From: Syntrophales bacterium
Lineage (GTDB): Bacteria > Desulfobacterota > Syntrophia > Syntrophales > UBA2210
DNA length: 64,000 nt
Direction: 5' to 3'
NCBI GenBank assembly: GCA_963662405.2
Contig: CAXXKT010000001.1
Coordinates: 1,536,001 to 1,600,000 of the forward strand
A program made the position numbers and the translations under genes. Below are positions 1 through 64,000 of the stretch, in pieces. The notes beneath the pieces are model-generated. The model ran no database searches and was not told where the DNA came from. It worked only from the letters and a program-made list of their open reading frames with translations. Positions within the stretch are counted from its first letter, which is position 1. Each line of letters begins with the position of its first letter.

Positions 1-5
1 ACGTA

Positions 6-1616
6 TCACTCGTGTGTCTTAATGTGGTTGTCGGTATCCGCCTGTTGCGGGGCCACTTCCGGCTTCAGGATACGAGGGGTGATAAAGATCAGCACCTCTT
101 CCAGCTTCTCGGCCCTGCTGTCTGCCTTGAACAGATACCCCAACGCCGGGATGTCTTTGAGCCCCGGAACGCCGGCATCTCCTCCGGAGGTTCGCTGCTT
201 GCTGAGTCCCGAGATCACGACGGTCTCTCCATCATTGACGATCAGTGTCGTGTCGGTCTGTTTCTTGATGATGTAGGGATTCCCCGCGACATCGCGTGAC
301 GTATCCACTTCATCTTTCTTGATCAGTATCTTCATCTTCAGGCTTTGCCCGTCAATGACATGGGGGGTGATTTCCAGACGCAACACGGCGTCTTCCCAGC
401 TGACCTCCTGGTCACCATCTGAATACGAAACGAAAGGAACACGTTCACCATTTTCGGTAAAGGCCATCTGGTTGTCGAGGGTCGTGATGGAGGGACTGGA
501 AAGGATATTCAGCTTGCCTCTCGACTGCAGGGCACTCAGCTGCATCTCAAGGATGTTCCCTCCGATCTTTCCGAACATGAGTCCCAGGGAGGCTGCTCCG
601 CCTGCCGTGTCTATGGCGCTGCCGCTTACGGGAAAATTGATGCCCATACCATGGCCACTGACACCCGTGCTTCCGTACACGGGCGTATACCCGCCGCCGG
701 CGGGATCTGCCCCGGTCGTTCCGGTATTTCCACCGGGGGTAATATAATAGTTATTCCCCCCGGTGGTGTTACCATACATGCCCCCCCACTGTATTCCCAG
801 TTCACGAGCCGTCTCTTTGGTCGTTTCAACGATATTCGCCTCTATGCGAATCTGGGGGGTGGGTCTGTCTATGTCGTCTACCATGGCAACAATCTTTTCG
901 AGGTCCCCCCTCGTCGCCTGTATAACCAGCGAATTGGTGTGCTCATCCACTCGGATCGAACCATGCGGGTTTCCCTTTTCATCTTTGCTCAAGAAGTTCT
1001 CGAGTGTTTCTTTCAATTTTTCGGGGTCCGCGTAATTAACGGGAACGACCATGGGGAGCAGGGGAGACAATCTCTTCTGGATGATCTGCTGTTCAGTTCG
1101 TTCCCTCGCGATCTTCTCCAGTTCGAGATCATTCTGCATATCCGCCGCCGTCGTTATCCGTATAATATCACCGTCCCACACATAGGTAAGCATCTTAGAG
1201 CGCATAATACTGAGAAACGCCTCATCCCACCTGACTTTTCTGAAATCAACACTAATCTTCCCTTCTATCTCCGATTTGATGAGGATGTTTTGTCCGGCTG
1301 CCGTGGCGAGCGTGCGGAGGATAACGCCGACATCGGTGTCACGCATGATGAGGGTGACTTGCATGGTGGGGAGATCCTTGCGCTTCATTTTAATGGCCGC
1401 CGTACTCGGATCTTCCGGTATCGTAAGAGAACGGCTCCGAACAATCGGTGAGCTTCCCGCAGACTCCTTCGCCTTGATATTCCACTGCTCGAAAAACGGA
1501 TCTCTCTCGGGCGCTTTCTGTGTGCCGGCACAACCGAAGGCACATGCACCGGCCATGAGGGCCAAGGTTATCCATGCCATGGTATTTTTTCTCATTACCT
1601 TCACCGTACTCCCCAT
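6..1616 (-). CDS. pilQ: Type IV pilus secretin (short, probable lipoprotein); start may be 1595
   Basis: STN/N3/secretin features (QIRIEANIVE..ELGIQW, ILSSPSITTLDN, GVPGLKDIPALGYLF..EVLIFITPRI); lipobox-like AFGC; last gene of a pilMNOP-like operon. Confidence 0.9.
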   Translation of the reverse strand: MGSTVKVMRKNTMAWITLALMAGACAFGCAGTQKAPERDPFFEQWNIKAKESAGSSPIVRSRSLTIPEDPSTAAIKMKRKDLPTMQVTLIMRDTDVGVILRTLATAAGQNILIKSEIEGKISVDFRKVRWDEAFLSIMRSKMLTYVWDGDIIRITTAADMQNDLELEKIARERTEQQIIQKRLSPLLPMVVPVNYADPEKLKETLENFLSKDEKGNPHGSIRVDEHTNSLVIQATRGDLEKIVAMVDDIDRPTPQIRIEANIVETTKETARELGIQWGGMYGNTTGGNNYYITPGGNTGTTGADPAGGGYTPVYGSTGVSGHGMGINFPVSGSAIDTAGGAASLGLMFGKIGGNILEMQLSALQSRGKLNILSSPSITTLDNQMAFTENGERVPFVSYSDGDQEVSWEDAVLRLEITPHVIDGQSLKMKILIKKDEVDTSRDVAGNPYIIKKQTDTTLIVNDGETVVISGLSKQRTSGGDAGVPGLKDIPALGYLFKADSRAEKLEEVLIFITPRILKPEVAPQQADTDNHIKTHE

Positions 1617-1622
1617 GAAAGG

Positions 1623-2105
1623 TTACTCCTCCCATAAAGGAACGGCAATCGTTCTTCCCGTTCCCTTTTCTTCAATATCGATCGATGAAGCTCCGATACG
1701 TTTCACAAGGAATCCTCCCTGCTCCAGTTCTTCGCCGGGTTCATAACTCACACCGTCAACAACGGCTATTTTGCGCGTGCCGATTTCCAGATATCCCGTG
1801 TAGGCGATAGGCCTCAGATCGGGCGTCCTCTTCACGGGTTTGTTCTCTCTGTAAAAAGGATCTCGTTCCCATTCGCTCTGGGCCTGGGTCAGGACAGCGG
1901 CATAGAACGGATAGGAACCGCTTTCCTGTAGGGTCTTCGAGGCCGTTGCTATCAGCATGTCGATTTCCTTGGCACGTTCATTCCCGACACCCGCTTGCCT
2001 CGGTGATGAATCGATAAAAAAATCATACGCGCCATACAGGACAACAGTCAGCATGACAACCATGATGACAACCTCTCGCGCTGATACCTTGATCTTTCTC
2101 ATCAT
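1623..2105 (-). CDS. PilP-like pilus assembly protein
   Basis: N-terminal TM, RDPF motif, beta-rich C-terminus (YTGYLEIG..AVVDG); lies between pilO and pilQ. Confidence 0.6.
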   Translation of the reverse strand: MMRKIKVSAREVVIMVVMLTVVLYGAYDFFIDSSPRQAGVGNERAKEIDMLIATASKTLQESGSYPFYAAVLTQAQSEWERDPFYRENKPVKRTPDLRPIAYTGYLEIGTRKIAVVDGVSYEPGEELEQGGFLVKRIGASSIDIEEKGTGRTIAVPLWEE

Positions 2106-2644
2106 TCAACCGCCAGCCGTACCGTGAGGTAAAACGCCTGTTGTACGCCTTCTTCCCTGATCTTGATTTCTTCCACTCCTTTGAGGGAGGGGAGTGCTCC
2201 CGTTCCCAACAAAAACTTTCGGAAGTCGAAGAATCCCCCTTTCAGATGAAGAGCAACTACTATCTCATCGGATTTACTTATGATGCTTTGCAGGTTCGGT
2301 CTGACGGCGACCACCTGTACCCCGCTTTCAGCACCGATCTTCTGAAACAAAGAGGCGACGAGGTCTATTGCTCCTCGCGGAAGTGGTTTTGTATCAGGAA
2401 CCGGCAAGACGATCTCGGTCGGATGGTTGTTGTGCTTGGCCATCTCTTCATAGAGAGGCCGGAGGTCCCGTTGCTTTTTTATCAGGTCCGTTACCTGCCG
2501 TATCTTGTCATCGATAGACGCCGAGAATCGCTGGTGCGGATACACGAGGCCGAAATAAAGAATAATCAATATTACAAGAGACAAAAGGCAATACATGATG
2601 CTCCGTTCGGGGATGCTGCCTCTCTGTGCGGTAACAGGCTTCAT
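2102..2644 (-). CDS. pilO: Type IV pilus inner-membrane protein PilO-like
   Basis: TM + coiled coil + ferredoxin-like domain (LHLKGGFFDFRKFL); 4-bp overlap with the next gene. Confidence 0.75.
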   Translation of the reverse strand: MKPVTAQRGSIPERSIMYCLLSLVILIILYFGLVYPHQRFSASIDDKIRQVTDLIKKQRDLRPLYEEMAKHNNHPTEIVLPVPDTKPLPRGAIDLVASLFQKIGAESGVQVVAVRPNLQSIISKSDEIVVALHLKGGFFDFRKFLLGTGALPSLKGVEEIKIREEGVQQAFYLTVRLAVE

Positions 2645-2645
2645 T

Positions 2646-4508
2646 TCATGCTCCCGGAAAAGAAACGCTTATGTTGAAGTGAAGCGCATCTTCGGTATGG
2701 AAGGGTTTTACGGTCTCTTTATCTATCGTGACCTCTTCGAAGATCTGCGACCCCTTGAGGGCAAGGACATATCTTGCCAGAGACGCCTCAAGGGAATCGG
2801 GAGGACCTGTGACGACGCCGCTGATCATCATGCCCGCCGACGCCGGTGCGGCCTTCTTCTCGGCATTCCTCCCCATGGTAGCCGTGACCGTTGAGAGGCA
2901 TATGTCCGGGGGACTCAATCTCGACAGCTCTCCGATGACTGCTGCTCCCCAATACCGCCGGTGGAACTGTTTGAGCGTGAGGCGGTTTTTATCGATTTGT
3001 GAGACCATCGTGTAAGCGCTTTCCTGAACCGTTTTTATATCGGTTTTCATCTGGTGGTCGAGCTGGGTCAGGACGGCTTCTTTCCGTTCAATGACGATTC
3101 CCATCCAGAAAAAGAGTCCGATCAGAATCAGTGCTGCCACGGCGAATGCTGACGCGATCGACCGGTTTACACGGCTGGTTTGTGCAATCTTTTCCTTGTC
3201 TCTGTGGGTGCATATGAGATTCAATGTACGAGACATGCTCGACAGCGCCAGGCCCAGCGCGGAAGTCAGCGAAGCCCTTTGAGAGACGGATGTATGTTCC
3301 GTTATCGCATTCAGCGGATTATCCGGGCCCATGGGATCCAGTACCGTGTTATCCACCCTGAGTTGGCCGCCGATATATTCGGTAACGGGCCGATACACCC
3401 CGCCATCGGAGAATACATAAATGTAATCGATCCCCTCATTACCCAGAATAACGGTATAGTGCTCAAGGGTTCTCTCCACCTGCCTCACGAGTCGTTCCAA
3501 GGCAGGCTGAATCATCTCGAAGATCTTCTCCTTGCTGAGACCGAAACGGTCGGTTTTTCCATGGGGCGGAGGGGAATCAACCCCCAGGCTGAAAACCAGA
3601 TCCCTTGCATCTTCGAGAGTTATGATGGTTTGTGGCTGTTCGTGATCGATCTCTGTATCGAGAATGTCATCCTGTTCTTTCGGAAGAATCGTGGCTGTAT
3701 GCTCTTCCAAGAGAGAATCAGCCATACTGTCGATTCCCGCTCGTATGCCGCGCGTCATCGTCAGGTTCCCCAGAGAGAAGACGTCGATGCGTGAAGAATC
3801 ATCCCCTATGAAAAGCGTGGCCGCCCGAGCGGGGACAGGGATCCAATCGGCCCTGAACAGGTTTTGCAAGGCGAAGGGGGCAGCGGTCAGGCCGGTCAAC
3901 GGAAAGCCGATTCCTTCAAAGAGTTTTTCAATCTCTTCAACTTCGCGTTTCGGAGCGGTACAGACGACTACCGACAGCTTGGTGACCCCTTCTTCGACCA
4001 CTTCACCCTGGACTTCAAAATCAAGGATCATGTTTGCTTTATCGAAAGCCGAGTTTTTTTTAACGGTCCAGTAGACGGCGTTTTCGAGCTGTTTCTTCGC
4101 CACTTTCGGAATCCGGATGTTTTCCACGTCTACCGTATCAGACCGGATCAGGCTCCAGATATTGAGGCCCCTCCCGGAACCGCAGAACTCTTCAAGGGTT
4201 GCCTTCATAAAAGAGGCATGCTCGGCGGTTCCCCGCACTATCCCCCTTGCAACGGAGACCCGTTTATAACTCAGCAACTCCGACTGGCCGTTCGAGAGCT
4301 GTCTTACCTTGACTAGCCTCAATTCGTCATCCGTGATATCCACTCCCACGGACAGGGCTTTCTTTGCGAAACCACCCCGCAGGTTTTCCTTCCTTGCGGT
4401 TTCGGATGGGGAAACCTTTGGTGTGCCGGATATCACCTCCCGCGTCTCCTTATTGCGGATCAGGGTGAGCAACCGTTCAGTTGAAGAAATGTCTTTGTGG
4501 GAAGGCAC
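2646..4508 (-). CDS. PilM-PilN fusion protein
   Basis: Actin-like PilM part (VGVDITDD, LFIGDDSSRI, ALGLAL) followed by RTLNL, a TM helix, coiled coil and PilN domain; GTG start at 4508 after GGAG. Confidence 0.8.
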   Translation of the reverse strand: MPSHKDISSTERLLTLIRNKETREVISGTPKVSPSETARKENLRGGFAKKALSVGVDITDDELRLVKVRQLSNGQSELLSYKRVSVARGIVRGTAEHASFMKATLEEFCGSGRGLNIWSLIRSDTVDVENIRIPKVAKKQLENAVYWTVKKNSAFDKANMILDFEVQGEVVEEGVTKLSVVVCTAPKREVEEIEKLFEGIGFPLTGLTAAPFALQNLFRADWIPVPARAATLFIGDDSSRIDVFSLGNLTMTRGIRAGIDSMADSLLEEHTATILPKEQDDILDTEIDHEQPQTIITLEDARDLVFSLGVDSPPPHGKTDRFGLSKEKIFEMIQPALERLVRQVERTLEHYTVILGNEGIDYIYVFSDGGVYRPVTEYIGGQLRVDNTVLDPMGPDNPLNAITEHTSVSQRASLTSALGLALSSMSRTLNLICTHRDKEKIAQTSRVNRSIASAFAVAALILIGLFFWMGIVIERKEAVLTQLDHQMKTDIKTVQESAYTMVSQIDKNRLTLKQFHRRYWGAAVIGELSRLSPPDICLSTVTATMGRNAEKKAAPASAGMMISGVVTGPPDSLEASLARYVLALKGSQIFEEVTIDKETVKPFHTEDALHFNISVSFPGA

Positions 4509-4590
4509 CGCACCACTCTCCCGTCTAGTCGTTACCAAACAACCGTTTATGTGCGTACAAATCAATGTCCTCCATGCTGGAAACAAGCTA

Positions 4591-4839
4591 TCAAAAGATG
4601 CTTAACTGCTTGTCCCGTCTGCGAGTCATTTGCGTGCGCCGATAATTTTCAAGGATTTTTTTGGCCTCCCCGATATAATCCGTGGGGAAGTGCTTGAAGG
4701 TTCGCAAACCGGATTGAACCTCCGGAGGCTCCGGGATGATGCCTTTCTCTATATAGCTCCGTATCGTCTTCGCAGAGACCCCGAGAGCCTTTGCCGCATC
4801 TGCAGTTGTGTAATATGTCTTTCCTTCGATAATAACCAT
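4591..4839 (-). CDS. Small MerR/Xis-like helix-turn-helix DNA-binding protein
   Basis: YTTADAAKALGVSAKTIRSYIEKGIIPEP..GLRTF; 82 aa, no effector domain. Confidence 0.85.
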   Translation of the reverse strand: MVIIEGKTYYTTADAAKALGVSAKTIRSYIEKGIIPEPPEVQSGLRTFKHFPTDYIGEAKKILENYRRTQMTRRRDKQLSIF

Positions 4840-4924
4840 GTGATTCCCCCAGAAACTGCGAAATCATGTACCCCTTGTCGTTGGATCGGAAAGTTCGTCC
4901 ATATCGGAATATCCAACAGGTACT

Positions 4925-4954
4925 AACATACCCTACCTTTCGAACCTATGTCAA
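4925..4954 (-). promoter_or_regulatory. Putative sigma70 promoter for the HTH-pil operon
   Basis: TTGACA-N18-TATGTT on the minus strand. Confidence 0.4.
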
Positions 4955-5163
4955 GGTTTTTCGTTTTCCCCTATATCAGGTGAAACGCAATATATTCTTT
5001 AAAATTCAGCTAATTATCAACAATGATATCTTATGCAAAAATAATTATCTTCAATAAGGCCTAAAACCCCGGATAAAGTATTGACACAATCGCTGATCTC
5101 GTAATAGGGAATAATGGCATCTGTCATGAATGTAAGCTGTATGGGGGGGGAGTACCGGTGTGT

Positions 5164-5246
5164 ACAATTCCCACGGACAACAGGCGGGACCGCATCTTCC
5201 TTGTTATGCGCGATAATGCCCGCACAATTCCCACGGATAACAGGCG
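5164..5246. repeat. 23-bp direct repeat, two copies 60 bp apart (candidate activator sites)
   Basis: ACAATTCCCACGGA(C/T)AACAGGCG at 5164-5186 and 5224-5246, one mismatch. Confidence 0.85.
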
Positions 5247-5280
5247 AAACACCTCACAGGCCCCCCGGTCGTTCTGTGTC

Positions 5281-5297
5281 TTGGCAGGCATCTTGCG
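5281..5297 (+). promoter_or_regulatory. sigma54 (-24/-12) promoter
   Basis: TTGGCAGGCATCTTGCG: GG-N10-GC, close to consensus YTGGCACG-N4-TTGCW, about 45 bp upstream of the start codon. Confidence 0.65.
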
Positions 5298-5339
5298 GAT
5301 CGAGAACACCGCATACACTATATGAAAAGGAGAGGAATT

Positions 5340-6809
5340 ATGATCGGTATCACGTCGTACGGCGCCTATATCCCCTGGTACCGGATGAACCGCTCAGTCA
5401 TATTTGAGCAGTTGGGGTGGTTCAACCCGGCCCATGCCTCCGTGGCACGGGGTGAAAAGGCGGTTGCCAATTATGATGAAGACAGCATAACCATGGCCGT
5501 CTCGGCGGCCTTGGATTGCCTGGGAACACAAACTCGGGACCGTATCGGTGGCCTGTACCTGGCATCGACATCACTCCCCTTCGCTGAGAGGCAAAACGCC
5601 GTGATTGTCTCTCAGGGGCTTGACCTTTCATCAGGGATCAGGACCGCCGATTTCGGCGGTTCCACAAAGACGGGAACCAGTGCCCTTCTCGCTGCACTTG
5701 ACCGGGCAGGAAAGGAGAAGACCTTAGTCTGTGCGAGTGAAAACCGGCTTGCAAAACCCGGAAGTGTGCAGGAGCACACCTACGGTGACGGCGCTGCGGC
5801 CTTTCTGACGGGGAATGACGATGTCCTGGCAGAGTTCAAGGGGTCCTTTTCCCTCTCCACGGATTTCATTGATTTTCGCCGTACTCAGGGTGAGGAATTT
5901 TCCCACGGATGGGAGGAGAGATGGATCCGCGATGAGGGGTACTCGCGGATTATACCACAGGCGGTGACAGGGCTTCTGGATCGTTATGGTTTAAAGATGT
6001 CTGATTTCGCGAAGGTTATCCTGGCTTGTCCCGTCGCGGGAGCTCTCAAGGGACTGCTTAGGTCTATCGGCGCCGTACCCGAACAAGTGCAGGATGCCAT
6101 GGTCGCGCAGGTGGGGGACACCGGGTCGGCCCTTTCTTTGATGATGCTCGTTGCCGCCTTGGAAGAGGCACGGGCGGGGGATAAAATCCTCGTTGCCAGC
6201 TATGGAAGCGGGAGCGACGCCCTCTGGTTCGAGGTGAAGGACACGATAGAAACGTTCCACCGGACAGGAAGAAAAGGGATTCAAGGTCATCTTGCTCAGA
6301 GAAACGACCTGTCCCCTTACGGCAAATATCTGGTTTTCAGAAATCTTATTCCCCTCGAGGTGGGGATTAGGGGGGAAGAGATCACACCAACGGCAATGAC
6401 CGTTCTCGGGAGGGATGGGAACGCCATCTCCGCCCTCGTGGGCTCACGATGCAGGGCCTGCGGAACGCCTCAGTATCCGAAACAGCGTATCTGTGTGAAC
6501 CCGGACTGCGGTGCCGTGGATGATATGGAGGAGTATCGCTTTTCCGACAAGGTAGGGACCCTTACCGCCTATACCGGGGATAACCTGGCCTTCAGCTGGG
6601 ATCCTCCCCAGATATACGGTCTTGTCGATTTCGAGGGGGGGGGGAGAATCCTCCTCGACCTGACCGACTGTTCGCTCGATTCCGTCAAGGTCAATATGCC
6701 GGTTGCCATGAGTTTCCGCAGGAAGTACGCCGATCCCCAAAGAGGATACTCCGGTTATTTCTGGAAGGCGGTTCCCGGCAAACAGGATTTGTCATCCACC
6801 AACCGGTAA
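5340..6809 (+). CDS. HMG-CoA synthase-like domain (catalytic Cys absent) fused to DUF35 Zn-ribbon/OB-fold
   Basis: GITSYGAYIP, EDSITMA, GDGAAAFL, VGDTG, SYGSG; C-terminal CRAC..CVNPDC + OB fold ending YFWKAVP; RBS AGGAGAGG. Confidence 0.85.
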   Translation: MIGITSYGAYIPWYRMNRSVIFEQLGWFNPAHASVARGEKAVANYDEDSITMAVSAALDCLGTQTRDRIGGLYLASTSLPFAERQNAVIVSQGLDLSSGIRTADFGGSTKTGTSALLAALDRAGKEKTLVCASENRLAKPGSVQEHTYGDGAAAFLTGNDDVLAEFKGSFSLSTDFIDFRRTQGEEFSHGWEERWIRDEGYSRIIPQAVTGLLDRYGLKMSDFAKVILACPVAGALKGLLRSIGAVPEQVQDAMVAQVGDTGSALSLMMLVAALEEARAGDKILVASYGSGSDALWFEVKDTIETFHRTGRKGIQGHLAQRNDLSPYGKYLVFRNLIPLEVGIRGEEITPTAMTVLGRDGNAISALVGSRCRACGTPQYPKQRICVNPDCGAVDDMEEYRFSDKVGTLTAYTGDNLAFSWDPPQIYGLVDFEGGGRILLDLTDCSLDSVKVNMPVAMSFRRKYADPQRGYSGYFWKAVPGKQDLSSTNR

Positions 6810-6824
6810 AAAAGGAGGAATAAA

Positions 6825-8027
6825 ATGGCACGAGGAATAAAAAATGAGGTGGCCATAATCGGTATGGGGTGTACCACCTTCGGCGAGCTGTGGGACAAGG
6901 GCGCGTCCGATCTGATGGTCGATGCCTTTCAGGAGGCTCTCGCGGACGCCGGGATAGAGAAGAAAGACATCGATGCGGCGTGGTTCGGCACCTGCTTCGA
7001 TGAAGTCAATGTGGGGAAAAGCGCCCTGTCCCTGACCAAGACGCTGAAACTCCCCTTTATACCGGCGACCAGGGTGGAAAATTTCTGCGCCAGCGGGACG
7101 GAATCCTTCCGGGGTGCCTGTTACGCCGTCGCTTCCGGGGCATGCGATATCGCTTTGGCCCTGGGGGTCGAGAAACTGAAAGACACCGGATACGGTGGTC
7201 TTCCCGATTTCGGCAACCTGCTGGGATCGCAGAACAGGGCTATCTTTGCCAACCTCACGGCCCCCGGCGGTTTCGCCATGCTGGCAACGGCCTATTTCAA
7301 CAAATACGGTTTTTCCCCCGAGGAGGGTAAACGGGCCCTGGCACACATATCATCCAAGAGCCACCACAACGGGACCCTGAGCCCCAAGGCGCACCTGAAG
7401 AACGAGGTATCCGTCGAAAAGATCATGAACGCCCCGATCATCGCCTGGCCGTTGGGGCTCTTCGACTGCTGCGGCGTGAGCGACGGGGCCGCGTGTGCCA
7501 TCGTCTGCCGCGCAAATAAGGCCAAAAACTTCAGGAAAGATCCCGTCTATGTCAAGGGCCTGCAGATATCCGTCACCTCGGGGGAAGAGATGGCGCACCA
7601 GAAATGGGACGGCACCCACGTCATCCCAACCTATCGGGCCGGATGCGCGGCCTTCAGGGAGGCGGGTATTACCAATCCCCGCGATGAGGTCAGTATGATG
7701 GAAGTCCATGACTGCTTCTCCATCACGGAGCTTTCCACGTATGAGGATCTCCAGATATCTCCCCGGGGGAAGGCCGTCTTGGATATCGAAGCGGGCTTTT
7801 TCGATCTCGATGGGAAGGTCCCCTGCCAGACCGACGGTGGGCTGAAGTGCTTCGGCCATCCCATCGGAGCCTCGGGGATCAGGATGATCTACGAGGAATA
7901 CAAGCAGCTCCAGGGGAAGGCAGATGCACGCCAGATCGAAAACCCCCGGATAGGATTGACCCATAATCTGGGAGGGTTCCCTTGTATGAGCGTTGTCAGC
8001 GTGGCGCTCTTCGGCAATACCCTGTGA
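6825..8027 (+). CDS. Thiolase (SCP2/archaeal-type acetyl-CoA acetyltransferase)
   Basis: ENFCASG nucleophile, [20 protein letters not shown]. Confidence 0.9.
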
Positions 8028-8097
8028 CGGTATTGTGGGGGAGCCGATGCCTGATAGAGGAGAGAGGGATCCGTCAATGAAAGTAAAGGAGGAAGCA

Positions 8098-8955
8098 ATG
8101 GAAATCAAGAAAGTATGTGTTTTGGGAGCGGGGCTGATGGGGAGCGGTATCGCCCAGGTCTGCGCACAGGCGGGATATGCCGTTGCCATGCGCGACATTG
8201 AGCAGCGCTTTATCGACGGGGGGATGGACTCGATTCAAAAGAACCTCGCTCGGGTCGTCTCGAAAGGGAAAATGGAACCGGAAGAGATGGATGCCGCCCT
8301 TGAAAGAATCATTCCTACCCTGGATATACAAGAGGCCGCCCGTGACGCAGACATCGTCGTTGAGGTGATCGTCGAGGTGATGGATATCAAAAAGCAGGTG
8401 TACACCGAGCTGGAAGAAATCGTGCCGGAACGGTGCCTCTTTTTCACCAACACATCAGGCCTGAGCATCACCGAGATGGCGGCCATCACGCAGAGACCGG
8501 ACAAGTTCATCGGCACTCATTTCTTCAATCCCGTCCCGGTCATGCGTCTCTTGGAGATCATCAAGGGGCAGGAAACCTCCGCGGAGACTCTGGCGGTGGC
8601 GAAGGAATGGGGGAAAAAGATCGGCAAGGAGATCATCGTCGTCAACGAGGCGCCTGCCTTTGCCGTCAATCGGATCCTGTGCACCATGCTCAACGAGGCC
8701 TTCTTCGCCCTGGGAGAGGGGGTGGCCAGCGCGGAGGACATCGATACGGGGATGGTCCTGGGATGCAACCACCCCATCGGCCCTTTGGCCCTTGCCGATC
8801 TCGTCGGCCTGGAGACCCTCCTCCATGTGATAGAGGGACTCCACGAGGAACTGGGCGACAAATACCGACCCGCCCCCTTGCTTAAGAAGCTGGTTCGGGC
8901 AAAGCGGTACGGCAGGAAAACGGGGAAAGGGGTATACGATTATGGTGAGGGGTAA
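8098..8955 (+). CDS. hbd: 3-hydroxybutyryl/3-hydroxyacyl-CoA dehydrogenase
   Basis: [40 protein letters not shown]. Confidence 0.9.
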
Positions 8956-9117
8956 GGATACGTTACCTTGTCAACCGGTGAGGAATATTGCTTAAAGCGA
9001 TTCTTTAATTTCATACTAAAGTGGTATTTACAAACCGTACGTATCCAAGGATACTGCAAACGTGCTGGGGATTCTTGTGCCACGTGTGCGGATACATGAC
9101 GGGGATAGGGAGGGGAC

Positions 9118-10260
9118 ATGGATTTTGAACTATCGGAAGAGATGACGATGCTGCAGGACATGGCCTACCGCTTTGCCCAGGCGGAGATAGCCCCCGTCTC
9201 GGAGGAGTGTGACCGGGAAGAGAAGTATACCCCTGAGCTGCGGAAGAAGGCCGCCCGCCATGGCCTCGTGTGTTCATGGGTCCCGGAAGAGTATGGCGGT
9301 GCCGGGGTCGGAATATTGGGGAACTCCCTGGTTATGGAACAATTTTCCCGAATCGACACGGGGATCGGACTCAATATCGTGGCGGCAGGCTTCGGATGTG
9401 AGGCGGTCTACGCCTTCGGGACGGAAGAGCAGAAACAGCGATATCTCCCCCCCGTATGCAGCGGCCAGCAGGTGAGCGCCGGCGCTTTTACGGAACCGAA
9501 CGCGGGGACGGACGTGGCCGGATACGCAACGAGAGCGGTGCGAGACGGTGATGAGTACATCATCAACGGCAGCAAGATGTTTATCACCAACGGGACCGTC
9601 TGCGACTGGATGGTCTGCCAGTGTATCACCCATCCCGATGAAAAGACGCACAACCGGTTCAGCCAGATCATTGTGCCCGCCGACGCACCTGGTGTCACGC
9701 GAACCAAGATCCACGGTAAGATGGGAATCAGGGCTACCGATACGGCCGAGATCGCCCTCGAAGATGTTGGCGTTTCCCGGGAGAATCTGGTGGGGGAAGA
9801 GGGGAAAGGTTTCTACCAGCTGATGCATTTCTTTGACGTCACCAGGATCATGGTGGCCGCGCAGGCACTCGGTATGGCCCAGGGCTGCCTGGATGAGGCC
9901 GTCAGATACGCGCAGGAGCGCACCGCATTCGGCAAATCGATCGGGACCTTTCAGATGACCATGCAGAAGCTGACGGAGATGGCGATCAGGACGGAGGCCT
10001 TGAGGGGTCTTGTCTATAAGGCCGCATGGTCGGTGGATGCGGGGAAGCCCGATTTTCACCTGGGGGCGATGGCAAAATTCTACGGGGGACAGACCGCCGT
10101 ATTCTGCGCCAACGCCGCCGTTGAGATCCACGGAGGATACGGCTACATTGAAGAGTACCCGGTCCAGAAGTGGTATCGGGATGCCAAGATACTGGAACTG
10201 TATGAAGGGACGAAGGAAGCTGAAATATTGACTATCGGGAGGGTCCTGCAATCCCGATAG
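9118..10260 (+). CDS. Acyl-CoA dehydrogenase
   Basis: FTEPNAGTD, NGSKMFITNG, KMGIR, IHGGYGY, YRDAKILELYEGT. Confidence 0.95.
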   Translation: MDFELSEEMTMLQDMAYRFAQAEIAPVSEECDREEKYTPELRKKAARHGLVCSWVPEEYGGAGVGILGNSLVMEQFSRIDTGIGLNIVAAGFGCEAVYAFGTEEQKQRYLPPVCSGQQVSAGAFTEPNAGTDVAGYATRAVRDGDEYIINGSKMFITNGTVCDWMVCQCITHPDEKTHNRFSQIIVPADAPGVTRTKIHGKMGIRATDTAEIALEDVGVSRENLVGEEGKGFYQLMHFFDVTRIMVAAQALGMAQGCLDEAVRYAQERTAFGKSIGTFQMTMQKLTEMAIRTEALRGLVYKAAWSVDAGKPDFHLGAMAKFYGGQTAVFCANAAVEIHGGYGYIEEYPVQKWYRDAKILELYEGTKEAEILTIGRVLQSR

Positions 10261-10571
10261 ACTGAGGGCGGAGGAAGGCTCGTAAAAGAAGTTGTCCGGG
10301 AAAGAGGTCTTTGAGCACAATGCCCTTGTGTCCCTCAAAGAGAATTTTATATAACGACCAAAGATATTGCAGGATGGTGGATCCGTTGCCGTCGGCTTTC
10401 CGGCTGATCGAGATGGATAAAAAAAGATCATTTACACGGAAGCACGAATAAAAACAGGTGAAAAAAGTTGATTGGCCGGCATGGACCATCGTGTTCCTGC
10501 CAGGGTGAGTAAAACGGTGTTTATCGGTAATCGCGGTATTGTTCCGGTAGAAGGGGAAATGGGAAGATCAG

Positions 10572-12764
10572 ATGAACGATTGGGACAAAGAAGACGATTG
10601 TTTCCAAGACTCTTCTGATACGAGAATCGCACGAGGGGGTGTTGCGCAGGATCCCCGTGAGGAATCTCCCCACGGTACCCGGGGGGAGATTGGGGGGAAG
10701 TTTTTCCAACCGCCGCCCCTCTTCAAACATCGTGATCTCACGAAAATACCCAAGTCCGCGCCTCGAGTCACTCAGCGCACGCTGATCAATATCATCAATC
10801 ACCTCAATTTTATCGACGGATACCTATGGGTCCATGTGAAAGACCCTCGGTACGAAGAGGATACCTTCATACATGCCTATCCCGATCCCTGTATGGGAGA
10901 GGCATGTATCTGCCGATGGTCTCCGGAAAACGTCCCGGGGATTGAATATCACCGCTTCCTGAATCTCGTGATCGATGACGGTATATCCGTAACCGTCATA
11001 CCCATAAAACTGTTACGCATCGATGACGAAGGTTTTACGGTTCAGATGCCTGAGGAGGGATATGTCCTCGGGAAGCGTCAGACGAGGCGATACGCGGCTC
11101 AGGCGATAACCGCGGAAATCGACCAGAGCGGTTTTCTGGCTCGGGGTGATCTCCTGGACTTCAGCCCCCTCGCTTTTCGTGTGAGGGTCGCCCCCTGTTG
11201 TGGGGGGACCTTTCATTGGCTCAACTCTGATGAACCAGTCAATCTTACTCTTTATCAGGGGCAAAAAATCATTTTTTCATCTCCCTGCCGGCATATCGAC
11301 CAGACAAGCAACATGTCTGTAAAGGAGATCGTGCTTGTCCCGCGGATGAGCCATTTCCATCGTTTCAAGGGGAGAAAGATACGGAGTCCCCGCGTTCATC
11401 TGGCACCATCATCCAGTATCAGCTTCGTCCATCCCCTCTCCGGAGAAATGGTGCAACGTGATATCCATGACATCTCCGTTACCGGTTTTGCCGTGCAGGA
11501 GGTGGAAAACGAAAGTGTCCTTGTTCCGGGAATGATTATCCCTCGAGTCGATATCCACTGTGCGGGTTCAGCCGTTATTCATTGTACGGCACAGGTCGTG
11601 TATCGGCGAAAAGAGAAGTCCAACCTCTTCCGCTCCGGTCTCGCTATCCTCGACATGGATGTCAAATCGTACGGAAACGTAATCAACATTCTCGGGAATG
11701 TGGTAGATCCGAACATCCGGGTTTCCCAGGAAATCAACATGGATGCCCTGTGGAAATTTTTCTTCGAGACCGGTTTCCTCTATCCAAAAAAATATTCGCT
11801 CATCGAACCACAAAAAAATATTTTCAAGGAGACGTACCGTAAACTCTATCAGGATAATCCTGAGATTGCCGACCATATGGTCTATCAGAGAAACGGTCAG
11901 CTATACGGCCATGTCTCCATGATAAAGGCGTACGAACGGGCATGGATGGTTCACCACCTCGCGGCATATCCCGATCCGATAACCGGGAGGAATACGGGTA
12001 TCCCTCTTCTGAAACAGATCATACATTATTTCGAAGGATTCTACCGGCTTCCAGGTTATAAAATGGATCACTGGATCTGTTACTACCGCCCAGAAACAAA
12101 ATTCATGGACATGTTCTTCGGTGATTTCGCACGATATCTGAAAAACCCGCGGGCCTGTTCACTGGATACTTTTGCCTACAAGGGCTATCCCACCGGAACT
12201 TCCCCCGTGCCGCTCCCCGATCGGTGGCTGTTGAAGAAATTTTCACCCGCAGATCTGTTCGAACTCGAACGGTTCTACCGAAATCACGGCAACGGACTTC
12301 TTCTGGATGTCCTGCGTCTCGGGCGCGCCGATTCAGGTGACGATTCTTTGGAAGACCTCTATAGACGTCACGGTTTTACGAGAAAGTGGAAGGCCTATTC
12401 GCTCACACACAACTACGAACTGAAGGCTGTTCTGATTGTGAATCAGTCTGATCTCGGCCTGAATCTATCTGAGCTTCTCAACGGCATCAAGATTATAGTG
12501 ACCGACCCGACGGGATTGCCGTGGGAAATGTTGACCAACGCAATTACCCACCTGACGGGGATATATGAGGTTGAAAAAATACCCCTTCTCATATATCCTC
12601 ATACATATTTGGATAATAATCGCATATCATATGAGAAGCAGTACATAATGTTTTCCATGGATATGCAGTACGGTAAAGATTTTCTGGATTACCTGAAGGG
12701 GCGGGTGAAGACGAAGATGCGGTTTCTGATTAAGTTTCTCATCCGACGGTATTTGAAAAGATGA
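10572..12764 (+). CDS. Tandem PilZ-domain protein with C-terminal putative GNAT-like domain
   Basis: RQTRR..DFSPLA and IRSPR..DISVTG PilZ-like motifs; C-terminal alpha/beta region (GHVSMIKAYERAWMVHHLAA..CYYRP); the GNAT assignment is inference. Confidence 0.6.
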   Translation: MNDWDKEDDCFQDSSDTRIARGGVAQDPREESPHGTRGEIGGKFFQPPPLFKHRDLTKIPKSAPRVTQRTLINIINHLNFIDGYLWVHVKDPRYEEDTFIHAYPDPCMGEACICRWSPENVPGIEYHRFLNLVIDDGISVTVIPIKLLRIDDEGFTVQMPEEGYVLGKRQTRRYAAQAITAEIDQSGFLARGDLLDFSPLAFRVRVAPCCGGTFHWLNSDEPVNLTLYQGQKIIFSSPCRHIDQTSNMSVKEIVLVPRMSHFHRFKGRKIRSPRVHLAPSSSISFVHPLSGEMVQRDIHDISVTGFAVQEVENESVLVPGMIIPRVDIHCAGSAVIHCTAQVVYRRKEKSNLFRSGLAILDMDVKSYGNVINILGNVVDPNIRVSQEINMDALWKFFFETGFLYPKKYSLIEPQKNIFKETYRKLYQDNPEIADHMVYQRNGQLYGHVSMIKAYERAWMVHHLAAYPDPITGRNTGIPLLKQIIHYFEGFYRLPGYKMDHWICYYRPETKFMDMFFGDFARYLKNPRACSLDTFAYKGYPTGTSPVPLPDRWLLKKFSPADLFELERFYRNHGNGLLLDVLRLGRADSGDDSLEDLYRRHGFTRKWKAYSLTHNYELKAVLIVNQSDLGLNLSELLNGIKIIVTDPTGLPWEMLTNAITHLTGIYEVEKIPLLIYPHTYLDNNRISYEKQYIMFSMDMQYGKDFLDYLKGRVKTKMRFLIKFLIRRYLKR

Positions 12765-15052
12765 GCGATATTCCGCTTTATAACATACGAATCGCGAAAA
12801 CCTATGTAGAGTATATCAACAAACACTATCCCGAAATCGACATAGCCCCCATACTGGAATACGCGGGGATTACCACGTATCAGATGGAGGATGACGGTTC
12901 CTGGCTCACGCAGGATCAGACAGACCGATTCAACGAAATCGTCATCGATAAGACCGGCAATCCCAATATCGCGCGAGAGGCGGGGCGCTACGCCATTGTT
13001 TCCAAGGCGGGGCTACCGGTGCAGCAGTATGCCCTCGGGTTCATCGCACCCGCAACCGCCTATGCGGTTATCGAACGATTGTACAACCAGGTAAGCCGGG
13101 CCATTACCGCAACCACAAAACGCCTCGGCGCCAACAAGATCGAGGTAACGGTCACACCGAAAGGCGATGTCGTAGAAAAACCATACCAGTGTGAAAACCG
13201 GATGGGGACATTCGAAGGGGTGGCCAAGATGTTTACGAATCAATTTGCCGAGATTGACCACCCGACCTGTATCCACAGAGGCGACAACGCCTGCACATAC
13301 ATTATCGCCTGGAAACAGACCCGCTCCATGATATGGAAACGCATCCGTAATTACTCGACCGTTCTCAGCATCATTGGATGCTTCAGCGCCTTCTTCCTGG
13401 TTTCTCACTTCCACTGGCTATTGATTACAGGGTTGTGTGCCCTGGCCACCACGGGTATTTACGCCTACTCGGAATATCTCGAGAAGGAAGAGGTCAGCTC
13501 CAAGCTCCGGAGTGACAGCGAGACGGCCAGCGATCTCCTGGAACAGATCAATGCCCGGTACAACAATGCCCTCCTGATTCAAGAAATCGGTCAGGGGACG
13601 GCCAGCATACTGAATACGGATGATCTCCTTGCCTATGTTATGGAGATACTCCAGAAGCGCCTCGATTTCGACCGGGGGACCATCATGCTCGCCGACGAGG
13701 AAAGACACCACCTGGTATATGCGAATGGTTATGGATACAACCCTGAGTTGGAAGATTTTGTAAAAAAAACGAAGTTTCATCTTGATAAGGAAAGCTCTCT
13801 CGGGCCGCTGGTCGTGGCTTTCAAGGAACAAAGGCCCTTCCTGATAGAAAACATCGATAAGATTCAAGCGGATGTGACGCCGAAATCCAGGGAATTCATG
13901 AAACTGTTGGGGATCAAGTCCTTTGTCTGTGTGCCGATCATATACGAGGGGCGATCGGAGGGGGTGCTGGCGGTCGAAAATCTGCAATCAAAGAAACCAT
14001 TCAGCCAGAGCTACATCAACCTCCTTATGGGTATTGCGCCTGAAATCGGCATCAGTATGAACAATGCCAAGGCATACCAAAAGATTCGGCAGAGCGAACA
14101 GCAGTTCCGCGCACTAGGAGAAAATGCTCCTGATATCATTTACACTTTGGATGCGGATGGGGCATTCAGTTATATCAACCCCGCCTGGGAAATCATTTTG
14201 GGGTACAAAAAGGAAGAGGTCATTGGACGGTATTTTATCGATTTTATCAAGAGAGAAGATGTGGGACGCTTTTCCCGGTATCTGGATCAGGTAAAAAACA
14301 ATAAGGAAACCTTCATGGGTGTTACGGGCGCGATGCTGACCAAGGATGGCGGTGAGCGTCTTTTCAATATCAGTTGCTCGCCGAATCTCGGCACGAATGG
14401 CGAAGTGATCGGGGCGATAGGCACCATAAAGGATATTACCGATCTTGAGAAGCACGTTGAAATGCTTGAGACCGCCCTGCAGAGTACCATTGATGCCATG
14501 GCGGTCATCGTCGAATCAAAAGATCCATACACATCCGGCCATCAGAGGAGGGTCATGGACATTGCCGTTGCTATTGCCGAAGAGATGCATCTTCCCGAGG
14601 ACAAGATCAACGGTATCCGTATGGCCGCCATGATACACGATATCGGCAAGATAAACGTCCCGGCGGAGATCCTCAATAAACCGGGTAAGCTGTCCGATAT
14701 TGAATTCAAGATAATCAAGACCCACCCCGAGGCAGGGTACCATATCCTGAAAAATATCGAGTTTATGTACCCCGTCGCCCAGATTATACACCAGCACCAT
14801 GAAAAAATGAACGGTTCAGGATATCCACGAGGTCTGTCCGGCAATGCCATATTGATAGAAGCACGGGTCATCACCGTCGCAGATGTCGTTGAGGCCATGG
14901 CGACAGACAGGCCATACCGACCATCACTGGGTATGGCCGAAACCTTGAAGGAGATAGAGGCCGGTGCCGGGACCCTGTATGATCAGGATGTGGTGGACGC
15001 CTGCCTGACACTTTTTGAACAGAAAGGGTTTCAGCTTGAGCAGGCGGTATGA
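12761..15052 (+). CDS. Membrane HD-GYP c-di-GMP phosphodiesterase (V4R/HNOB-like sensor, 2 TM, GAF, PAS)
   Basis: KDPYTSGH, IHDIGK, HHEKMNGSGYPRGL, VADVVEAM..RPYR; N-terminal C..G..EG and CIHRGDNACTY V4R-like; ATGA overlap with the upstream gene. Confidence 0.9.
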   Translation: MSDIPLYNIRIAKTYVEYINKHYPEIDIAPILEYAGITTYQMEDDGSWLTQDQTDRFNEIVIDKTGNPNIAREAGRYAIVSKAGLPVQQYALGFIAPATAYAVIERLYNQVSRAITATTKRLGANKIEVTVTPKGDVVEKPYQCENRMGTFEGVAKMFTNQFAEIDHPTCIHRGDNACTYIIAWKQTRSMIWKRIRNYSTVLSIIGCFSAFFLVSHFHWLLITGLCALATTGIYAYSEYLEKEEVSSKLRSDSETASDLLEQINARYNNALLIQEIGQGTASILNTDDLLAYVMEILQKRLDFDRGTIMLADEERHHLVYANGYGYNPELEDFVKKTKFHLDKESSLGPLVVAFKEQRPFLIENIDKIQADVTPKSREFMKLLGIKSFVCVPIIYEGRSEGVLAVENLQSKKPFSQSYINLLMGIAPEIGISMNNAKAYQKIRQSEQQFRALGENAPDIIYTLDADGAFSYINPAWEIILGYKKEEVIGRYFIDFIKREDVGRFSRYLDQVKNNKETFMGVTGAMLTKDGGERLFNISCSPNLGTNGEVIGAIGTIKDITDLEKHVEMLETALQSTIDAMAVIVESKDPYTSGHQRRVMDIAVAIAEEMHLPEDKINGIRMAAMIHDIGKINVPAEILNKPGKLSDIEFKIIKTHPEAGYHILKNIEFMYPVAQIIHQHHEKMNGSGYPRGLSGNAILIEARVITVADVVEAMATDRPYRPSLGMAETLKEIEAGAGTLYDQDVVDACLTLFEQKGFQLEQAV

Positions 15053-15164
15053 TGAAACAAAAGGGCTCTGAACCGAGCCTCTTTTCCCAACCGCTGTCTT
15101 TCTCTACCTTCCGTGATACGCGCTCCTTTATCGCACGGCACAAGCTATATGGACCCGAAAAACA

Positions 15165-16295
15165 CTAGAGGTTCAATGAATAAATCGCACTGAGACAATG
15201 ATTGTCTATATTGATATCGGCATGTGCTGCCTCTAAAGAGTCCTGATGGACAATGTCCTTTACGGAATTTGCTTCATTCCGTACATCTTTAAACAACAAG
15301 GAAGAGAACCCTTCAAAGTTGATGATATTAGGGACAACTAACGCAAAATTTTGACCTGCCCTGTTGAGAATATCCGTTTCCCCCACATGTGTTCCCAACT
15401 GGAAGCGAATCCCTGCTGAGAGGGCAAAGTCGGCGATTCGTTTTGACTTGAGAAGACCCCCGCATTTCGAAATCTTAATATTCAGCAGATCACACGCGCC
15501 CGAATCGATTAACAGTGCTGCATCGGATAATGTGCACATCGATTCGTCAACCATGACCGGTATCCCGGTCATCTTCCTGACATTCTTCAGTCCTTCCAGG
15601 TCATCACTGCGCACAGGCTGTTCTACCGCCGTAATATTGAATGCTTTCAGTTCATTCAGGTTGTCAATGGCCTGTCGATAGGTCCATTTGCCATTCGCTT
15701 CGATACTCATGTCCATGTCCAAACCGAATATGGATCTGATCAATTTCAGTCTTTCCACATTGTTGGCCACCGATTCTTCCATCAAGACCTTTACCGAGCT
15801 GAATGTGGCGCCCGTCAGAGATGCGGCCATCTCACGTATCGTATCGATGGGGAGAAGAGGTATGGGGATGGTATACGGTATGGTATCTCTTGCGACGGGA
15901 CCTAATAAACTGCTCAGAGGGGTTGCCAGACTTTTACTGAGGCCATCCAACAGGGCGATATCGACAGCACCTAAGGCGGAAAGATAGGCGGAGACATTAT
16001 CTTTACGGCATTTGTTTTCTAAGGTGTCCAGTATATTTTCAATATCGCTGACGGAGGCTATTTGTTCCCCCAAGAGAAGCGAGGAAAAACGGTCACGTAT
16101 TACACTTGCAACGGACTCGGGCGTTTCTCCGGTGACATATTGTCTCGGTGCGCTTTCACCGTACCCGGAAATACCGTTTTCAAAGGTGATGTGAATAATG
16201 ATCGATTCCGCCTGGATCCTGAAAATATGAGGCGAATGATAATTATTCTTAAAAGGGGTGTTACAGTGGGAAACATCTATTCTGATTATTCTCAT
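15165..16295 (-). CDS. Enolase-superfamily (muconate cycloisomerase/dipeptide epimerase-like) protein
   Basis: GYGESAPR.YVTGE, DIALLD, EAN, EQP, DES, NIKISKCGG. Confidence 0.85.
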   Translation of the reverse strand: MRIIRIDVSHCNTPFKNNYHSPHIFRIQAESIIIHITFENGISGYGESAPRQYVTGETPESVASVIRDRFSSLLLGEQIASVSDIENILDTLENKCRKDNVSAYLSALGAVDIALLDGLSKSLATPLSSLLGPVARDTIPYTIPIPLLPIDTIREMAASLTGATFSSVKVLMEESVANNVERLKLIRSIFGLDMDMSIEANGKWTYRQAIDNLNELKAFNITAVEQPVRSDDLEGLKNVRKMTGIPVMVDESMCTLSDAALLIDSGACDLLNIKISKCGGLLKSKRIADFALSAGIRFQLGTHVGETDILNRAGQNFALVVPNIINFEGFSSLLFKDVRNEANSVKDIVHQDSLEAAHADINIDNHCLSAIYSLNL

Positions 16296-16543
16296 ATATT
16301 GTTGGTTCCTCTCGCCTGACTCAGTTGCCCTGTTCAAAGATATCTATAATATGCGCTCCAATCATAACGCCGTTCGCTACCGTCTCGTGTGACGATCCCC
16401 ACTGTTATATGTACCAAAAATCCTTGAGGAGGAACGGTCTATTGTGACCATGGTTCCCCCGTTGTGGGGGATGAGAAAAACCGTACCCGGTCTCGCCGTC
16501 AGGAGATCGCTCTCCCCCTCACCCCATCGGCAGTATTCGGTCT

Positions 16544-16849
16544 CTATTCGGAACGATATCCATTACCAACATGGATACCAACGATACCAAGATCGTACTC
16601 TTTATTGAAATAACAGGCGACACGGCTCCTGTCCCTGCCGCCGCTCAGGCCGATAACGGCGTCGTGTCTTCCCGTATCACGGCGGGGTCGGGCGGTAATC
16701 CCCCGTTGGTTCTTCAGTGTTTTTTCCGAAGGGAGGCTTCTCTGCCCTGGTTCGGGATGAATATTGCGAACGCCGTTCTCATCGAAACGGATACCGGCAT
16801 ATGTTTCCGGCAAGATACAAACCGTACATCTTTTTAAGATCTTAGGCAT
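16544..16849 (-). pseudogene. Truncated, degenerate N-acetyl-sugar amidotransferase (WbpG-like PP-loop) fragment
   Basis: CTVCILPETY.GIRFDENGV N-terminus and damaged PP-loop IGLSGGRDRS, stopping after about 100 aa. Confidence 0.7.
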
Positions 16850-17094
16850 TTCCGATACCGCCGAACATAGTCGATAATAACAGGAACATCAGGGGCACCC
16901 AATTGAAACTGCGCCGTGAGCAAACCCACAACTATGCAGCCCTTTTCCAATTACAGAAGTATAGGAACAACTTATCTTGTATGTCAAGGGGAAAGTACTA
17001 CAAGATATTGTGGTCATATACCGTTGAGTGGAGACAGTCACCCCTCGGGCGGCACATTACACATCAAACATTCTTTGTATGGATCAGACCGATG

Positions 17095-19302
17095 TTAATA
17101 GGGGCGAGGATTCTCATGTCTGCCGGGGATGTTTTCATGACGGGACGGGCCGCTACCCCGTTTCAATTTCTTGGTGGATTCGATGATATTGAGGGAGCGC
17201 TTTTTCAGCTCATAGAACCCATGCCACCAGGCGTAGTCGGGTGCCATCATGGCGGCTCCCATGCGGGCCCGGCGTCCCTCGTGGTGCCAGAGTTCATAGA
17301 ACTCCCACTCGAGGTCCTCATCGAAAAAACGCTCATCGCAGAGAATCCCGGCCTGGTAGAGTTCGTCCATGAGGGTACGCATGGGACGGTAGTATTCCTT
17401 GTTATAGTTTTCAACGACACGGTCCAGATTCCGGAAATGATCGTCCGTCCACGTACCGGAGTGGCACTGGAGACAGACTCGTTTCATGGTGCCTTGCTCT
17501 TCTCTCCAGTCCGTCGGGGCCGGGAAGGGCCGGAACTCCGAGGGGCGGACCGTCAGGGGCGCCTGGGTCTCCCAGGAGAGGCGTTTCGTCACGTCGTGGG
17601 ATCGCTCCACGCCGGGGGCCGCCGACATATGGCAGGTCGAACAGGTGGGGGCCCGATAGTCTCGCCCCGCCGTCCAGGTCCCGTCGACAGGTTCCCACTC
17701 CCACCCGTCCCCTTCGGCGTGATAGAGCGTCCCGTGTTTGGACTCGTTGTAGATTTCGATCTGGGGATGATCGGGTCCCAGATGACACTGATCGCATGCC
17801 TCCGGTTTCCGCGCCTCGGCTGCGGAAAAGCGGTGGCGGGTATGGCAGCTCGAACAGCACCCCCGGCTGCCGTCGGGGTTGATCCTGCCGATCCCGACGT
17901 TAGGCCAGGTCCCCGGTGTGGGCCGGCCGTCGATGACCTCGACGGCCGTTCCGTGACAGGTATAACACCCCGTTGTCCTCTCGATCTCGTTGTTCATGTC
18001 GTGGTTCAGCCAGTAATCGACCTTCCAGATGATATCCCGGGTGTGGGCATGCTTGCTCCGGTCGAACTGGGAGGCCTCTTTCGGGTGACAGCCGGCGCAG
18101 CGTTTCGGAGAGACCACGACCGATATGGGGGTGGAACTGTTTTCCCGGTGGGCCGTGCTGGTGGCGTTTGTGTTGTCGCTCCCCCGGTGGCAGTCGTAAC
18201 AGGTGACGCCCACGGCGGCGTGGACGCTCTGTTCCCAGTCGCGGTACAGGGCCGGTTTGGTGCGACGGTGACAGGACAGGCAGGTCTGTTCGATCGCCGC
18301 GGTTGTGTGGACCTCCGGTGCCGCGGTGAGGGTGAGAGAGAACGGTCCCCATCGCCAGACGCTGATACAGGCGACGATGAGGAAGATGATGAACAGATTC
18401 GTATAGGCCATCAACACGAAGACCCTGTGGGCCCGAGCGGGAGGCGCAGAGGGTTCGCCTTGATCCTCTGCCAGTCTTCCCGCCTGCTCCACCTTTTCGA
18501 ATACTTCCGTTCCGTGGGGGGCACCCTTGAGGGCCTCCGTCAGATCGGCCCCGGCCGCGTGCCTCCCGAAGTGACGTCCCCCCTCCCACTTCACGCTGTC
18601 CGTCACATCGTATATCGTGTTCTCATAGACCACATAGGCCGCTTTTCCCCCGGACCCATCAAAATCGGCAAGCGATGTCCGCGTTACCACACCGGAGGAT
18701 GGCGGAGGCGGGGGGGCTGATGCTTCCTCCTTCATCTTCCGGTGAACGACCGTTATCGCCGCGGCCGCGATCATGATCATCATGAGAAAGAGGACGATTT
18801 TGACGAACAGCATGAATCCGAAGGTATTGTTGAAGAACTGCTCCCACCGGTCGATGCGGTACCTCGTCAGAAAGAGACCGGTGATCGCAAGGGTGGCCAT
18901 GCAGGACAGGCCGAGGATCCTCTCGGATCTCGGAATGCCTCCCTTGAGGCGGGTGGGACGGATGAAGATATGGATGTAGAAGATGGCGCCGAAGAATATG
19001 ATCGCCGCCAGGAGATGGATATACCCGATAATCAAGCGGGCGGCCCGGTGAAACGGAGACTGATACCGGACGGATGTGGTCAGGATCTTTTCCGGGATCG
19101 GATAGTCGTACCCATTCCGGATATAGGCGAATCCGACCGGTGTCAGGGGACCGCCGAGGGTGTCCCGATGACAGTACGAGCAGGTTTTCCCCGTACGGGC
19201 GGCGTATTCCTCCTTCCCGAAGCAGGGTGGTGCCCCCGGCCACATAACCGTGAACAGCACCGCTAATACAAGAAAGAGTGGCAGACAGGCAGCCTTCCTC
19301 AT
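17095..19302 (-). CDS. Membrane-bound multiheme cytochrome c: monoheme c + multi-TM + cytochrome b5 + HAO-family octaheme domain
   Basis: Nine CxxCH motifs (CSYCH; CLSCH, CYDCH, CAGCH, CYTCH, CSSCH, CDQCH, CSTCH, CLQCH); CHTRHRFS, CHLGPDHPQIEIY, MMAPDYAWWHG; b5 motif YDVT..WEGGRH..H.AG.DLT..APHG. Confidence 0.9.
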   Translation of the reverse strand: MRKAACLPLFLVLAVLFTVMWPGAPPCFGKEEYAARTGKTCSYCHRDTLGGPLTPVGFAYIRNGYDYPIPEKILTTSVRYQSPFHRAARLIIGYIHLLAAIIFFGAIFYIHIFIRPTRLKGGIPRSERILGLSCMATLAITGLFLTRYRIDRWEQFFNNTFGFMLFVKIVLFLMMIMIAAAAITVVHRKMKEEASAPPPPPSSGVVTRTSLADFDGSGGKAAYVVYENTIYDVTDSVKWEGGRHFGRHAAGADLTEALKGAPHGTEVFEKVEQAGRLAEDQGEPSAPPARAHRVFVLMAYTNLFIIFLIVACISVWRWGPFSLTLTAAPEVHTTAAIEQTCLSCHRRTKPALYRDWEQSVHAAVGVTCYDCHRGSDNTNATSTAHRENSSTPISVVVSPKRCAGCHPKEASQFDRSKHAHTRDIIWKVDYWLNHDMNNEIERTTGCYTCHGTAVEVIDGRPTPGTWPNVGIGRINPDGSRGCCSSCHTRHRFSAAEARKPEACDQCHLGPDHPQIEIYNESKHGTLYHAEGDGWEWEPVDGTWTAGRDYRAPTCSTCHMSAAPGVERSHDVTKRLSWETQAPLTVRPSEFRPFPAPTDWREEQGTMKRVCLQCHSGTWTDDHFRNLDRVVENYNKEYYRPMRTLMDELYQAGILCDERFFDEDLEWEFYELWHHEGRRARMGAAMMAPDYAWWHGFYELKKRSLNIIESTKKLKRGSGPSRHENIPGRHENPRPY

Positions 19303-19540
19303 AGTCAGAGTCCCTGAAAAACAGGCTTTCTTTGCCGAGTACCGTACAAAATACTACCGGTTATTGCGGGAATGATCAATAAGAATTGATCACTATTTTC
19401 CGCAATGGCAACCGAAGCCTCCCACCTGAGAAATTCACTCCCCGGCCACTGATTTCAAAGGGTTATTTTCCCTTGACCATGGCGGGCATATTGTATAGGA
19501 AGGTGTGCGGGTGCGCAGTTCGCGTTTTTCGAGGAGCGGG

Positions 19541-20155
19541 ATGGACATCGAAACGATCGAATCAAGGGAGATCAAAGGGTTTATTGCCAGAGAGGAGGCA
19601 CTGCGGCTCTACGAACTGGCGCGGGAGGCGAGTCGCATCGGTCCCTGCCTGGAGATCGGGAGCTACTGCGGGAAGACCGCCGCCTACATCGGGGCGGGAT
19701 GCGAAGAGGCCGGCAGTGTCCTCTTCTCCATCGATCACCACCGGGGTTCGGAGGAGCAGCAGCCGGGGGAGGAGTATTTCGATCCGGAGCTCCTGGACAC
19801 GGAGACCGGCCTGATCGATACCTTCAGATTCTTCAGGAAGACGATTGATGCACTTGGACTGGAAGAGACGGTGATCCCTATCATTGCGCGGTCGGAGGTC
19901 GCCGCACAGGAATGGAAGACCCCCCTCGGGATGGTCTTCATCGACGGCGGTCACACCTTCGAGGCGGCGATGACCGATTATACCTGCTGGACCCCCCACA
20001 TCCTCCCGGGCGGCTTCCTCGCCATTCACGACATCTTCCCCGACCCCTCGCAGGGGGGGCAAGCCCCTTACCATATCTACAATCGCGCCCTCGACTCGGG
20101 CCTCTTCACCGAACTTCCGATGGTGCAGACCCTGGGGATCTTGAAGAGAAAATAG
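19541..20155 (+). CDS. Class I SAM-dependent methyltransferase (Methyltransf_24-like)
   Basis: LEIGSYCGK, SIDHHRGSEE, FIDGGH, GGFLAIHD. Confidence 0.85.
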   Translation: MDIETIESREIKGFIAREEALRLYELAREASRIGPCLEIGSYCGKTAAYIGAGCEEAGSVLFSIDHHRGSEEQQPGEEYFDPELLDTETGLIDTFRFFRKTIDALGLEETVIPIIARSEVAAQEWKTPLGMVFIDGGHTFEAAMTDYTCWTPHILPGGFLAIHDIFPDPSQGGQAPYHIYNRALDSGLFTELPMVQTLGILKRK

Positions 20156-20238
20156 GATGGAGGGTACGATCTTTTGCGGTGGAGCAGCCCCATCCGTTCT
20201 GCGCCGGTGAGGAGCGGTTTCACACTGCGTGACACCGA

Positions 20239-21825
20239 TTAGCCATCGACACGGTTATTGTGCGTCCAACGCCACGCGATGCGGTAGTCCATACGGTGTG
20301 CCTTGAGGTAGCCGGCACCGATAAAGTCCTTTATGGTACCCGAAACCAGTGCCGAATCAAATCCCGTTGCCTCCTCGATCCTGCGGCACAGGGCGCGGAC
20401 GGAACCGTTGTCCGACGCGTCGTCGATGGGAAAACAGCCGTAGGTCTCGATCAGGTCCTCGGATAGCAAACGGTAGGTCAGCTGCATCCTGAAATGTCCT
20501 CCGACCTGGAGCTTGTCTTCGGGCAGCCCCCGCCCCTCCCGGCAGTCACGCACCTGTTTCTCCCATTTTTCGGCTATTTCACGATCAAGCGCTGCGACGA
20601 ACGATTCCATCTCTTCGGGGGCGAGCCGGGACGTCCTGACGATAGCGCTGTTCGCATCATACCGTGTCCAGTCGTCCGTCAGTATTTCGAGATCATACTC
20701 CTCAATCCTCTCGCGCACGTCCGTGCCGGGGAAGGGGGCGAGAAAATGATATCCGTAGGCGATTCCCAGGCTCTTCGCGAATTCCCTCGTGTCGACGAGG
20801 GACTCCGGCGATTCTCCGGGGAGTCCCACCATAAATGAGGCGTGGGCTATGATCCCCGCTTCTTTGCATAGCCTGACCGCCCGTCGTGCCTGTTCGAGGG
20901 TGATTCCCTTTCTGACCCGTCGGAGCATTTCGTGATTGCCGGACTCGATCCCGAAACTGATCCCGTCGCATCCGGCATCGCGCATCATCTCGAGTATCTC
21001 CCGGTCGACCGTATTGACCCGCGCAAAGGCACTCCACTGGAAGGCGAGGCCCCGCTTCATGATCTGTTCGCACACCTCGCGGACCCGCCGCTTATTGGAG
21101 GTGAACAGATCGTCCGCCACGTTGATCCGGGAGATCCCGTACGACAGGATTTCTTCGATCTCATCCATCACGCATTCCACCGTACGGTAGCGGACCTTTT
21201 GGCCCACCATCCGTCTTCCCTGACAGAATATACAGGGGTTCGGACATCCCCGGCTCGTGATGATGCTGACCGGGAAGCCGAGCGCCCGATAGCGTGACAG
21301 GGGGAGGAGATGACGGGCCGGAGGGGGGATGGAATCGAGATCCTCGATCAGTTCCCTCGATTCGGTAACGATGATTTCGCCGTTCCGCCGGAAGGCGATG
21401 CCTCGTATGTCAGGCCACGCGGACCGATCCGCGTAGTGAGGGACCAGTTCCGCGATGGTCTCTTCCCCTTCACCCAGGACCAGGAGGTCGATCTCGGGGT
21501 ACGTCTCAAGGGTGCGGGAGGCATCGAAGGAGACATGGGGCCCTCCCATGATGGCCAGGATAGAGGGGCGGTGTCTCTTGGCCGTTCGCACGATATCCGC
21601 GGCGGTGGGGAAGGTCATGGTCACCGATGTCGCCCCCACGATGTCGGGTTCAAAGGCGTCCAAATCCGCCTTGAGTTTTTCCACGGTATACCGCGATACG
21701 ATATAGTCGATTATTTTCACCCGGCACCCCGCCGCCTCGAATGCCGCTGCCGCATACGAGACCCCCAGCGGGGGGGCCGGGGCCTCGTCAAGGGGGTATG
21801 GAGGAGCAATGATGGCTACTTTCAT
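20239..21825 (-). CDS. Cobalamin-binding radical SAM protein
   Basis: N-terminal B12 domain (PPLG..GGPH..GEGE), TSRGCPNPCIFC, GIESG, PFPGT. Confidence 0.9.
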   Translation of the reverse strand: MKVAIIAPPYPLDEAPAPPLGVSYAAAAFEAAGCRVKIIDYIVSRYTVEKLKADLDAFEPDIVGATSVTMTFPTAADIVRTAKRHRPSILAIMGGPHVSFDASRTLETYPEIDLLVLGEGEETIAELVPHYADRSAWPDIRGIAFRRNGEIIVTESRELIEDLDSIPPPARHLLPLSRYRALGFPVSIITSRGCPNPCIFCQGRRMVGQKVRYRTVECVMDEIEEILSYGISRINVADDLFTSNKRRVREVCEQIMKRGLAFQWSAFARVNTVDREILEMMRDAGCDGISFGIESGNHEMLRRVRKGITLEQARRAVRLCKEAGIIAHASFMVGLPGESPESLVDTREFAKSLGIAYGYHFLAPFPGTDVRERIEEYDLEILTDDWTRYDANSAIVRTSRLAPEEMESFVAALDREIAEKWEKQVRDCREGRGLPEDKLQVGGHFRMQLTYRLLSEDLIETYGCFPIDDASDNGSVRALCRRIEEATGFDSALVSGTIKDFIGAGYLKAHRMDYRIAWRWTHNNRVDG

Positions 21826-21882
21826 GAAGAATATACCGTTTTCGTTTTGATTACCGTGTGTTGTCCGGTTCCTGCGGACGGA

Positions 21883-22812
21883 TCACCCCGTTGACAGAGG
21901 CGTGTCCTGATCTCCTTTCAGGAGGGCGTCGATCAATTCATCCTTTTCCTGCCAGAGCCGGGCCACCCATTCCTGAAACCTTTGTCTGAAATGGGGATCA
22001 TCCTGATAATTCCCCTCGACGAATTCCGGGGGGATCGGCCGGGTCTTGACCCGCGCGATGATTCGTGACACGCGACCGGAGACAAAGTCCCAGAAGGTAA
22101 AGGCCCCTTCGGGGTACACGATCGTCACATCGAGCATCTTTGTGATCTTTCCCGCCATCGCATTGATGGCGAAGGCGAATCCGCCCGCCCGGGGACGCAG
22201 GAGGTGCCGGTAGGGGGAGTGTTGTTCCCTGTGCTTTTCAGGGGTGAAACGCGTCCCTTCGATAAAATTGAGGATGGCAACGGGTGTCTGCTTGTACCGT
22301 TCGCACATCCGTCGTGTCGTTGCCAGATCCGCTCCGTGAAACTCCGGGTGCTGAGCAATGAACTCTTTTGAGTAACGCTTCATAAAGGGGTAGTCGAGGG
22401 CCCAGAAGGCGGTGCCGAGGATCGGGATCCAGAAGAGTTCCTGTTTGAGAAAAAATTTGGGGAAGGGGATGCGGCCGGTAAATATCTTGAGAAGGACGAT
22501 GATATCCGCCCAGGCTTGATGGTTGCTGTTGACGAAATACCATTCATTCAGATCCAAACCGTCGGTCCCCTTCACATCCCACGAGATCTTCTGCGTCAGG
22601 GTGAGGACGCAGAGGATCCCCCTGATCCACCAGTAAATAGTCCCCATCAGCAGTCGTGCGCAGAGGCGCTGCCACGGGGGGAAGCGGATGACGAACTTCA
22701 GCAGTGCCAGGATATAAAGAGGGATCGAAAAGACAAAGGTATTCAGCGCTGCCAGAAGGATCGATACCACCCCCAGAAGGTATGGCGGGAGAAAAGACAA
22801 CATCCCGATCAC
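21883..22812 (-). CDS. Lysophospholipid acyltransferase, YihG-like
   Basis: NHQAWADI, FLKQEL.WIP..PFMKR, FIEGTRFT, HLLRPRAGG. Confidence 0.85.
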   Translation of the reverse strand: MIGMLSFLPPYLLGVVSILLAALNTFVFSIPLYILALLKFVIRFPPWQRLCARLLMGTIYWWIRGILCVLTLTQKISWDVKGTDGLDLNEWYFVNSNHQAWADIIVLLKIFTGRIPFPKFFLKQELFWIPILGTAFWALDYPFMKRYSKEFIAQHPEFHGADLATTRRMCERYKQTPVAILNFIEGTRFTPEKHREQHSPYRHLLRPRAGGFAFAINAMAGKITKMLDVTIVYPEGAFTFWDFVSGRVSRIIARVKTRPIPPEFVEGNYQDDPHFRQRFQEWVARLWQEKDELIDALLKGDQDTPLSTG

Positions 22813-23387
22813 TCGAATTTAACCTGAGGAGCTGCTTGGGCTGATTCGGGTACCTCGAAAAACTCCGCCTTCGTGAAACCGAAAAGACCCGCCATCAGAT
22901 TGGCCGGGAAGGTCCTGATCCTGACATTATAGGCCCTCACGGTTTCGTTGTAGCGTCTTCTCTCGACGGCGATCCGGTTCTCCGTGCCGGCCAGTTCATC
23001 CTGGAGTCTGATGAAGTTCTGATTCGACTTGATATCCGGATAGCGTTCCACGGTCACGAGCAGTCTGCCGAGGGCGCTGGTAAGCTGGTTGTTCGCCTCT
23101 ATCTTATCGGGAATATTCTTCGCTCCCCCCACCTTGGCCCGGGCCTCGGTCACGCCGATGAAGACCTCTTTCTCCTGAGCGGCAAACCCTTTTACCGTTT
23201 CAACGAGATTGGGGATCAGGTCGTAGCGCCTCTGCAATTGATTTTCCACCTGGGCCCACGCCGCCTTTACCCCTTCATCCAAAGTGACGAAGCTGTTGTA
23301 TGTCCCCTTGAGGCCGGAATAGAACATCAGCAGGACCACAACGACCACCCCCACGGCGATCAAAAGATTTCTTTTCCCCTTTGTCAT
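22809..23387 (-). CDS. lemA: LemA family protein
   Basis: QRRYDLIPNLVETVKG, ERYPDIK, ENRIAVERRRYN. Confidence 0.95.
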   Translation of the reverse strand: MTKGKRNLLIAVGVVVVVLLMFYSGLKGTYNSFVTLDEGVKAAWAQVENQLQRRYDLIPNLVETVKGFAAQEKEVFIGVTEARAKVGGAKNIPDKIEANNQLTSALGRLLVTVERYPDIKSNQNFIRLQDELAGTENRIAVERRRYNETVRAYNVRIRTFPANLMAGLFGFTKAEFFEVPESAQAAPQVKFE

Positions 23388-23469
23388 CGATACGCTCCTC
23401 CTTCATACAATATGATTGTTTTTATTGAAGCCTGCGGGCCGCATGCGGGGCAGGTCGTTCAGGATATCG

Positions 23470-24201
23470 TTACTCTAAGGTGTCGACACAATTCCACAGC
23501 CGCCTCACCTCGGCAAGATATTTCTTCATGGCGTCGTCCGTCTCGGGCGGGGGAAGTTTCTTTCCCTCTTTGATATCGAGACAATGGAGAAATGCATCGG
23601 CATCGATCCGAAGTTCACGGGTAAGTGCCTCCACGATCTCCCGCCGTGTGGAAGGGATCGCCACATCTTTGAGGTACAAGAGCCCTCTGAAGATCGAAAT
23701 AAAGGCGGTGATCGATTCCGCAATCAGGGCCTGTATGCGCTTGGTCTTACCTTCCGTCTCCAGGAATCGCTCCCTGAGAAGGAGCAGTTTCCCCTTGATC
23801 TCCCGTTCGCACTGAAGCCTGAGGTGCTCCCGCCCGAATGCTATGCCGCCCAGCACATCCGTGCCGTACACGAGGAGGTAACTCTCCCGCATGTTCAGGA
23901 ATTCGAGCGGGTACGAGTCAAGTGAAGAGTCGATGTAGGATGTGGTCATAAAGAGCGGTGTTGCCACCCCCTTTTTGCGCCACCGGGAAACCGTTGCAAT
24001 GGCCCGATCCAGATGATCAATGGCCTCTTCGGAAAGGACGATCAGGAAGTTCAGATCCGATTTCCCCGGTCGGTAGTCTCCCCCCGCCGCGCTGCCGTAC
24101 AGGGTGATCGAAATGAGGTCATCCCCATAGAGCTTCCGATACTCCTCGGAGATAGCGGGAAAGATCGTTGCCGGTTTGTCTGTTTTTACCATGGTATTCA
24201 T
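23470..24201 (-). CDS. Pol-beta-type nucleotidyltransferase domain protein
   Basis: LYGSAAGGDY..SDLNFLIV plus helical C-terminal domain. Confidence 0.8.
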   Translation of the reverse strand: MNTMVKTDKPATIFPAISEEYRKLYGDDLISITLYGSAAGGDYRPGKSDLNFLIVLSEEAIDHLDRAIATVSRWRKKGVATPLFMTTSYIDSSLDSYPLEFLNMRESYLLVYGTDVLGGIAFGREHLRLQCEREIKGKLLLLRERFLETEGKTKRIQALIAESITAFISIFRGLLYLKDVAIPSTRREIVEALTRELRIDADAFLHCLDIKEGKKLPPPETDDAMKKYLAEVRRLWNCVDTLE

Positions 24202-24225
24202 TTCCTCCAGGATAGTGAATCGGGG

Positions 24226-24987
24226 TTAAAACCCCCGTCCCGCGCCGCCGCCGCCGCTCATGCCGCCGCCGAATCCGCCGAATCCGCCGCCGAATCCGCC
24301 GAATCCGCCGCCCCCTCCTCTGCCGCCCATCAGGAGCATGAGCAGTAGGAATGGGAGCATGCGTCTGCCTTGACGGGTCCCCAGGAGCAGGGACATGACA
24401 ATCAGGAGCATGATCAGAGAGAAAACGCTGCTCCCCTTTTTCTGTCGTGACATCGAGTTCTTGCGTGTCTGCGGCACCCCGGTTAGCGAGACGCCCGCGT
24501 CCTTCGCGATAACGGATGAGACGGCAACCATGGCGCTCGACAGGCCCTTATCGTAATCACCTGTCTTGAGGGAGGGGATTACGTATCGGTCCAGGATCTC
24601 TCCCACGAGACCGTCAGGCAGGATCCCCTCAACGCCGTATCCCGTTTCAATCCTGATGCTCCTCTCCTGGAGGGCAAGGAATATCAAAACCCCCTTATCT
24701 TCTCCCTTTTTCCCGATACCCCATGCCTCGTACAAACGGTTTGCATAGCTGGCGGGATCATCCCCCCCGATCTCCTTCATCGTGACCACAACGACCGATG
24801 TCCCCGCCTTTTCAATGACCTCCCGGGCGAGAGATTTCATCGACTGTTCGTATCGTGGCGAGATAACCCCCGCGAAGTCGTTGACGGCCCCCGCGGGCCT
24901 CGGAAAATCATTCCCAAAGGCGCACGTGGCGATCAGACAGATCGCCATCGTTACAATGAGCAGGGCCGCTCCTATTTTTTTCTTCAA
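24226..24987 (-). CDS. TPM (DUF477/YgcG) domain membrane protein with Gly-rich tail
   Basis: VNDFAGVI, WGIGKKGEDKGVLI, IETGYGVEGILPD, GGGFGGFGGGMSGGGGAGRGF. Confidence 0.9.
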   Translation of the reverse strand: MKKKIGAALLIVTMAICLIATCAFGNDFPRPAGAVNDFAGVISPRYEQSMKSLAREVIEKAGTSVVVVTMKEIGGDDPASYANRLYEAWGIGKKGEDKGVLIFLALQERSIRIETGYGVEGILPDGLVGEILDRYVIPSLKTGDYDKGLSSAMVAVSSVIAKDAGVSLTGVPQTRKNSMSRQKKGSSVFSLIMLLIVMSLLLGTRQGRRMLPFLLLMLLMGGRGGGGGFGGFGGGFGGFGGGMSGGGGAGRGF

Positions 24988-25031
24988 ATCAGGGGTTCCT
25001 TTCGTGCAATCTAATCATAGCCGATACCGTC

Positions 25032-25730
25032 CTACTCTGTGTCAACCGCTTTCTGCACACCCTTGAGGAATTCGCCGACGGCCTTTCCCTTTTCCTCGGG
25101 AGTCAACTTCTCGAATTCCTCCTGAGAATGGCTCCACCCTTCCATCTTGTTATTGAGGTGACGGGTACTATAGGTGGCGCTGAGGTTTGTCACCAGGAGG
25201 ATACCGAAGAGGACACCGAAGACGATCCAGGCTCGTTGTGCCCTGATTGCGTGTACCTCGATACTGGCGCATACCACCAGGTAGGTCATCCATACCAGCC
25301 CCAAGGCCGCCCCCAGATAGGGGACAATGCCGAGGATAGTAGTGACGGGTGTGATCGCTGCGGCATAGGCTCCGCAGCGGTAGGCGGTTTCGAATGGCTC
25401 CTGCGATCCCATAATTTTCCAAATGACGAACATGATAGCTGCACCCACGAATCCGAATATGATCGCGAATACCGGAGTTACTATCAGAAACAAAAGGGCC
25501 GTGCCGAAAGATCCGGCAAAACCGAGCCCCGTGATCGACAGGATCAGATTAATGACACCCACGATAATCCCTATCCCCGCCACGAATATCAGAGGGTCGC
25601 TGAATCCGCCGCCTCTGGGCATTGTCCTGAAAAACCCGGCGGGATTCAGAATCACCTCTTTCATCGTGTTGAGTATCGCTACTATATTTTCCTTCATTCG
25701 TTTTTCGATCTTCGATTTGTCGTCCCCCAT
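25032..25730 (-). CDS. Yip1-domain membrane protein
   Basis: VILNPAGFFR followed by about five TM helices; ATG at 25730 after GAGGGGG. Confidence 0.75.
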   Translation of the reverse strand: MGDDKSKIEKRMKENIVAILNTMKEVILNPAGFFRTMPRGGGFSDPLIFVAGIGIIVGVINLILSITGLGFAGSFGTALLFLIVTPVFAIIFGFVGAAIMFVIWKIMGSQEPFETAYRCGAYAAAITPVTTILGIVPYLGAALGLVWMTYLVVCASIEVHAIRAQRAWIVFGVLFGILLVTNLSATYSTRHLNNKMEGWSHSQEEFEKLTPEEKGKAVGEFLKGVQKAVDTE

Positions 25731-26350
25731 TGATCCCCCCTCTGAGTAGCTGCTGATTTTACAACAAGCAATCGCATCAAAGATTGTGCCGGATAGCCAT
25801 ATCCTGTAGACGCTCCCTGTTCGAGCCGAAAATATCCTGAACAAGACGGCAGATAGGCTCAAAATCAACATATTACGGAAGCATTGAGTGTGCATTCTGC
25901 CACAACTGTAGATGACAACGCAACTTTTTTCCCAAGCAGGACGATACCGGTGTGCTCGAAACGTCTCTGGATTTGCTCACAATATATGGTGAACTCTTAC
26001 GGCTTTGTCGAATTTTCACCCGAAGAGATTGGGTGGTGAGAGGGACTTGAGTGGGATACGGGAGAATGTATGGCTTTGATATCAAATTGTTATCTCGAAG
26101 TGATTCAGAAAAAAGATGATGCCGCCGGAGGGCGGCAGGCTCTGGGTATTTCCCCGAGAGGAGGCAATATGAAATGTAACCCCGGGAAGGGACACGACGG
26201 CAACCGCACGGTGTGATCCGAGGGTGGTTGATTGGAGGCGTTTTTTTGATGAATTGACTTGATTTTTTGCGCGCGGGATACGAAACTTAGCCGATCCTTG
26301 GGGGCTCCTCTGGGGAGAGGCGGCTCAATACTTTATCTGAGAGGTTTTCT

Positions 26351-26939
26351 ATGTCGAAACAAATATGGATCGTGGGAATACTGATTTCCCTTATGGCCTT
26401 TTCCCTGGGCTGCTCGGCCTTTATGAAGGCGGATATCCTTGTGATTCAAGACGATTACAGGGGAGCTATCGAACTGTACCAGCAATATCTTGTGCACCAT
26501 CCCGGCGATTTCGATGCGATCCGCAATCTCGGATTTGCCTACTTCAAGGCGGGAATGTCGGATCGTGCGGTTGAGGCATTTCGGGCTTCACTCGAGATAA
26601 CTCCCTCAGACCCCTTTACAATCCTGTACCTCGGTGCGACATATCTCGGGCAGAAAAAACTCAGTCAGGCTACAGAGGTATGGGAACAATTTGAAGATAG
26701 TGGCCGACCGCAGGTTGAAAATGAAATCGAAAGGCAGTTGGTATTGCTGCGAGCCGCATCCCGTGCAACCGGATCAACCCGTGACGCGAAAGCGTCACTG
26801 GTCAGGCAGATGGAGCAAGCGGCCTTGCAGGTTGAAGCAGCGTGGCAGAAAGCCGAGGTTCAGGCTGCAACCGAAGGGGGAGGAAATCCAAACGCCAACG
26901 GCGATGGTGATGGAGGGGGGGGGGAGCGGCGGCGGGTGA
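26351..26939 (+). CDS. TPR-repeat lipoprotein; true end probably 26939 across a G10 run (in-frame read extends to 27073)
   Basis: Lipobox SLGC and TPR-like helices; removing one G at 26915-26924 gives a GDGDGGGGSGGG-stop tail. Confidence 0.6.
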
Positions 26940-27128
26940 GGGTGCTAGCACCGCGTGTGTTCTGTATGAACGCCTCATACATCATATTCATCCGAATCGT
27001 ATGGAAAGAGGACTTCCGTTGTCGTCTGTTTCATACGCATACCCCCGGTTATCTGTTTTTGGTCTTGACATGAAGAATAAACTACTATAGGAAGCTTCTT
27101 TCAAGATTCCACAAAGGAGGAGATATTT

Positions 27129-27392
27129 TTGGCAAATCACAAGTCCGCCGAAAAGAGGGCGCGGCAGAGCGAGAAGAGACGGATACGGAACGCCTCCGCG
27201 AGGTCTCGTGTCAAGACGGCAGTCAAAGCTGTGCTCAGGTCCGTTGAAGAGAAAGACGCAGAAAGGTCACGAGAGGTGCTTCGTGACACAACAAAGACGA
27301 TCGCCAAGGCAGTCCCCAAGGGGATATTCCATAAGAAAACGGCCGCTCGTAAGATATCCAGACTGACCAAAAAGGTAAATGCCCTGGGGTAG
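27129..27392 (+). CDS. rpsT: 30S ribosomal protein S20
   Basis: MANHKSAEKRARQ..KGIFHKKTAARKISRL; TTG start, RBS AGGAGG. Confidence 0.97.
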   Translation: MANHKSAEKRARQSEKRRIRNASARSRVKTAVKAVLRSVEEKDAERSREVLRDTTKTIAKAVPKGIFHKKTAARKISRLTKKVNALG

Positions 27393-27394
27393 CG

Positions 27395-27910
27395 TCAGAA
27401 CCCCGACATGATGTTTCGGTAAGCCTTGTCCGCCATGTCGACCGACAGCTTCCGGAGTGCATTTATCTTGTTGGTGTCGGTTACGGAGGTGTTCGCGTCT
27501 ATCGTGTAGGCCTCTCGGTCCGAGAGGCCGCTGTTTGCCCAGATAACCTCCTTGTTGCCGGTTTTCCTGAATACGATTTCCAGCGTCATGGTCACGCGAT
27601 CTTCCCTGGCAAGGTCGCTGCTGCTGTAGGCAAGATGTGAGGTGGTAATACTCACGATTTTCCCCGTCAGAAGCGCATCCGCCTCGCCTAAACGCGCGAC
27701 GGGTGTGAACCGACTGCTCTTCCTGAAGCGGTTGAAAAATGCGTTTCTCACATAGTTCCCAATATTCGCTTCACTTGTCCTGTTGGCGAATTCGCCGATA
27801 AAGACCGTTTGGACCCCGGTATCGATATGATCGCCTCCGGGGGCAAAGTGATACCCGCATCCCAAACAGAGAAGCGCCAGTATAACCGGTAGAACCCGTT
27901 TCACCTTCAT
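27395..27910 (-). CDS. lptE: LPS assembly lipoprotein LptE-like
   Basis: Lipobox LGCGYHF; conserved position downstream of leuS. Confidence 0.8.
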   Translation of the reverse strand: MKVKRVLPVILALLCLGCGYHFAPGGDHIDTGVQTVFIGEFANRTSEANIGNYVRNAFFNRFRKSSRFTPVARLGEADALLTGKIVSITTSHLAYSSSDLAREDRVTMTLEIVFRKTGNKEVIWANSGLSDREAYTIDANTSVTDTNKINALRKLSVDMADKAYRNIMSGF

Positions 27911-27979
27911 GGACACCCTCGCGTTCGCCGGGACCCCGAACTATGGTGATCCCTTCGCGACTTCCAAAAATTCCGATCG

Positions 27980-30562
27980 CTATTTAATGACGATATTCAC
28001 CAGTTTTTTCGGCACATAGATCTCCTTGATCACCTGTTTGTCACCGATAAACTGTTTGATCTTCCCGTCGTTCAGGGCCAGTTCCTTGATCGTGTCGTCC
28101 GATTCGGATGCAGAGACCTGGAGGCGGCTCCGCACCTTGCCGTTGACCTGTACGACGATGGTGATCTCTTCCTCGGCGGCGACCTGCTGATCGAACGAGG
28201 GCCACGGGGTTTCGGAGAGCCGCTGCGCACCGCCGATTGTTTCCCACAACTCTTCCGTTATGTGCGGCACGATCGGTGAGAGGATGATGATGATATCTTC
28301 AACCGTCTCACGGATCACGGAGAAGGCCTTCGTATCCCCCGCCTCCGGACGCCGTGTCTGGTAGAGGGTATTGACCAGTTCCATTACCGCGCTGATCGCC
28401 GTGTTGAAGTGGAAACGATCCTCAATGTCGGTTGTCACCTTCTTGATGGTCTGGTGTGTTTTTTTCCGCAGGATCTTGAGATCGCCGTCGAGTTCCTCGC
28501 CGCCGTCAAAAGGCGCCAGCCTTTTGATATCATCGAGATAATCAATGATAATGCGCCACACCCGGCTGAGAAAACGGAAGGACCCGTCCACTCCCTGGTC
28601 ACTCCACTCCAGGTCACGTTCAGGAGGTGAGGCGAAGAGGCAGAACATCCGGGCCGTATCCGCACCGTACTCTTCGATGATATAGTTGGGATCGACCACG
28701 TTCTTCAAGGATTTTGACATCTTTTCGGTCTTCCCGATTGTCACCTCGCGGTCGCAGTGTACGCACTTTCCGTCCCTGACTTCTTCGGGGAGGAGGTAGC
28801 CGTGTTCCCGGCACCGCATCGTCTCTTTGCAGACCATCCCCTGGGTCAAGAGGTTGGAGAAGGGTTCGTCGACACCGAGCACACCGAAGTCCCTGAGCAT
28901 TTTCGTATAGAATCGGGCATAGAGGAGGTGCATGATCGCATGCTCGATCCCGCCGATGTACTGATCGACAGGAAGCCAGTAGTCCGTTTGCCCCCGGTCA
29001 AGGCCGGGTTTCTCGTCGTTGTGCGCCGAGCAATACCGGGCGAAGTACCAGGAGGACTCGACAAAGGTGTCCATCGTGTCCGTCTCGCGCCGTGCCGGCC
29101 CTCCGCAGTTGGGGCACGTGACATGCACGAATGAGTCAACCTTCCCGAGGGGAGATTCTCCTTCGCCCGTCAATGCCACATCCTTCGGGAGGACGACGGG
29201 GAGATCCGCTTCCGGCACAGGGACGACCCCACACTTCTCGCAATTGATCATCGGGATAGGTGCCCCCCAGTAGCGCTGCCGCGATATCCCCCAGTCCCGC
29301 AGACGATATTCGATCGTTTTTCTCCCCCTCCCGAGCGACTCCAGATATTCCGCGATATCCTCGAGGGCCTTCAGGTTTTTCATGCCGTCGAATTTCCCGG
29401 AATTGATGAGAATCCCCTCGTCCACATAGGCCTCGGTCATCGTCGCCGCATCCAGCGGTTCGTCGGGATTCTGGATCACCACGATCTTTTCGAGTCCGTA
29501 TTTCTCGGCGAACTCAAAGTCCCGCTGATCGTGGGTGGGAACGGCCATGACGCACCCCGTTCCGTAGTCCGCCAGGACGAAATTCGCCGCGTAGATGGGC
29601 ATCCGTTTGTTCGTCACCGGGTTGAGACAGTAGGCATCCAGAAAGACACCTTCCTTTTCATAATAATCGGAGGTCCGCATCATCCGGTCCTGTTTCTTGA
29701 CACGCTCGACAAAGGCCTTGACGTCACCCTCCACCGGTTTTCCCGCCGCAAGCTGCATCACCAAGGGGTGCTCCGCCGCGATCAGCATGAAGGTGGCCCC
29801 GAAGATCGTGTCCTGCCGAGTGGTAAAGACCTTGATGACATCGCCGGAGTCGGCCATGGGGAAGACAAGCTCGCACCCGTGACTCTTGCCGATCCAGTTT
29901 TTCTGCATGGTGAGGACGCGCTCCGGCCACCCGGGGAGCTTGTCGCAGTAGTCCAGGAGTTCCTCGACGTAGTTGGTGATACGGAAAAACCACTGATCAA
30001 AGTACTGCTCGGTCACCTCGCTGCCGCACCGCCAGCACAGACCCGCCTCGACCTGTTCATTTGCCAGGACGGTCTTGCAGGTGGGACACCAGTTGACGGA
30101 TCCACCCTTCTTGTAGGCAAGGCCCTTTTCGTACATCCAGAGGAAGAAGAGTTGTTCCCACCGGTAGTAGTCCGGTTCACAGGTGGAGATCTCCCGGTCC
30201 CAGTCATAGCTGAACCCCATCCTCTTGAGTTGCACCTTCATGGAGTCGATGTTCTCGTTGGTCCACTTCGCGGGGGGAATCCCATGTTCGATGGCGGCGT
30301 TTTCAGCGGGCATGCCGAAGGAATCCCATCCGATGGGATGCAGGACGTTATACCCGCGCATCTTCATATACCGGGCCACGACATCACCGATGGTATAGTT
30401 TCTCACGTGCCCCATATGGATTCGTCCGGAGGGATAGGGAAACATCTCGAGGAGGTAATATTTTTCCTTCGTGGTGTCTTCAAATACCGTGAAGGTCTTG
30501 TTACGGTCCCAGTAATCCTGCCATTTTTCCTCTATCTTCCGAGGGTTATACTTTCTCTTCAT
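27980..30562 (-). CDS. leuS: Leucine--tRNA ligase
   Basis: MFPYPSG.IHMGH, SRQRYWG, GGIEHA, KMSKS. Confidence 0.98.
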
Positions 30563-30662
30563 AACGTACTCCCTTGATCAATGTGGAAGGAATCTCTAAC
30601 ACGTCTCCGGCATTCTTTCAATCCCATTTTTCCAATTATTCACGTCCCTTCACGTCCCTTCC

Positions 30663-30691
30663 TTGACATATATCGAGGCGATCCCTATATT
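30663..30691 (+). promoter_or_regulatory. Putative sigma70 promoter for gmhA-grpE-dnaK
   Basis: TTGACA-N17-TATATT. Confidence 0.6.
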
Positions 30692-30721
30692 ACCTTGCAA
30701 GACGAAAGCAGTGGGGGCAGT

Positions 30722-31315
30722 GTGGAAGATATCGAAGATATCGTCATACGGTCATTTCGGGAGAGCAGTCGTGTGAAAGAGGTCTTCGTGAATGAAAACC
30801 TCTCCCGGATTGTGAAGGCCGTCGATATAATCACCCAGGCCTTGAACGAAGGGCATAAGATACTCCTTTTCGGGAACGGAGGAAGTGCCGCCGATGCCCA
30901 GCACCTTGCGGCGGAATTCGTCAACCGGTTCCTCATCGAACGTCCCCCCCTCCCGGCCATTGCCTTGAGTACGGATACATCGGTAATCACCAGCATCGCG
31001 AATGATTATGATTTCTCAGAGATCTTTTCAAAGCAGATACGGGCTATCGGGAGCGAAAGGGATATAGCATGGGGGATCAGCACGAGCGGTACTTCTCCCA
31101 ACATGCTGAAGGCATTCAAGATTGCTTCAAAGATAGGAATGATCACCATGGCATTCACGGGAAGGGACGGAGGGAAGATGGCGGGGATGGCGGATATATG
31201 CCTCAATGTTTCATCCAACAGTACCCCCCGTATTCAGGAAGCGCACATCACGGCAGGACACATCATCTGTGAGATGGTGGATTACCGGCTGTTTAAAAAA
31301 CCGGGGAAGGAATAA
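30722..31315 (+). CDS. gmhA: Phosphoheptose isomerase
   Basis: GNGGSAADAQHLAAE, STSGTSPN, PRIQEAH. Confidence 0.93.
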   Translation: MEDIEDIVIRSFRESSRVKEVFVNENLSRIVKAVDIITQALNEGHKILLFGNGGSAADAQHLAAEFVNRFLIERPPLPAIALSTDTSVITSIANDYDFSEIFSKQIRAIGSERDIAWGISTSGTSPNMLKAFKIASKIGMITMAFTGRDGGKMAGMADICLNVSSNSTPRIQEAHITAGHIICEMVDYRLFKKPGKE

Positions 31316-31332
31316 AGGATACGTAAAGCATC

Positions 31333-31893
31333 ATGGGAGAAGAGTTGACTGAAGACAAGGGGCGGACGGAAGAGAAGAAGGATGATGCCGAGAAGCGGGA
31401 TACCGTTCATCTCAAATCGGCCTCGAAGAAGGATCTGATCGCACGCCTGGAAGAGGCCCAGCGGGAGGGATCCCAACATTACGACCGCTATCTGCGGGCT
31501 GTCGCCGAACTCGATAATTATAAAAAACGGGCGGCACGGGATCGTCAGGACTTTGTCAAGTACGCAAACGAGAATCTTATCAGGGATATCTTGCCGACGG
31601 TGGACAACATGGACAGGGCCCTCGGGCAGGTGGCTGATGCGGCCGATCTCGAGGCGTTTGTGGACGGACTCAGGATGATTCGAGACACCTTTATCTCTGT
31701 CCTCGGTAAACACGGTGCCACGCAGATCGATGCCGTGGGAAAGATCTTCGATCCCAATTTTCATGAGGCGCTCATGCAGGTGGAGGGAAGCGAGGGACAG
31801 GACAACACGGTCGCGGAAGAATTTGAAACGGGATACCTGCTGAACGGGAGACTGCTGCGGCCATCCAAGGTATCCATCGCAAAACATAAATAA
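31333..31893 (+). CDS. grpE: Nucleotide exchange factor GrpE
   Basis: AELDNYKKR, FDPNFHEA, GYLLNGRLLRPSKV. Confidence 0.95.
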   Translation: MGEELTEDKGRTEEKKDDAEKRDTVHLKSASKKDLIARLEEAQREGSQHYDRYLRAVAELDNYKKRAARDRQDFVKYANENLIRDILPTVDNMDRALGQVADAADLEAFVDGLRMIRDTFISVLGKHGATQIDAVGKIFDPNFHEALMQVEGSEGQDNTVAEEFETGYLLNGRLLRPSKVSIAKHK

Positions 31894-31923
31894 CGAATAT
31901 CTTAATCAGGAGGTTTCAATACC

Positions 31924-33841
31924 ATGGGGAAAATTATCGGAATCGATCTGGGGACGACAAACTCGTGTGTCGCCGTCATGGAGGGGAGCGACCCGGTCGT
32001 CATAGCAAATCAGGAGGGGAACCGGACCACACCGTCAGTGGTTGCCTTTACGGAAGGCGGTGAACGACTGGTCGGACAGGCTGCCAAGCGGCAGGCCATT
32101 ACCAATCCGGAAAATACCGTATACGCGGTCAAAAGGTTGATCGGGAGGAGATTTTCGTCGAAGGAGGTACAGTACGATATCACCATCAGCCCTTTCAAGA
32201 TCACGGAGGCGAAGAACGGTGACGCTCAAATAACGGTCAGAGGAAAAGATTACAGTACGCCGGAGATCTCTTCGATGGTTCTGGCGAAGATGAAACAAAC
32301 CGCAGATGATTACCTGGGTGAAAAGGTGACCGATGCGGTGGTCACGGTCCCCGCCTATTTTAACGATTCGCAGCGGCAGGCAACGAAAGATGCCGGGAAG
32401 GTCGCGGGTCTGAACGTGCTGCGCATCATCAACGAACCGACCGCGGCGGCCCTTGCCTATGGCCTCGACAAGAAAACGGACGAAAAGATTGCCGTCTTCG
32501 ATCTGGGTGGCGGAACCTTCGATATCTCCATCCTGGAGCTGGGAGGGGGCGTCTTCGAAGTCAAATCGACCAATGGCGATACCCACCTGGGGGGTGAAGA
32601 TTTTGACCAGAAACTGATCGACTACATCGCGGACGAGTTCAAGAAAGATCAGGGGATCGATCTGAGGACCGACAAGATGGCCCTCCAACGCATCAAAGAG
32701 GCGGCGGAAAAGGCGAAGATGGAACTCTCCACGTCGATGGAGACGGATGTCAACCCTCCCCTTCGTTACGGCGGACGCGTCCGGTCCCAAGCACCTCAAC
32801 ATGAAATTAACCCGGGCCAAGCTGGAGATGCTCGTTTCAGACCTGATCGATAAACTCGATGCCCCCTGTAAGATGGCACTGAAGGACTCGGGTCTGAGTG
32901 CCTCGGACATCGGTGAGGTGATCCTTGTCGGCGGAATGACCCGTATGCCCCGGGTCCAGCAGAAGGTCAAGGAGATCTTCGGGAAGGAACCCCACAAGGG
33001 GGTTAACCCCGATGAGGTGGTCGCCATCGGGGCCGCTATCCAAGGGGGCGTGTTGACCGGCGATGTCAAGGATGTCCTCCTTCTCGACGTGACACCCCTG
33101 TCTCTCGGTATCGAGACCCTGGGGGGCGTCATGACGAAGCTGATCGAGAAGAACGCCACCATCCCGACCAAGAAGAGTCAGGTCTTCTCCACAGCAGCGG
33201 ATAACCAGCCCGCGGTCAGTATCCATGTCCTGCAAGGGGAGCGCTCCATGGCGGCCGACAACAGGACGCTGGGCCGGTTCGAGCTGACCGGAATACCGCC
33301 GGCACCCAGAGGGCTGCCGCAGATCGATGTCACCTTCGATATCGATGCCAACGGTATCGTCCATGTATCGGCCAAGGATCTCGGTACGGGGAAGGAACAG
33401 AGCATCAAGATCACCGCATCGAGCGGCCTCTCCGAGGACGAGATCGACAAGCTGGTCAAGGAGGCCGAGGCCCACGGAGAAGAGGACAAGAAGAAGAAAG
33501 AACTGATCGAGGTGAAGAACCAGGCCGATTCGATGGTATACGGCATCGAAAAGAACCTGAAGGAAATGGGAGACCAGATAGACGCCGATCAGAAAACCCG
33601 GATAGAAGAGGCCATCGCCAAGCTCAAGACGGCCCTGGAGGGGGACGATATCGACGCCATCAAGGCCGCCCAGGAAGAGGCAACCCAGGCTTCGCATAAA
33701 CTGGCGGAGGCCATGTACGCGAAGGCGACCAAAGAACAGGCGGCGGATGCGGGGGGCGCATCGGAAGAAGGCCCCCAGACCGGATCGGCAAAGCCCGACG
33801 ATGACGTTGTGGATGCCGATTTCGAAGAGGTCGACAAATAA
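31924..33841 (+). CDS. dnaK: Chaperone DnaK, interrupted by an apparent +1 frameshift near 32754-32761
   Basis: GIDLGTTNS..; [15 protein letters not shown] continues in a second frame to DADFEEVDK. Confidence 0.95.
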
Positions 33842-33856
33842 CACTTTTCGTTCTTG

Positions 33857-33895
33857 CAATCAATGCCCGGGGGCATGTCCCCCGGGCATTGATTG
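33857..33895. terminator. 17-bp perfect inverted repeat after dnaK
   Basis: CAATCAATGCCCGGGGG-catgt-CCCCCGGGCATTGATTG. Confidence 0.75.
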
Positions 33896-33904
33896 TCTTC
33901 ATCC

Positions 33905-33933
33905 TTGACAGTCATTCGCCTTTTTGTCATAAT
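33905..33933 (+). promoter_or_regulatory. Putative sigma70 promoter (extended -10)
   Basis: TTGACA-N17-CATAAT preceded by TGt. Confidence 0.65.
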
Positions 33934-34082
33934 CCCCTTCGGCGATACGTCACGATTCATATACAATATCCTCATCACATTATCACCTTCTGTCCCTACT
34001 GATTCTTTGTGCTTTGTGAGATTCACCGTCCGCGGGGTCTGAGTCCCATTGAGGAAACTTCCATCGAGGGAGGACCCACACC

Positions 34083-34532
34083 ATGAAGAAGATGATGGAG
34101 ACAGTGATCGACATCGCCATCGACCGGGAGATAGCGGCCGGTGACTTTTACCGGGACCTTGCCGGGAAAGTTGAGGATCGGGCCGTCAGGGACACCCTGA
34201 CCTTTCTTGCGGGGGAGGAACAGAACCACCGGGATTTCCTGATGGGATACCGTGACGGACGTTACGGGTCCGATGCGCTGTGCCTGACCGATACCGTCGA
34301 TTACAAGATAGCCGAGTACCTGGGAGAACCCGACACCAGCGGGGAGATGAAAAGCGCGGATGTGTATCTCGTCGCGACTCATCGGGAGTTCCAGTTATAC
34401 CTCTTCTACCGGGCGCTGGCCGACCTGCATCCGGACGGCGAGATCAGGGAGATGCTCCTTCGGATTGCCGGCGAGGAGATGCGGCACAAGGAGAAGGTGG
34501 GATACCTGTGCAGCAATGTGGCCTTTCCGTAG
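34083..34532 (+). CDS. Ferritin-like/rubrerythrin-domain protein
   Basis: E..FY..LA..EEQNH and E..FY..EEMRH repeats. Confidence 0.8.
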   Translation: MKKMMETVIDIAIDREIAAGDFYRDLAGKVEDRAVRDTLTFLAGEEQNHRDFLMGYRDGRYGSDALCLTDTVDYKIAEYLGEPDTSGEMKSADVYLVATHREFQLYLFYRALADLHPDGEIREMLLRIAGEEMRHKEKVGYLCSNVAFP

Positions 34533-34566
34533 ACGGCGGGAGGCTGAGAGACAAAAGGAGGGATCC

Positions 34567-34941
34567 ATGTTTCATGACCGGTTGTCACGGCAGGCGTGTG
34601 CGGTATTCTTTCTTCTCTTATTGTTGACCCTTGCCCTGTGGCCGACCATGGCCCGCGGCCACGGGCCGAAGGATGTCGTTCTGGCCTACGATCCAGGGTC
34701 CCGGACCCTGCGCGTCACTATTACCCATACCGTATCGAACCCTCAAAAACACTACGTTAAAACAGTCTCCATCGCCAGAAACGGAGAACTCGTCACAAAA
34801 GAAAAGTACACGGACCAACCGGTCCCCTCGTCCTTCTCATACACGTACACTGTCGAAGCAGAACCGGGAGATAGACTCGAGGTCACGGCCGACTGCAACT
34901 ATTTCGGATCGAAAACGGGAGAGTTCACTCTCGGCAGGTAA
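34567..34941 (+). CDS. Secreted superoxide-reductase-like (Ig-fold) metal-binding protein
   Basis: Signal peptide, then H-G-P, H.VSNPQKHYV and CNYFG, resembling the SOR H..H..CNxHG layout. Confidence 0.5.
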   Translation: MFHDRLSRQACAVFFLLLLLTLALWPTMARGHGPKDVVLAYDPGSRTLRVTITHTVSNPQKHYVKTVSIARNGELVTKEKYTDQPVPSSFSYTYTVEAEPGDRLEVTADCNYFGSKTGEFTLGR

Positions 34942-34978
34942 CAAGGTCATTGGAGGAAACGCGCACGGGAGGAGTCCT

Positions 34979-35365
34979 ATGATCTTCATCCATGCAGGGT
35001 GCATGTCTGCGGGTCTTCTGTTGCTGAGTGTCGGGGTTTCCGGAGCCATGATGATGCGAAAAAAGGAATGGTGGCTTCGCGTTCATCGGCGGTGCGGCAC
35101 CGCGGGAGTGGTCGGTGTCCTCCTCGGATTGGCGGTTGCCCTGTACATGGTTTCCGGGCAGACAGGACGGCATTGTGCCGTCCCGCACGCCTGGCTGGGG
35201 ATCATCACGGTTCTTGCCGTGGTGTGCACGTACCTGATCGGAGTGGCGCAGCTCAAGATGAGGGTACCCCGCATGCGACCGCTGCACCGGTGGGTCGGTC
35301 GTGTGACGCTCGCGCTGCTGGTCATCAATGTCCTGTCGGGACTGTCTCTGGTCGGGGTCATGTAG
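34979..35365 (+). CDS. Four-TM cytochrome b561-like membrane protein
   Basis: Four TM helices each with a His (IH, RVHR, PHAW, LHRW). Confidence 0.6.
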   Translation: MIFIHAGCMSAGLLLLSVGVSGAMMMRKKEWWLRVHRRCGTAGVVGVLLGLAVALYMVSGQTGRHCAVPHAWLGIITVLAVVCTYLIGVAQLKMRVPRMRPLHRWVGRVTLALLVINVLSGLSLVGVM

Positions 35366-35457
35366 TTGGGGATCACGGGGAAAAGACTCTTTCAAGGTGG
35401 TGCGGTAAAACGGCAGGAAACCAGGGTTAAAATCGTCACGCAGAGGGAGGGTAAGGT

Positions 35458-35763
35458 ATGAATATCTATCATTTCTGTCTGGGAATCATGGTCTTTCCAC
35501 CGGCCTGTGCCTTCGCCGATGTCGGCGATGGCGGGTGTTGGTCCGGGTGGGGCCGTATGGGACCCGGGTTTGGAGGAATGTTTATGTGGATACTGCTTCT
35601 TGTCGCCGTCGGTCTGATCGCCTACTTTCTGGTGCGGGCGTCAAAAGAGGGGAACATCAGGGGCCCGCATGAGACGCCCCTCGATCTTCTCAAGAAACGA
35701 TACGCCCGGGGTGAGATCACCAAGGAGCAGTACGAAGAGATAAAGCAGGACCTGGAGGAGTGA
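35458..35763 (+). CDS. SHOCT-domain small membrane protein
   Basis: GMG/GGM-rich segment, TM, TPLDLLKKRYARGEITKEQYEE. Confidence 0.85.
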   Translation: MNIYHFCLGIMVFPPACAFADVGDGGCWSGWGRMGPGFGGMFMWILLLVAVGLIAYFLVRASKEGNIRGPHETPLDLLKKRYARGEITKEQYEEIKQDLEE

Positions 35764-35867
35764 CGGTGTAAGCCGTTTCCTGCCGGGGCCCATGGCGCGT
35801 ATCAGTCCCGATGGTTGTTGTTGCGATCGTTTCCCGCAGAAGGAAACGGAAAATGGAGGTGTATCGC

Positions 35868-36089
35868 ATGGCTGAGATACGAGTGGACGTACGGGGAGAG
35901 ACCTGTCCGGTGCCCCTCGTGGAGACCCGCAAGGCGCTCAGGAAGGCCGTGGCGGGGGATACCCTGGAGATCACAGGAACGCATCCCGCTTCCAAGAAGG
36001 AGATACCCATGGCCCTGCAGGCGTTGGGTTTGGACGGGGTCGGGGTGCAGGAAGAGGGGGATGTGTGGACCATCAGGGTTCACGTTTGA
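35868..36089 (+). CDS. tusA: TusA/SirA family sulfur carrier
   Basis: VDVRGETCPVP; RBS GGAGG. Confidence 0.88.
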   Translation: MAEIRVDVRGETCPVPLVETRKALRKAVAGDTLEITGTHPASKKEIPMALQALGLDGVGVQEEGDVWTIRVHV

Positions 36090-36101
36090 AGGAGGGTACC
36101 T

Positions 36102-36521
36102 ATGGCAGATAAGGCAACCATCGTTGTTCACAGCGGGGATATGGACAAGGTGTACAGTGCCCTCATTATTGCCACCGGTGCTTTGTCCATGGGGATGGAG
36201 GCATCCCTCTACTTTACCTTCTGGGGACTCGAACGGCTCATCACGGGGAAACTGGAAGGGGGACGCCTCTCACGGATGCACCTCATGGGGATCGGGAAGT
36301 GGATGGTGCAAAGGCGGATGAAGGCGGCAAACGTGGCCTCCCTGGAACGGCTCCTTCAGGACTTCAAGGAACTGGGGGGGAAGATCATCGCCTGCGAAAT
36401 GACGATGCAGATCATGGGGATCAGACGGGAGGCCCTTCGCCGGGACCTGATCGACGAGTACGGTGCCGTGGGGACCTACGTGCAGGAGGCACGGGAGTCG
36501 AAGATCACCCTCTTCATATAA
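36102..36521 (+). CDS. DsrE2-type sulfurtransferase
   Basis: HSGDMDK, FTFWGL, IIACEMTM, terminal LFI. Confidence 0.85.
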   Translation: MADKATIVVHSGDMDKVYSALIIATGALSMGMEASLYFTFWGLERLITGKLEGGRLSRMHLMGIGKWMVQRRMKAANVASLERLLQDFKELGGKIIACEMTMQIMGIRREALRRDLIDEYGAVGTYVQEARESKITLFI

Positions 36522-36533
36522 GGAGACGTTGCC

Positions 36534-37700
36534 ATGATTGAGAAGACCGTCTATCTCGACAATGCCGCGGCAACCCGGATGGACGAGCGGGTCCTGGAGG
36601 CCATGATACCGTACTTCTTCGAGACCTACCCGGTCGCCACGTCGGAGTTCGGCTATTCCCTCGGTATCGAGGCCCGGGAGGCACTGGAGAGGGCCCGGGA
36701 GGAGATCGCACACCGCCTCGGTGCCGACAGTGAGGAGTTCATCTTTACTTCGGGGAGCACCGAATCGAGTAACCTGGCCCTCAAGGGGGTGGCCCGCGCC
36801 CTCGGCGATAAGAAGGGGAGACATTTGATCATTTCCGCCATCGAGGACTTTCCCGTTCTTTACAGTGCCAGGGCCCTCGAGCGGCAGGGTTTCTCCGTCA
36901 CCTCCCTGGGAGTCGACCACGAGGGAGGTGTCGATCCCGAGAGGGTCCGGGATGCGATCACGGACGAGACTATCCTGGTCTCGATCCAGCACGCGAACCA
37001 GGAGATCGGGACGACCCAGGATATAAGAACCATCGGCCGCATCTGCCGCGAAAGAGGAGTCCTGTTCCACACCGACGCCACACACACCTTCACACGGGTA
37101 CCTCTCGATACCACCCAGGTGCCGGTGGACCTGATAACCCTCTCTCCCCATACGATCCACGGTCCGAAGGGGATCGGCGGCTTGTATATCCGGAAAGGAA
37201 CGCCCATCGCAAAATGGATGGACGGGGGGTTCCAGGAGTTCAATCTCAGGGCCGGTATGGAGAATATCCCGGGAGCTGTCGGTTTCGCGAAGGCGGTCGA
37301 TCTGGTTGTCCCCCGGGAGAACGAACAGATCGAGGCGATGCGGAATCACCTTATCGATCGCGTATCGGCCGAGGTACCGGACACGACCTTGAACGGACAC
37401 CGATCGAAGAGGACCCCGCAGAACGCGAACATCACCTTCCACTTCGTGGAGGGAGAATCAATTACCCTCCACCTCGACATGCGCGGCTTTGCCGTCAGCA
37501 CGGGTTCCGCCTGTTTCAGCCGGTCGCTGGAGGCGAGCCACGTGATCTTGGGGATCGGCGGGGATCATGAACGGGCGCACGGGTCGATTCGCCTCACCGC
37601 CGGTCGGTACAACACCATGGAAGAGATGGACTCGGTCGTAGACACGATCACCGAGGTGGTGGGAGAACTGCGGAAGATCAGCCCTTTGACCAGACAGTAA
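36534..37700 (+). CDS. IscS/NifS-like protein lacking the PLP-binding lysine
   Basis: YLDNAA, FTSGSTES, NQEIGT and STGSAC retained; SPHTIHGPKG in place of S.HK..GPKG. Confidence 0.9.
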   Translation: MIEKTVYLDNAAATRMDERVLEAMIPYFFETYPVATSEFGYSLGIEAREALERAREEIAHRLGADSEEFIFTSGSTESSNLALKGVARALGDKKGRHLIISAIEDFPVLYSARALERQGFSVTSLGVDHEGGVDPERVRDAITDETILVSIQHANQEIGTTQDIRTIGRICRERGVLFHTDATHTFTRVPLDTTQVPVDLITLSPHTIHGPKGIGGLYIRKGTPIAKWMDGGFQEFNLRAGMENIPGAVGFAKAVDLVVPRENEQIEAMRNHLIDRVSAEVPDTTLNGHRSKRTPQNANITFHFVEGESITLHLDMRGFAVSTGSACFSRSLEASHVILGIGGDHERAHGSIRLTAGRYNTMEEMDSVVDTITEVVGELRKISPLTRQ

Positions 37701-37712
37701 GGAGGATCAACC

Positions 37713-38348
37713 ATGACTTTTCCATACAGCGACACGGTGTTGGAACACTTTCGTCACCCCCGCAACGTGGGGAAACTCGAAAACCCCGACGGAAATGCCT
37801 TGGAAGGGAGTCCGGCCTGTGGGGACATGGTGGGGGTCCAGATACAGGTCGATCCCGACACGAAGCAAATTACGGATATCAAATTCGAATCCTACGGCTG
37901 TGCCTCCAACATAGCAACGGGTTCCATCATTACCGAACTGGCAAAGGGGAAAACACTCGACGAGGCCAAGAAAATCACGTGGAAGGAGGCGTCGGAGGCC
38001 CTGGGGGGATTGCCCCCGATCAAGGCCCACTGCTCGGTCCTCGCCGTCGAGGGACTCCGCTCGGCGATCCGGAACTATGAGGAACGTCACGGCCTGATTA
38101 CGGATCAAGAACCCACTACCGTGGAGGGTGTCCGCAGGCGCCTCCAGAAGGTGATGAATCCCCTCTCGGGGCTCGATCTGGTTCGAACGGAACTGGTCAA
38201 AGAGATCTCGGTCGATCAGGGGATCGTCCGTGTGACGGTGGATATCCCCGCCGGCCATCAGTTCGCCCCTAATATCAGAGACGAGATCGTGGAGAAGATA
38301 CAGCCCCTCTGGGACGTGGAACGGGTGGAGGTCCTCTTCACGGAGTAA
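37713..38348 (+). CDS. iscU: IscU/NifU-N scaffold fused to a C-terminal DUF59 (SufT/MIP18)-like domain
   Basis: HFRHPRNVG, GSPACGD, YGCAS, LPPIKAHCS; C-terminal LQKVMNP..LDLV..LVKEI..VRVTV. Confidence 0.85.
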   Translation: MTFPYSDTVLEHFRHPRNVGKLENPDGNALEGSPACGDMVGVQIQVDPDTKQITDIKFESYGCASNIATGSIITELAKGKTLDEAKKITWKEASEALGGLPPIKAHCSVLAVEGLRSAIRNYEERHGLITDQEPTTVEGVRRRLQKVMNPLSGLDLVRTELVKEISVDQGIVRVTVDIPAGHQFAPNIRDEIVEKIQPLWDVERVEVLFTE

Positions 38349-38550
38349 CTGGGAACCGCACAAGCAGAACTACTTGCGACCCATCTCGTGGCGCAGGGTG
38401 ATCTCCGAGGGTGCGCCTGTACGTTGTTCCATTATATCCCGCCAAAGGATCCGCAATCAACCGCATTATTGAGATGATATCTGGGGGCTCGAATGAATAA
38501 AAATTCAAGTTTGGGGGGGTGGTGCCGATATATGAGGAAGGACAGGTACT

Positions 38551-41250
38551 ATGATTCTGAATGGAGATACAAAGACGGGACAACTTGAGAAAGACCGGCT
38601 GACCCCTCCGTCTTCCCCCGGTCACTCGGATACGTCTATTCAAAACATAGCCGTTCTTTTTACCGATATTATCGGATCAACCCAATTCTTCCAATCCCAC
38701 GGCAATCTTGCCGGGCGCACCATGCTCCAACAGCATGAAAGTCTTGTCTCAACGACCATTGCACGGTTCGGAGGAACGGTCGTTAAGAATCTGGGTGACT
38801 CTATTATGGCCTATTTCCTGAGTCCCCGGGAGGCGACGAAAACCGCCGTTCAGATACAAAAAGAGTTTCAGGATTATAATAAAGAGCACGGTGACGGTCA
38901 CAAGATCCACGTGAGGATCGGTATTCACTTCGATGAGGGAATTGTTGAGAACACAGACATATTCGGGAACGCAGTCAATATAGCGTCGAAGATTACCGAT
39001 CTTGCGGGGAGCAATGAGATCTGTATATCTGAGAACGTTTTCGCTCTGGCCAAAGCGCTCCCGTCCCTTACGTTTGAGCCGGTTAAAATCACGGATAACG
39101 ATAATGCCCGATTGGAATCGCTGGCCTATCGTGTCTGCTGGGAGAAGAGCGTTGGTTTTGCTCCTGCGCTGATGACGGTCCTCTATATGAAACCGTTCTC
39201 CCAAAAACGGGGGAGTGGCATCTTCGATCCACTCTGGAAGAGCTTAATCACGGCCAGGGCGCTTTTTTGGGAAGGACGGGTCCATAGCGAAACAATTTTG
39301 GAAGATCAGGCTGTTATCCTCACAACGAAAAACCTCTCGGTTGCCATGGATGTGGTCGCTGATGTGCTCACCTTTCTCAAAGAAAGCATAGGGGGGCAAT
39401 TTACCGTTCCGCTGCAGATCCTTGTTGACGCCGGCCCTCCTCAGATAATCGAAGGATTGATCCGTGAAGGGTTCAAACCTGAGTGGGATCATCTTCGGCC
39501 GGACACCATTTTCCTGACCACGGCCGCCCATTACCTTATAGCGGAGGAAAAGATTCATGTTGCCTCCATTACCCCCCCGGAACCGGGTACCCTTTATTCA
39601 TTCTATGCAATAGCACCCAACGACTACCAGCAGAACGGAAACGAGCTTCTTTTCCCGTATCAGGGTATGCTTTACAAGGGGGACCATGCCCCCTGTTTTT
39701 ACTGTGGCAGCAGAGATCACGCGATCAGCGACTGTCCGTCCAAACAACTGACGGTGGTCACCGATACCCTTGACCACTTGGGGTACCTCTCCTTTGAAGA
39801 GATCAGCGAAACCTTTCTCTCCTATCTCAAGAGTTCGGAAGAGGAAAAGGCCCGAACACTCCGATCTGATGAAGAAATGAACGGGCAGCCACCATCGGCC
39901 GGTCTTGGACTATACGAGCTTAATCAACTTTTCCAACTCCGCTTTCTGAGAAATATATGGGAGAGTGCGAGCAACGATTGGGATACGGTGGCACGGGCTC
40001 GGCAGAGGGGAGACGGCTCCGGGGATCTGATCTGGCTGGCGCAGGATTGTATCCGTGTCTCCAATCTCACAAAAGCGGAATCACTCCTGAGGAATTGCCT
40101 GGAAAAGTATCCTGATGACTACCGGACATATTGCGCACTGGCCTTTCTGAATATAGAGCAGGGAAAGTTTCCAAGGAGCGAACAGCACCTGAACAAGGCA
40201 CTCCGCTATACGCGAACCGTCCCTCAAAAGATCTACATCCTTTTTCTTCTTTCCCGATTACACAACCTCGCCGGTGATTTCGATGGTGCTCGGAGAAGGA
40301 CACGTGAAATAAGCATAATGCAACCCTACTGTCCCGAGGCGACCTACCAGGAAGTCGTTTTCAACTTCAGAGAGGGGCGCGAGGGCCCGGCGCTGAAACG
40401 GCTCATAAGCCTGATCCGGATGAACCGGGAATACTATGTCAAGACCCTGATCGATCCGGACCTGGCCCCTTACAGCCAGGTAACCCATCCTGTACTCAAA
40501 AATCTGTTTACGGAAATCAGGCAACAGGCACAAAGAAAGGCCTTTGAGGCCGGGAGGAAATTCACTTTCTTTGATCGGTTTTGGGTGAAAGGAGAAGAAG
40601 AGGACGCTCAAAAGATCAAAGCTTTCATGTCAAAGATGCAGTCCTTGGTGTCGACCGCCAGCTATTTCGGGTATTTGGATATTGCGGATTGCGCCGATTC
40701 TATAATCAGCATTTGTCGTCGGGCACAGATTCGTCGGAAGGAAAGGTTGATGGACAGCGTGCATGCCGTGCACAAGCGCATCGATTCCATCTTCGATTTC
40801 ACCGCGGATTATCGTCCCCAGCTTTCTTCCACGTCTCCCTATCGGCAACTGCAGGCTGTGCGATCACAGTTCGAGGAATTCGTGAGATCGGCGGCGTTAT
40901 ATGATCTGGCGCGATATAAGGAAATGTCCGAACAATGCCGGAAGATGCTCGGAGAACTGACTGAGATCGAAGTGAAGCTCCGTCAGCTGAGGACAATTCT
41001 GAATCTCAAGCGGTTCATTCTTGTTTTCACGAAAAATGCCATCTTCATCCTTTCCATCATCCTGTTTGCAGAGATTGTGATCCTCCCCACGATTGCCTAT
41101 TATCTGAATACATTTTTGCCGGACTTTGATTTGTTCACGGGGGGAGATCTCCGGGTCTACCACAAATACGCTCTTATCTTCGGGCTGTTGGGGGGTCTGG
41201 GGCTGACCTTTCTTAAATCCTTCAAGACCTTTTTCAAGGGCAAGGCCTGA
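38551..41250 (+). CDS. Class III adenylate/guanylate cyclase with CCHC zinc knuckle, TPRs, coiled coil and two C-terminal TM helices
   Basis: FTDIIGST, KNLGDSIMAYF, RIGIH, DIFGNAVNIASK; CFYCGSRDHAISDC. Confidence 0.85.
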   Translation: MILNGDTKTGQLEKDRLTPPSSPGHSDTSIQNIAVLFTDIIGSTQFFQSHGNLAGRTMLQQHESLVSTTIARFGGTVVKNLGDSIMAYFLSPREATKTAVQIQKEFQDYNKEHGDGHKIHVRIGIHFDEGIVENTDIFGNAVNIASKITDLAGSNEICISENVFALAKALPSLTFEPVKITDNDNARLESLAYRVCWEKSVGFAPALMTVLYMKPFSQKRGSGIFDPLWKSLITARALFWEGRVHSETILEDQAVILTTKNLSVAMDVVADVLTFLKESIGGQFTVPLQILVDAGPPQIIEGLIREGFKPEWDHLRPDTIFLTTAAHYLIAEEKIHVASITPPEPGTLYSFYAIAPNDYQQNGNELLFPYQGMLYKGDHAPCFYCGSRDHAISDCPSKQLTVVTDTLDHLGYLSFEEISETFLSYLKSSEEEKARTLRSDEEMNGQPPSAGLGLYELNQLFQLRFLRNIWESASNDWDTVARARQRGDGSGDLIWLAQDCIRVSNLTKAESLLRNCLEKYPDDYRTYCALAFLNIEQGKFPRSEQHLNKALRYTRTVPQKIYILFLLSRLHNLAGDFDGARRRTREISIMQPYCPEATYQEVVFNFREGREGPALKRLISLIRMNREYYVKTLIDPDLAPYSQVTHPVLKNLFTEIRQQAQRKAFEAGRKFTFFDRFWVKGEEEDAQKIKAFMSKMQSLVSTASYFGYLDIADCADSIISICRRAQIRRKERLMDSVHAVHKRIDSIFDFTADYRPQLSSTSPYRQLQAVRSQFEEFVRSAALYDLARYKEMSEQCRKMLGELTEIEVKLRQLRTILNLKRFILVFTKNAIFILSIILFAEIVILPTIAYYLNTFLPDFDLFTGGDLRVYHKYALIFGLLGGLGLTFLKSFKTFFKGKA

Positions 41251-41891
41251 GTGCCGGCGCAGCTGTCACCAGGCGATTTATGCCCGCATGTGTAGCTCAT
41301 CCGGGTACCGTGAAGGGGTCCCACTCTTGAAGAGTTGAGTGGAGGGTCCTTTTGCAGAAAATCCTTTTGATGGTACTCCTCCGCCGGGTGAAAATTCGAG
41401 GCGGGAAGGATCCGGGTGAAGATCCTCCCCGCTCTATCCGAGACGAGTCGATCGCGCCGATGCAGGATCATTTGTTTCTGATCGTCCGTATGGTAAAAAG
41501 CGGCGATCATGTACTGACGTGAAGCCGCTTGGTGTGTGGGATCGTGGCTGCTCCAGAATATGTCGACCAGTTCACGGTAAGAAACCGTATCCGGATCAAA
41601 TGCGATTTGAACCGTCTCGGTGTGGTCACCCGGGTCGTGGTAAGTGGGGCGCTTTTTTGTTCCCCCGGTGTACCCGACACGGGTCCGCGTGACCTCTTTG
41701 ATGCTCCCGAACTGAGCATCGGTACCCCAGACTCAGCCGAGTGCGAAGGTGGCGATTTGTGTATGGGATGCCGCAGGGGTGGTTTGAACAAATGTTATTC
41801 CCATGAAGAGGATTACAACACAGATTCTTGAGGCGATTCTCCTTCGGTATGAGAAAGGCGATTCGTCCGTACAATTTTGGTGTGACATCAT
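41157..41891 (-). CDS. msrA: Selenocysteine-containing peptide methionine sulfoxide reductase MsrA (exported; possibly degenerate)
   Basis: One continuous frame: RBS AGGAGA, signal-like RRRIASRICVVILFMG, ATFALG-TGA-VWG (UGA at 41735-41733), TRVGYTGG, PTY..GDHTETVQ, FW..HDPT, RQY, FHPAEEYHQK. Confidence 0.8.
41700..41720 (-). promoter_or_regulatory. Putative bacterial SECIS hairpin of msrA
   Basis: GAUGCUC-AGUUCGG-GAGCAUC, 7-bp stem starting 12 nt after the UGA, with G at loop position 2. Confidence 0.65.
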
Positions 41892-41990
41892 CTTTCTCCT
41901 GAGATGGACACTGAGAAAAAAGAACGGGAATCATCTTCTATGGAAGATTGTTTCAAAGAAGTATCGCCATCCCTTGATGGGCGCGATTAT

Positions 41991-42485
41991 TTATAACCGG
42001 ATCTTGGCCATCATCTCCCGTGCGAATGTAGCGGCATCTTCCATATCTCCCTTGTCGGGGTGACCCTCGGCGCTCTGCGCCTCTTCGGCCCAGGTCTTGT
42101 GTTCCGGCTTTTGCATCAGTGCATCGATGATATTTTGATCCACGCGTCCCCGGCACCCAAAATGGCCAAGTATCGTTGCCCGTGAGGCGAGGCCGATGGC
42201 GTGATCGAACGCCTGCTTCGGCAGCCGGCCCCCGCGAAGGGAGCCATGGGTGGAGAAGAAGGCTATTTTTTGTCCCGCGGGGAGTCCCGTAATAAAGGGT
42301 TGAGCCTTCTCCGGGACGCTGTGAGCGAGAACCGGAAACCCGCAGAATATTATCTCATATCCGGCCGAAGTTTCCACATTCCGAATCGGCTTGAGCTCTT
42401 TGGCGGTGGGGATGACGTCGTATATCGCATGAGCGACTTTTTCCGTATTGCCTGTTTGTGAGTAGTACGTAACCAGCGTTCTCAT
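41991..42485 (-). CDS. Flavodoxin-family protein
   Basis: YYSQTGNTEKVA, FFSTHG, GHPD..D..A..FA. Confidence 0.88.
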   Translation of the reverse strand: MRTLVTYYSQTGNTEKVAHAIYDVIPTAKELKPIRNVETSAGYEIIFCGFPVLAHSVPEKAQPFITGLPAGQKIAFFSTHGSLRGGRLPKQAFDHAIGLASRATILGHFGCRGRVDQNIIDALMQKPEHKTWAEEAQSAEGHPDKGDMEDAATFAREMMAKIRL

Positions 42486-42596
42486 CCTCTCTCCCTTCGT
42501 CTCAGCAGTTTAAAAAAGAATTCTAACGGTTTTTCGAGCGCACCGCAAGCATGGGTTTTCATGTGGGGGCGGACCATTTTCCCCACTGAAATATCC

Positions 42597-42625
42597 TTGA
42601 CTCGCCTGCGTCTTATTCTTATACT
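42597..42625 (+). promoter_or_regulatory. Putative sigma70 promoter
   Basis: TTGACT-N17-TATACT upstream of the PAS-GGDEF-EAL gene. Confidence 0.6.
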
Positions 42626-42724
42626 TGCTCGGACTGCGGGGAGTTCTTGCCACAAGTTTTTTTCCGAGTACTGATAGCGTTACTGTTGCATCGATTATGG
42701 GCCGGGAAGGAGATTTGGGAGAAG

Positions 42725-45700
42725 ATGATTGATCGATCGCAATCATACGGCACGGAAAAGCAGGAGCAGGGTCCCGGAACGAGCGATATGTCCGGTCTTC
42801 CGGAAGTCATCCTGTCGCATGTCGGCGTCGGCATCTATATCGTACAGGATGGCGTGTTTGTGTATACCAGTCCGCTGTATCAAAGGATGACCGGTTATTC
42901 GGATCCCGATCTCATCGGTCGAAACTCCCTCGATTTTCTTCACCCCGACGACAGGACTTCCGTCAGAGACCATGCCACCGAAATCCTCAAGGGAAAACGC
43001 TCCGAACCATACGAATACCGATTTATCAAAAGCGATGGTGAAACGATGTGGATCCTGGAGATGGTCACCTCTGTCGCGTATCACGGCAAGCGGGCCACCC
43101 TGGGGAGTTTCATGGATATCACCGAACGCAGACGGATACAGGAGATGCTCCGCCAGTCCGAGGAAAAGTACCGGGCTATTATCGACAATATCCAGGACGG
43201 TTATTTCGAACTCGATCTTGCCGGGAACCATACCTTTTGCAACGGCGCCCTGTGCGAGATTCACGGGTATCCCAAAGATGAATTGCTGGGGATGAACAAC
43301 CGGCAGTACACCGATCAAACGAACGCAGAGAAGGTGTTTCATGCCTTTCGTTCCATCTACAGGACTGGAGACCCCGGCAGGGTATTTGATTATGAGATCA
43401 TACGCAGAGATGGCACCAGGAGACAGGTTGAGGTGTCGGCATCGCTCAAGAAAGACGCTTCCGGTACACCGATCGGATTCAGTGGGATTACCCGGGACAT
43501 CAGTGAACGCAAACAGGCAGAAGAGGCGGCTCGCCGCAGCGACGAGAGGGCCCGAAGTATCCTCGACTCCATAGAGGATGGCTACTGGGAGGTGAATCTT
43601 GAAGGACAGTTTACTTTCTTCAACGACGCCATGTGTAGAATGTCGCATCTGTCACGGGAAGAACTCCTGGGCACAAATCTCTCCACCGGTGCCGCGCCCG
43701 AGGCGGCGGAGAGGCTGGCCGAGGCATTTCGGGAGGTCTCCCGGACCGGTGTCCCCCTTCAGCTGGCCGACTACGGGATAACGAGGGGAGACGGAACGAG
43801 AGGTACCTATGAGATCAGTGCCTCGCTGATGAAGGATCAGGCGGGAGGGGCAATTGGTTTCCAGGGCATCACCCGTGACATCACGAAACGCAAAACGATG
43901 GAGGACCAAATCCGTCACTCCGAGGAGCGATACCGCACCATAGTGGAACAGATGGAGGACGGATACTTCGAAACGGATCTCCGTGGTCGTATGACCTTTG
44001 TGAATGACGCGGAATGCAGGAATATCGGATTTTCCCGGGAAGAATTGATCGGGAGGGACAGCCGATTATTCGCCGATAAGGACACCTTTCAAGACCTTTC
44101 AAACGCCTTTGCAGAGGTTTACCGGACGGGGATACCCGTTCGGGCGCATGCCTTCGCGGTTACCCAGAAAGGCGGGTCAGAGGCCTTTCACGAGATATCC
44201 GTTTCCCTCATAAAAGATTCGGAGGGAAAACCGACCGGATTTCGCGGCATCGCCAGGGATGTGACCGAACGGAAGGTCATGGAGGAGCAGATACGCCAGT
44301 CCGAAGAGCGGTATCGTACCATTATCGAAGAGATGGAAGAGTGGTATGTGGAGGCCGACCTGGCCGGGACGATTCTTTTCTGTAACGATATCTTTGCCAC
44401 CGGTTTGGGACATGCTCCCGGGGAGTTGGCGAGGGTAAATTTCCGTCGGTTCGTGAGACGGGAGGCGGTCGAGGCTATCTACCGGGAATTTCATAATGTC
44501 TATCAAACGGGCGAACCCTCCCGGAATTTGCCCTATGAGTTTGCACGGCCTGACGGCAGCACAACCTCCACCGAATTTTCCATTTTTCCAAGACGAAATC
44601 ATGAGGGGAAGATTGTCGGGTTTCGGGGGGTCGGACGGGACATCACGGAGCGCAAACGCGCCGAAGAGAGGATTCAATATCTCGCCACACATGATACCCT
44701 GACGGGGCTTCCCAATCGTTTGATGTTCGCCCAGCACCTGAACCATGCCATCCAGGCAGCCCGCCGGCACAAACGGCGGCTTGCGGTCCTCTTCTTTGAT
44801 CTGGACCGCTTCAAGGTTGTCAATGATACGCTGGGGCACGAGGCGGGTGATCAACTGCTCAGAGCGATCGCCGTGCGTTTGAGAGAGCGGTTGCGGGCGG
44901 TCGATGTCATCGCCCGTCTGGGGGGGGGATGAATTCGTGATCCTGGTCGAAGAGGTGGGCGATGAGGAGCAGGTCATCACCGTCGCCCAGCATGTCCTTG
45001 CGGCTATCATAAAACCGATTATGATTATGGAACAGGAGTGTCGCATAACGGCAAGTATCGGTATCAGCATCTATCCCCAGCACGGCGAGGATGAACAGTC
45101 ATTGATGAAAAATGCCGATATAGCCATGTACTTCGCCAAGGAAGAGGGAAAGAACAATTATCAACTGTACTCCACGGATATCAAGACCCAATCGATCGAA
45201 CGCCTCTCGATTGAGACGAATCTCCGCGAGGCACTGCAACGAGACGAATTTTCCCTCCATTACCAAGCCAAGCTGGATTTCAAGACCGGGGCGATTACCG
45301 GTGTGGAAGCCCTGCTTCGTTGGGACAACCCGGCTCTCGGTTCGGTCACCCCACTGCAATTCATACCGGTCGCTGAAGAAACGGGGTTGATCGTTCCCAT
45401 CGGCCGCTGGGTCCTGAAGACTGCCTGCGCCCAGAATATCGACTGGCAGCGCCAGGGCCTTCCCCCTCTCTGCATGGCGGTGAATCTGTCGCTGCGCCAG
45501 CTGACAGACGAGGGTCTCCTGAGCGACATCCAAACGACACTCGGGGAAACCGGGATGGCACCGCATCTGCTGGAACTCGAAATTACGGAAAGTATGGTCA
45601 TGCACGATCCTCCGCGCATGGTCAAGATACTCTCCGAAATCAAGAAGATGGGTGTACGACTTGCCCTCGACGATTTCGGGACCGGATACTCTTCTCTTGC

Positions 45701-45971
45701 ACAGCTCAAGCAATTCCCGATCGATACCCTCAAGGTGGACCGGTCCTTCATCAGAAATATACCGAATGATTCGGAAGAAAACGCGATTACCGAGGCGATC
45801 ATTTCCATGGGCAGGATCCTCGGCCTGACCGTTGTTGCTGAAGGCGTTGAAACACGGGATCAGATGGATTTTCTGCGGAAGAGGGCATGTGACGAGATGC
45901 AGGGATTTTACTTCAGCAAACCCATCCTTCCCGACCAGTTCGCCCGACTGATGGAAGCCCATAAACCGTAA
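42725..45971 (+). CDS. Five-PAS diguanylate cyclase/phosphodiesterase (GGDEF-EAL), apparent +1 frameshift in a G9 run at 44920-44928
   Basis: Five PAS/PAC repeats ending D(I/V)(T/S)xRK; DLDRFK..GHEAGD; ARL-GGDEF split across frames; EALLRW, ELEITE, DDFGTGYSS. Confidence 0.9.
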
Positions 45972-46149
45972 GTGATCGATTGGATGGGTATATCCCGAGG
46001 CATACCGAAGAAAATAAGATAAGGGGATTGTTCCCCGGAGGTGAGGTGCTCGTCCCGGTCTGATCAACCGACAGGATGACGGCCCACTCGAGGATCATGG
46101 TGATCCTCCCGCAGTGAACGGTGTGCGATATCCCTGGTGGTCGCCGGCC

Positions 46150-48570
46150 CTATGCCGACCTGTCGTGGCGCCGGGTCAGTCTTTCGACCACCCGGATCGC
46201 CTCTACGCCGTCTCTGGCGTAATGGGCACCGATCGACTCCGCGTACGACTTCGTTACCACCGCCCCACCGACCATGAATCGGCAGTCGAGAGAACGTTGC
46301 CGCGCCAGTTCAATGACCTCCTCCATCTTCACCATGGTGGTGGTCATCAGGGCGGAGAGGCCGATGACGGAGGGATTGATACGGGCCGCTTCATTGATGA
46401 TCACCGCGGTGGGGACATCCTTCCCCAGATCGGTCACCTCAAAACCGTGGTTTTTCAGCATCAGGGCAACGATATTTTTCCCGATATCGTGGACATCCCC
46501 CTCGACCGTCGCGATCACAATCCGCCCTTTTTGCCTCTCCGGTGCCCCGGCATCGGCAAGGTGAGGCTCCAGGAAGGCGATCCCCCGCTTCATTGCCTCC
46601 GCGCTCGCGATCAATTGGGGAAGGAAATATTCCTTCCGGTCGAAAAGGACGCCGACCTCTGTAATCGCGGCGATCATACTCCCGTCGACGATCATCCGCG
46701 CCTCTTTCCCCGCCTCCATTGCCTGAGTAATAACGGCCTCTATACCGTCTTTGTTTCCCTCCATGATTGCCTGAAAGACGCGGTCCTCAGGGGTGCTTTT
46801 GTCGGTGGGGGGAGGTTGTTCGCCCGGCGCGGTTCTGCGCGAGAAATGGCCAATGTAGGCCGTAGCGTCTGTGTCCCTCCCCGCCAGGAGATCTGCGGCG
46901 ATGGCGCTGTTCATCAACTCTTCCACGCCGGGGTTGGCGATTGCCATGGTCAACCCCTTCGAAACCGCCATGGCGAGGAAGGCGGCATTCAGCCACGACC
47001 GCTCCGGCATCCCGAAGGAGACGTTGGAAAGACCGACAATGGTGTTGACTTTGAATCCGGCACTGGCCCACTCGACCGTCCGGAGGGTCTCCGTCGGGGC
47101 CGTCAGGTCGGAAGAGGCCGCCATGACGAGCCCGTCGATCACGATGTCATCCTTGGTAAACCCCCGTGCCGTGGCCTTTTCAAATACCTCCTCGACGATG
47201 AGCTTCCTCTCGTCGGCTGTTTTGGGGAGAGCCCCTCCGGCCAGGGGGAGGAGGATAAACATCGCTCCATACTTCGCCGCGACGGGGAGGAGCCGCTCCA
47301 GCTTCTCCCGCTCCCCCGATATGGAGTTGATCAGTGCTCGACCGGGATAGAGACGGAGCGCCGCCTCAATCACATCGCTGTCGGATGAGTCGATTACCAG
47401 GGGCAGATCGGAGGCCACGGAGAGGGTCCCGATCACCTCAACCATCATCTCCTTCTGGTCGATTCCCGGCATCCCCACGTTGATATCGAGAAGCGAGGCC
47501 CCGTTCTGTTCCTGTTCCTTCGCCATGGTCCTGACGCGTGACATCTTTCCCTCGCGGAGTTCCGCTTGGAGATCCTTTTTCCCCGTGGGGTTGATTCGTT
47601 CCCCGACGATGGCGAGGGGGCGGTTTCCTTCGAGGATGACCGATGATCGTGCAGAACTGACGGCACTGATGGCTTCCCGTACCGGGGTGAGGGGAGATGC
47701 CCCGGCGATTTCATTTTTCAATCGTCGGATATATTCCGGAGTGGTGCCGCAGCACCCACCGAGGAGATTGGCGCCTCTCTCCACAAACTGAGTCGCAAAC
47801 GACGCAAACCGCTCCGCTCCCATGTTAAAACAGGTCACGCCGTCGATCAGCTCGGGCATCCCCGCGTTTGGTTTTGCCACCAACGGTACCGTGGCCCATG
47901 GTTTCATCGCCTTGATGATCCCCAGCATCTCCTCCGGTCCGGTGGAGCAGTTGCAGCCGACGGCATCCGCCCCGAGGCTCTGGAGGGTAATCAGGGCTGC
48001 GACGGGATCCGTTCCGTTCAGTGTCCTGCCGTATGTCTCATATGTCATGGTGACGCTGGTGAAGGCGTCGGTCAGTTCCTTCACGGCGATCAGGGCCGCC
48101 CGGGTCTCTTGAATATCGATCATCGTCTCGATGGTGAAGAGATCAACCCCCCCCTCGAGAAGCCCCCGCACCTGTTCCTTGTAAATCGAGACGGCCTCTT
48201 CGAAGGCCAGGTCGCCGAAGGGCCTGACAAAGCGCCCCGTAGGACCGATATCGCCCCCGATGAGGACCCCATCACCCCCCGCGCGGCGCGCCAGGAGGGC
48301 CAGTTCTCGATTGACCCGGGCAGCATCCCGCTCACCGTACTGGTTGAGCTTGACACGATTCGCCCCGAAGGTGGCCGTGAGAATGATGTCCGCTCCCGCA
48401 TCCCGATAAGAGGCGTGGATCCCCTCCACGATCTCCGGGTTGCCCAGGCACCAGAGCTCGGGGCAGACCCCCGCCGGCATCCCCTTCTTTTGAAATTCCG
48501 TCCCCGTGGCACCGTCCAGTATGATAACCCGCTCTCGGATCTTTTTCTTGAGTGATGTATTCTCTTCCAT
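46150..48570 (-). CDS. metH: Cobalamin-dependent methionine synthase (homocysteine, pterin and B12 domains; no activation domain)
   Basis: LDGATGT, GCNCS, GGCCGTTP, GERINPTG, GLSNVSFG, GDVHDIGKN, GLSALMTTT. Confidence 0.92.
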   Translation of the reverse strand: MEENTSLKKKIRERVIILDGATGTEFQKKGMPAGVCPELWCLGNPEIVEGIHASYRDAGADIILTATFGANRVKLNQYGERDAARVNRELALLARRAGGDGVLIGGDIGPTGRFVRPFGDLAFEEAVSIYKEQVRGLLEGGVDLFTIETMIDIQETRAALIAVKELTDAFTSVTMTYETYGRTLNGTDPVAALITLQSLGADAVGCNCSTGPEEMLGIIKAMKPWATVPLVAKPNAGMPELIDGVTCFNMGAERFASFATQFVERGANLLGGCCGTTPEYIRRLKNEIAGASPLTPVREAISAVSSARSSVILEGNRPLAIVGERINPTGKKDLQAELREGKMSRVRTMAKEQEQNGASLLDINVGMPGIDQKEMMVEVIGTLSVASDLPLVIDSSDSDVIEAALRLYPGRALINSISGEREKLERLLPVAAKYGAMFILLPLAGGALPKTADERKLIVEEVFEKATARGFTKDDIVIDGLVMAASSDLTAPTETLRTVEWASAGFKVNTIVGLSNVSFGMPERSWLNAAFLAMAVSKGLTMAIANPGVEELMNSAIAADLLAGRDTDATAYIGHFSRRTAPGEQPPPTDKSTPEDRVFQAIMEGNKDGIEAVITQAMEAGKEARMIVDGSMIAAITEVGVLFDRKEYFLPQLIASAEAMKRGIAFLEPHLADAGAPERQKGRIVIATVEGDVHDIGKNIVALMLKNHGFEVTDLGKDVPTAVIINEAARINPSVIGLSALMTTTMVKMEEVIELARQRSLDCRFMVGGAVVTKSYAESIGAHYARDGVEAIRVVERLTRRHDRSA

Positions 48571-48577
48571 CGTTTCT

Positions 48578-49201
48578 CTATCTCTGAATCCCCATCACCG
48601 CCGTGACGGATTTTTCCGGGATGAGGATGCAGTGTTCGTTGATTATTACACCGATACGGTCAAGGCCCAGGAGGGCATACATGCTTCTCTGGCTTTCCAG
48701 GAGAAAATCACCGTACCCTGCGGAGAAGCGCCCCTGTGTCAGACGTGCCTGCTCTCTGGTCAGAAGGCGGTTGAAATAGCCGGCGACCCAGTCAAGCGCC
48801 GCATCCGTCATCTCGCTCGCCACCGCGTCGATGATCACGCCGCGCGTCATCTTCTCCCCCTGGGTGTCGCTTCGTATGGCCTCCATGACCGCATCCCCAG
48901 CGGTTGCCCCCATGAGGAGGATCTCCGTGCATCCCCTCAGGAACCGGGCGAGCCTTTTGCTCTTGAACTCATCGCCGGTTCCGAGAACAACCGTATGAGG
49001 GGTCACCTCCCTGAGGGATATCCGTCGCCCGGCCCCCTTCAGTGAGATGAGGGAGAGGGCATACTCGATATCCCGCCCGATTTCTTCCTCCCTGTGGGCG
49101 TCGATTCTCGTCGTTCCCCTCCGGTAGCCGAGACGCCGGTAGATGGCATCCCGGGGTGTCGGGATCAAGAGCGACGGGAAGATTTGCTCCATGCCCTGCA
49201 T
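48578..49201 (-). CDS. Stand-alone methionine synthase activation domain
   Basis: GATAG, IIDAVASE, RFSAGYGDF, LIPEKSVTA; directly upstream of metH. Confidence 0.85.
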   Translation of the reverse strand: MQGMEQIFPSLLIPTPRDAIYRRLGYRRGTTRIDAHREEEIGRDIEYALSLISLKGAGRRISLREVTPHTVVLGTGDEFKSKRLARFLRGCTEILLMGATAGDAVMEAIRSDTQGEKMTRGVIIDAVASEMTDAALDWVAGYFNRLLTREQARLTQGRFSAGYGDFLLESQRSMYALLGLDRIGVIINEHCILIPEKSVTAVMGIQR

Positions 49202-49210
49202 CTTCCCTCC

Positions 49211-51277
49211 TCAGGAGCGGGAAATCAATTTTCTTGCGGTTTCAATCACATGCTGCACGGTAATGCCGAACTTTTCATACAGGACCGAACCGGGGGCGCT
49301 GGCTCCGAACCCATCCATGCCGACAATTGCCCCCTCATGGCCCACGTAGTGTTCCCATCCCAGCCGGATCCCCGCCTCCACGGCCACGCGCGCCTTCACC
49401 GATGAAGGAAGGACCACTTCCTGGTACGCCGCCGGCTGTGCGTCAAACAGTTCCCATGACGGGAGCGAAACGACGCGGACCTTGATCCCTTCCTCTTCGG
49501 ACAGGATCTTCCCGGCGCCGAGGGCGACCTGCAGTTCAGAACCGGTCCCGATCAGGATTATCTCCGGCAGGCCGGTCCATGTCTCCCATACGGCATATCC
49601 TCCCCTGTGCAGACCATCCGCCGGTTCGTAGACTGAACGATCGATAATCGGGATGTCCTGGCGCGAGAAGACCAGCGCGGTGGGCCCGCTGTTGTTGAGG
49701 AGGGCCCGGCGCCACGCCTCCACCGCCTCCGTCGCGTCGGAGGGTCGAATTACCGTCAGGCCGGGCATGGCCCGCAGGCTCATCAGGTGCTCGATGGGCT
49801 GGTGGGTGGGGCCGTCTTCTCCCACACCGATGCTGTCATGGGTCAGAACATAGATGACGGGGGCACCCATCAGGGCCGCGAGGCGCATTGAGGGGCGCAT
49901 ATAATCCGAGAAGACAAAGAAGGTGCCGACGAAGGGGATGATCCCCCCGTGGAGCGCCATGCCGTTGGCGATCGCCGTCATCGCGTGCTCGCGGACGCCG
50001 AAGTGCAGGTTTCGCCCTTCGTATCCCCACGTATCCCCCACGGCCCCCTGGACATCCTTTGATCCCGTTCCGGGAGCCTGGAAATCACCACACCCCTTGA
50101 GCCAGGTCAGTGTTGAGGGATTGAGGTCGGCCGAGCCCCCCACCAGCTCCGGGAGGACCGGGGCGAGGGTCTGAAGGACCGCCTCGGAGACTTTCCGGGT
50201 GGAGACGGGTTTCTGCGTGCCGTCAAACACCGGGAGAAAATCCTCCCAATTTGGTGGCAGGATCCCCGCCTGGACGCGTTCGAATTGAGAAACGGCCTCA
50301 GGATCTTCATTCCTGTATTGCTCAAGGGTCGACTGCCATGCTGCCTCCTCCTTCTTCCCTTGATCGACAGCGCCGCGCATATGCCGTGTGACCTCCGGCG
50401 GGACAACAAACGGCTGTTCAGGCCAGCAGAGATGCTCCCGTGTGGCCGAAACCTCTTCCCCCCCAAGGGGGGACCCGTGGCAGGAGGCGGTCCCCTGCTT
50501 GGCCGGCGATCCGTACCCGATTACCGTTCGTACCGCGATCATTGAGGGGCGCTGTGTCTCCCCCTTCGCATTCGTGATGGCCCGGTCTATCGCCTCAACG
50601 TCGTTTCCATCCGCGACCTGTTGCACGTGCCAGCCGCACGAATCGAACCGTTTCTTCACATCCTCGGTGAAAGAAAGTCGCGTCTCGCCGGCGAGGGATA
50701 TCAGGTTGTCATCGTACAAGACAATTAATTTGCCGAGCCCCAGGTGCCCGGCCAGTGAGCAGGCCTCGTAGGAGAGCCCCTCCATCAGGTCGCCGTCCCC
50801 GGCGATGACGTAGGTATAGTGGTCCACGATCTTTGTGCCAGGACGGTTGTGCACGGCGGCGAGGTGGGCCTCAGCGATCGCCATTCCGACCGCATCACCG
50901 ATCCCCTGACCAAGTGGCCCGGTTGTCACCTCAACACCCGGGGTCACACCAAACTCCGGGTGCCCCGGGGTCTTGCCCTTCCACGTGCGAAAAGCCCTGA
51001 TGTCGTCGATGGAAAGATCGTAGCCGGTCAGATGGAGGAGGGCGTAGAGGAGCATGGATCCGTGACCCGCGGAGAGGACGAAGCGGTCTCGATCGATCCA
51101 CCCCGGGTTCGAGGGATTGTGCTTCAGGTGACGGGTCCAGAGGGTGTAGGCCATCGTCGCTCCTCCCATGGGGAGGCCCGGGTGTCCTGATCGTGCCCCC
51201 TGTATCGCATCAATCGCGAGGAAACGGATCGTATTGATGGAAAGTTCTGCCAACTGCCTGATGTCGTTATTATCCAT
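49211..51277 (-). CDS. tkt: Transketolase
   Basis: [44 protein letters not shown]. Confidence 0.97.
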
Positions 51278-51449
51278 GCTCTCTGTGTCAACTCCTTGAA
51301 AGATATTTAGAGGAACAACCCCGTGGGAAGGTGCGGGGAATCACCCCGCTCTCATGATACGAACATTTGGCTGCCGCTCTGCGGAAAACGCCCCCTATCC
51401 GGGCACTACTACTTGATTTGGCGGCAATTCTCAAGAAAAATGTCGGACA

Positions 51450-52235
51450 TCACGGTATGTCCTGGAACTCGGCTATCATTACGGTGTGGTCGGAGGGTTT
51501 TTCTGCGCGTCTTGGTCCCAGATCGATCCGGCAATCAACCGATTGGCCAACCATAGGGTGGGTTGCAATGATGTGATCGACACGCCACCCGAGTCCCCGA
51601 TCCAGGGCAGCGGGGACCCGGTAGTCGAAAAAGGCGAACTGCCCCGCTTCCCCCGGGTGGTGTTTTCTGAAAAGGTCGGTCAGGCCCCATGACGTGAGGA
51701 GGTCAAAGGCCTCCCATACCTCCGGGGTGAAATCGACATGTCCCATGAGTCGCCGGGGATCATGGACGTCAATCTCTTCGCGGGCGACGTTGAGGTCTCC
51801 ACAGCAGACCAAGAGATCATCCGGTGAATAGTGCCGCTCCAGGAAGGCGCGCAGGCGGGCAAACCACTCGATCTTGTATTGGAACTGGGGCAGTTCCCGG
51901 TCACGCCCCTGAGGGACGTACAGATTCAGGACCGATACCCCGGAGAAGATCCCCCTGATCAGGCGGTCGGTATCGAATGGCTCTGCATCGTCCAGACCGG
52001 ACGCAACCGCTTCGGGCTTTTCCAAGGACGCAATGGCGACACCGTTGTATCGTTTTTCACCGCTGAAAGCCACATGGTACCCGATCTCCTCGAACGCTCC
52101 CGCCGGAAATTTGGCATTCTCGACCTTTGTCTCCTGCAGGCACAGGACATCGGGGCGATTTTCCCGCAACCACGGGATGACGATGTGGAGGCGGGAACGG
52201 ATGGAATTGACATTGTAGGTCGCAACCCGGAACAT
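51450..52235 (-). CDS. xth: Exodeoxyribonuclease III
   Basis: TYNVNSIR, CLQETK, GDLNVA, GWRVDH, PSDH. Confidence 0.93.
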   Translation of the reverse strand: MFRVATYNVNSIRSRLHIVIPWLRENRPDVLCLQETKVENAKFPAGAFEEIGYHVAFSGEKRYNGVAIASLEKPEAVASGLDDAEPFDTDRLIRGIFSGVSVLNLYVPQGRDRELPQFQYKIEWFARLRAFLERHYSPDDLLVCCGDLNVAREEIDVHDPRRLMGHVDFTPEVWEAFDLLTSWGLTDLFRKHHPGEAGQFAFFDYRVPAALDRGLGWRVDHIIATHPMVGQSVDCRIDLGPRRAEKPSDHTVMIAEFQDIP

Positions 52236-52261
52236 AGGTATCACCGTTTCATCACTGTGCC

Positions 52262-52714
52262 CTATCCGGGCATCAGGGTCTTCAGGATATCCTCCTTCCC
52301 GATAACACCGACCAATTTCCCCTGATCAATGACCGGGATGGTATGTATGTTGTGCTTGACCATCAGGGTGGCGATCTCTTCCAACTCCGTGTCACGTTCG
52401 ACCGTCACGGGATTGGTGGACATGGCCTCAGCGACGGTGACCGCCGCCATCTTTTTCAGTGCCTTTTCGATATCCCGTTGGGAGGTCAGGGGGATCAGGG
52501 CGTCGAGGAGGATGAAATAGGATGGCAGAGGGATCTTTTTCTGCTGGGTGATCAGGTCATCCTGGCAGATCATCCCCTCCAGCTTTCCGTCCTTGCCGAC
52601 AACGGGCAGGCCGTTGATGTGATGCGCAAGGAGCAGGCGGGCGGCCTGGGTAATTTCCGTCTCGGGATCAACCACGATGATATCCTTTGTCATGATGTCA
52701 GCGGCGGTGAACAT
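52262..52714 (-). CDS. CBS-domain pair protein
   Basis: AADIMT..GLPVV..AEAMS..IPVID. Confidence 0.88.
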   Translation of the reverse strand: MFTAADIMTKDIIVVDPETEITQAARLLLAHHINGLPVVGKDGKLEGMICQDDLITQQKKIPLPSYFILLDALIPLTSQRDIEKALKKMAAVTVAEAMSTNPVTVERDTELEEIATLMVKHNIHTIPVIDQGKLVGVIGKEDILKTLMPG

Positions 52715-52751
52715 AACGTCTCCTCCCCTCATTTTTTTTCTATTGTACCTG

Positions 52752-54752
52752 TTACGCCCCCTGTTTGTCACCTGGATTATGGAGGAGACCCATGACACCG
52801 GCGATCTTTTCCGATGATCCGACGGCGAAGAGGACATCGTCCTCCTCAAAGGGCGTATCCACATCAAGATGTGAGATGATCTCTTTCCCCCTGCGTATTG
52901 CCAGCACGGTCACACCGTATCGTTTCCTCAGCTCGATCTGAGCGAGTGATTTTCCGATGAGCGGCGCTGTGTGACCGATGCGCAGGGCGCTGATCTCGAT
53001 ATCGGGGACCTGGAGCTTTAGATCCCCGAAGGAAGCGGTCTTCCGGGCAAGTGACCGGAACATCTCGTAGCCGTCCGCCCGTACCTCGGCGACGAATCTC
53101 TTGATGACATCGTGAGACACCAGATACTTGGTCAGGACACGGCTGAAGATTTCCACTGAGGTCTCAAACTCTTCCGGAATGACATCGTCGGCACCCAAAT
53201 CATAAAGAGGGGCCATCTCCTGAAAAAAACGCGTCCGAACGATGAGGTACACGTGCGGATTCAATCTCCGCGCAATTTCCGTAATCCCCCGGGTCGCCGC
53301 CGGATCGTTGATCGCAACTACGACGATCTTGGCATCCCGGACCCCCGCGTATTGAAATACCGCCTCCTGGGTCGCATCGCCGTAACAGATCGGCTCACCC
53401 TTTGCCTGTTCGGAGCGGACCGTCTCGGGATTCATCTCGACGATGACGTACGGGATATCCGCCACCTTCGCGGCCCGCGCAACGTTTCTCCCGTTTACCC
53501 CGAAGCCGACGATGATCACGTGATCGTTGATGCCCCCCGTTAGCGGTTCCGGGACGGGGTACAAACCGGTTCTGAGCCATTCCGGAACGGGGCCCCGCAT
53601 GGCGAACTCCGCCAGACGGGGGGCAAACCCCATGATGAACGGGGTTGCCGCCATACTGAGGACGGAGAATGACAGGAAGGTCTGATACCCATTGCCGGTG
53701 AGGAGACCATGTTCGATGCCCGCCTTGGAGAGGATGAAGGAAAACTCACCGATCTGGCTGAGGGCGAGTCCGATCAGGATCGCGGCGCGCAATTGAAGGC
53801 CCAGCAGCACCGCGGCTCCCCCGGCAATAATTGCTTTGAGGAGAAAGACCCCCCCTGTTATCAAGAGGATCAGGCCCAGATGCCGGAAGAGAAAACCGAT
53901 ATCCAGCAGCATCCCGATGGAGACAAAAAAGAAGCTCATGAAGACATCACGGAAGGGGAGTATATTGCCGAGCGCCTGATGGCTGTATTCCGATTCGGAG
54001 ATGATCAGTCCCGCCAGAAACGCCCCGAGGGCGAGGGAAAGGCCGATGCTGGAGGTCAACCACGCGACGGCGAAGCATATGACGACAATGGTCAGCAGAA
54101 AGAGTTCCGGGCTCCTGGTCCGGGCGATCTGATACAGGATCCGGGGGACGATCCACCGGGCGCAGACGATAACCAGGGCGATAATCCCGATCCCCTTGGT
54201 GACAAGGAGCAGAGAGGTGCTGGTCAGGTCACCCGTCGCCCCGGTCAGGAGGGGTGTCACCAAGATCATCGGTACGATGATGATATCCTGGAAGATCAGG
54301 ATCCCCAGCGTGGTTTGTCCGTGGGGGGTGTCGATCTCGGCCCGTTCCTGGGTCAGCTTCAGGACAATGGCCGTACTGCTGAGGGCCACGAGAAACCCCA
54401 AGAAGACGGATTCTCCGGTCGGCTGCCCCATTCTTCCGGCCACGGCGAAGACTGCCAGGATTGTCAGTGATACCTGCAGAAGTCCTCCGACGAGGACGAG
54501 CTTTTTGATCTGCAACAATCTGTTCAGTGAAAACTCAATCCCGATGGTGAAGAGGAGGAGGACGACACCGATCTCGGCAAGCAGCTCGACCTCTCCGACT
54601 ACCCCGACAAGTCCCAGTCCGTGGGGGCCCGCCAAGACACCGGTCAGGAGAAAGCCCACGATAGTCGGCACGTGGATCTGATGACAGACAAAGACGACGA
54701 GGACCGACAGGCCCAATATTGTGATACCGTAATTCAGCAGGTGGCTTTCCAT
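52752..54752 (-). CDS. CPA2 K+/H+ antiporter (KefB/KefC-like) with TrkA-N and TrkA-C domains
   Basis: LLLFTIGIEF, ALSSTAIV, ILIFQD, LGAFLAG, SQIGEFSF, GFGVNG, YGDA, RCK-C tail. Confidence 0.92.
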   Translation of the reverse strand: MESHLLNYGITILGLSVLVVFVCHQIHVPTIVGFLLTGVLAGPHGLGLVGVVGEVELLAEIGVVLLLFTIGIEFSLNRLLQIKKLVLVGGLLQVSLTILAVFAVAGRMGQPTGESVFLGFLVALSSTAIVLKLTQERAEIDTPHGQTTLGILIFQDIIIVPMILVTPLLTGATGDLTSTSLLLVTKGIGIIALVIVCARWIVPRILYQIARTRSPELFLLTIVVICFAVAWLTSSIGLSLALGAFLAGLIISESEYSHQALGNILPFRDVFMSFFFVSIGMLLDIGFLFRHLGLILLITGGVFLLKAIIAGGAAVLLGLQLRAAILIGLALSQIGEFSFILSKAGIEHGLLTGNGYQTFLSFSVLSMAATPFIMGFAPRLAEFAMRGPVPEWLRTGLYPVPEPLTGGINDHVIIVGFGVNGRNVARAAKVADIPYVIVEMNPETVRSEQAKGEPICYGDATQEAVFQYAGVRDAKIVVVAINDPAATRGITEIARRLNPHVYLIVRTRFFQEMAPLYDLGADDVIPEEFETSVEIFSRVLTKYLVSHDVIKRFVAEVRADGYEMFRSLARKTASFGDLKLQVPDIEISALRIGHTAPLIGKSLAQIELRKRYGVTVLAIRRGKEIISHLDVDTPFEEDDVLFAVGSSEKIAGVMGLLHNPGDKQGA

Positions 54753-55074
54753 TGTAATCGTATGTCCTTATGCCCCGGCAGTAACCATTTCCACAATCAA
54801 GAAAAACGATAGTAGCACCCTGGGCTGATATTTTCAAAGATATGATGCGGATCGGGTCATTTTCGACACAACGGCCCGAGGATCCCGTGGGGCTGATTCG
54901 GGATAGAGGAATACGAACAGGACCTGCTTCTTGACTTCCTAGGTGTTTCGTGTAAGAATCATTCGACTAAGAATATTTATACGTGGCAACGATTGAGGAA
55001 GTAATTTAAAACAGGGAAGCCGCCAGGCGGTAGATGACCGGTCCCCGGATGCCGCTGGAGGCTGCGTGACGGAG

Positions 55075-55626
55075 ATGCCTTTTCATAAAAAAGATAAATC
55101 GGAGAATTTGGAATCCCTTCCCGTATTTTTTGAACATACCGGAATCGATGAAACGTTCGACATCGGGCAAGATGGATCGGACGAAGGCTGCAGTTTCCGG
55201 ATCCTGGTTGCCCTGCGCCGGATCATGCATTTTGTCGATGCCTATTCCAAGAAACTCGCAGTTGATTACCATATAACAGGGCCACAGCTCATCTGTCTCT
55301 ATTCCATCGTGAAGGAAGGACCCCTGACCCTTTCGGATCTGGGGAGGCGAGTCAGCCTGAGCATGAGCACCGTGAACGGAATTGTCGATCGCCTTGATTA
55401 TAAGGAACTTGTCGTGCGTGAGCGGAGGGATCGGGACCGCCGCAAGGTGCTCATTTCGGCTACTGATTCCGGAAGGCAATTGGCGTCACAGGCCCCGCTC
55501 CCCCTGCAAGATCGGCTTGCCCAAGCGATTACACGATTGCCTGAGGAGGAGCAGGCTTCAATTGCCCTTTCATTTGAAAGGGTCGTGGAGATGATGGAGG
55601 TGAAGAGTTCATTTCCCCGTACCTGA
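55075..55626 (+). CDS. MarR-family regulator (EctR/CosR-like)
   Basis: ILVALRRI..SKKL..ITGPQL, STVNGIVDRL, DRRKV; upstream of proVWX. Confidence 0.85.
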   Translation: MPFHKKDKSENLESLPVFFEHTGIDETFDIGQDGSDEGCSFRILVALRRIMHFVDAYSKKLAVDYHITGPQLICLYSIVKEGPLTLSDLGRRVSLSMSTVNGIVDRLDYKELVVRERRDRDRRKVLISATDSGRQLASQAPLPLQDRLAQAITRLPEEEQASIALSFERVVEMMEVKSSFPRT

Positions 55627-55793
55627 CGGTGCGCACCTGGGTGATGGATCCGGGCACTGAAAAGGTTTACAGGCAAGGGATCACACCTGTCCGGTATACC
55701 CGTCGGCTTACTCCGAATTCCTCCCAAAATTAAAGATACGGTGTATACGAGACAAACCCGTTTGTCTCATCATCATGAGGAGATTGCAGAAAC

Positions 55794-56993
55794 ATGGCTG
55801 AGAAAATTATTGTTGAACATCTGTTCAAGATCTTTGGAGATCATCCCGAAAAGGCGCTCAAGCTCTACAAGGAGGGCCTTTCCAAGGACGATATCATGGA
55901 AAAAACCCGTCAGACGATTGGGGTCGCCGATGTCTCTTTTACGGTTAACGAAGGTGAGATCCTTGTAATAATGGGGCTTTCAGGGAGCGGAAAATCGACC
56001 CTGGTCCGCTGTATCAATCGGCTGATCGAGCCGTCGTACGGAAAGATCACCCTTGACGGGGTTGATGTTACCACCCTCTCCAGCGAAGCGCTTCGCAAGC
56101 TGCGGCAGGAGCGCTTCGGGATGGTATTTCAGCATTTTGCCCTTTTCCCCCGGCGGACCGTCATCAAAAATGTGGAATACGGACTGGAGATCCAGAAGGT
56201 TCCCCCCCCCGTTCGCGAGGAAAAGGCAATCCAGGCCTTGGAACAGGTTGGTCTCAAGGGGTGGGAAGATTCATATCCCGGCCAACTCAGCGGGGGGATG
56301 CAGCAGCGAGTGGGGCTGGCGCGGGCACTGGCGCTTGATCCGGATATCATGCTGATGGACGAGGCCTTCAGCGCCCTGGATCCCCTTATCAGGAGAGACA
56401 TGCAGGACGAACTCCTCGACCTTCAGGAACGGGTACAGAAGACGATCATCTTCATCAGTCATGATCTCGATGAGGCCCTCAAGCTGGGGGATCGGATTAT
56501 CCTCATGAAGGACGGGAAGATTGTCCAGGAAGGGACCGCGGAGGATATCCTGACGAATCCGGCTGATGAATATGTGGAAAAATTTGTTGAGGATGTGGAC
56601 CTTTCCAAGGTGATCACCGCCGAGACCGTTATGAAAAACCCGTTGGAGGTGGCCAGTTTTGCCCATGACGGCCCCAAGGCCGCCCTGTGGAAGATGAAGA
56701 AGGCGGGGATATCCAGTATCTTTGTCCAACACAAGGGAAAGGTACAGGGGATCGTCAACGCCGATGACGCCGCCCGGGCCCTCAAAAACGGTGAGAAGGA
56801 CCTGACCGGGATCCTGCGGACGGATATCGTCACTGTAACGCCCGATACACTTGCATCGGAGCTGTTCCCCCTCTTGGCGGAGTCGAGCCCGGTTGCCGTG
56901 GTGAATACCGAAGGGAAACTGAAAGGGGTCATCGTCAAGGGATCTCTGATAGCAGCGCTTTCTGAAGGAGTAAACAACAATGGAACAACTTAG
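55794..56993 (+). CDS. proV: Glycine betaine/proline ABC transporter ATPase with CBS domains
   Basis: GLSGSGKS, LSGGMQQRVGLARAL, DEAFSALDPLIR. Confidence 0.93.
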   Translation: MAEKIIVEHLFKIFGDHPEKALKLYKEGLSKDDIMEKTRQTIGVADVSFTVNEGEILVIMGLSGSGKSTLVRCINRLIEPSYGKITLDGVDVTTLSSEALRKLRQERFGMVFQHFALFPRRTVIKNVEYGLEIQKVPPPVREEKAIQALEQVGLKGWEDSYPGQLSGGMQQRVGLARALALDPDIMLMDEAFSALDPLIRRDMQDELLDLQERVQKTIIFISHDLDEALKLGDRIILMKDGKIVQEGTAEDILTNPADEYVEKFVEDVDLSKVITAETVMKNPLEVASFAHDGPKAALWKMKKAGISSIFVQHKGKVQGIVNADDAARALKNGEKDLTGILRTDIVTVTPDTLASELFPLLAESSPVAVVNTEGKLKGVIVKGSLIAALSEGVNNNGTT

Positions 56994-57825
56994 AATACCG
57001 ATCGGTAAGACAATCGAGTGGCTGATCGAGCTCTTTACCGAGCATTTCTCATTTATCACCATCGCCTTTTCCCAGGTAACGGAAAACGGGATCAAATATC
57101 TCGTAAAGGTGATGATGTTTCCCCCGCCATGGGTACTCATTGTGATCTTTACCGGACTGGCCTGGTATTTGAGCAAGAGGAGGGGGATTGCCCTCTTTAC
57201 TGTTATCGGCCTGTCCCTGATCTGGAACATGGGGTTGTGGCACCCGACGGTGAGCACGATAGCCCTGGTCCTCATCTCGACCCTGATAGCAATATTGATC
57301 GGCATGCCTTTGGGGATTGTCTCGGCGCTGAATCAGACCGCCTATCGGGTCATCATGCCGATCCTGGATGTAATGCAGACGATGCCTGCCTTTGTCTATC
57401 TCATCCCGGCCATCCCGCTCTTTGGTCTCGGTCCGGTGGGCGCGATATTTTCGACGGTCATCTTTGCCATGCCGCCAGCGATCCGGCTGACCTGTCTGGG
57501 CATCAGGCAGGTCCCCGTTGAGCTGATCGAGGCCGCAGACGCCTTTGGAAGTACCAAGGGACAGAAGCTGTTCAAGCTTCAGCTTCCCATGGCAACCCCC
57601 ACCATCATGGCCGGAATCAATCAGACCATCATGCTGGCGCTGTCCATGGTAGTGATCGCCGCGATGATTGGTGCCAAGGGCCTCGGCGGCGAGGTGTGGA
57701 AGGCGATTCAGCGGCTCCAGCCCGATCGGGGGTTTGAGGCGGGTATCGCCATCGTCATTATTGCCATGATCCTTGATCGCATCATGCAGAGGATCGGGGG
57801 CAAGGCGGAGGGGACACCGGAGTGA
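56980..57825 (+). CDS. proW: Glycine betaine ABC transporter permease
   Basis: LDVMQTMPAFVYLIP, EAA motif, ALSMVVIAAMIGA.GLG. Confidence 0.93.
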   Translation: MEQLRIPIGKTIEWLIELFTEHFSFITIAFSQVTENGIKYLVKVMMFPPPWVLIVIFTGLAWYLSKRRGIALFTVIGLSLIWNMGLWHPTVSTIALVLISTLIAILIGMPLGIVSALNQTAYRVIMPILDVMQTMPAFVYLIPAIPLFGLGPVGAIFSTVIFAMPPAIRLTCLGIRQVPVELIEAADAFGSTKGQKLFKLQLPMATPTIMAGINQTIMLALSMVVIAAMIGAKGLGGEVWKAIQRLQPDRGFEAGIAIVIIAMILDRIMQRIGGKAEGTPE

Positions 57826-57894
57826 TAGAGCGAGGGTATACACAAAAACAGAAAAAGGATGATTCGGAGAAACAAACACAAAGAGGAGGAAGGT

Positions 57895-58746
57895 ATGAAA
57901 AAGATCGGCTTAGTGGTTATTATTGTAGCACTGGCTTTGGTCCTGGGGCCCATTTCCAGTACGTATGCGGCAAAGGGAGAGGTTGAGCTGGCCTATGTTG
58001 AATGGTCATGCGCGACGGCGAGCGTGAATGTGGTGAAGGCGGTGTTGGAGGAGAAGCTGGGATACACGGTAGAGATTACCCCCGTGAGCGCGGCCGCCAT
58101 GTGGCAGGCCCTTGCCAGCGGAGATGTGGACGGGATAACGACGGCCTGGCTCCCGGTCACGCACGCCCATTACATCGCGAAGGTCAAGGACAAGGTCGTC
58201 GACCTGGGATCCAACTGTGAAGGTGCGGGGATCGGCCTGGTGGCACCCACCTATGTGACGATCGATTCCATCGGTGAGATGAATGCCGTCGCCGATAAAT
58301 TCGACGGCAAGATCATCGGTATCGATCCCGGTGCGGGGCTCATGAGTAAGACCGAAAAGGCCATCAAGGAGTACGGACTGACCAAGTTTGAGCTGATGGA
58401 GGGGACCGGGGCCATCATGACCGCCGTCTTGAAGAATAAGATAAAGAAAAAAGAATGGGTTGTTGTGACCGGATGGACTCCGCATTGGAAGTTTGCCCGG
58501 TGGGACCTGAAATATCTCAAGGATCCCAAGGGTATTTTCGGCGGGGCCGAGGAGATCAGGACGATCGTCCGCACGGGACTCGACAAGGATATGCCGGAGG
58601 TATACCGCTTCCTCGATAAATTTCACTGGAACCTGGCGGAGATCGGCCAGGTAATGGGGTGGAACGCCGACGGCGCTGATCCCTATGAATCCGCCAAACG
58701 CTGGATCAAGGAAAATCCGGACCGTGTCAATGAGTGGTTGAAATAA
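57895..58746 (+). CDS. proX: Glycine betaine ABC transporter substrate-binding protein
   Basis: Signal peptide, AWLP.TH, GIDPGAG, GWTPHW.F, LKDPK. Confidence 0.9.
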   Translation: MKKIGLVVIIVALALVLGPISSTYAAKGEVELAYVEWSCATASVNVVKAVLEEKLGYTVEITPVSAAAMWQALASGDVDGITTAWLPVTHAHYIAKVKDKVVDLGSNCEGAGIGLVAPTYVTIDSIGEMNAVADKFDGKIIGIDPGAGLMSKTEKAIKEYGLTKFELMEGTGAIMTAVLKNKIKKKEWVVVTGWTPHWKFARWDLKYLKDPKGIFGGAEEIRTIVRTGLDKDMPEVYRFLDKFHWNLAEIGQVMGWNADGADPYESAKRWIKENPDRVNEWLK

Positions 58747-58784
58747 GGCGCACGCGAAGATCGTGCGCGGCACGCTGTAACATG

Positions 58785-58817
58785 ACGGCCGCCCCGGACG
58801 GGGGGGCCGTTTTTTTT
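58785..58817 (+). terminator. Rho-independent terminator after proX (lies between convergent genes)
   Basis: ACGGCC.CCCC-loop-GGGG.GGCCGT followed by a T run. Confidence 0.8.
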
Positions 58818-58820
58818 ATG

Positions 58821-58976
58821 TTATGTGTTCCTATCGGACTTTTCATTCGGGTTCCTTTTGTCCGCCACCTGGCAGGTCTGATTCATTCAGGTGGGTATCC
58901 CCATCTTCGGGAATATATAGGACTGAAGAACAACCCAGACAGTGACAATCCCCAGAAGAATCAATATGTCGTGCAT
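58821..58976 (-). CDS. Small single-TM putative selenoprotein (51 aa if UGA is read as Sec; 29 aa otherwise)
   Basis: MHDILILLGIVTVWVVLQSYIFPKMGIPT-U-MNQTCQVADKRNPNEKSDRNT; RBS GAGGGAG; UGA at 58889-58887; SECIS-like hairpin at 58862-58876. Confidence 0.65.
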
Positions 58977-59002
58977 GCTCTCCCTCGCCACTCTTTTTCC
59001 GT

Positions 59003-59031
59003 AAGATAGTGTCCTGTTTCTTCCTTGTCAA
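59003..59031 (-). promoter_or_regulatory. Putative sigma70 promoter of the small membrane gene
   Basis: TTGACA-N17-TATCTT. Confidence 0.65.
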
Positions 59032-59173
59032 ATCCCCCGCCACGGAGCACTGGTATCGTCCTCTCTCACTTCAAACACCATTTTCAAGGGACACTAGCCC
59101 GGAAACGTGTGTCCGTTATCGTTCCGGGTCTCCATTCCGGGAGGGAGGAGACATGGTCTTGGTGGAGATAAAC

Positions 59174-59202
59174 TTGACCTCGCCGGTTTGAGTGATTATA
59201 CT
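59174..59202 (+). promoter_or_regulatory. Putative sigma70 promoter of the CoA-disulfide reductase gene
   Basis: TTGACC-N17-TATACT. Confidence 0.6.
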
Positions 59203-59239
59203 TGAAAGAAATATTATAAAATTGGGGGGGTTTGTTCCT

Positions 59240-60940
59240 ATGGTTCATCAGAAAAAAATCATCGTAATCGGTGGTTCGGCCGCAGGTCCCAAAGCGGCCG
59301 CCAAGGCACGAAGGTTGGATTACCATGCTGATATCGTCATCCTGCAAAAGGCGCCCGATCTCTCCATGGCCTCCTGCGGATATCCGTACTATGTCGGTGG
59401 GTATTTCGACGACCGGAATATGCTTCTGTGTACACCGACGGGTGTGACACGAGATCCCCTCTATTATCTCAACGCAAAGGGGATCGAGGCGCAGACGAAC
59501 ACCGAGGTAACGGCAATCGACCGGAAGGCCAGGATCGTCTCCTGTACGAACCTGTTGACGGGAGAGAAACAACAGCTCGCGTACGACAAGCTCGTTATCG
59601 CCACGGGTGCCGTCCCCAAGATGCCGCCGGTTCCGGGGACCGATCTCGACGGGGTTACCACGCTCCAGTCAATGAGGGATGCTGATTTTCTTCGAAAGGT
59701 TCGTGACGAGGGGAAGATCAAGAAGGCCGTCGTGATCGGAGGGGGTCTGATCGGGATCGAGACCTGCGAGGCCCTCCAACTGGCAGGGATAGAAATTACG
59801 GTGGTCGAACTTCTTCCCCAGCTCCTGACCTTTCTCGACTGGGAACTCGCCAAGCTGGTTGAGAACCACGTGAGGGCCAAATCGGCGAATGTCATCACCG
59901 ATAACGGTGTTGTTCAGTTTCTCGGACAGGATGGAAAACTGAGTGGCGTGAAACTTCAAAACGGCGCCGAACTGGCCTGTGAGCTGGCCGTCATCGCCAT
60001 CGGTGTGTCGCCCAATGTGCGTCTCGCGAAGGAGGCGGGGCTGAAGATCGGTGAGACGGGTGGGATCGAGGTCAATGAATATATGCAGACCTCGGACGAG
60101 GATATCTATGCCGTGGGAGATTGTGTCGAATCGTTCAATCGCATCACGGGGAAGAAGGTCCTGGCCCCCTATGGAGATGTCGCCAATCTGCAGGGGCGTA
60201 TTGCCGGTGAAAATGCGGCGGCCGGAAACAGTGTTGTCTTCCCGGGAGTCATCCAGACGGGGATCTGCAAGGTATTCGATTACGCCGCCGGCTCGACGGG
60301 TCTCTCCGAAACGGTAGCTAAAAGGCTGGGGTACGATGATATCATCACGGCAGTCAACGCGAGCCCCGATAAACCCGGTTTCATGGAGGGACAACTCCTG
60401 GTTACCAAGCTGGTTGCCGACCGGAAGACCGGCAAGGTCCTCGGGGCGCAGTGCATGGGCCCGGGAAATGTGAGTAAACAGATCGCCCAGTGGGCAATGG
60501 CCATCCAGGGAGGTCTCACGGTTGAGGATATCGTCAATTCCGACCTGCCCTACGCGCCGCCCTTCTCTCTCGCGATAGATCATTTCATCGCGACGGCCCA
60601 CATCATGCAGAATAAGATCAAGGGGAGAATGAAGGGCATATCGGTGACGGAGGTCAAGCAGAAACTGGAAAACCATGAAAAACCCTTCATGCTGGATACG
60701 CGCGGGCCGGACGAGTATGAAGAGATGCGCCTCGGTATCGGAGAGTCCATTATCCCTCTCGGCGCCCTGCGCAGACGCCTGAACGAACTCCCCGAAGATA
60801 AGGATCAGGAGATCATCTGTTTCTGCAAGATATCTCTCAGGGGGTACGAGGCGGCGCTCGTTCTCGAGGCGAACGGATGGAAGAACGTCAAGGTAATGGA
60901 AGGCGGTATCATGGCGTGGCCCTACGCGCGTGATAAATAA
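59240..60940 (+). CDS. CoA-disulfide/persulfide reductase with C-terminal rhodanese domain (Cdr/Npsr-like)
   Basis: GGSAAG, SMASCGYPY redox Cys, GGGLIGIE, YAVGD, YAPPFS; rhodanese CFCKISLRG..EGG..AW. Confidence 0.9.
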   Translation: MVHQKKIIVIGGSAAGPKAAAKARRLDYHADIVILQKAPDLSMASCGYPYYVGGYFDDRNMLLCTPTGVTRDPLYYLNAKGIEAQTNTEVTAIDRKARIVSCTNLLTGEKQQLAYDKLVIATGAVPKMPPVPGTDLDGVTTLQSMRDADFLRKVRDEGKIKKAVVIGGGLIGIETCEALQLAGIEITVVELLPQLLTFLDWELAKLVENHVRAKSANVITDNGVVQFLGQDGKLSGVKLQNGAELACELAVIAIGVSPNVRLAKEAGLKIGETGGIEVNEYMQTSDEDIYAVGDCVESFNRITGKKVLAPYGDVANLQGRIAGENAAAGNSVVFPGVIQTGICKVFDYAAGSTGLSETVAKRLGYDDIITAVNASPDKPGFMEGQLLVTKLVADRKTGKVLGAQCMGPGNVSKQIAQWAMAIQGGLTVEDIVNSDLPYAPPFSLAIDHFIATAHIMQNKIKGRMKGISVTEVKQKLENHEKPFMLDTRGPDEYEEMRLGIGESIIPLGALRRRLNELPEDKDQEIICFCKISLRGYEAALVLEANGWKNVKVMEGGIMAWPYARDK

Positions 60941-60957
60941 AAGGTGTCCTGAACTCG

Positions 60958-60987
60958 GCGGCCACCGTCACAGGGGTCGGTGGCCGC
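60958..60987. terminator. GC-rich hairpin after the reductase gene
   Basis: GCGGCCACCG-N10-CGGTGGCCGC, no U-tract. Confidence 0.45.
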
Positions 60988-61408
60988 ATCCGGTCGACGC
61001 GGCACGCATTAAAGCCGCAGTTCAACACATTCTTTCCGGGGGTGAGCGCTTCTCATTCGATAATCGAGAGGCGCTCATACCATAATTATTCCCAACCCTT
61101 AGCCGGTGCAATCGTTGCGACGTTCATTCCTTCCTCCGTGAGCCTGAAAGAGGCGTGCCCCCGTATTCCTAGTACATGTCTTTGACGAAGAGACAGGCGC
61201 ATCTCCCGGTGAGTCTCATACTGCTTCCTCCTTTCATTTCTTCTTGTTGGTGTTTGCATGGAGATTGCGATCCGCTCTTCTGAGAATGCCGGCACCGCCG
61301 GATGACGGAAGGGCCGAAGGATTGTTTGGACTTCACAGATGGTGACGACATCTGGTATGACGATCCCTGGAAAACGAGCGAATACGAAAAGAGGAAAGGA
61401 GAGTGTAT

Positions 61409-62173
61409 ATGGATGTGGTAAAAATCATGCCCTGCCTCGACATGAAAGACGGCAGGGTGGTGAAGGGGATTCACTTTGTTGAGCTGAAAGATGCCGGTGA
61501 TCCAGTCGAAAATGCAGCCTATTACCAGGCAGAGGGTGCCGATGAACTGGCCATGCTGGATATTGCCGCGACCGTCGAGAACCGGAAGACACGGCTTGAA
61601 TGGATTGGGAATGTTGCCGCGGTGATCGACATACCACTGACGGTGGGAGGGGGGATTGCCAGCCTGGATGACATCCAAATGGTTCTCGATGCCGGGGCCG
61701 ATAAGATATCCATGAACAGCGCGGCCGTCAAAGCCCCGGAACTGGTGAGACAGGCATCGGAACGGTTCGGGAAGGAGCGGGTGACCGTCGCCGTCGATGC
61801 CCGGAGAAGCAAAGAGATGCCCTCCGGTTTTGAACTGGTCGTGTCCGGTGGCACGAAACCGGTCGGGAAAGATGCGATTGCCTGGGCACAAGAATGCCAG
61901 AGCCTGGGTGCGGGGGTAATCCTCCCGACAAGCATGGACGGAGACGGGACCAGGGCGGGATATGACCTGGAATTCACCCGCGCGATTTCGGATGCGGTGG
62001 ATCTCCCCGTGATAGCATCAGGCGGGGCGGGTATCCTGGAGCACTTCTACGAGGGTGTGGCCAAAGGGGGGGCGCGGATCCTTCTCGCCGCGTCGGTCTT
62101 TCACTATCGAACCCTGCGGATCAGGGAGGTGAAGGAATATCTGAGGGGAAAAGGGCTCTCCGTTATCCTCTGA
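61409..62173 (+). CDS. hisF: Imidazole glycerol phosphate synthase cyclase subunit
   Basis: PCLD.KDGRVVKG, PLTVGGG, GADKIS.N, SMDGDGT, IASGGAG, LAASVFH. Confidence 0.92.
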   Translation: MDVVKIMPCLDMKDGRVVKGIHFVELKDAGDPVENAAYYQAEGADELAMLDIAATVENRKTRLEWIGNVAAVIDIPLTVGGGIASLDDIQMVLDAGADKISMNSAAVKAPELVRQASERFGKERVTVAVDARRSKEMPSGFELVVSGGTKPVGKDAIAWAQECQSLGAGVILPTSMDGDGTRAGYDLEFTRAISDAVDLPVIASGGAGILEHFYEGVAKGGARILLAASVFHYRTLRIREVKEYLRGKGLSVIL

Positions 62174-62187
62174 AATCGGTTCATCCT

Positions 62188-62216
62188 GATGGGGCAGGCC
62201 TTCAGCCTGCCCCATC
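62188..62216. terminator. 12-bp hairpin between the convergent hisF and SDR genes
   Basis: GATGGGGCAGGC-cttca-GCCTGCCCCATC. Confidence 0.7.
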
Positions 62217-62225
62217 TCTGTAAGA

Positions 62226-63035
62226 TTATGTCGTTACAAATTCTGGTGAGGCGACGGTACATCCGCCGTCCATCAGGATCGTCTCGCCCGTCGTGAAACT
62301 CGATGCATCCGATGCCAGGTAGATGGCCGCTCCCGCCATCTCGTCGGGTTCGCCGATCCTGCCCAGGGGGACATGCTTCGCCATCTCGGCCTTTTCCGCC
62401 TTGGCCTGTTCCTCGGGGAGGTGGAACCAGTGCGAGTCGAGCATCTTCGTGGTCACCGGACCCGGTGCGATGGCATTTACCCTGACATTGAACGGCGCCA
62501 GCTCGAGGGCCATCGATTTGGTCGCCATAATGACGGCTGCCTTCGAGATCGAGTAGATCCCCACGTATGGCTCCGGTTTGTAGCCGTCCATCGAGGCCGT
62601 ATTGATGATGGATCCGCCTCCCTGCTCCTTCATGACGCGCGCGACGGCCTGACTCATGAAGTAGAGCCCCTTCAGGTTGAGATTCATGATGGTATCCCAG
62701 AGGCGTTCTTCGTTATCCAGGATCGTTCCCATCGCCGGCGAAGCCCCCGCATTGTTGACCAGGATGTCGATTCTCTTGAATTCCGACATTATCGTGTCCA
62801 CCAGAGGTTTTATATTGTCCATCTTTCCGATGTGGGCCGCGATGGGCATGGCCTTTCTGCCCAGTTTCCGTATTTCCGCCGCGACCTCTTCAAGATCCGG
62901 CAGCTTTCTGCTGGTGACGACGACGTCGGCCCCCGCCTGTGCCATGCCGAGCGCAATCGCCCGTCCGATTCCTCTGCTCCCACCCGTGACGACGGCTACT
63001 TTTCCTTCAAGGGAAAAACGCGATAAATCTGTCAT
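62226..63035 (-). CDS. Short-chain dehydrogenase/reductase
   Basis: TGGSRGIG, NNAG, YSISK, VNAIAPG. Confidence 0.93.
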   Translation of the reverse strand: MTDLSRFSLEGKVAVVTGGSRGIGRAIALGMAQAGADVVVTSRKLPDLEEVAAEIRKLGRKAMPIAAHIGKMDNIKPLVDTIMSEFKRIDILVNNAGASPAMGTILDNEERLWDTIMNLNLKGLYFMSQAVARVMKEQGGGSIINTASMDGYKPEPYVGIYSISKAAVIMATKSMALELAPFNVRVNAIAPGPVTTKMLDSHWFHLPEEQAKAEKAEMAKHVPLGRIGEPDEMAGAAIYLASDASSFTTGETILMDGGCTVASPEFVTT

Positions 63036-63135
63036 AGTATAACCTCCATTTATGATGTGTGCTTAGGTCACATACCTCCCCGCGCCACGGAGAGGGGCGA
63101 TTCCGGTCGACGTCGGAAACGGCAGGGAGATGCCT

Positions 63136-64000
63136 CTACTTTGAAGATTCGATGTATTCCACGATCTTCTTTGCCAGCGTGTTTACCGTTTCCTCGAACT
63201 TGACCTCGTCTTTCTCCAGGAGCGTCAACCGGAATCCCGGAAGGGCGGTGAAGAATGATGTCAGCGGTACCACGCAGATCCCCGTGGCCCCGAGGAGGTA
63301 GTAAACGAAACGCTTGTCGTTTTCTATATTGGCGTTTGTTATCTCCTCGACGTATGTCTTGATAGGGGCATTCTTGATGCGCAACTTCTGTCGGTCGTTG
63401 AGGACGGCTTCATTGAATACGATCGTCATATAGAAGGCACCATTGGTTCGGTTCACCACGATATAGGGGACATCCTTGAGGATGTTGTACGCCATGTTGG
63501 AGAGTCTCTCGTAGTTCTTGATCCTGGTGTTCAGGTAGTTCTGATATTCGGGATGGTGCATGATCCGCGGTATGGACATCTGCGGCAGCGTCGTGGAACA
63601 GACTTCCGACATCTTCTGCGTCAGGATCGCCCCAATGTAACGCGAAAATATCTCGTCCTTATCGGCGTTATACACCTCGATCCACCCGCACCGCGAACCG
63701 GGCCAGGGGAATTCCTTCGATATCCCCTTCATGCTCATCCCGGGGACGTCACCGATGATGTCCGAGAGGGGGAGGGTCTTGTAGCCGTTGTACAGGATGT
63801 TTCGGTACGTCTCGTCGAAGATAAGGAAGAGGTCGTATTTCCGGGCGATCTCCACGATTCTCTGGAGACTCTCCTCGGGATAGACAAACCCGGTCGGGTT
63901 GTCGGGATTGATGACCAGGACCCCGACGATACTGTCGTGACTCTTCACTTTCCGTTCCAGTTCAGCGAGGTCCGGGTGCCAATTGTGATACGGGTTCATC
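63136..64000 (-). CDS. Class I/II PLP-dependent aminotransferase (AlaA-like), 5' end outside the window
   Basis: NPDNPTG, FDETY, GISKEFPWPGSRCGW, GAFY. Confidence 0.88.
   Translation of the reverse strand, partial: MNPYHNWHPDLAELERKVKSHDSIVGVLVINPDNPTGFVYPEESLQRIVEIARKYDLFLIFDETYRNILYNGYKTLPLSDIIGDVPGMSMKGISKEFPWPGSRCGWIEVYNADKDEIFSRYIGAILTQKMSEVCSTTLPQMSIPRIMHHPEYQNYLNTRIKNYERLSNMAYNILKDVPYIVVNRTNGAFYMTIVFNEAVLNDRQKLRIKNAPIKTYVEEITNANIENDKRFVYYLLGATGICVVPLTSFFTALPGFRLTLLEKDEVKFEETVNTLAKKIVEYIESSK

Follow-up and report, generated by a model that had tools for sequence, protein, structure and literature searches.

A conserved tusA–dsrE–iscS–iscU cassette containing an IscS homolog without the Schiff-base lysine, and its possible role in cysteine-independent Fe–S cluster building

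The sulfur relay of E. coli runs from IscS, an active PLP enzyme, to TusA and on to TusBCD, the homologs of DsrEFH, for tRNA thiolation, and its genes are not known to lie in one operon with iscU. It involves the same three families as the locus described here (class-V IscS, TusA, and DsrE-family carriers), and the E. coli IscS–TusA complex is available as PDB 3LVJ. The Archaeoglobus fulgidus IscS2–IscU complex is represented by 4EB5, 4EB7, and 4HVK, and its D199K variant by 4R5F. The A. fulgidus IscS is inactive as a desulfurase, and one of its Cys residues ligates the cluster bound by IscU (PMC7585200, PMC13066941), in agreement with the precedent invoked in a preliminary description of the present locus. 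The locus also resembles the minimal iron–sulfur system MIS (MisS–MisU; Garcia et al. 2022, as summarized in PMC13066941), in that an IscS-like/IscU-like pair is found with no adjacent chaperones, ferredoxin, or A-type carrier (PMC13066941); however, the MIS described there includes a cysteine desulfurase, and the MIS section of that review does not mention a Lys-less subgroup linked to TusA/DsrE. Identical gene order and content (SirA/TusA, DrsE, Lys-less IscS, and enlarged IscU) are described for the isc1 locus of M. acetivorans, made of MA0810 (SirA-like), MA0809 (DrsE superfamily), MA0808 (IscS1), and MA0807 (IscU1, 24.2 kDa) (Deere et al. 2020, PMC7585200). According to the same description, IscS1 has the STGSACFS loop motif also found here, lacks the residues that bind PLP, the Lys among them, and is insoluble when expressed alone; its neighbors are called "genes of unknown function," no sulfur relay is proposed in that account, and isc2 was the locus characterized. 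It also relates that in Methanococcus sulfide, not cysteine, is the sulfur source of Fe–S clusters. In literature searches, including those by the identifiers MA0807–MA0810, M. acetivorans isc1 was the only such cassette found drawn in print. Those on TusA/DsrE with IscS/IscU, on the MisS/MisU lysine, and on AF0564, AF0565, AF0186, and AF0185 returned nothing relevant, and Marinoni 2012, Yamanaka 2013, Pagnier 2015, and Garcia et al. 2022 may mention the neighboring genes.

The window analyzed here is a 64,000-nucleotide stretch of a Syntrophales genome, and this copy is bacterial, unlike M. acetivorans isc1. It carries four co-directional genes with intact reading frames (table 1). The spacers between them are 12 nt each and a GGAGG-type site lies 6–9 nt 5' of every ATG, which bears out the earlier proposal that these tightly packed genes form one real operon. 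A scan of positions 35300–38700 returned two promoter-like sites (1.1 expected) and five terminator-like sites (2.0 expected), none of them sensibly placed for the operon. Beyond the four genes, no neighbor is widely shared across cassette loci, and we found no carrier-loading enzyme (rhodanese or sulfide oxidizer) within the cassette or its shared neighbors. Elsewhere, the host genome encodes a canonical stand-alone NifS-like protein with all PLP residues and no IscU of its own (L002), and a Lys-bearing class-V enzyme beside a TusA–DsrE fusion (L001). For cluster assembly it also has SufCB as a pair, as well as an IscU-like gene adjoining an Mrp/NBP35 gene.

Table 1. Cassette genes and key codons of the window IscS (positions in the window)
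Feature	Positions	Strand	Details
tusA-like gene, 73 aa	35868..36089	+	RBS GGAGG at 35855-35859; PF01206; Cys13 in CPxP
DsrE-family gene ("DsrE2-like"), 139 aa	36102..36521	+	RBS GGAGGG at 36091-36096; PF13686; single conserved Cys98
Lys-less iscS, 388 aa, class-V fold	36534..37700	+	RBS AAGGAG at 36520-36525; PF00266
iscU with C-terminal DUF59, 211 aa	37713..38348	+	RBS AGGAGG at 37700-37705; PF01592 + PF01883
Asp105, at PLP-stacking His position	36846..36848	+	GAC; Asp in 120/120 homologs
His184, at Gln (DAxQ) position	37083..37085	+	CAC; His in 99% of 120 homologs
Thr207, at Schiff-base Lys position	37152..37154	+	ACG; Thr in 118/120 closest homologs
Cys327, mobile-loop Cys in STGSAC	37512..37514	+	TGT; Cys in 120/120 homologs

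The IscS homolog of the window belongs to the class-V fold, with a PF00266 (Aminotran_5) score of 219.6 bits, but it falls below the NCBIfam equivalog cut-offs for NifS (TIGR03402, 432.8 vs. 530.75) and IscS (TIGR02006, 364.4 vs. 643.2). Its AF2 model has a pLDDT of 94.6, residues 321–330 of the loop averaging 67 and the remainder exceeding 90, and Foldseek aligned this model to structures of NFS1, NifS, and the IscS of E. coli and A. fulgidus with TM scores of 0.93–0.95, and to the IscS of 3LVJ with 0.92–0.93. Of the features expected of a cysteine desulfurase, it has the mobile-loop Cys (SxGSAC) but neither the Schiff-base Lys (HK) nor the PLP-contacting His, Gln, and Thr. HMMER alignments to solved structures (4EB5, 9WEP) place Thr207 at Asp199 of A. 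fulgidus IscS (4EB5) and at the Lys of active enzymes, and oppose ED to EH, DATH to DAxQ, and RAGM to RAGT. Codons and structure alignments thus agree on the substitutions at the Lys, His, Gln, and Thr positions that had been noticed in the preliminary description, together with the retention of Cys327.

To see how widely these residues are shared, the 120 closest homologs, which are at least 74% identical, were set against 129 Lys/His-type representatives. In the latter, position 105 is always His and position 184 is Gln in 97%, whereas in all or nearly all of the closest homologs these two positions are Asp and His, and the Lys position is Thr (table 1). The Thr of RxGT is replaced by Met242 in the window and by Leu, Ile, or Met in the homologs. 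Gln152 and Gln156 are present in all 120, and Asp181, Asn155, His206, and Arg353 are also kept. The former PLP pocket holds a strictly conserved new set made of Val34, Asp105, Gln152, Gln156, Asp181, His184, His206, and Thr207. Judged from these alignments, the changes in the PLP site are fixed, coordinated, and conserved rather than decaying. With Thr207 in place of the Lys, and Asp105 and His184 where the ring-contacting His and Gln would be, the window IscS would be unable to hold PLP as an internal aldimine, and we infer that it has lost the cofactor. Chance or error can be dismissed since the homologs keep Thr207, Asp105, and Cys327 and since Logan contigs from two runs of one sample, possibly the source, span the entire stretch with 0 differences and read no letter other than those of the Thr codon ACG at 37152–37154, where AAG would have encoded a Lys; the preliminary description had argued against a sequencing error from the coordinated substitutions. 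A decaying pseudo-enzyme or a miscalled Thr is refuted by the homolog counts at positions 207 and 105, the intact frames, the identical contigs, and the high identity of the cassette across phyla (see below).

The two putative carriers are clear members of their families but fit none of the narrower models. The first protein matches TusA (PF01206) at 71.5 bits against a threshold of 28.6, and Cys13, Pro14, and Pro16 are invariant in our alignment A1, Cys13 being kept in 72 of 73 cassette homologs; its score for the NCBIfam TusA equivalog is under the cut-off (29.1 vs. 78). The second, originally called DsrE2, does belong to the DsrE/DsrF/DsrH-like proteins (PF13686, DrsE_2; 115.3 bits vs. 25) and its Cys98 is kept in 74/74 homologs; however, the DsrE2 label does not hold, as the NCBIfam model (NF047629) gave 60.3 bits, in two separate stretches, against a cut-off of 210. 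The best NCBIfam matches of the TusA-like protein are YedF models, and this, along with the fused TusA–DsrE beside a class-V enzyme elsewhere in the genome, would be expected if the two proteins were a split version of the selenium-metabolism protein YedF and if the cassette trafficked selenium, another chalcogen, or a metal. YedF indeed has the same TusA-like and DsrE-like domains, albeit fused, whereas they are encoded by two genes here. We nevertheless consider this possibility highly improbable, because the YedF scores (39.8 and 29.4) are far under their cut-offs (79 and 110), because the cassette contains no selD, yedE, or selenoprotein gene, and because an IscU with all its cluster ligands and a DUF59 points to Fe–S assembly. 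The latter protein matches PF01592 (NifU_N) at 141.5 bits, although it does not reach the equivalog cut-offs of IscU or NifU, and, over residues 140–207, PF01883 (FeS_assembly_P; 51.8 bits vs. 23.5). It carries LPPIK, and its cluster ligands Cys36, Asp38, Cys63, His106, and Cys107 are kept in 75–76 of 76 homologs. Searches for fused forms provided weak evidence either way: the DsrE-family query found no protein longer than 245 aa, and the TusA query found six longer proteins, including HD+TusA and hemerythrin+TusA, none joined to DsrE, IscS, or IscU.

The comparison with A. fulgidus is instructive as to which features are shared. In both cases, a class-V protein that has no Schiff-base Lys keeps the loop Cys and is encoded next to an IscU, with Cys/Asp/Cys/Cys ligands in the window, and the Foldseek TM score between the two IscS is 0.93. 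On the other hand, the sequences are only about 41–45% identical and the PLP sites have changed differently: the A. fulgidus type has Asp instead of Thr at the Lys site, retains the stacking His, and shows Ala at the Gln position and Asn in place of His206, giving a five-residue pattern NHAND as against VDHHT in the window. The IscU of Asp-type loci also lacks DUF59 (0/22 loci), unlike that of the window, and their DsrE protein is 119–122 aa long versus 139. A new observation is that the Asp-type clade, which holds the crystallized A. fulgidus IscS, is also linked to tusA/dsrE, at 21 of 22 loci. In a genome whose IscS is identical to 4EB5_A at 379 of 380 positions, a DsrE-family ORF lies 9 nt upstream of that IscS, and the full tusA–dsrE–iscS–iscU set is present at a paralogous locus, where the IscS has 87% identity.

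We read these genes as one operon encoding a minimal, MIS-like Fe–S assembly module in which the window IscS no longer makes persulfide from cysteine and the carriers supply sulfane sulfur, a reading that we put forward tentatively, at slightly under an even chance. The window IscS would probably still bind IscU-DUF59, and Cys327 would act as a cluster ligand, a persulfide shuttle, or both, as in the A. fulgidus IscS–IscU complex. Cys13 of TusA and Cys98 of the DsrE-family protein would most likely deliver sulfane sulfur that does not stem from catalysis by the window IscS itself, passing it to Cys327 or straight to IscU, and the DUF59 domain would assist in handing on the finished cluster. 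In this scheme, the way the parts bind one another, which way sulfur flows, where it comes from, and what is made are all putative. A complex prediction performed without controls on the window IscS, TusA, and the DsrE-family protein, the last as partner, gave a median score of 0.29 against a mark of 0.32, a result that weighs neither for nor against the scheme.

The preliminary description suggested examining whether Lys-less homologs co-occur with tusA, a dsrE-like gene, and iscU-DUF59, and they do. TusA, DsrE, IscU, and DUF59 are found together at 67 of 79 assessable Thr-type loci, and TusA and/or DsrE at 76 of them, as opposed to 0 of the 16 Lys-bearing IscS loci that could be assessed in the order of the window and 0/7 in the archaeal sample. 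Linkage to a carrier recurs in other Lys-less clades, namely in the A. fulgidus-like Asp type, as mentioned above, but also in the Gln type (3/6) and the Leu type (3/3), and over all 161 assessable loci it reaches 104/111 for Lys-less forms versus 5/50 for Lys-bearing ones. The cassette proteins show 69–88% identity over Syntrophales, Dehalococcoidia, Nitrospirota, Atribacterota, Actinomycetota, and several archaeal orders, and the set includes Methanosarcinales relatives (Methanohalophilus, L073, L083) at 70% identity. The closest loci to the window copy are from Syntrophales MAGs, and the cassette occurs in just 6 of the 121 sampled genomes of that order. Such a high identity across phyla, combined with rarity within the order, fits a selected, horizontally moving unit.

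Three Thr-type loci (L045, L061, L067) have neither tusA nor dsrE nearby. This would be in line with IscS and IscU-DUF59 together carrying, storing, or repairing clusters with no need of a sulfur supply, the carriers being merely co-regulated, for example to buffer reactive sulfane sulfur. The A. fulgidus complex, in which IscS only ligates the cluster (PMC7585200, PMC13066941), and the presence in the host genome of SufCB and of the IscU-like gene by Mrp/NBP35 could be understood in the same way. We find this explanation distinctly improbable given the fixed gene order with its 12-nt spacers, the conservation of complete loci over two domains of life, the recurrence of the linkage in the Asp-, Gln-, and Leu-type clades, and the invariance of the carrier cysteines.

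Linkage to carriers is, however, not exclusive to Lys-less forms, because a sister family retains the Lys in a like cassette, ordered iscS, iscU-DUF59, tusA, and dsrE. In total, five Lys-bearing IscS genes lie in a similar cassette with IscU-DUF59 plus TusA and/or DsrE; the linkage therefore needs no loss of the Lys, and the carriers might instead accept sulfur from IscS. This opens the way to a flow in the opposite direction, in which the window IscS would serve as an adapter without catalysis and receive the persulfide on Cys327 in trans, for instance from the canonical NifS-like enzyme of the host, TusA and DsrE carrying the sulfur off to thio-cofactor synthesis or tRNA thiolation while IscU takes a share. 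TusA is named as an IscS acceptor (PMC13066941), and ThiI is encoded beside tusA at one Asp-type locus (L132). Moreover, cysteine-derived persulfide would be available in the host because its genome has both the canonical NifS-like gene, which lacks an IscU of its own, and the class-V enzyme followed by the TusA–DsrE fusion. Yet no MnmA, TusE, MoaD, or ThiS partner is conserved beside the cassette, and if the carriers were supplied by IscS catalysis, it would be harder to see why the Lys was lost repeatedly and in carrier-linked lineages alone. In addition, a Methanofastidiosum MAG (G122) shows no evident donor desulfurase, because after the cassette IscS (248 bits) its next PF00266 match is only partial (120 bits), although the completeness of this MAG is uncertain. 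On balance, we regard the opposite flow as unlikely, while acknowledging that the Lys-bearing cassettes, the IscS-to-TusA flow of E. coli, the canonical NifS-like gene, the lack of a carrier-loading enzyme, the three carrier-less Thr-type loci, the insolubility of M. acetivorans IscS1, and the small number of evolutionary events behind the linkage (see below) all speak against the sulfur-supplying module that we favor.

The sister family also shows a stepwise erosion of the PLP site, from VHQHK through VHYHK/VHLHK and VHLHL to VTWSL, with the cassette retained, as expected if IscS catalysis is dispensable there. In the best IQ-TREE tree, the Thr-type and Asp-type clades stand apart, which suggests independent origins of their Lys losses; forcing them together costs 20.7 lnL, and the AU test does not reject one origin for the Thr-type, sister, and Asp-type clades (p-AU 0.28). 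Once corrected for phylogeny, the association between Lys loss and carrier linkage amounts to 4–6 independent contrasts and is underpowered (sign test, median p 0.5). The statistical linkage is thus carried by few evolutionary events.

A more far-reaching version of the module reading, possible but doubtful in our opinion, sees in the cassette a horizontally mobile Fe–S assembly system that is self-contained and independent of cysteine, and of which the A. fulgidus pair would be an eroded member. Sulfane sulfur, originating from sulfide, polysulfide, or thiosulfate, would travel from the DsrE-family Cys to the TusA Cys, then to Cys327 of the Lys-less IscS, and finally to IscU-DUF59, and the PLP pocket would have been rebuilt for another ligand, possibly iron. 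If true, this would answer the question of where the sulfur comes from for the clusters of "dead-desulfurase" and desulfurase-free anaerobes. More generally, for the cluster sulfur of strict anaerobes without a working desulfurase, the cassette offers two candidate carriers, which adjoin such inactive IscS homologs across hundreds of genomes from both domains as well as the A. fulgidus proteins of known structure, and the question of the carrier is reduced to the reconstitution of four proteins. As regards annotation, this Lys-less IscS subfamily should not be called "cysteine desulfurase." The cassette is common to many oxygen-avoiding bacteria and archaea, and it may reveal a way of building Fe–S clusters that is independent of cysteine.

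The cassette consists of four co-directional genes with 12-nt spacers and a GGAGG-type ribosome-binding site before each.

Genes of the cassette and of its immediate flanks in the window
Feature	Position	Strand	Pfam match
Genes 5' of the cassette	34083-35763
tusA-like	35868-36089	+	TusA, 71.5 bits
DsrE-family gene	36102-36521	+	DrsE_2, 115.3 bits
iscS*	36534-37700	+	Aminotran_5, 219.6 bits
iscU-DUF59	37713-38348	+	NifU_N, 141.5 bits; FeS_assembly_P, 51.8 bits
Gene for 899-aa protein	38551-41250	+

None of the four products reached the NCBIfam equivalog cut-offs: IscS* scored 432.8 against NifS (cut-off 530.75) and 364.4 against IscS (643.2), the DsrE-family protein 60.3 against DsrE2 (210), the TusA-like protein 29.1 against TusA (78), and the iscU-DUF59 product 124.8 against IscU (192.4). 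The 5' flank encodes a rubrerythrin-like protein, a 193-aa product with no Pfam match, a membrane protein resembling cytochrome b561/DUF4079, and a protein with a SHOCT domain; in 3–8 related loci, genes resembling several of these also lie upstream of the cassette, and they represent lineage-local synteny outside the cassette. The 899-aa protein, encoded directly 3' after a gap of 202 nt, carries an adenylate/guanylate cyclase domain at its N-terminus; TPR repeats match it weakly, under the cut-offs set by Pfam, and its hydrophobic C-terminus may, from the sequence, span the membrane.

Alignment to solved structures and a check of the codons bear out, at every residue, what the preliminary description had reported for IscS*. 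Thr207 (ACG, 37152-37154) aligns with Asp199 of Archaeoglobus fulgidus IscS and with the Lys of active enzymes; the positions of the stacking His, the DAxQ Gln, and the RxGT Thr are taken by Asp105, His184, and Met242, respectively, and Cys327 lies within the STGSAC loop. These had been taken for coordinated substitutions and not sequencing error, a view that holds: among the 120 best homologs (74–100% identity), Asp105 and Cys327 are each present in 120/120 and Thr207 in 118 (the exceptions being one Pro and one Ile), and position 242 is Leu, Ile, or Met. Moreover, all 2481 bases of the cassette stretch recur without a difference in Logan contigs from two runs of one sample, possibly the source, and near-identical pieces occur in two runs from a single study of marine-sediment metagenomes. 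The conserved Asp105, Thr207, and Cys327 and the identical contigs rule out decay or error of iscS*, to which we give practically no chance. Compared with 129 Lys/His-type representatives, the IscS* family shows fixed differences (Asn34 to Val, His105 to Asp, Met152 to Gln, Asn156 to Gln, Gln184 to His, Lys207 to Thr, and a few others) and a fixed two-residue insertion, Glu38-Phe39; Asn155, Asp181, His206, Cys327, and Arg353 are common to both sets. Such fixed differences indicate that the former PLP pocket was remodelled to a new, conserved state. The AF2 model of IscS* is confident (pLDDT 94.6, Cys loop excepted) and superposes on NFS1, Escherichia coli IscS, and A. fulgidus IscS with TM scores of 0.93–0.95.

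A genome scan retrieved at least 493 relatives, and we examined the best 80 loci (69–88% identical), whose hosts are both bacterial (Syntrophales, Dehalococcoidia, Anaerolineae, Thermodesulfovibrionales/Nitrospirota, Atribacterota, Actinomycetota, Aminicenantes, and Thermotogae) and archaeal (Methanofastidiosa, Methanohalophilus, Methanobacteriaceae, Methanomassiliicoccales, and Thermococci). By tblastn, all four parts were present in 68 of these 80 loci, and 61 of the 80 showed the exact order and spacing of the window. Profile searches on six-frame ORFs, using purpose-built HMMs for TusA and DsrE and single-sequence models for IscU, DUF59, and IscS, could assess 79 of the 80: TusA, DsrE, IscU, and DUF59 occurred together in 67, which upholds the suggested co-occurrence with Lys-less homologs, and TusA and/or DsrE in 76, both being absent only from L045 (Thermotogae), L061, and L067 (both Anaerolineae). 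No other neighbor was common to more than 10 loci. TusA Cys13 (72/73 homologs), DsrE-family Cys98 (74/74), and the IscU ligands (75–76 of 76) are conserved. Several Dehalococcoidia/Chloroflexota loci (L041, L046, L051, L053, L058, and L065) carry a 0.8–1.6 kb insert between iscS* and iscU-DUF59, which in L046 includes a gene of the Asp/Glu/hydantoin racemase family (2216-2893, 52.5 bits). Close relatives of the cassette TusA were also seen fused to an HD domain (239 aa) or a hemerythrin domain (354 aa) in P0273 and P0274, from single metagenome contigs, and these could be gene-call run-ons. Within the window's own order, IscS* was found in 6 of 121 sampled genomes (80–100% identity), the best matches in the others reaching at most 52%. 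The cassette is patchily distributed yet highly similar between the two domains, which speaks for its horizontal spread as a unit.

The 20 next-best IscS loci of the same order (46–51% identity) served as controls. The canonical Lys, His, and Gln are present in every one, a plain iscU accompanies 11, and tusA or dsrE was detected in none of the 20 by tblastn nor in the 16 assessable by profile. With an A. fulgidus-like query (P0164, 431.6 bits to PDB 4EB5), we also searched 301 genomes from the same phylum as a Methanohalophilus genome. Among the 30 loci kept, 22 are Asp-type (His105, Ala184, Asn206, Asp207); TusA and/or DsrE lie directly upstream in the same orientation in 21 of these, both in 12, vs none of the seven assessable Lys-type loci of this sample. 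Two Asp-type cassettes have further neighbors of tusA: an FTR1-family iron permease gene upstream (L117, 5-835) and an adjoining gene for the ThiI tRNA/thiamine sulfurtransferase (L132, 2929-4053). In a Gln-type clade (NHADQ at positions 34/105/184/206/207), tusA lies 3' of iscU in 3/6 loci. Scanning metagenomes with the sister protein P0124 revealed a sister family that has both Val34 and IscU-DUF59, in the order iscS - iscU-DUF59 - tusA - (dsrE); the PLP site of its members can be nearly intact (VHQHK), Gln-less (VHYHK, VHLHK, VHMHK), or Lys-less (VHLHL, VTWSL). One member, on metagenome contig L193, apparently has Ser for the loop Cys (..VHKTS), which is uncertain because the gene is partial at the contig end.

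From 211 loci scanned, 200 had a full-length IscS; 39 of those were dropped for short flanks, leaving 161 assessable. A carrier (TusA or DsrE) was linked to 104 of 111 Lys-less vs 5 of 50 Lys-bearing loci, a table confounded by relatedness: Lys loss and carrier linkage offer only 4–6 independent contrasts, on which a sign test is powerless (median p 0.5). All five carrier-linked Lys-bearing loci belong to the Val34 sister family, and carrier linkage can thus exist with Lys in place. On a FastTree phylogeny of 148 representatives, with 3 fragments dropped, at least four changes on well-supported branches are needed to explain the loss of Lys. IQ-TREE analysis of 76 hand-picked rows supported the Thr clade (100), Thr plus sister (97), and the Asp clade (98); the best tree keeps Thr and Asp clades apart, and a forced single clade was not rejected (p-AU 0.28), so that either Lys was lost several times in carrier-linked lineages or one old lineage was both Lys-poor and carrier-linked. 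Under either history, carriers and PLP-site loss go together.

The Asp-type loci tie the cassette to solved structures. In genome G296, the IscS of locus L134 is identical to PDB 4EB5 chain A at 379/380 positions, and a DsrE-family ORF (1135-1488; Pfam DsrE 57–67 bits by start chosen) lies 9 nt 5' of its gene on the same strand. This ORF is open for 117 codons, the first ~23 without a normal start, and yields 94 aa from the first ATG/GTG/TTG, so it may be shortened at its N-terminus. Profile search detected no TusA in ~5 kb upstream (L240) or in the 1.1 kb of L134. A paralogous locus of G296 (L239) encodes, all in one orientation, TusA (81.2 bits), DsrE (77.5), a second Asp-type IscS (87% identity to that of L134), and IscU (179.5), plus a further DrsE_2 protein (44.1). 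Hence the published inactive A. fulgidus IscS–IscU system is part of a gene set of the kind seen in the window cassette. The available part of one paper (PMC7585200) lists Methanosarcina acetivorans isc1 as MA0810 (SirA-like), MA0809 (DrsE superfamily), MA0808 (IscS1), and MA0807 (IscU1); there, IscS1 is without PLP residues and could function as A. fulgidus IscS does, the isc1 neighbors are termed genes of unknown function, and isc2 is the system studied. The part available of a 2026 review (PMC13066941) describes MIS without a TusA/DsrE link, and the literature searched yielded no further account of the cassette or of the M. acetivorans and A. fulgidus gene sets. Our analysis contributes the connection with the A. 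fulgidus structures, the sister cassettes that keep Lys, the negative controls, and the caution that the statistics depend on few events.

The window's genome encodes other sulfur and Fe-S systems. A stand-alone NifS/IscS-like gene (L002, G000:C1:8776-12861, ORF 1492-2634) keeps every PLP residue and the loop Cys, without iscU; it is flanked on the opposite strand by nitroreductase-like and serine/threonine dehydratase-like genes, named from translations alone. Locus L001 (G000:C1:1016941-1021041) pairs a Lys-bearing class-V aminotransferase (ORF 1441-2661, PF00266 314.8 bits) with a 193-aa YedF-like TusA-DsrE fusion (ORF 2658-3239, 4-nt overlap), a fused counterpart of the two cassette carriers beside an apparently active enzyme; chalcogen trafficking of the YedF kind seems to us a very improbable task for the cassette itself. 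There are also a SufC-SufB pair (L091) and, at L090 (G000:C2:429762-433118), a gene for a 417-aa fusion of an Mrp/NBP35-type ATPase with a dinitrogenase FeMo-cofactor-binding domain, followed by a divergent, weaker IscU-like gene (72.9 bits), which may form a further Fe-S maturation locus; a metallo-beta-lactamase-fold look-alike, judged from translation, comes next. The cassette IscU is the sole strong NifU_N match in the genome (142.6 bits vs 74.3). Cysteine-derived sulfur is thus available in the organism, with the cassette as one among several candidate routes of cluster assembly. In three archaeal cassette-bearing genomes, no protein matches the A. fulgidus-like query better than IscS*, and one of them (G122, completeness not established) showed no full-length PF00266 match besides IscS*.

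The preliminary description had proposed a cysteine-independent relay from DsrE2 and TusA through the Cys of IscS* to IscU. Its observations stand, and its interpretation is upheld in part: the anatomy and the four-gene linkage to a Lys-less IscS are shown, whereas binding, direction, sulfur source, and product are inferred. The main rival, which we consider unlikely, keeps the same complex with the flow reversed, IscS* receiving sulfur in trans and the carriers taking it away. In its favor are the sister cassettes that retain Lys, the direction of flow in E. coli (IscS to TusA to TusBCD), and the canonical NifS-like gene in the window's genome; against it, the PLP site is repeatedly eroded in carrier-linked lineages only, and downstream thiolation genes are lacking beside the cassette. 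Less probable again is a carrier or repair complex of IscS* and IscU, to whose task TusA and DsrE would be unrelated. The likeliest reading, which we hold tentatively, is that IscS* would act as a PLP-free partner to IscU-DUF59 and offer Cys327, and that TusA and the DsrE-family protein would supply sulfane sulfur drawn from something other than cysteine. The cassette is a widespread, uncharacterized IscS–IscU system with a presumably inactive IscS.

Follow-up and report, generated by a model that had tools for sequence, protein, structure and literature searches.

In SECIS elements of the E. coli fdhF type, the upper stem contains a bulged U. The eukaryotic membrane selenoproteins SELENOK and SELENOS have a single-pass anchor and a disordered cytosolic Sec tail, with the Sec residue near the C-terminus and the SECIS in the 3'-UTR. 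For bacterial SECIS hairpins (bSECIS), the legend of Figure 2 in a 2026 review gives a loop of 3–9 nt with G in the two opening positions, a stem of at least 4 bp, a spacing of 16–37 nt and an MFE of −7.5 or lower (PMC13188914). Table 1 of that review includes short selenoproteins hidden by truncation at the UGA, namely KCU-star (NF033934), UXX-star (NF041114 and NF041211) and LULAxC TsoA (NF045695), and TsoA is noted there for a U..C motif before which databases cut the protein (PMC13188914). Further resources are deep-Sep (PMC12013277) and BSepDB (PMC13326102), the latter described as searching known families only. In sulfur handling, E. coli YgaP is described as a membrane sulfurtransferase (PMC4730233), and ArsR-family SqrR/BigR and CsoR-family CstR are described as persulfide sensors (PMC9774590).

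The locus considered here lies on the − strand of a window of 64,000 nucleotides (the whole stretch of DNA analysed) from a Syntrophales bacterium. Translation and family comparison define a coding sequence of 51 residues from an ATG at 58976 to a TAA at 58823–58821, with an in-frame TGA as codon 30 (58887–58889, −), assigned to Sec30. The read-through product has a hydrophobic N-terminus, the stretch PKMGIPT-U-MNQT-C and then a charged tail; the family motif LP[KR]xG[IV]xT-U-x4-C follows the single TM helix. The second residue of the U-x4-C motif, Cys35, recognized by its conservation, is encoded by TGC (58872–58874, −) within the stem of a bSECIS-type hairpin (58862–58876, −; CCUGCC-AGGU-GGCGG, with a 5 bp stem and the AGGU loop at 58870–58867), which is supported by folding and conservation. 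From the comparisons below, the segment 58976–58821 (−) is almost certainly a genuine SelB-decoded selenoprotein gene. The selenoprotein reading was proposed in an earlier note made from this DNA alone, and it is borne out by TGA or Cys at codon 30, an open downstream frame, a conserved Cys, a covarying hairpin and the Sec machinery of the host.

Upstream of the gene are a Shine-Dalgarno-like GAGGGAG (58980–58986, −), identified by sequence, and a putative sigma-70-like promoter, TTGACA-N17-TATCTT (59003–59031, −), which matches the consensus at 10 of 12 positions. These two elements, together with the ATG, TGA, TAA and hairpin, were found at the positions given in the earlier note. Of its claim that the gene has its own promoter, the consensus match stands but nothing beyond it: promoter-like sites number 3 per 2 kb versus 1.1 ± 1.0 in shuffles, which by itself is weak evidence, and many relatives are located inside operons. 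No RNA set is named among the sequencing runs listed as carrying this DNA. The note also has the gene end a few nt before a hairpin shared with proX. A strong hairpin (58784–58811, or to 58817 with its U-run; −23.9 kcal/mol) does lie 10 nt past the TAA, but its U-run is on the + strand and it scores as the proX terminator. The terminator-like hairpin scored for the − strand is a second one (58748–58768, −); the first may also end the − strand transcript. The convergent proX-like gene (57859–58746, +) encodes, according to domain matches, a glycine-betaine/choline ABC substrate-binding protein, which forms a singleton cluster and is not a conserved neighbour. It closes an ordinary stretch of the window (55066–58746) containing a MarR-family regulator and then a proV/proW/proX-like glycine-betaine ABC transporter operon. 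On the other side, a divergent gene (59192–60940, +; probable start ATG 59240) encodes a CoA-disulfide-reductase-like flavoprotein with a C-terminal rhodanese domain (PF07992, PF02852 and PF00581; TIGR03385 below cut-off).

Compared with SelB-decoded bSECIS genes, this gene is alike in its in-frame UGA, G-containing loop, spacing of 16 nt, Cys homologues and host Sec machinery; it is unlike them in lacking an NCBIfam or Pfam match and in that the Sec form is far commoner than the Cys form in the genomes sampled. It shares with the star selenoproteins and TsoA a short length and concealment by truncation at the UGA, but has other motifs and, again, no NCBIfam match. Thioredoxin-fold UxxC/CxxU oxidoreductases are unlike it, since here 51 residues form one helix and a disordered tail, and the spacing is of four residues. 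The likeness to SELENOK and SELENOS is an analogy in the way of working and no sequence relation is claimed; in the present protein, Sec would lie at the membrane interface. The YgaP-like TM family (PF11127, formerly DUF2892) also comprises small membrane proteins in sulfur-handling clusters, some of which end in a G-I-x-T-C stretch, but these have two helices rather than one; homology is not supported: there was no Pfam hit, and profile comparison (hhalign) aligned only 7 columns with a probability of 11–12%.

The earlier note assigned the protein to no known family, and we likewise found no assignment in NCBIfam, Pfam, PHROGs, PDB sequences or the selenoprotein catalogue. No score exceeded the cut-off in NCBIfam and Pfam (best E-values 0.002–0.3, to unrelated models), 24 Sec forms and 20 further members were without an NCBIfam match, PHROGs gave no match, and PDB sequences gave nothing below E 0.4. 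A word-indexed protein search also returned no match, with a query too short for this to bear on rarity. In the ESM Atlas, the Cys homologue P0008 retrieved one cluster set named only "hypothetical protein", and members carry that name or none in their source databases. No entry in the 119-family Table 1 of the 2026 review fits the name, the size or the combination of U-x4-C with a single TM helix, the comparison being by name and motif rather than by sequence (PMC13188914). A description of the family was not found in the published literature covered, which includes few subscription papers. Sequence comparison thus confirms a real, very small, widespread and uncatalogued selenoprotein family, set apart from the catalogue by name and motif.

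Queried with this one protein, 39 of 61 related genomes gave a match, and the matches listed carry an in-frame TGA except for one weak row with TAG (E 0.057), which was treated as a non-member. Codon 30 is TGA in all 59 loci extracted from the phylum, whose true ends are TGA in 24, TAA in 23 and TAG in 11, one being cut off. The 150 phylum-search matches listed all contain a TGA; 45 further matches fall outside this set. To guard against bias, we also scanned GTDB with a pattern that ended in TR at codon 30, so that any TRN codon could match there (TAA, TAG, TGY and TGG as well as TGA), and that left out C35; it demanded W14 and K/R24, which excludes many Cys forms. Of at least 120 loci, 80 were listed and scored for membership; among these, 78 score as members, all 78 with TGA, and the two non-members (scores 9.5 and 11) have TGG and TGC. 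A comparison of homologues at this codon, proposed in the earlier note, gives TGA or Cys, and neither TAA nor TAG among true matches.

The frame past the TGA is open for at least 14 codons in 136/136 loci; the +1 and +2 control frames shut within 14 codons in 77/136 and 59/136 loci, respectively, and after ordinary TGA stops the frame is shorter than 14 codons in 37/95. Insertions between U and C comprise whole codons. A profile search of protein representatives (E 0.001) gave 1409 matches; in the best 150 of these, position 30 is Cys in 69, the protein end in about 46 (44 plus 2 unparsed) and Trp in 28, with Arg in 3, Gly in 2 and Ser in 1. The Trp, Gly, Arg and Ser residues are probably TGA under other genetic codes or single-base errors. 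In DNA, Cys forms occur as TGC or TGT at 80 metagenome loci (72 distinct; the search pattern required C35) and in 2 genomes. Cys homologues of the family are real, and gene finders truncate or overlook the gene.

These data bear on one alternative, that the TGA is an ordinary stop ending a 29-residue membrane peptide, with an unrelated hairpin RNA behind it or with TGA-ATG opening a second tiny ORF. Forms of 29 residues are indeed common in databases, as the count of protein ends at position 30 illustrates, the TGA is directly followed by ATG in 38/59 loci, and the hairpin of the window is by itself unremarkable. However, an ordinary stop would have to be TGA in every one of the listed GTDB members, with TAA or TAG in 0/78, in a family whose true ends use all three codons. 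The TGC and TGT homologues read through position 30 and keep Met31 in 90% of cases as well, the insertions between U and C preserve the frame, and the identity of codon 30 tracks the Sec machinery. This alternative is strongly disfavoured, and we give it hardly any credence.

In the window, the AGGU loop begins 16 nt past the UGA and the hairpin has a free energy of −7.6 kcal/mol in context. With AGGU, 5 bp, 16 nt and −7.6, it lies within the bSECIS constraints that our own script, used in place of bSECISearch, took from the Figure 2 legend (PMC13188914). In this one sequence its stability does not exceed that of shuffles (z = 0.08), and its significance comes from conservation across the family rather than from single-sequence stability. 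A hairpin of −5 kcal/mol or lower is present in 121/152 TGA forms (46/58, 62/78 among the GTDB matches listed, and 13/16 in three sets that share a few genomes and include non-independent kin), but in only 12/72 distinct Cys forms of similar G+C and 5/95 ordinary TGA stops.

Covariation was examined in 55 aligned hairpins. The C-G pair at the third position of the Cys codon is replaced by U-A in 12 of them, a level reached in 0/500 shuffles and higher than in all slid controls, in a test favoured by the fact that the structure was drawn from the same 55 sequences. In distant members, the stem sequence is entirely different, yet the hairpin position and the G-containing loop are kept. One detail of the earlier description was not upheld, namely an optional bulged U as in the E. 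coli fdhF SECIS: the U is better paired (−6.4 versus −4.5 kcal/mol), and across the 55 homologues it forms U-A in 28 and U-G in 18 and is unpaired in 9. Rfam gave no match above chance; its two chance-level matches fell on the terminator.

A search of the source genome for selA, selB, selC and selD, which the earlier note had recommended, found all four (selA, selB, a Sec-type selD and tRNA-Sec). In the assembly, selD is broken by one extra G in a homopolymer (G000:C3, about 552577; L040:1942). Contigs from two runs on this sample, which may be the source of the DNA, do not have the extra base, and selD is intact in 5/5 genomes of the same genus; we therefore regard the break as an assembly error, a real break being ruled out by the same-sample contigs. 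Other genes of this assembly may carry similar errors.

Within the phylum, selA is present in 379/401 genomes, so its co-occurrence with the gene is uninformative there. The gene is carried by 8 of the 22 genomes without selA (two deduced from absence in a listing), and selB is present in 7 of those 8. From the 78 genomes of GTDB matches among those listed, 41 were picked for non-deltaproteobacterial labels and tested for selA, two of them turning out to belong to the phylum of the source genome; selA was found in 39/41, and selB in one of the two without it. In each of two sets, a single TGA-form genome scored for neither selA nor selB at the thresholds applied (G437, which is 85% complete, and G468).

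A further sample comprised 251 planctomycete genomes, from the phylum of a Pirellulaceae match. Sec use is common here too (selA in 187), and the family occurs in at least 24 of the 251 genomes, with 25 candidates scored per genome; one match was dropped as weak (E 8.7e-4, within an 861-residue frame). Of 21 TGA-form genomes (3 of them called from the stop column of the search rather than by our own parsing), 20 have selA and 1 has selB only. Both Cys-form genomes (TGC and TGT, single-contig matches) lack selA and selB (Fisher p = 0.012).

The family is large and widespread in anaerobic bacteria. A profile search of the phylum matched 183/401 of its genomes at E ≤ 0.01, about six of them weakly, which corresponds to ~45%. 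Beyond deltaproteobacterial groups, the taxon labels include Planctomycetota, Acidobacteriota, Myxococcota, Nitrospirota, Chloroflexota, Armatimonadota and KSB1, and type strains of Geomobilimonas, Pelotalea and Geobacter are among the carriers in the GTDB scan. A second copy with the same TGA and Cys is found in the source genome (G000:C1:2475316-2475477, +), directly upstream of a ygbA-family gene. About 140–155 nt upstream of this copy lies a perfect inverted repeat, GATTGT-N6-ACAATC, a possible Crp/Fnr-type site. Three IMG/VR contigs (L389, L390 and L391) also hold TGA-form members and may be host DNA flanking proviruses.

The protein is predicted to be an uncleaved single-helix anchor in an N-out/C-in orientation with a disordered charged tail. 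AlphaFold2, run with a 51-row alignment, places a helix at residues 2–25 (58902–58973, −; hydrophobic core ~4–22), with a pLDDT of ~90 for residues 1–20 and a low-confidence tail, in line with hydropathy. In 127 Sec forms, the N-side carries on average 0.46 K/R and 0.81 D/E, and the C-side, for which the window of counting is longer, 4.3 K/R and 2.1 D/E. This charge bias favours the N-out/C-in topology, which would put U30 at the cytoplasmic surface. A cleaved signal peptide is unlikely: the position that would be −1 holds A in just 54/127 Sec forms and R in 42/69 Cys forms, and acidic residues outweigh basic ones on the N-side.

W14, P23, G26, T29, U30 and C35 are invariant in a 24-row alignment. 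Of 133 distinct TGA forms, 83% have Cys35, as do 68/69 Cys30 proteins, the latter count being favoured by profile scoring, which prefers Cys30 matches that keep C35. Retention of C35 in the Cys forms, where a SECIS is unneeded, argues for selection on the protein residue rather than for a codon fixed only by pairing in the SECIS stem. The U-x4-C motif, which the earlier note had described, is thus real but not universal: among the GTDB matches listed, 19/78 TGA forms have no Cys 4–7 residues after U. These are mostly from Acidobacteriota, Myxococcota and Nitrospirota and have a Pro-rich stretch instead. Because these forms lose the nearby Cys, we take U30 to be the central residue, with C35 as a partner that some members do without. 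The Cys-less subfamily includes L079, L087, L093, L107, L111, L113, L116, L120, L141, L143, L074, L080, L101, L130 and others, and its Nitrospirota members follow rplQ at the end of a ribosomal protein operon.

No partner gene is universal, and the neighbours recur by theme. Within its own family of bacteria, the gene is often beside those for the hybrid-cluster protein, a 4Fe-4S protein, ygbA and a Crp/Fnr regulator; in three genomes of the same genus (L002-L004), the divergent CoA-disulfide-reductase-rhodanese gene also adjoins it. In other genomes, ArsR or CsoR-type regulators or a zinc anti-sigma gene precede it, and it abuts genes for thioredoxin/TlpA, CcdA, DUF302, YgaP-type TM, MBL-rhodanese, TauE, OsmC and C-GCAxxG-C-C proteins. 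The YgaP-type TM gene is a direct neighbour in 28/72 Cys loci. The two copies in the source genome fit the theme, one facing the Cdr-rhodanese gene and the other preceding ygbA.

For counting, we used a marker set of thiol/persulfide/NO-stress genes (ArsR, CsoR-type, zinc anti-sigma/ECF pairs, thioredoxin/TlpA, CcdA, rhodanese, MBL-rhodanese, TauE, YgaP-type TM, DUF302, hybrid-cluster protein and YgbA). A marker lies within 1.5 kb in 43/78 GTDB TGA loci among the matches listed, 61/72 Cys loci, 21/59 loci of the phylum and 8/20 parsed loci of the planctomycete sample, compared with 1.4% of 5000 random windows from the source genome only. The list was picked after the neighbours had been seen, its profiles derive from these same loci, a single marker-poor genome serves as background and kin are non-independent; the enrichment is accordingly a strong hint rather than a test. 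There is no marker within 1.5 kb in 35/78 of the listed GTDB loci and 38/59 loci of the phylum, and in several lineages the gene is beside housekeeping genes (pyrF, ychF, a ribosomal protein operon).

The functions of these neighbours, in thiol/persulfide and nitrosative stress, suggest a one-site redox or sulfane-sulfur carrier at the membrane surface. Taken as a whole, the proposal of a SelB-decoded, membrane-anchored redox/sulfane-sulfur carrier for thiol/persulfide and nitrosative stress seems to us, on sequence grounds, somewhat more probable than improbable. Coding status, Sec/Cys interchange, SECIS conservation, the link to the Sec machinery and the neighbourhood bias come from comparison; topology, substrate, partners and chemistry are what we infer. 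A plausible mechanism would be that SelB, docked on the in-frame hairpin, brings in Sec-tRNA for codon 30; the uncleaved single-helix anchor would hold the reactive selenol of U30 at the cytoplasmic membrane surface, where it could take up sulfane sulfur or an oxidant. C35, where present, would resolve the U30 adduct to a selenenyl-sulfide, and thioredoxin-like proteins or the CoA-disulfide/persulfide reductase-rhodanese could re-reduce it. TlpA and CcdA act outside the membrane, and these neighbours therefore fit badly with a cytoplasmic tail. Complex prediction that paired a Cys form and the YgaP-type protein encoded beside it gave a score of 0.02.

The same observations can be read in other ways. 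The earlier note left the choice between redox and metal binding, and the neighbourhoods suggest the former, as they favour thiol/persulfide redox. A selenoprotein whose U30 and C35 act as membrane-surface ligands of an Fe-S cluster or of a soft metal (Cu, Hg, As, Zn), as a metallochaperone or sensor, would fit the potential of U/C-x4-C to ligate a metal, the extra Cys just downstream in many Cys forms, and the nearby genes for an ArsP permease with an HMA domain, a heavy-metal P-type ATPase, ZnuA, Fur/FeoB and RND efflux. The ArsR and CsoR families, to which several neighbours belong, include metal sensors too. We nevertheless hold metal binding to be unlikely, since the metal genes occur here and there and are outnumbered by the thiol/sulfur markers, HMA-type CxxC spacing is absent, and Sec would be the sole nearby ligand in the 19/78 Cys-lacking TGA forms among the GTDB matches listed. 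A further reading makes the selenoprotein part of a membrane complex that has nothing to do with sulfur or thiol stress, its neighbourhood then reflecting shared regulation only. Many copies in the phylum do stand alone or beside unrelated genes, and small single-helix proteins often serve as accessory subunits. That no single partner is conserved, while the neighbours recurring across phyla and across Sec and Cys forms share one functional theme, makes such a subunit improbable.

A regulatory role, either as a membrane-bound helper to a soluble zinc anti-sigma/ECF pair or as a selenium-gated leader coupled to the next gene, draws on the zinc anti-sigma gene, which lies within 1.5 kb, often directly upstream, in 33/72 Cys loci and in 7/78 GTDB TGA loci among the matches listed. 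In five GTDB loci (L103, L122, L123, L126 and L137; also L060 and L061), the tail overlaps a predicted ECF sigma start by 35–38 nt just past the hairpin, with the zinc anti-sigma gene next, so that selenium-dependent translational coupling is possible there; the sigma starts are mechanical predictions. Most loci, both copies of the source genome included, have no ECF pair nearby, however, and in the window translational coupling is impossible because the next gene is convergent. Selenium sensing by read-through is likewise impossible for the Cys forms, and the invariance of W14, P23, G26 and T29 in 24/24 sequences points to a working protein. We consider this role unlikely. A bolder extension of the carrier proposal would cast the protein as a minimal selenium relay for sulfane sulfur at the membrane surface, partnered by YgaP-type proteins. 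It would then rank among the most widespread bacterial selenoproteins, overlooked on account of its small size and the scarcity of Cys versions in genomes, and in the ECF-overlap lineages it would also gate a thiol-stress regulon by selenium-dependent UGA read-through; in this full form the proposal is a long shot.

The family is an unlisted and non-rare addition to the selenoproteome of bacteria, so that existing counts of selenoproteins in anaerobes would be too low. It also ties selenium to persulfide/NO stress gene clusters without a listed selenoprotein. With ~50 residues, the protein is within reach of synthesis and direct testing, and its genes provide a large natural series of bSECIS hairpins in which the sequence changes wholly while position and loop are kept.

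A separate observation concerns the YgaP-like TM genes (PF11127). Three of them, L248 (G113:C23), L254 (G093:C27) and L265 (G077:C18), have an in-frame TGA at the conserved Cys together with a hairpin, and are candidates for a second unlisted selenoprotein family; in L265, there are two TGAs two codons apart.
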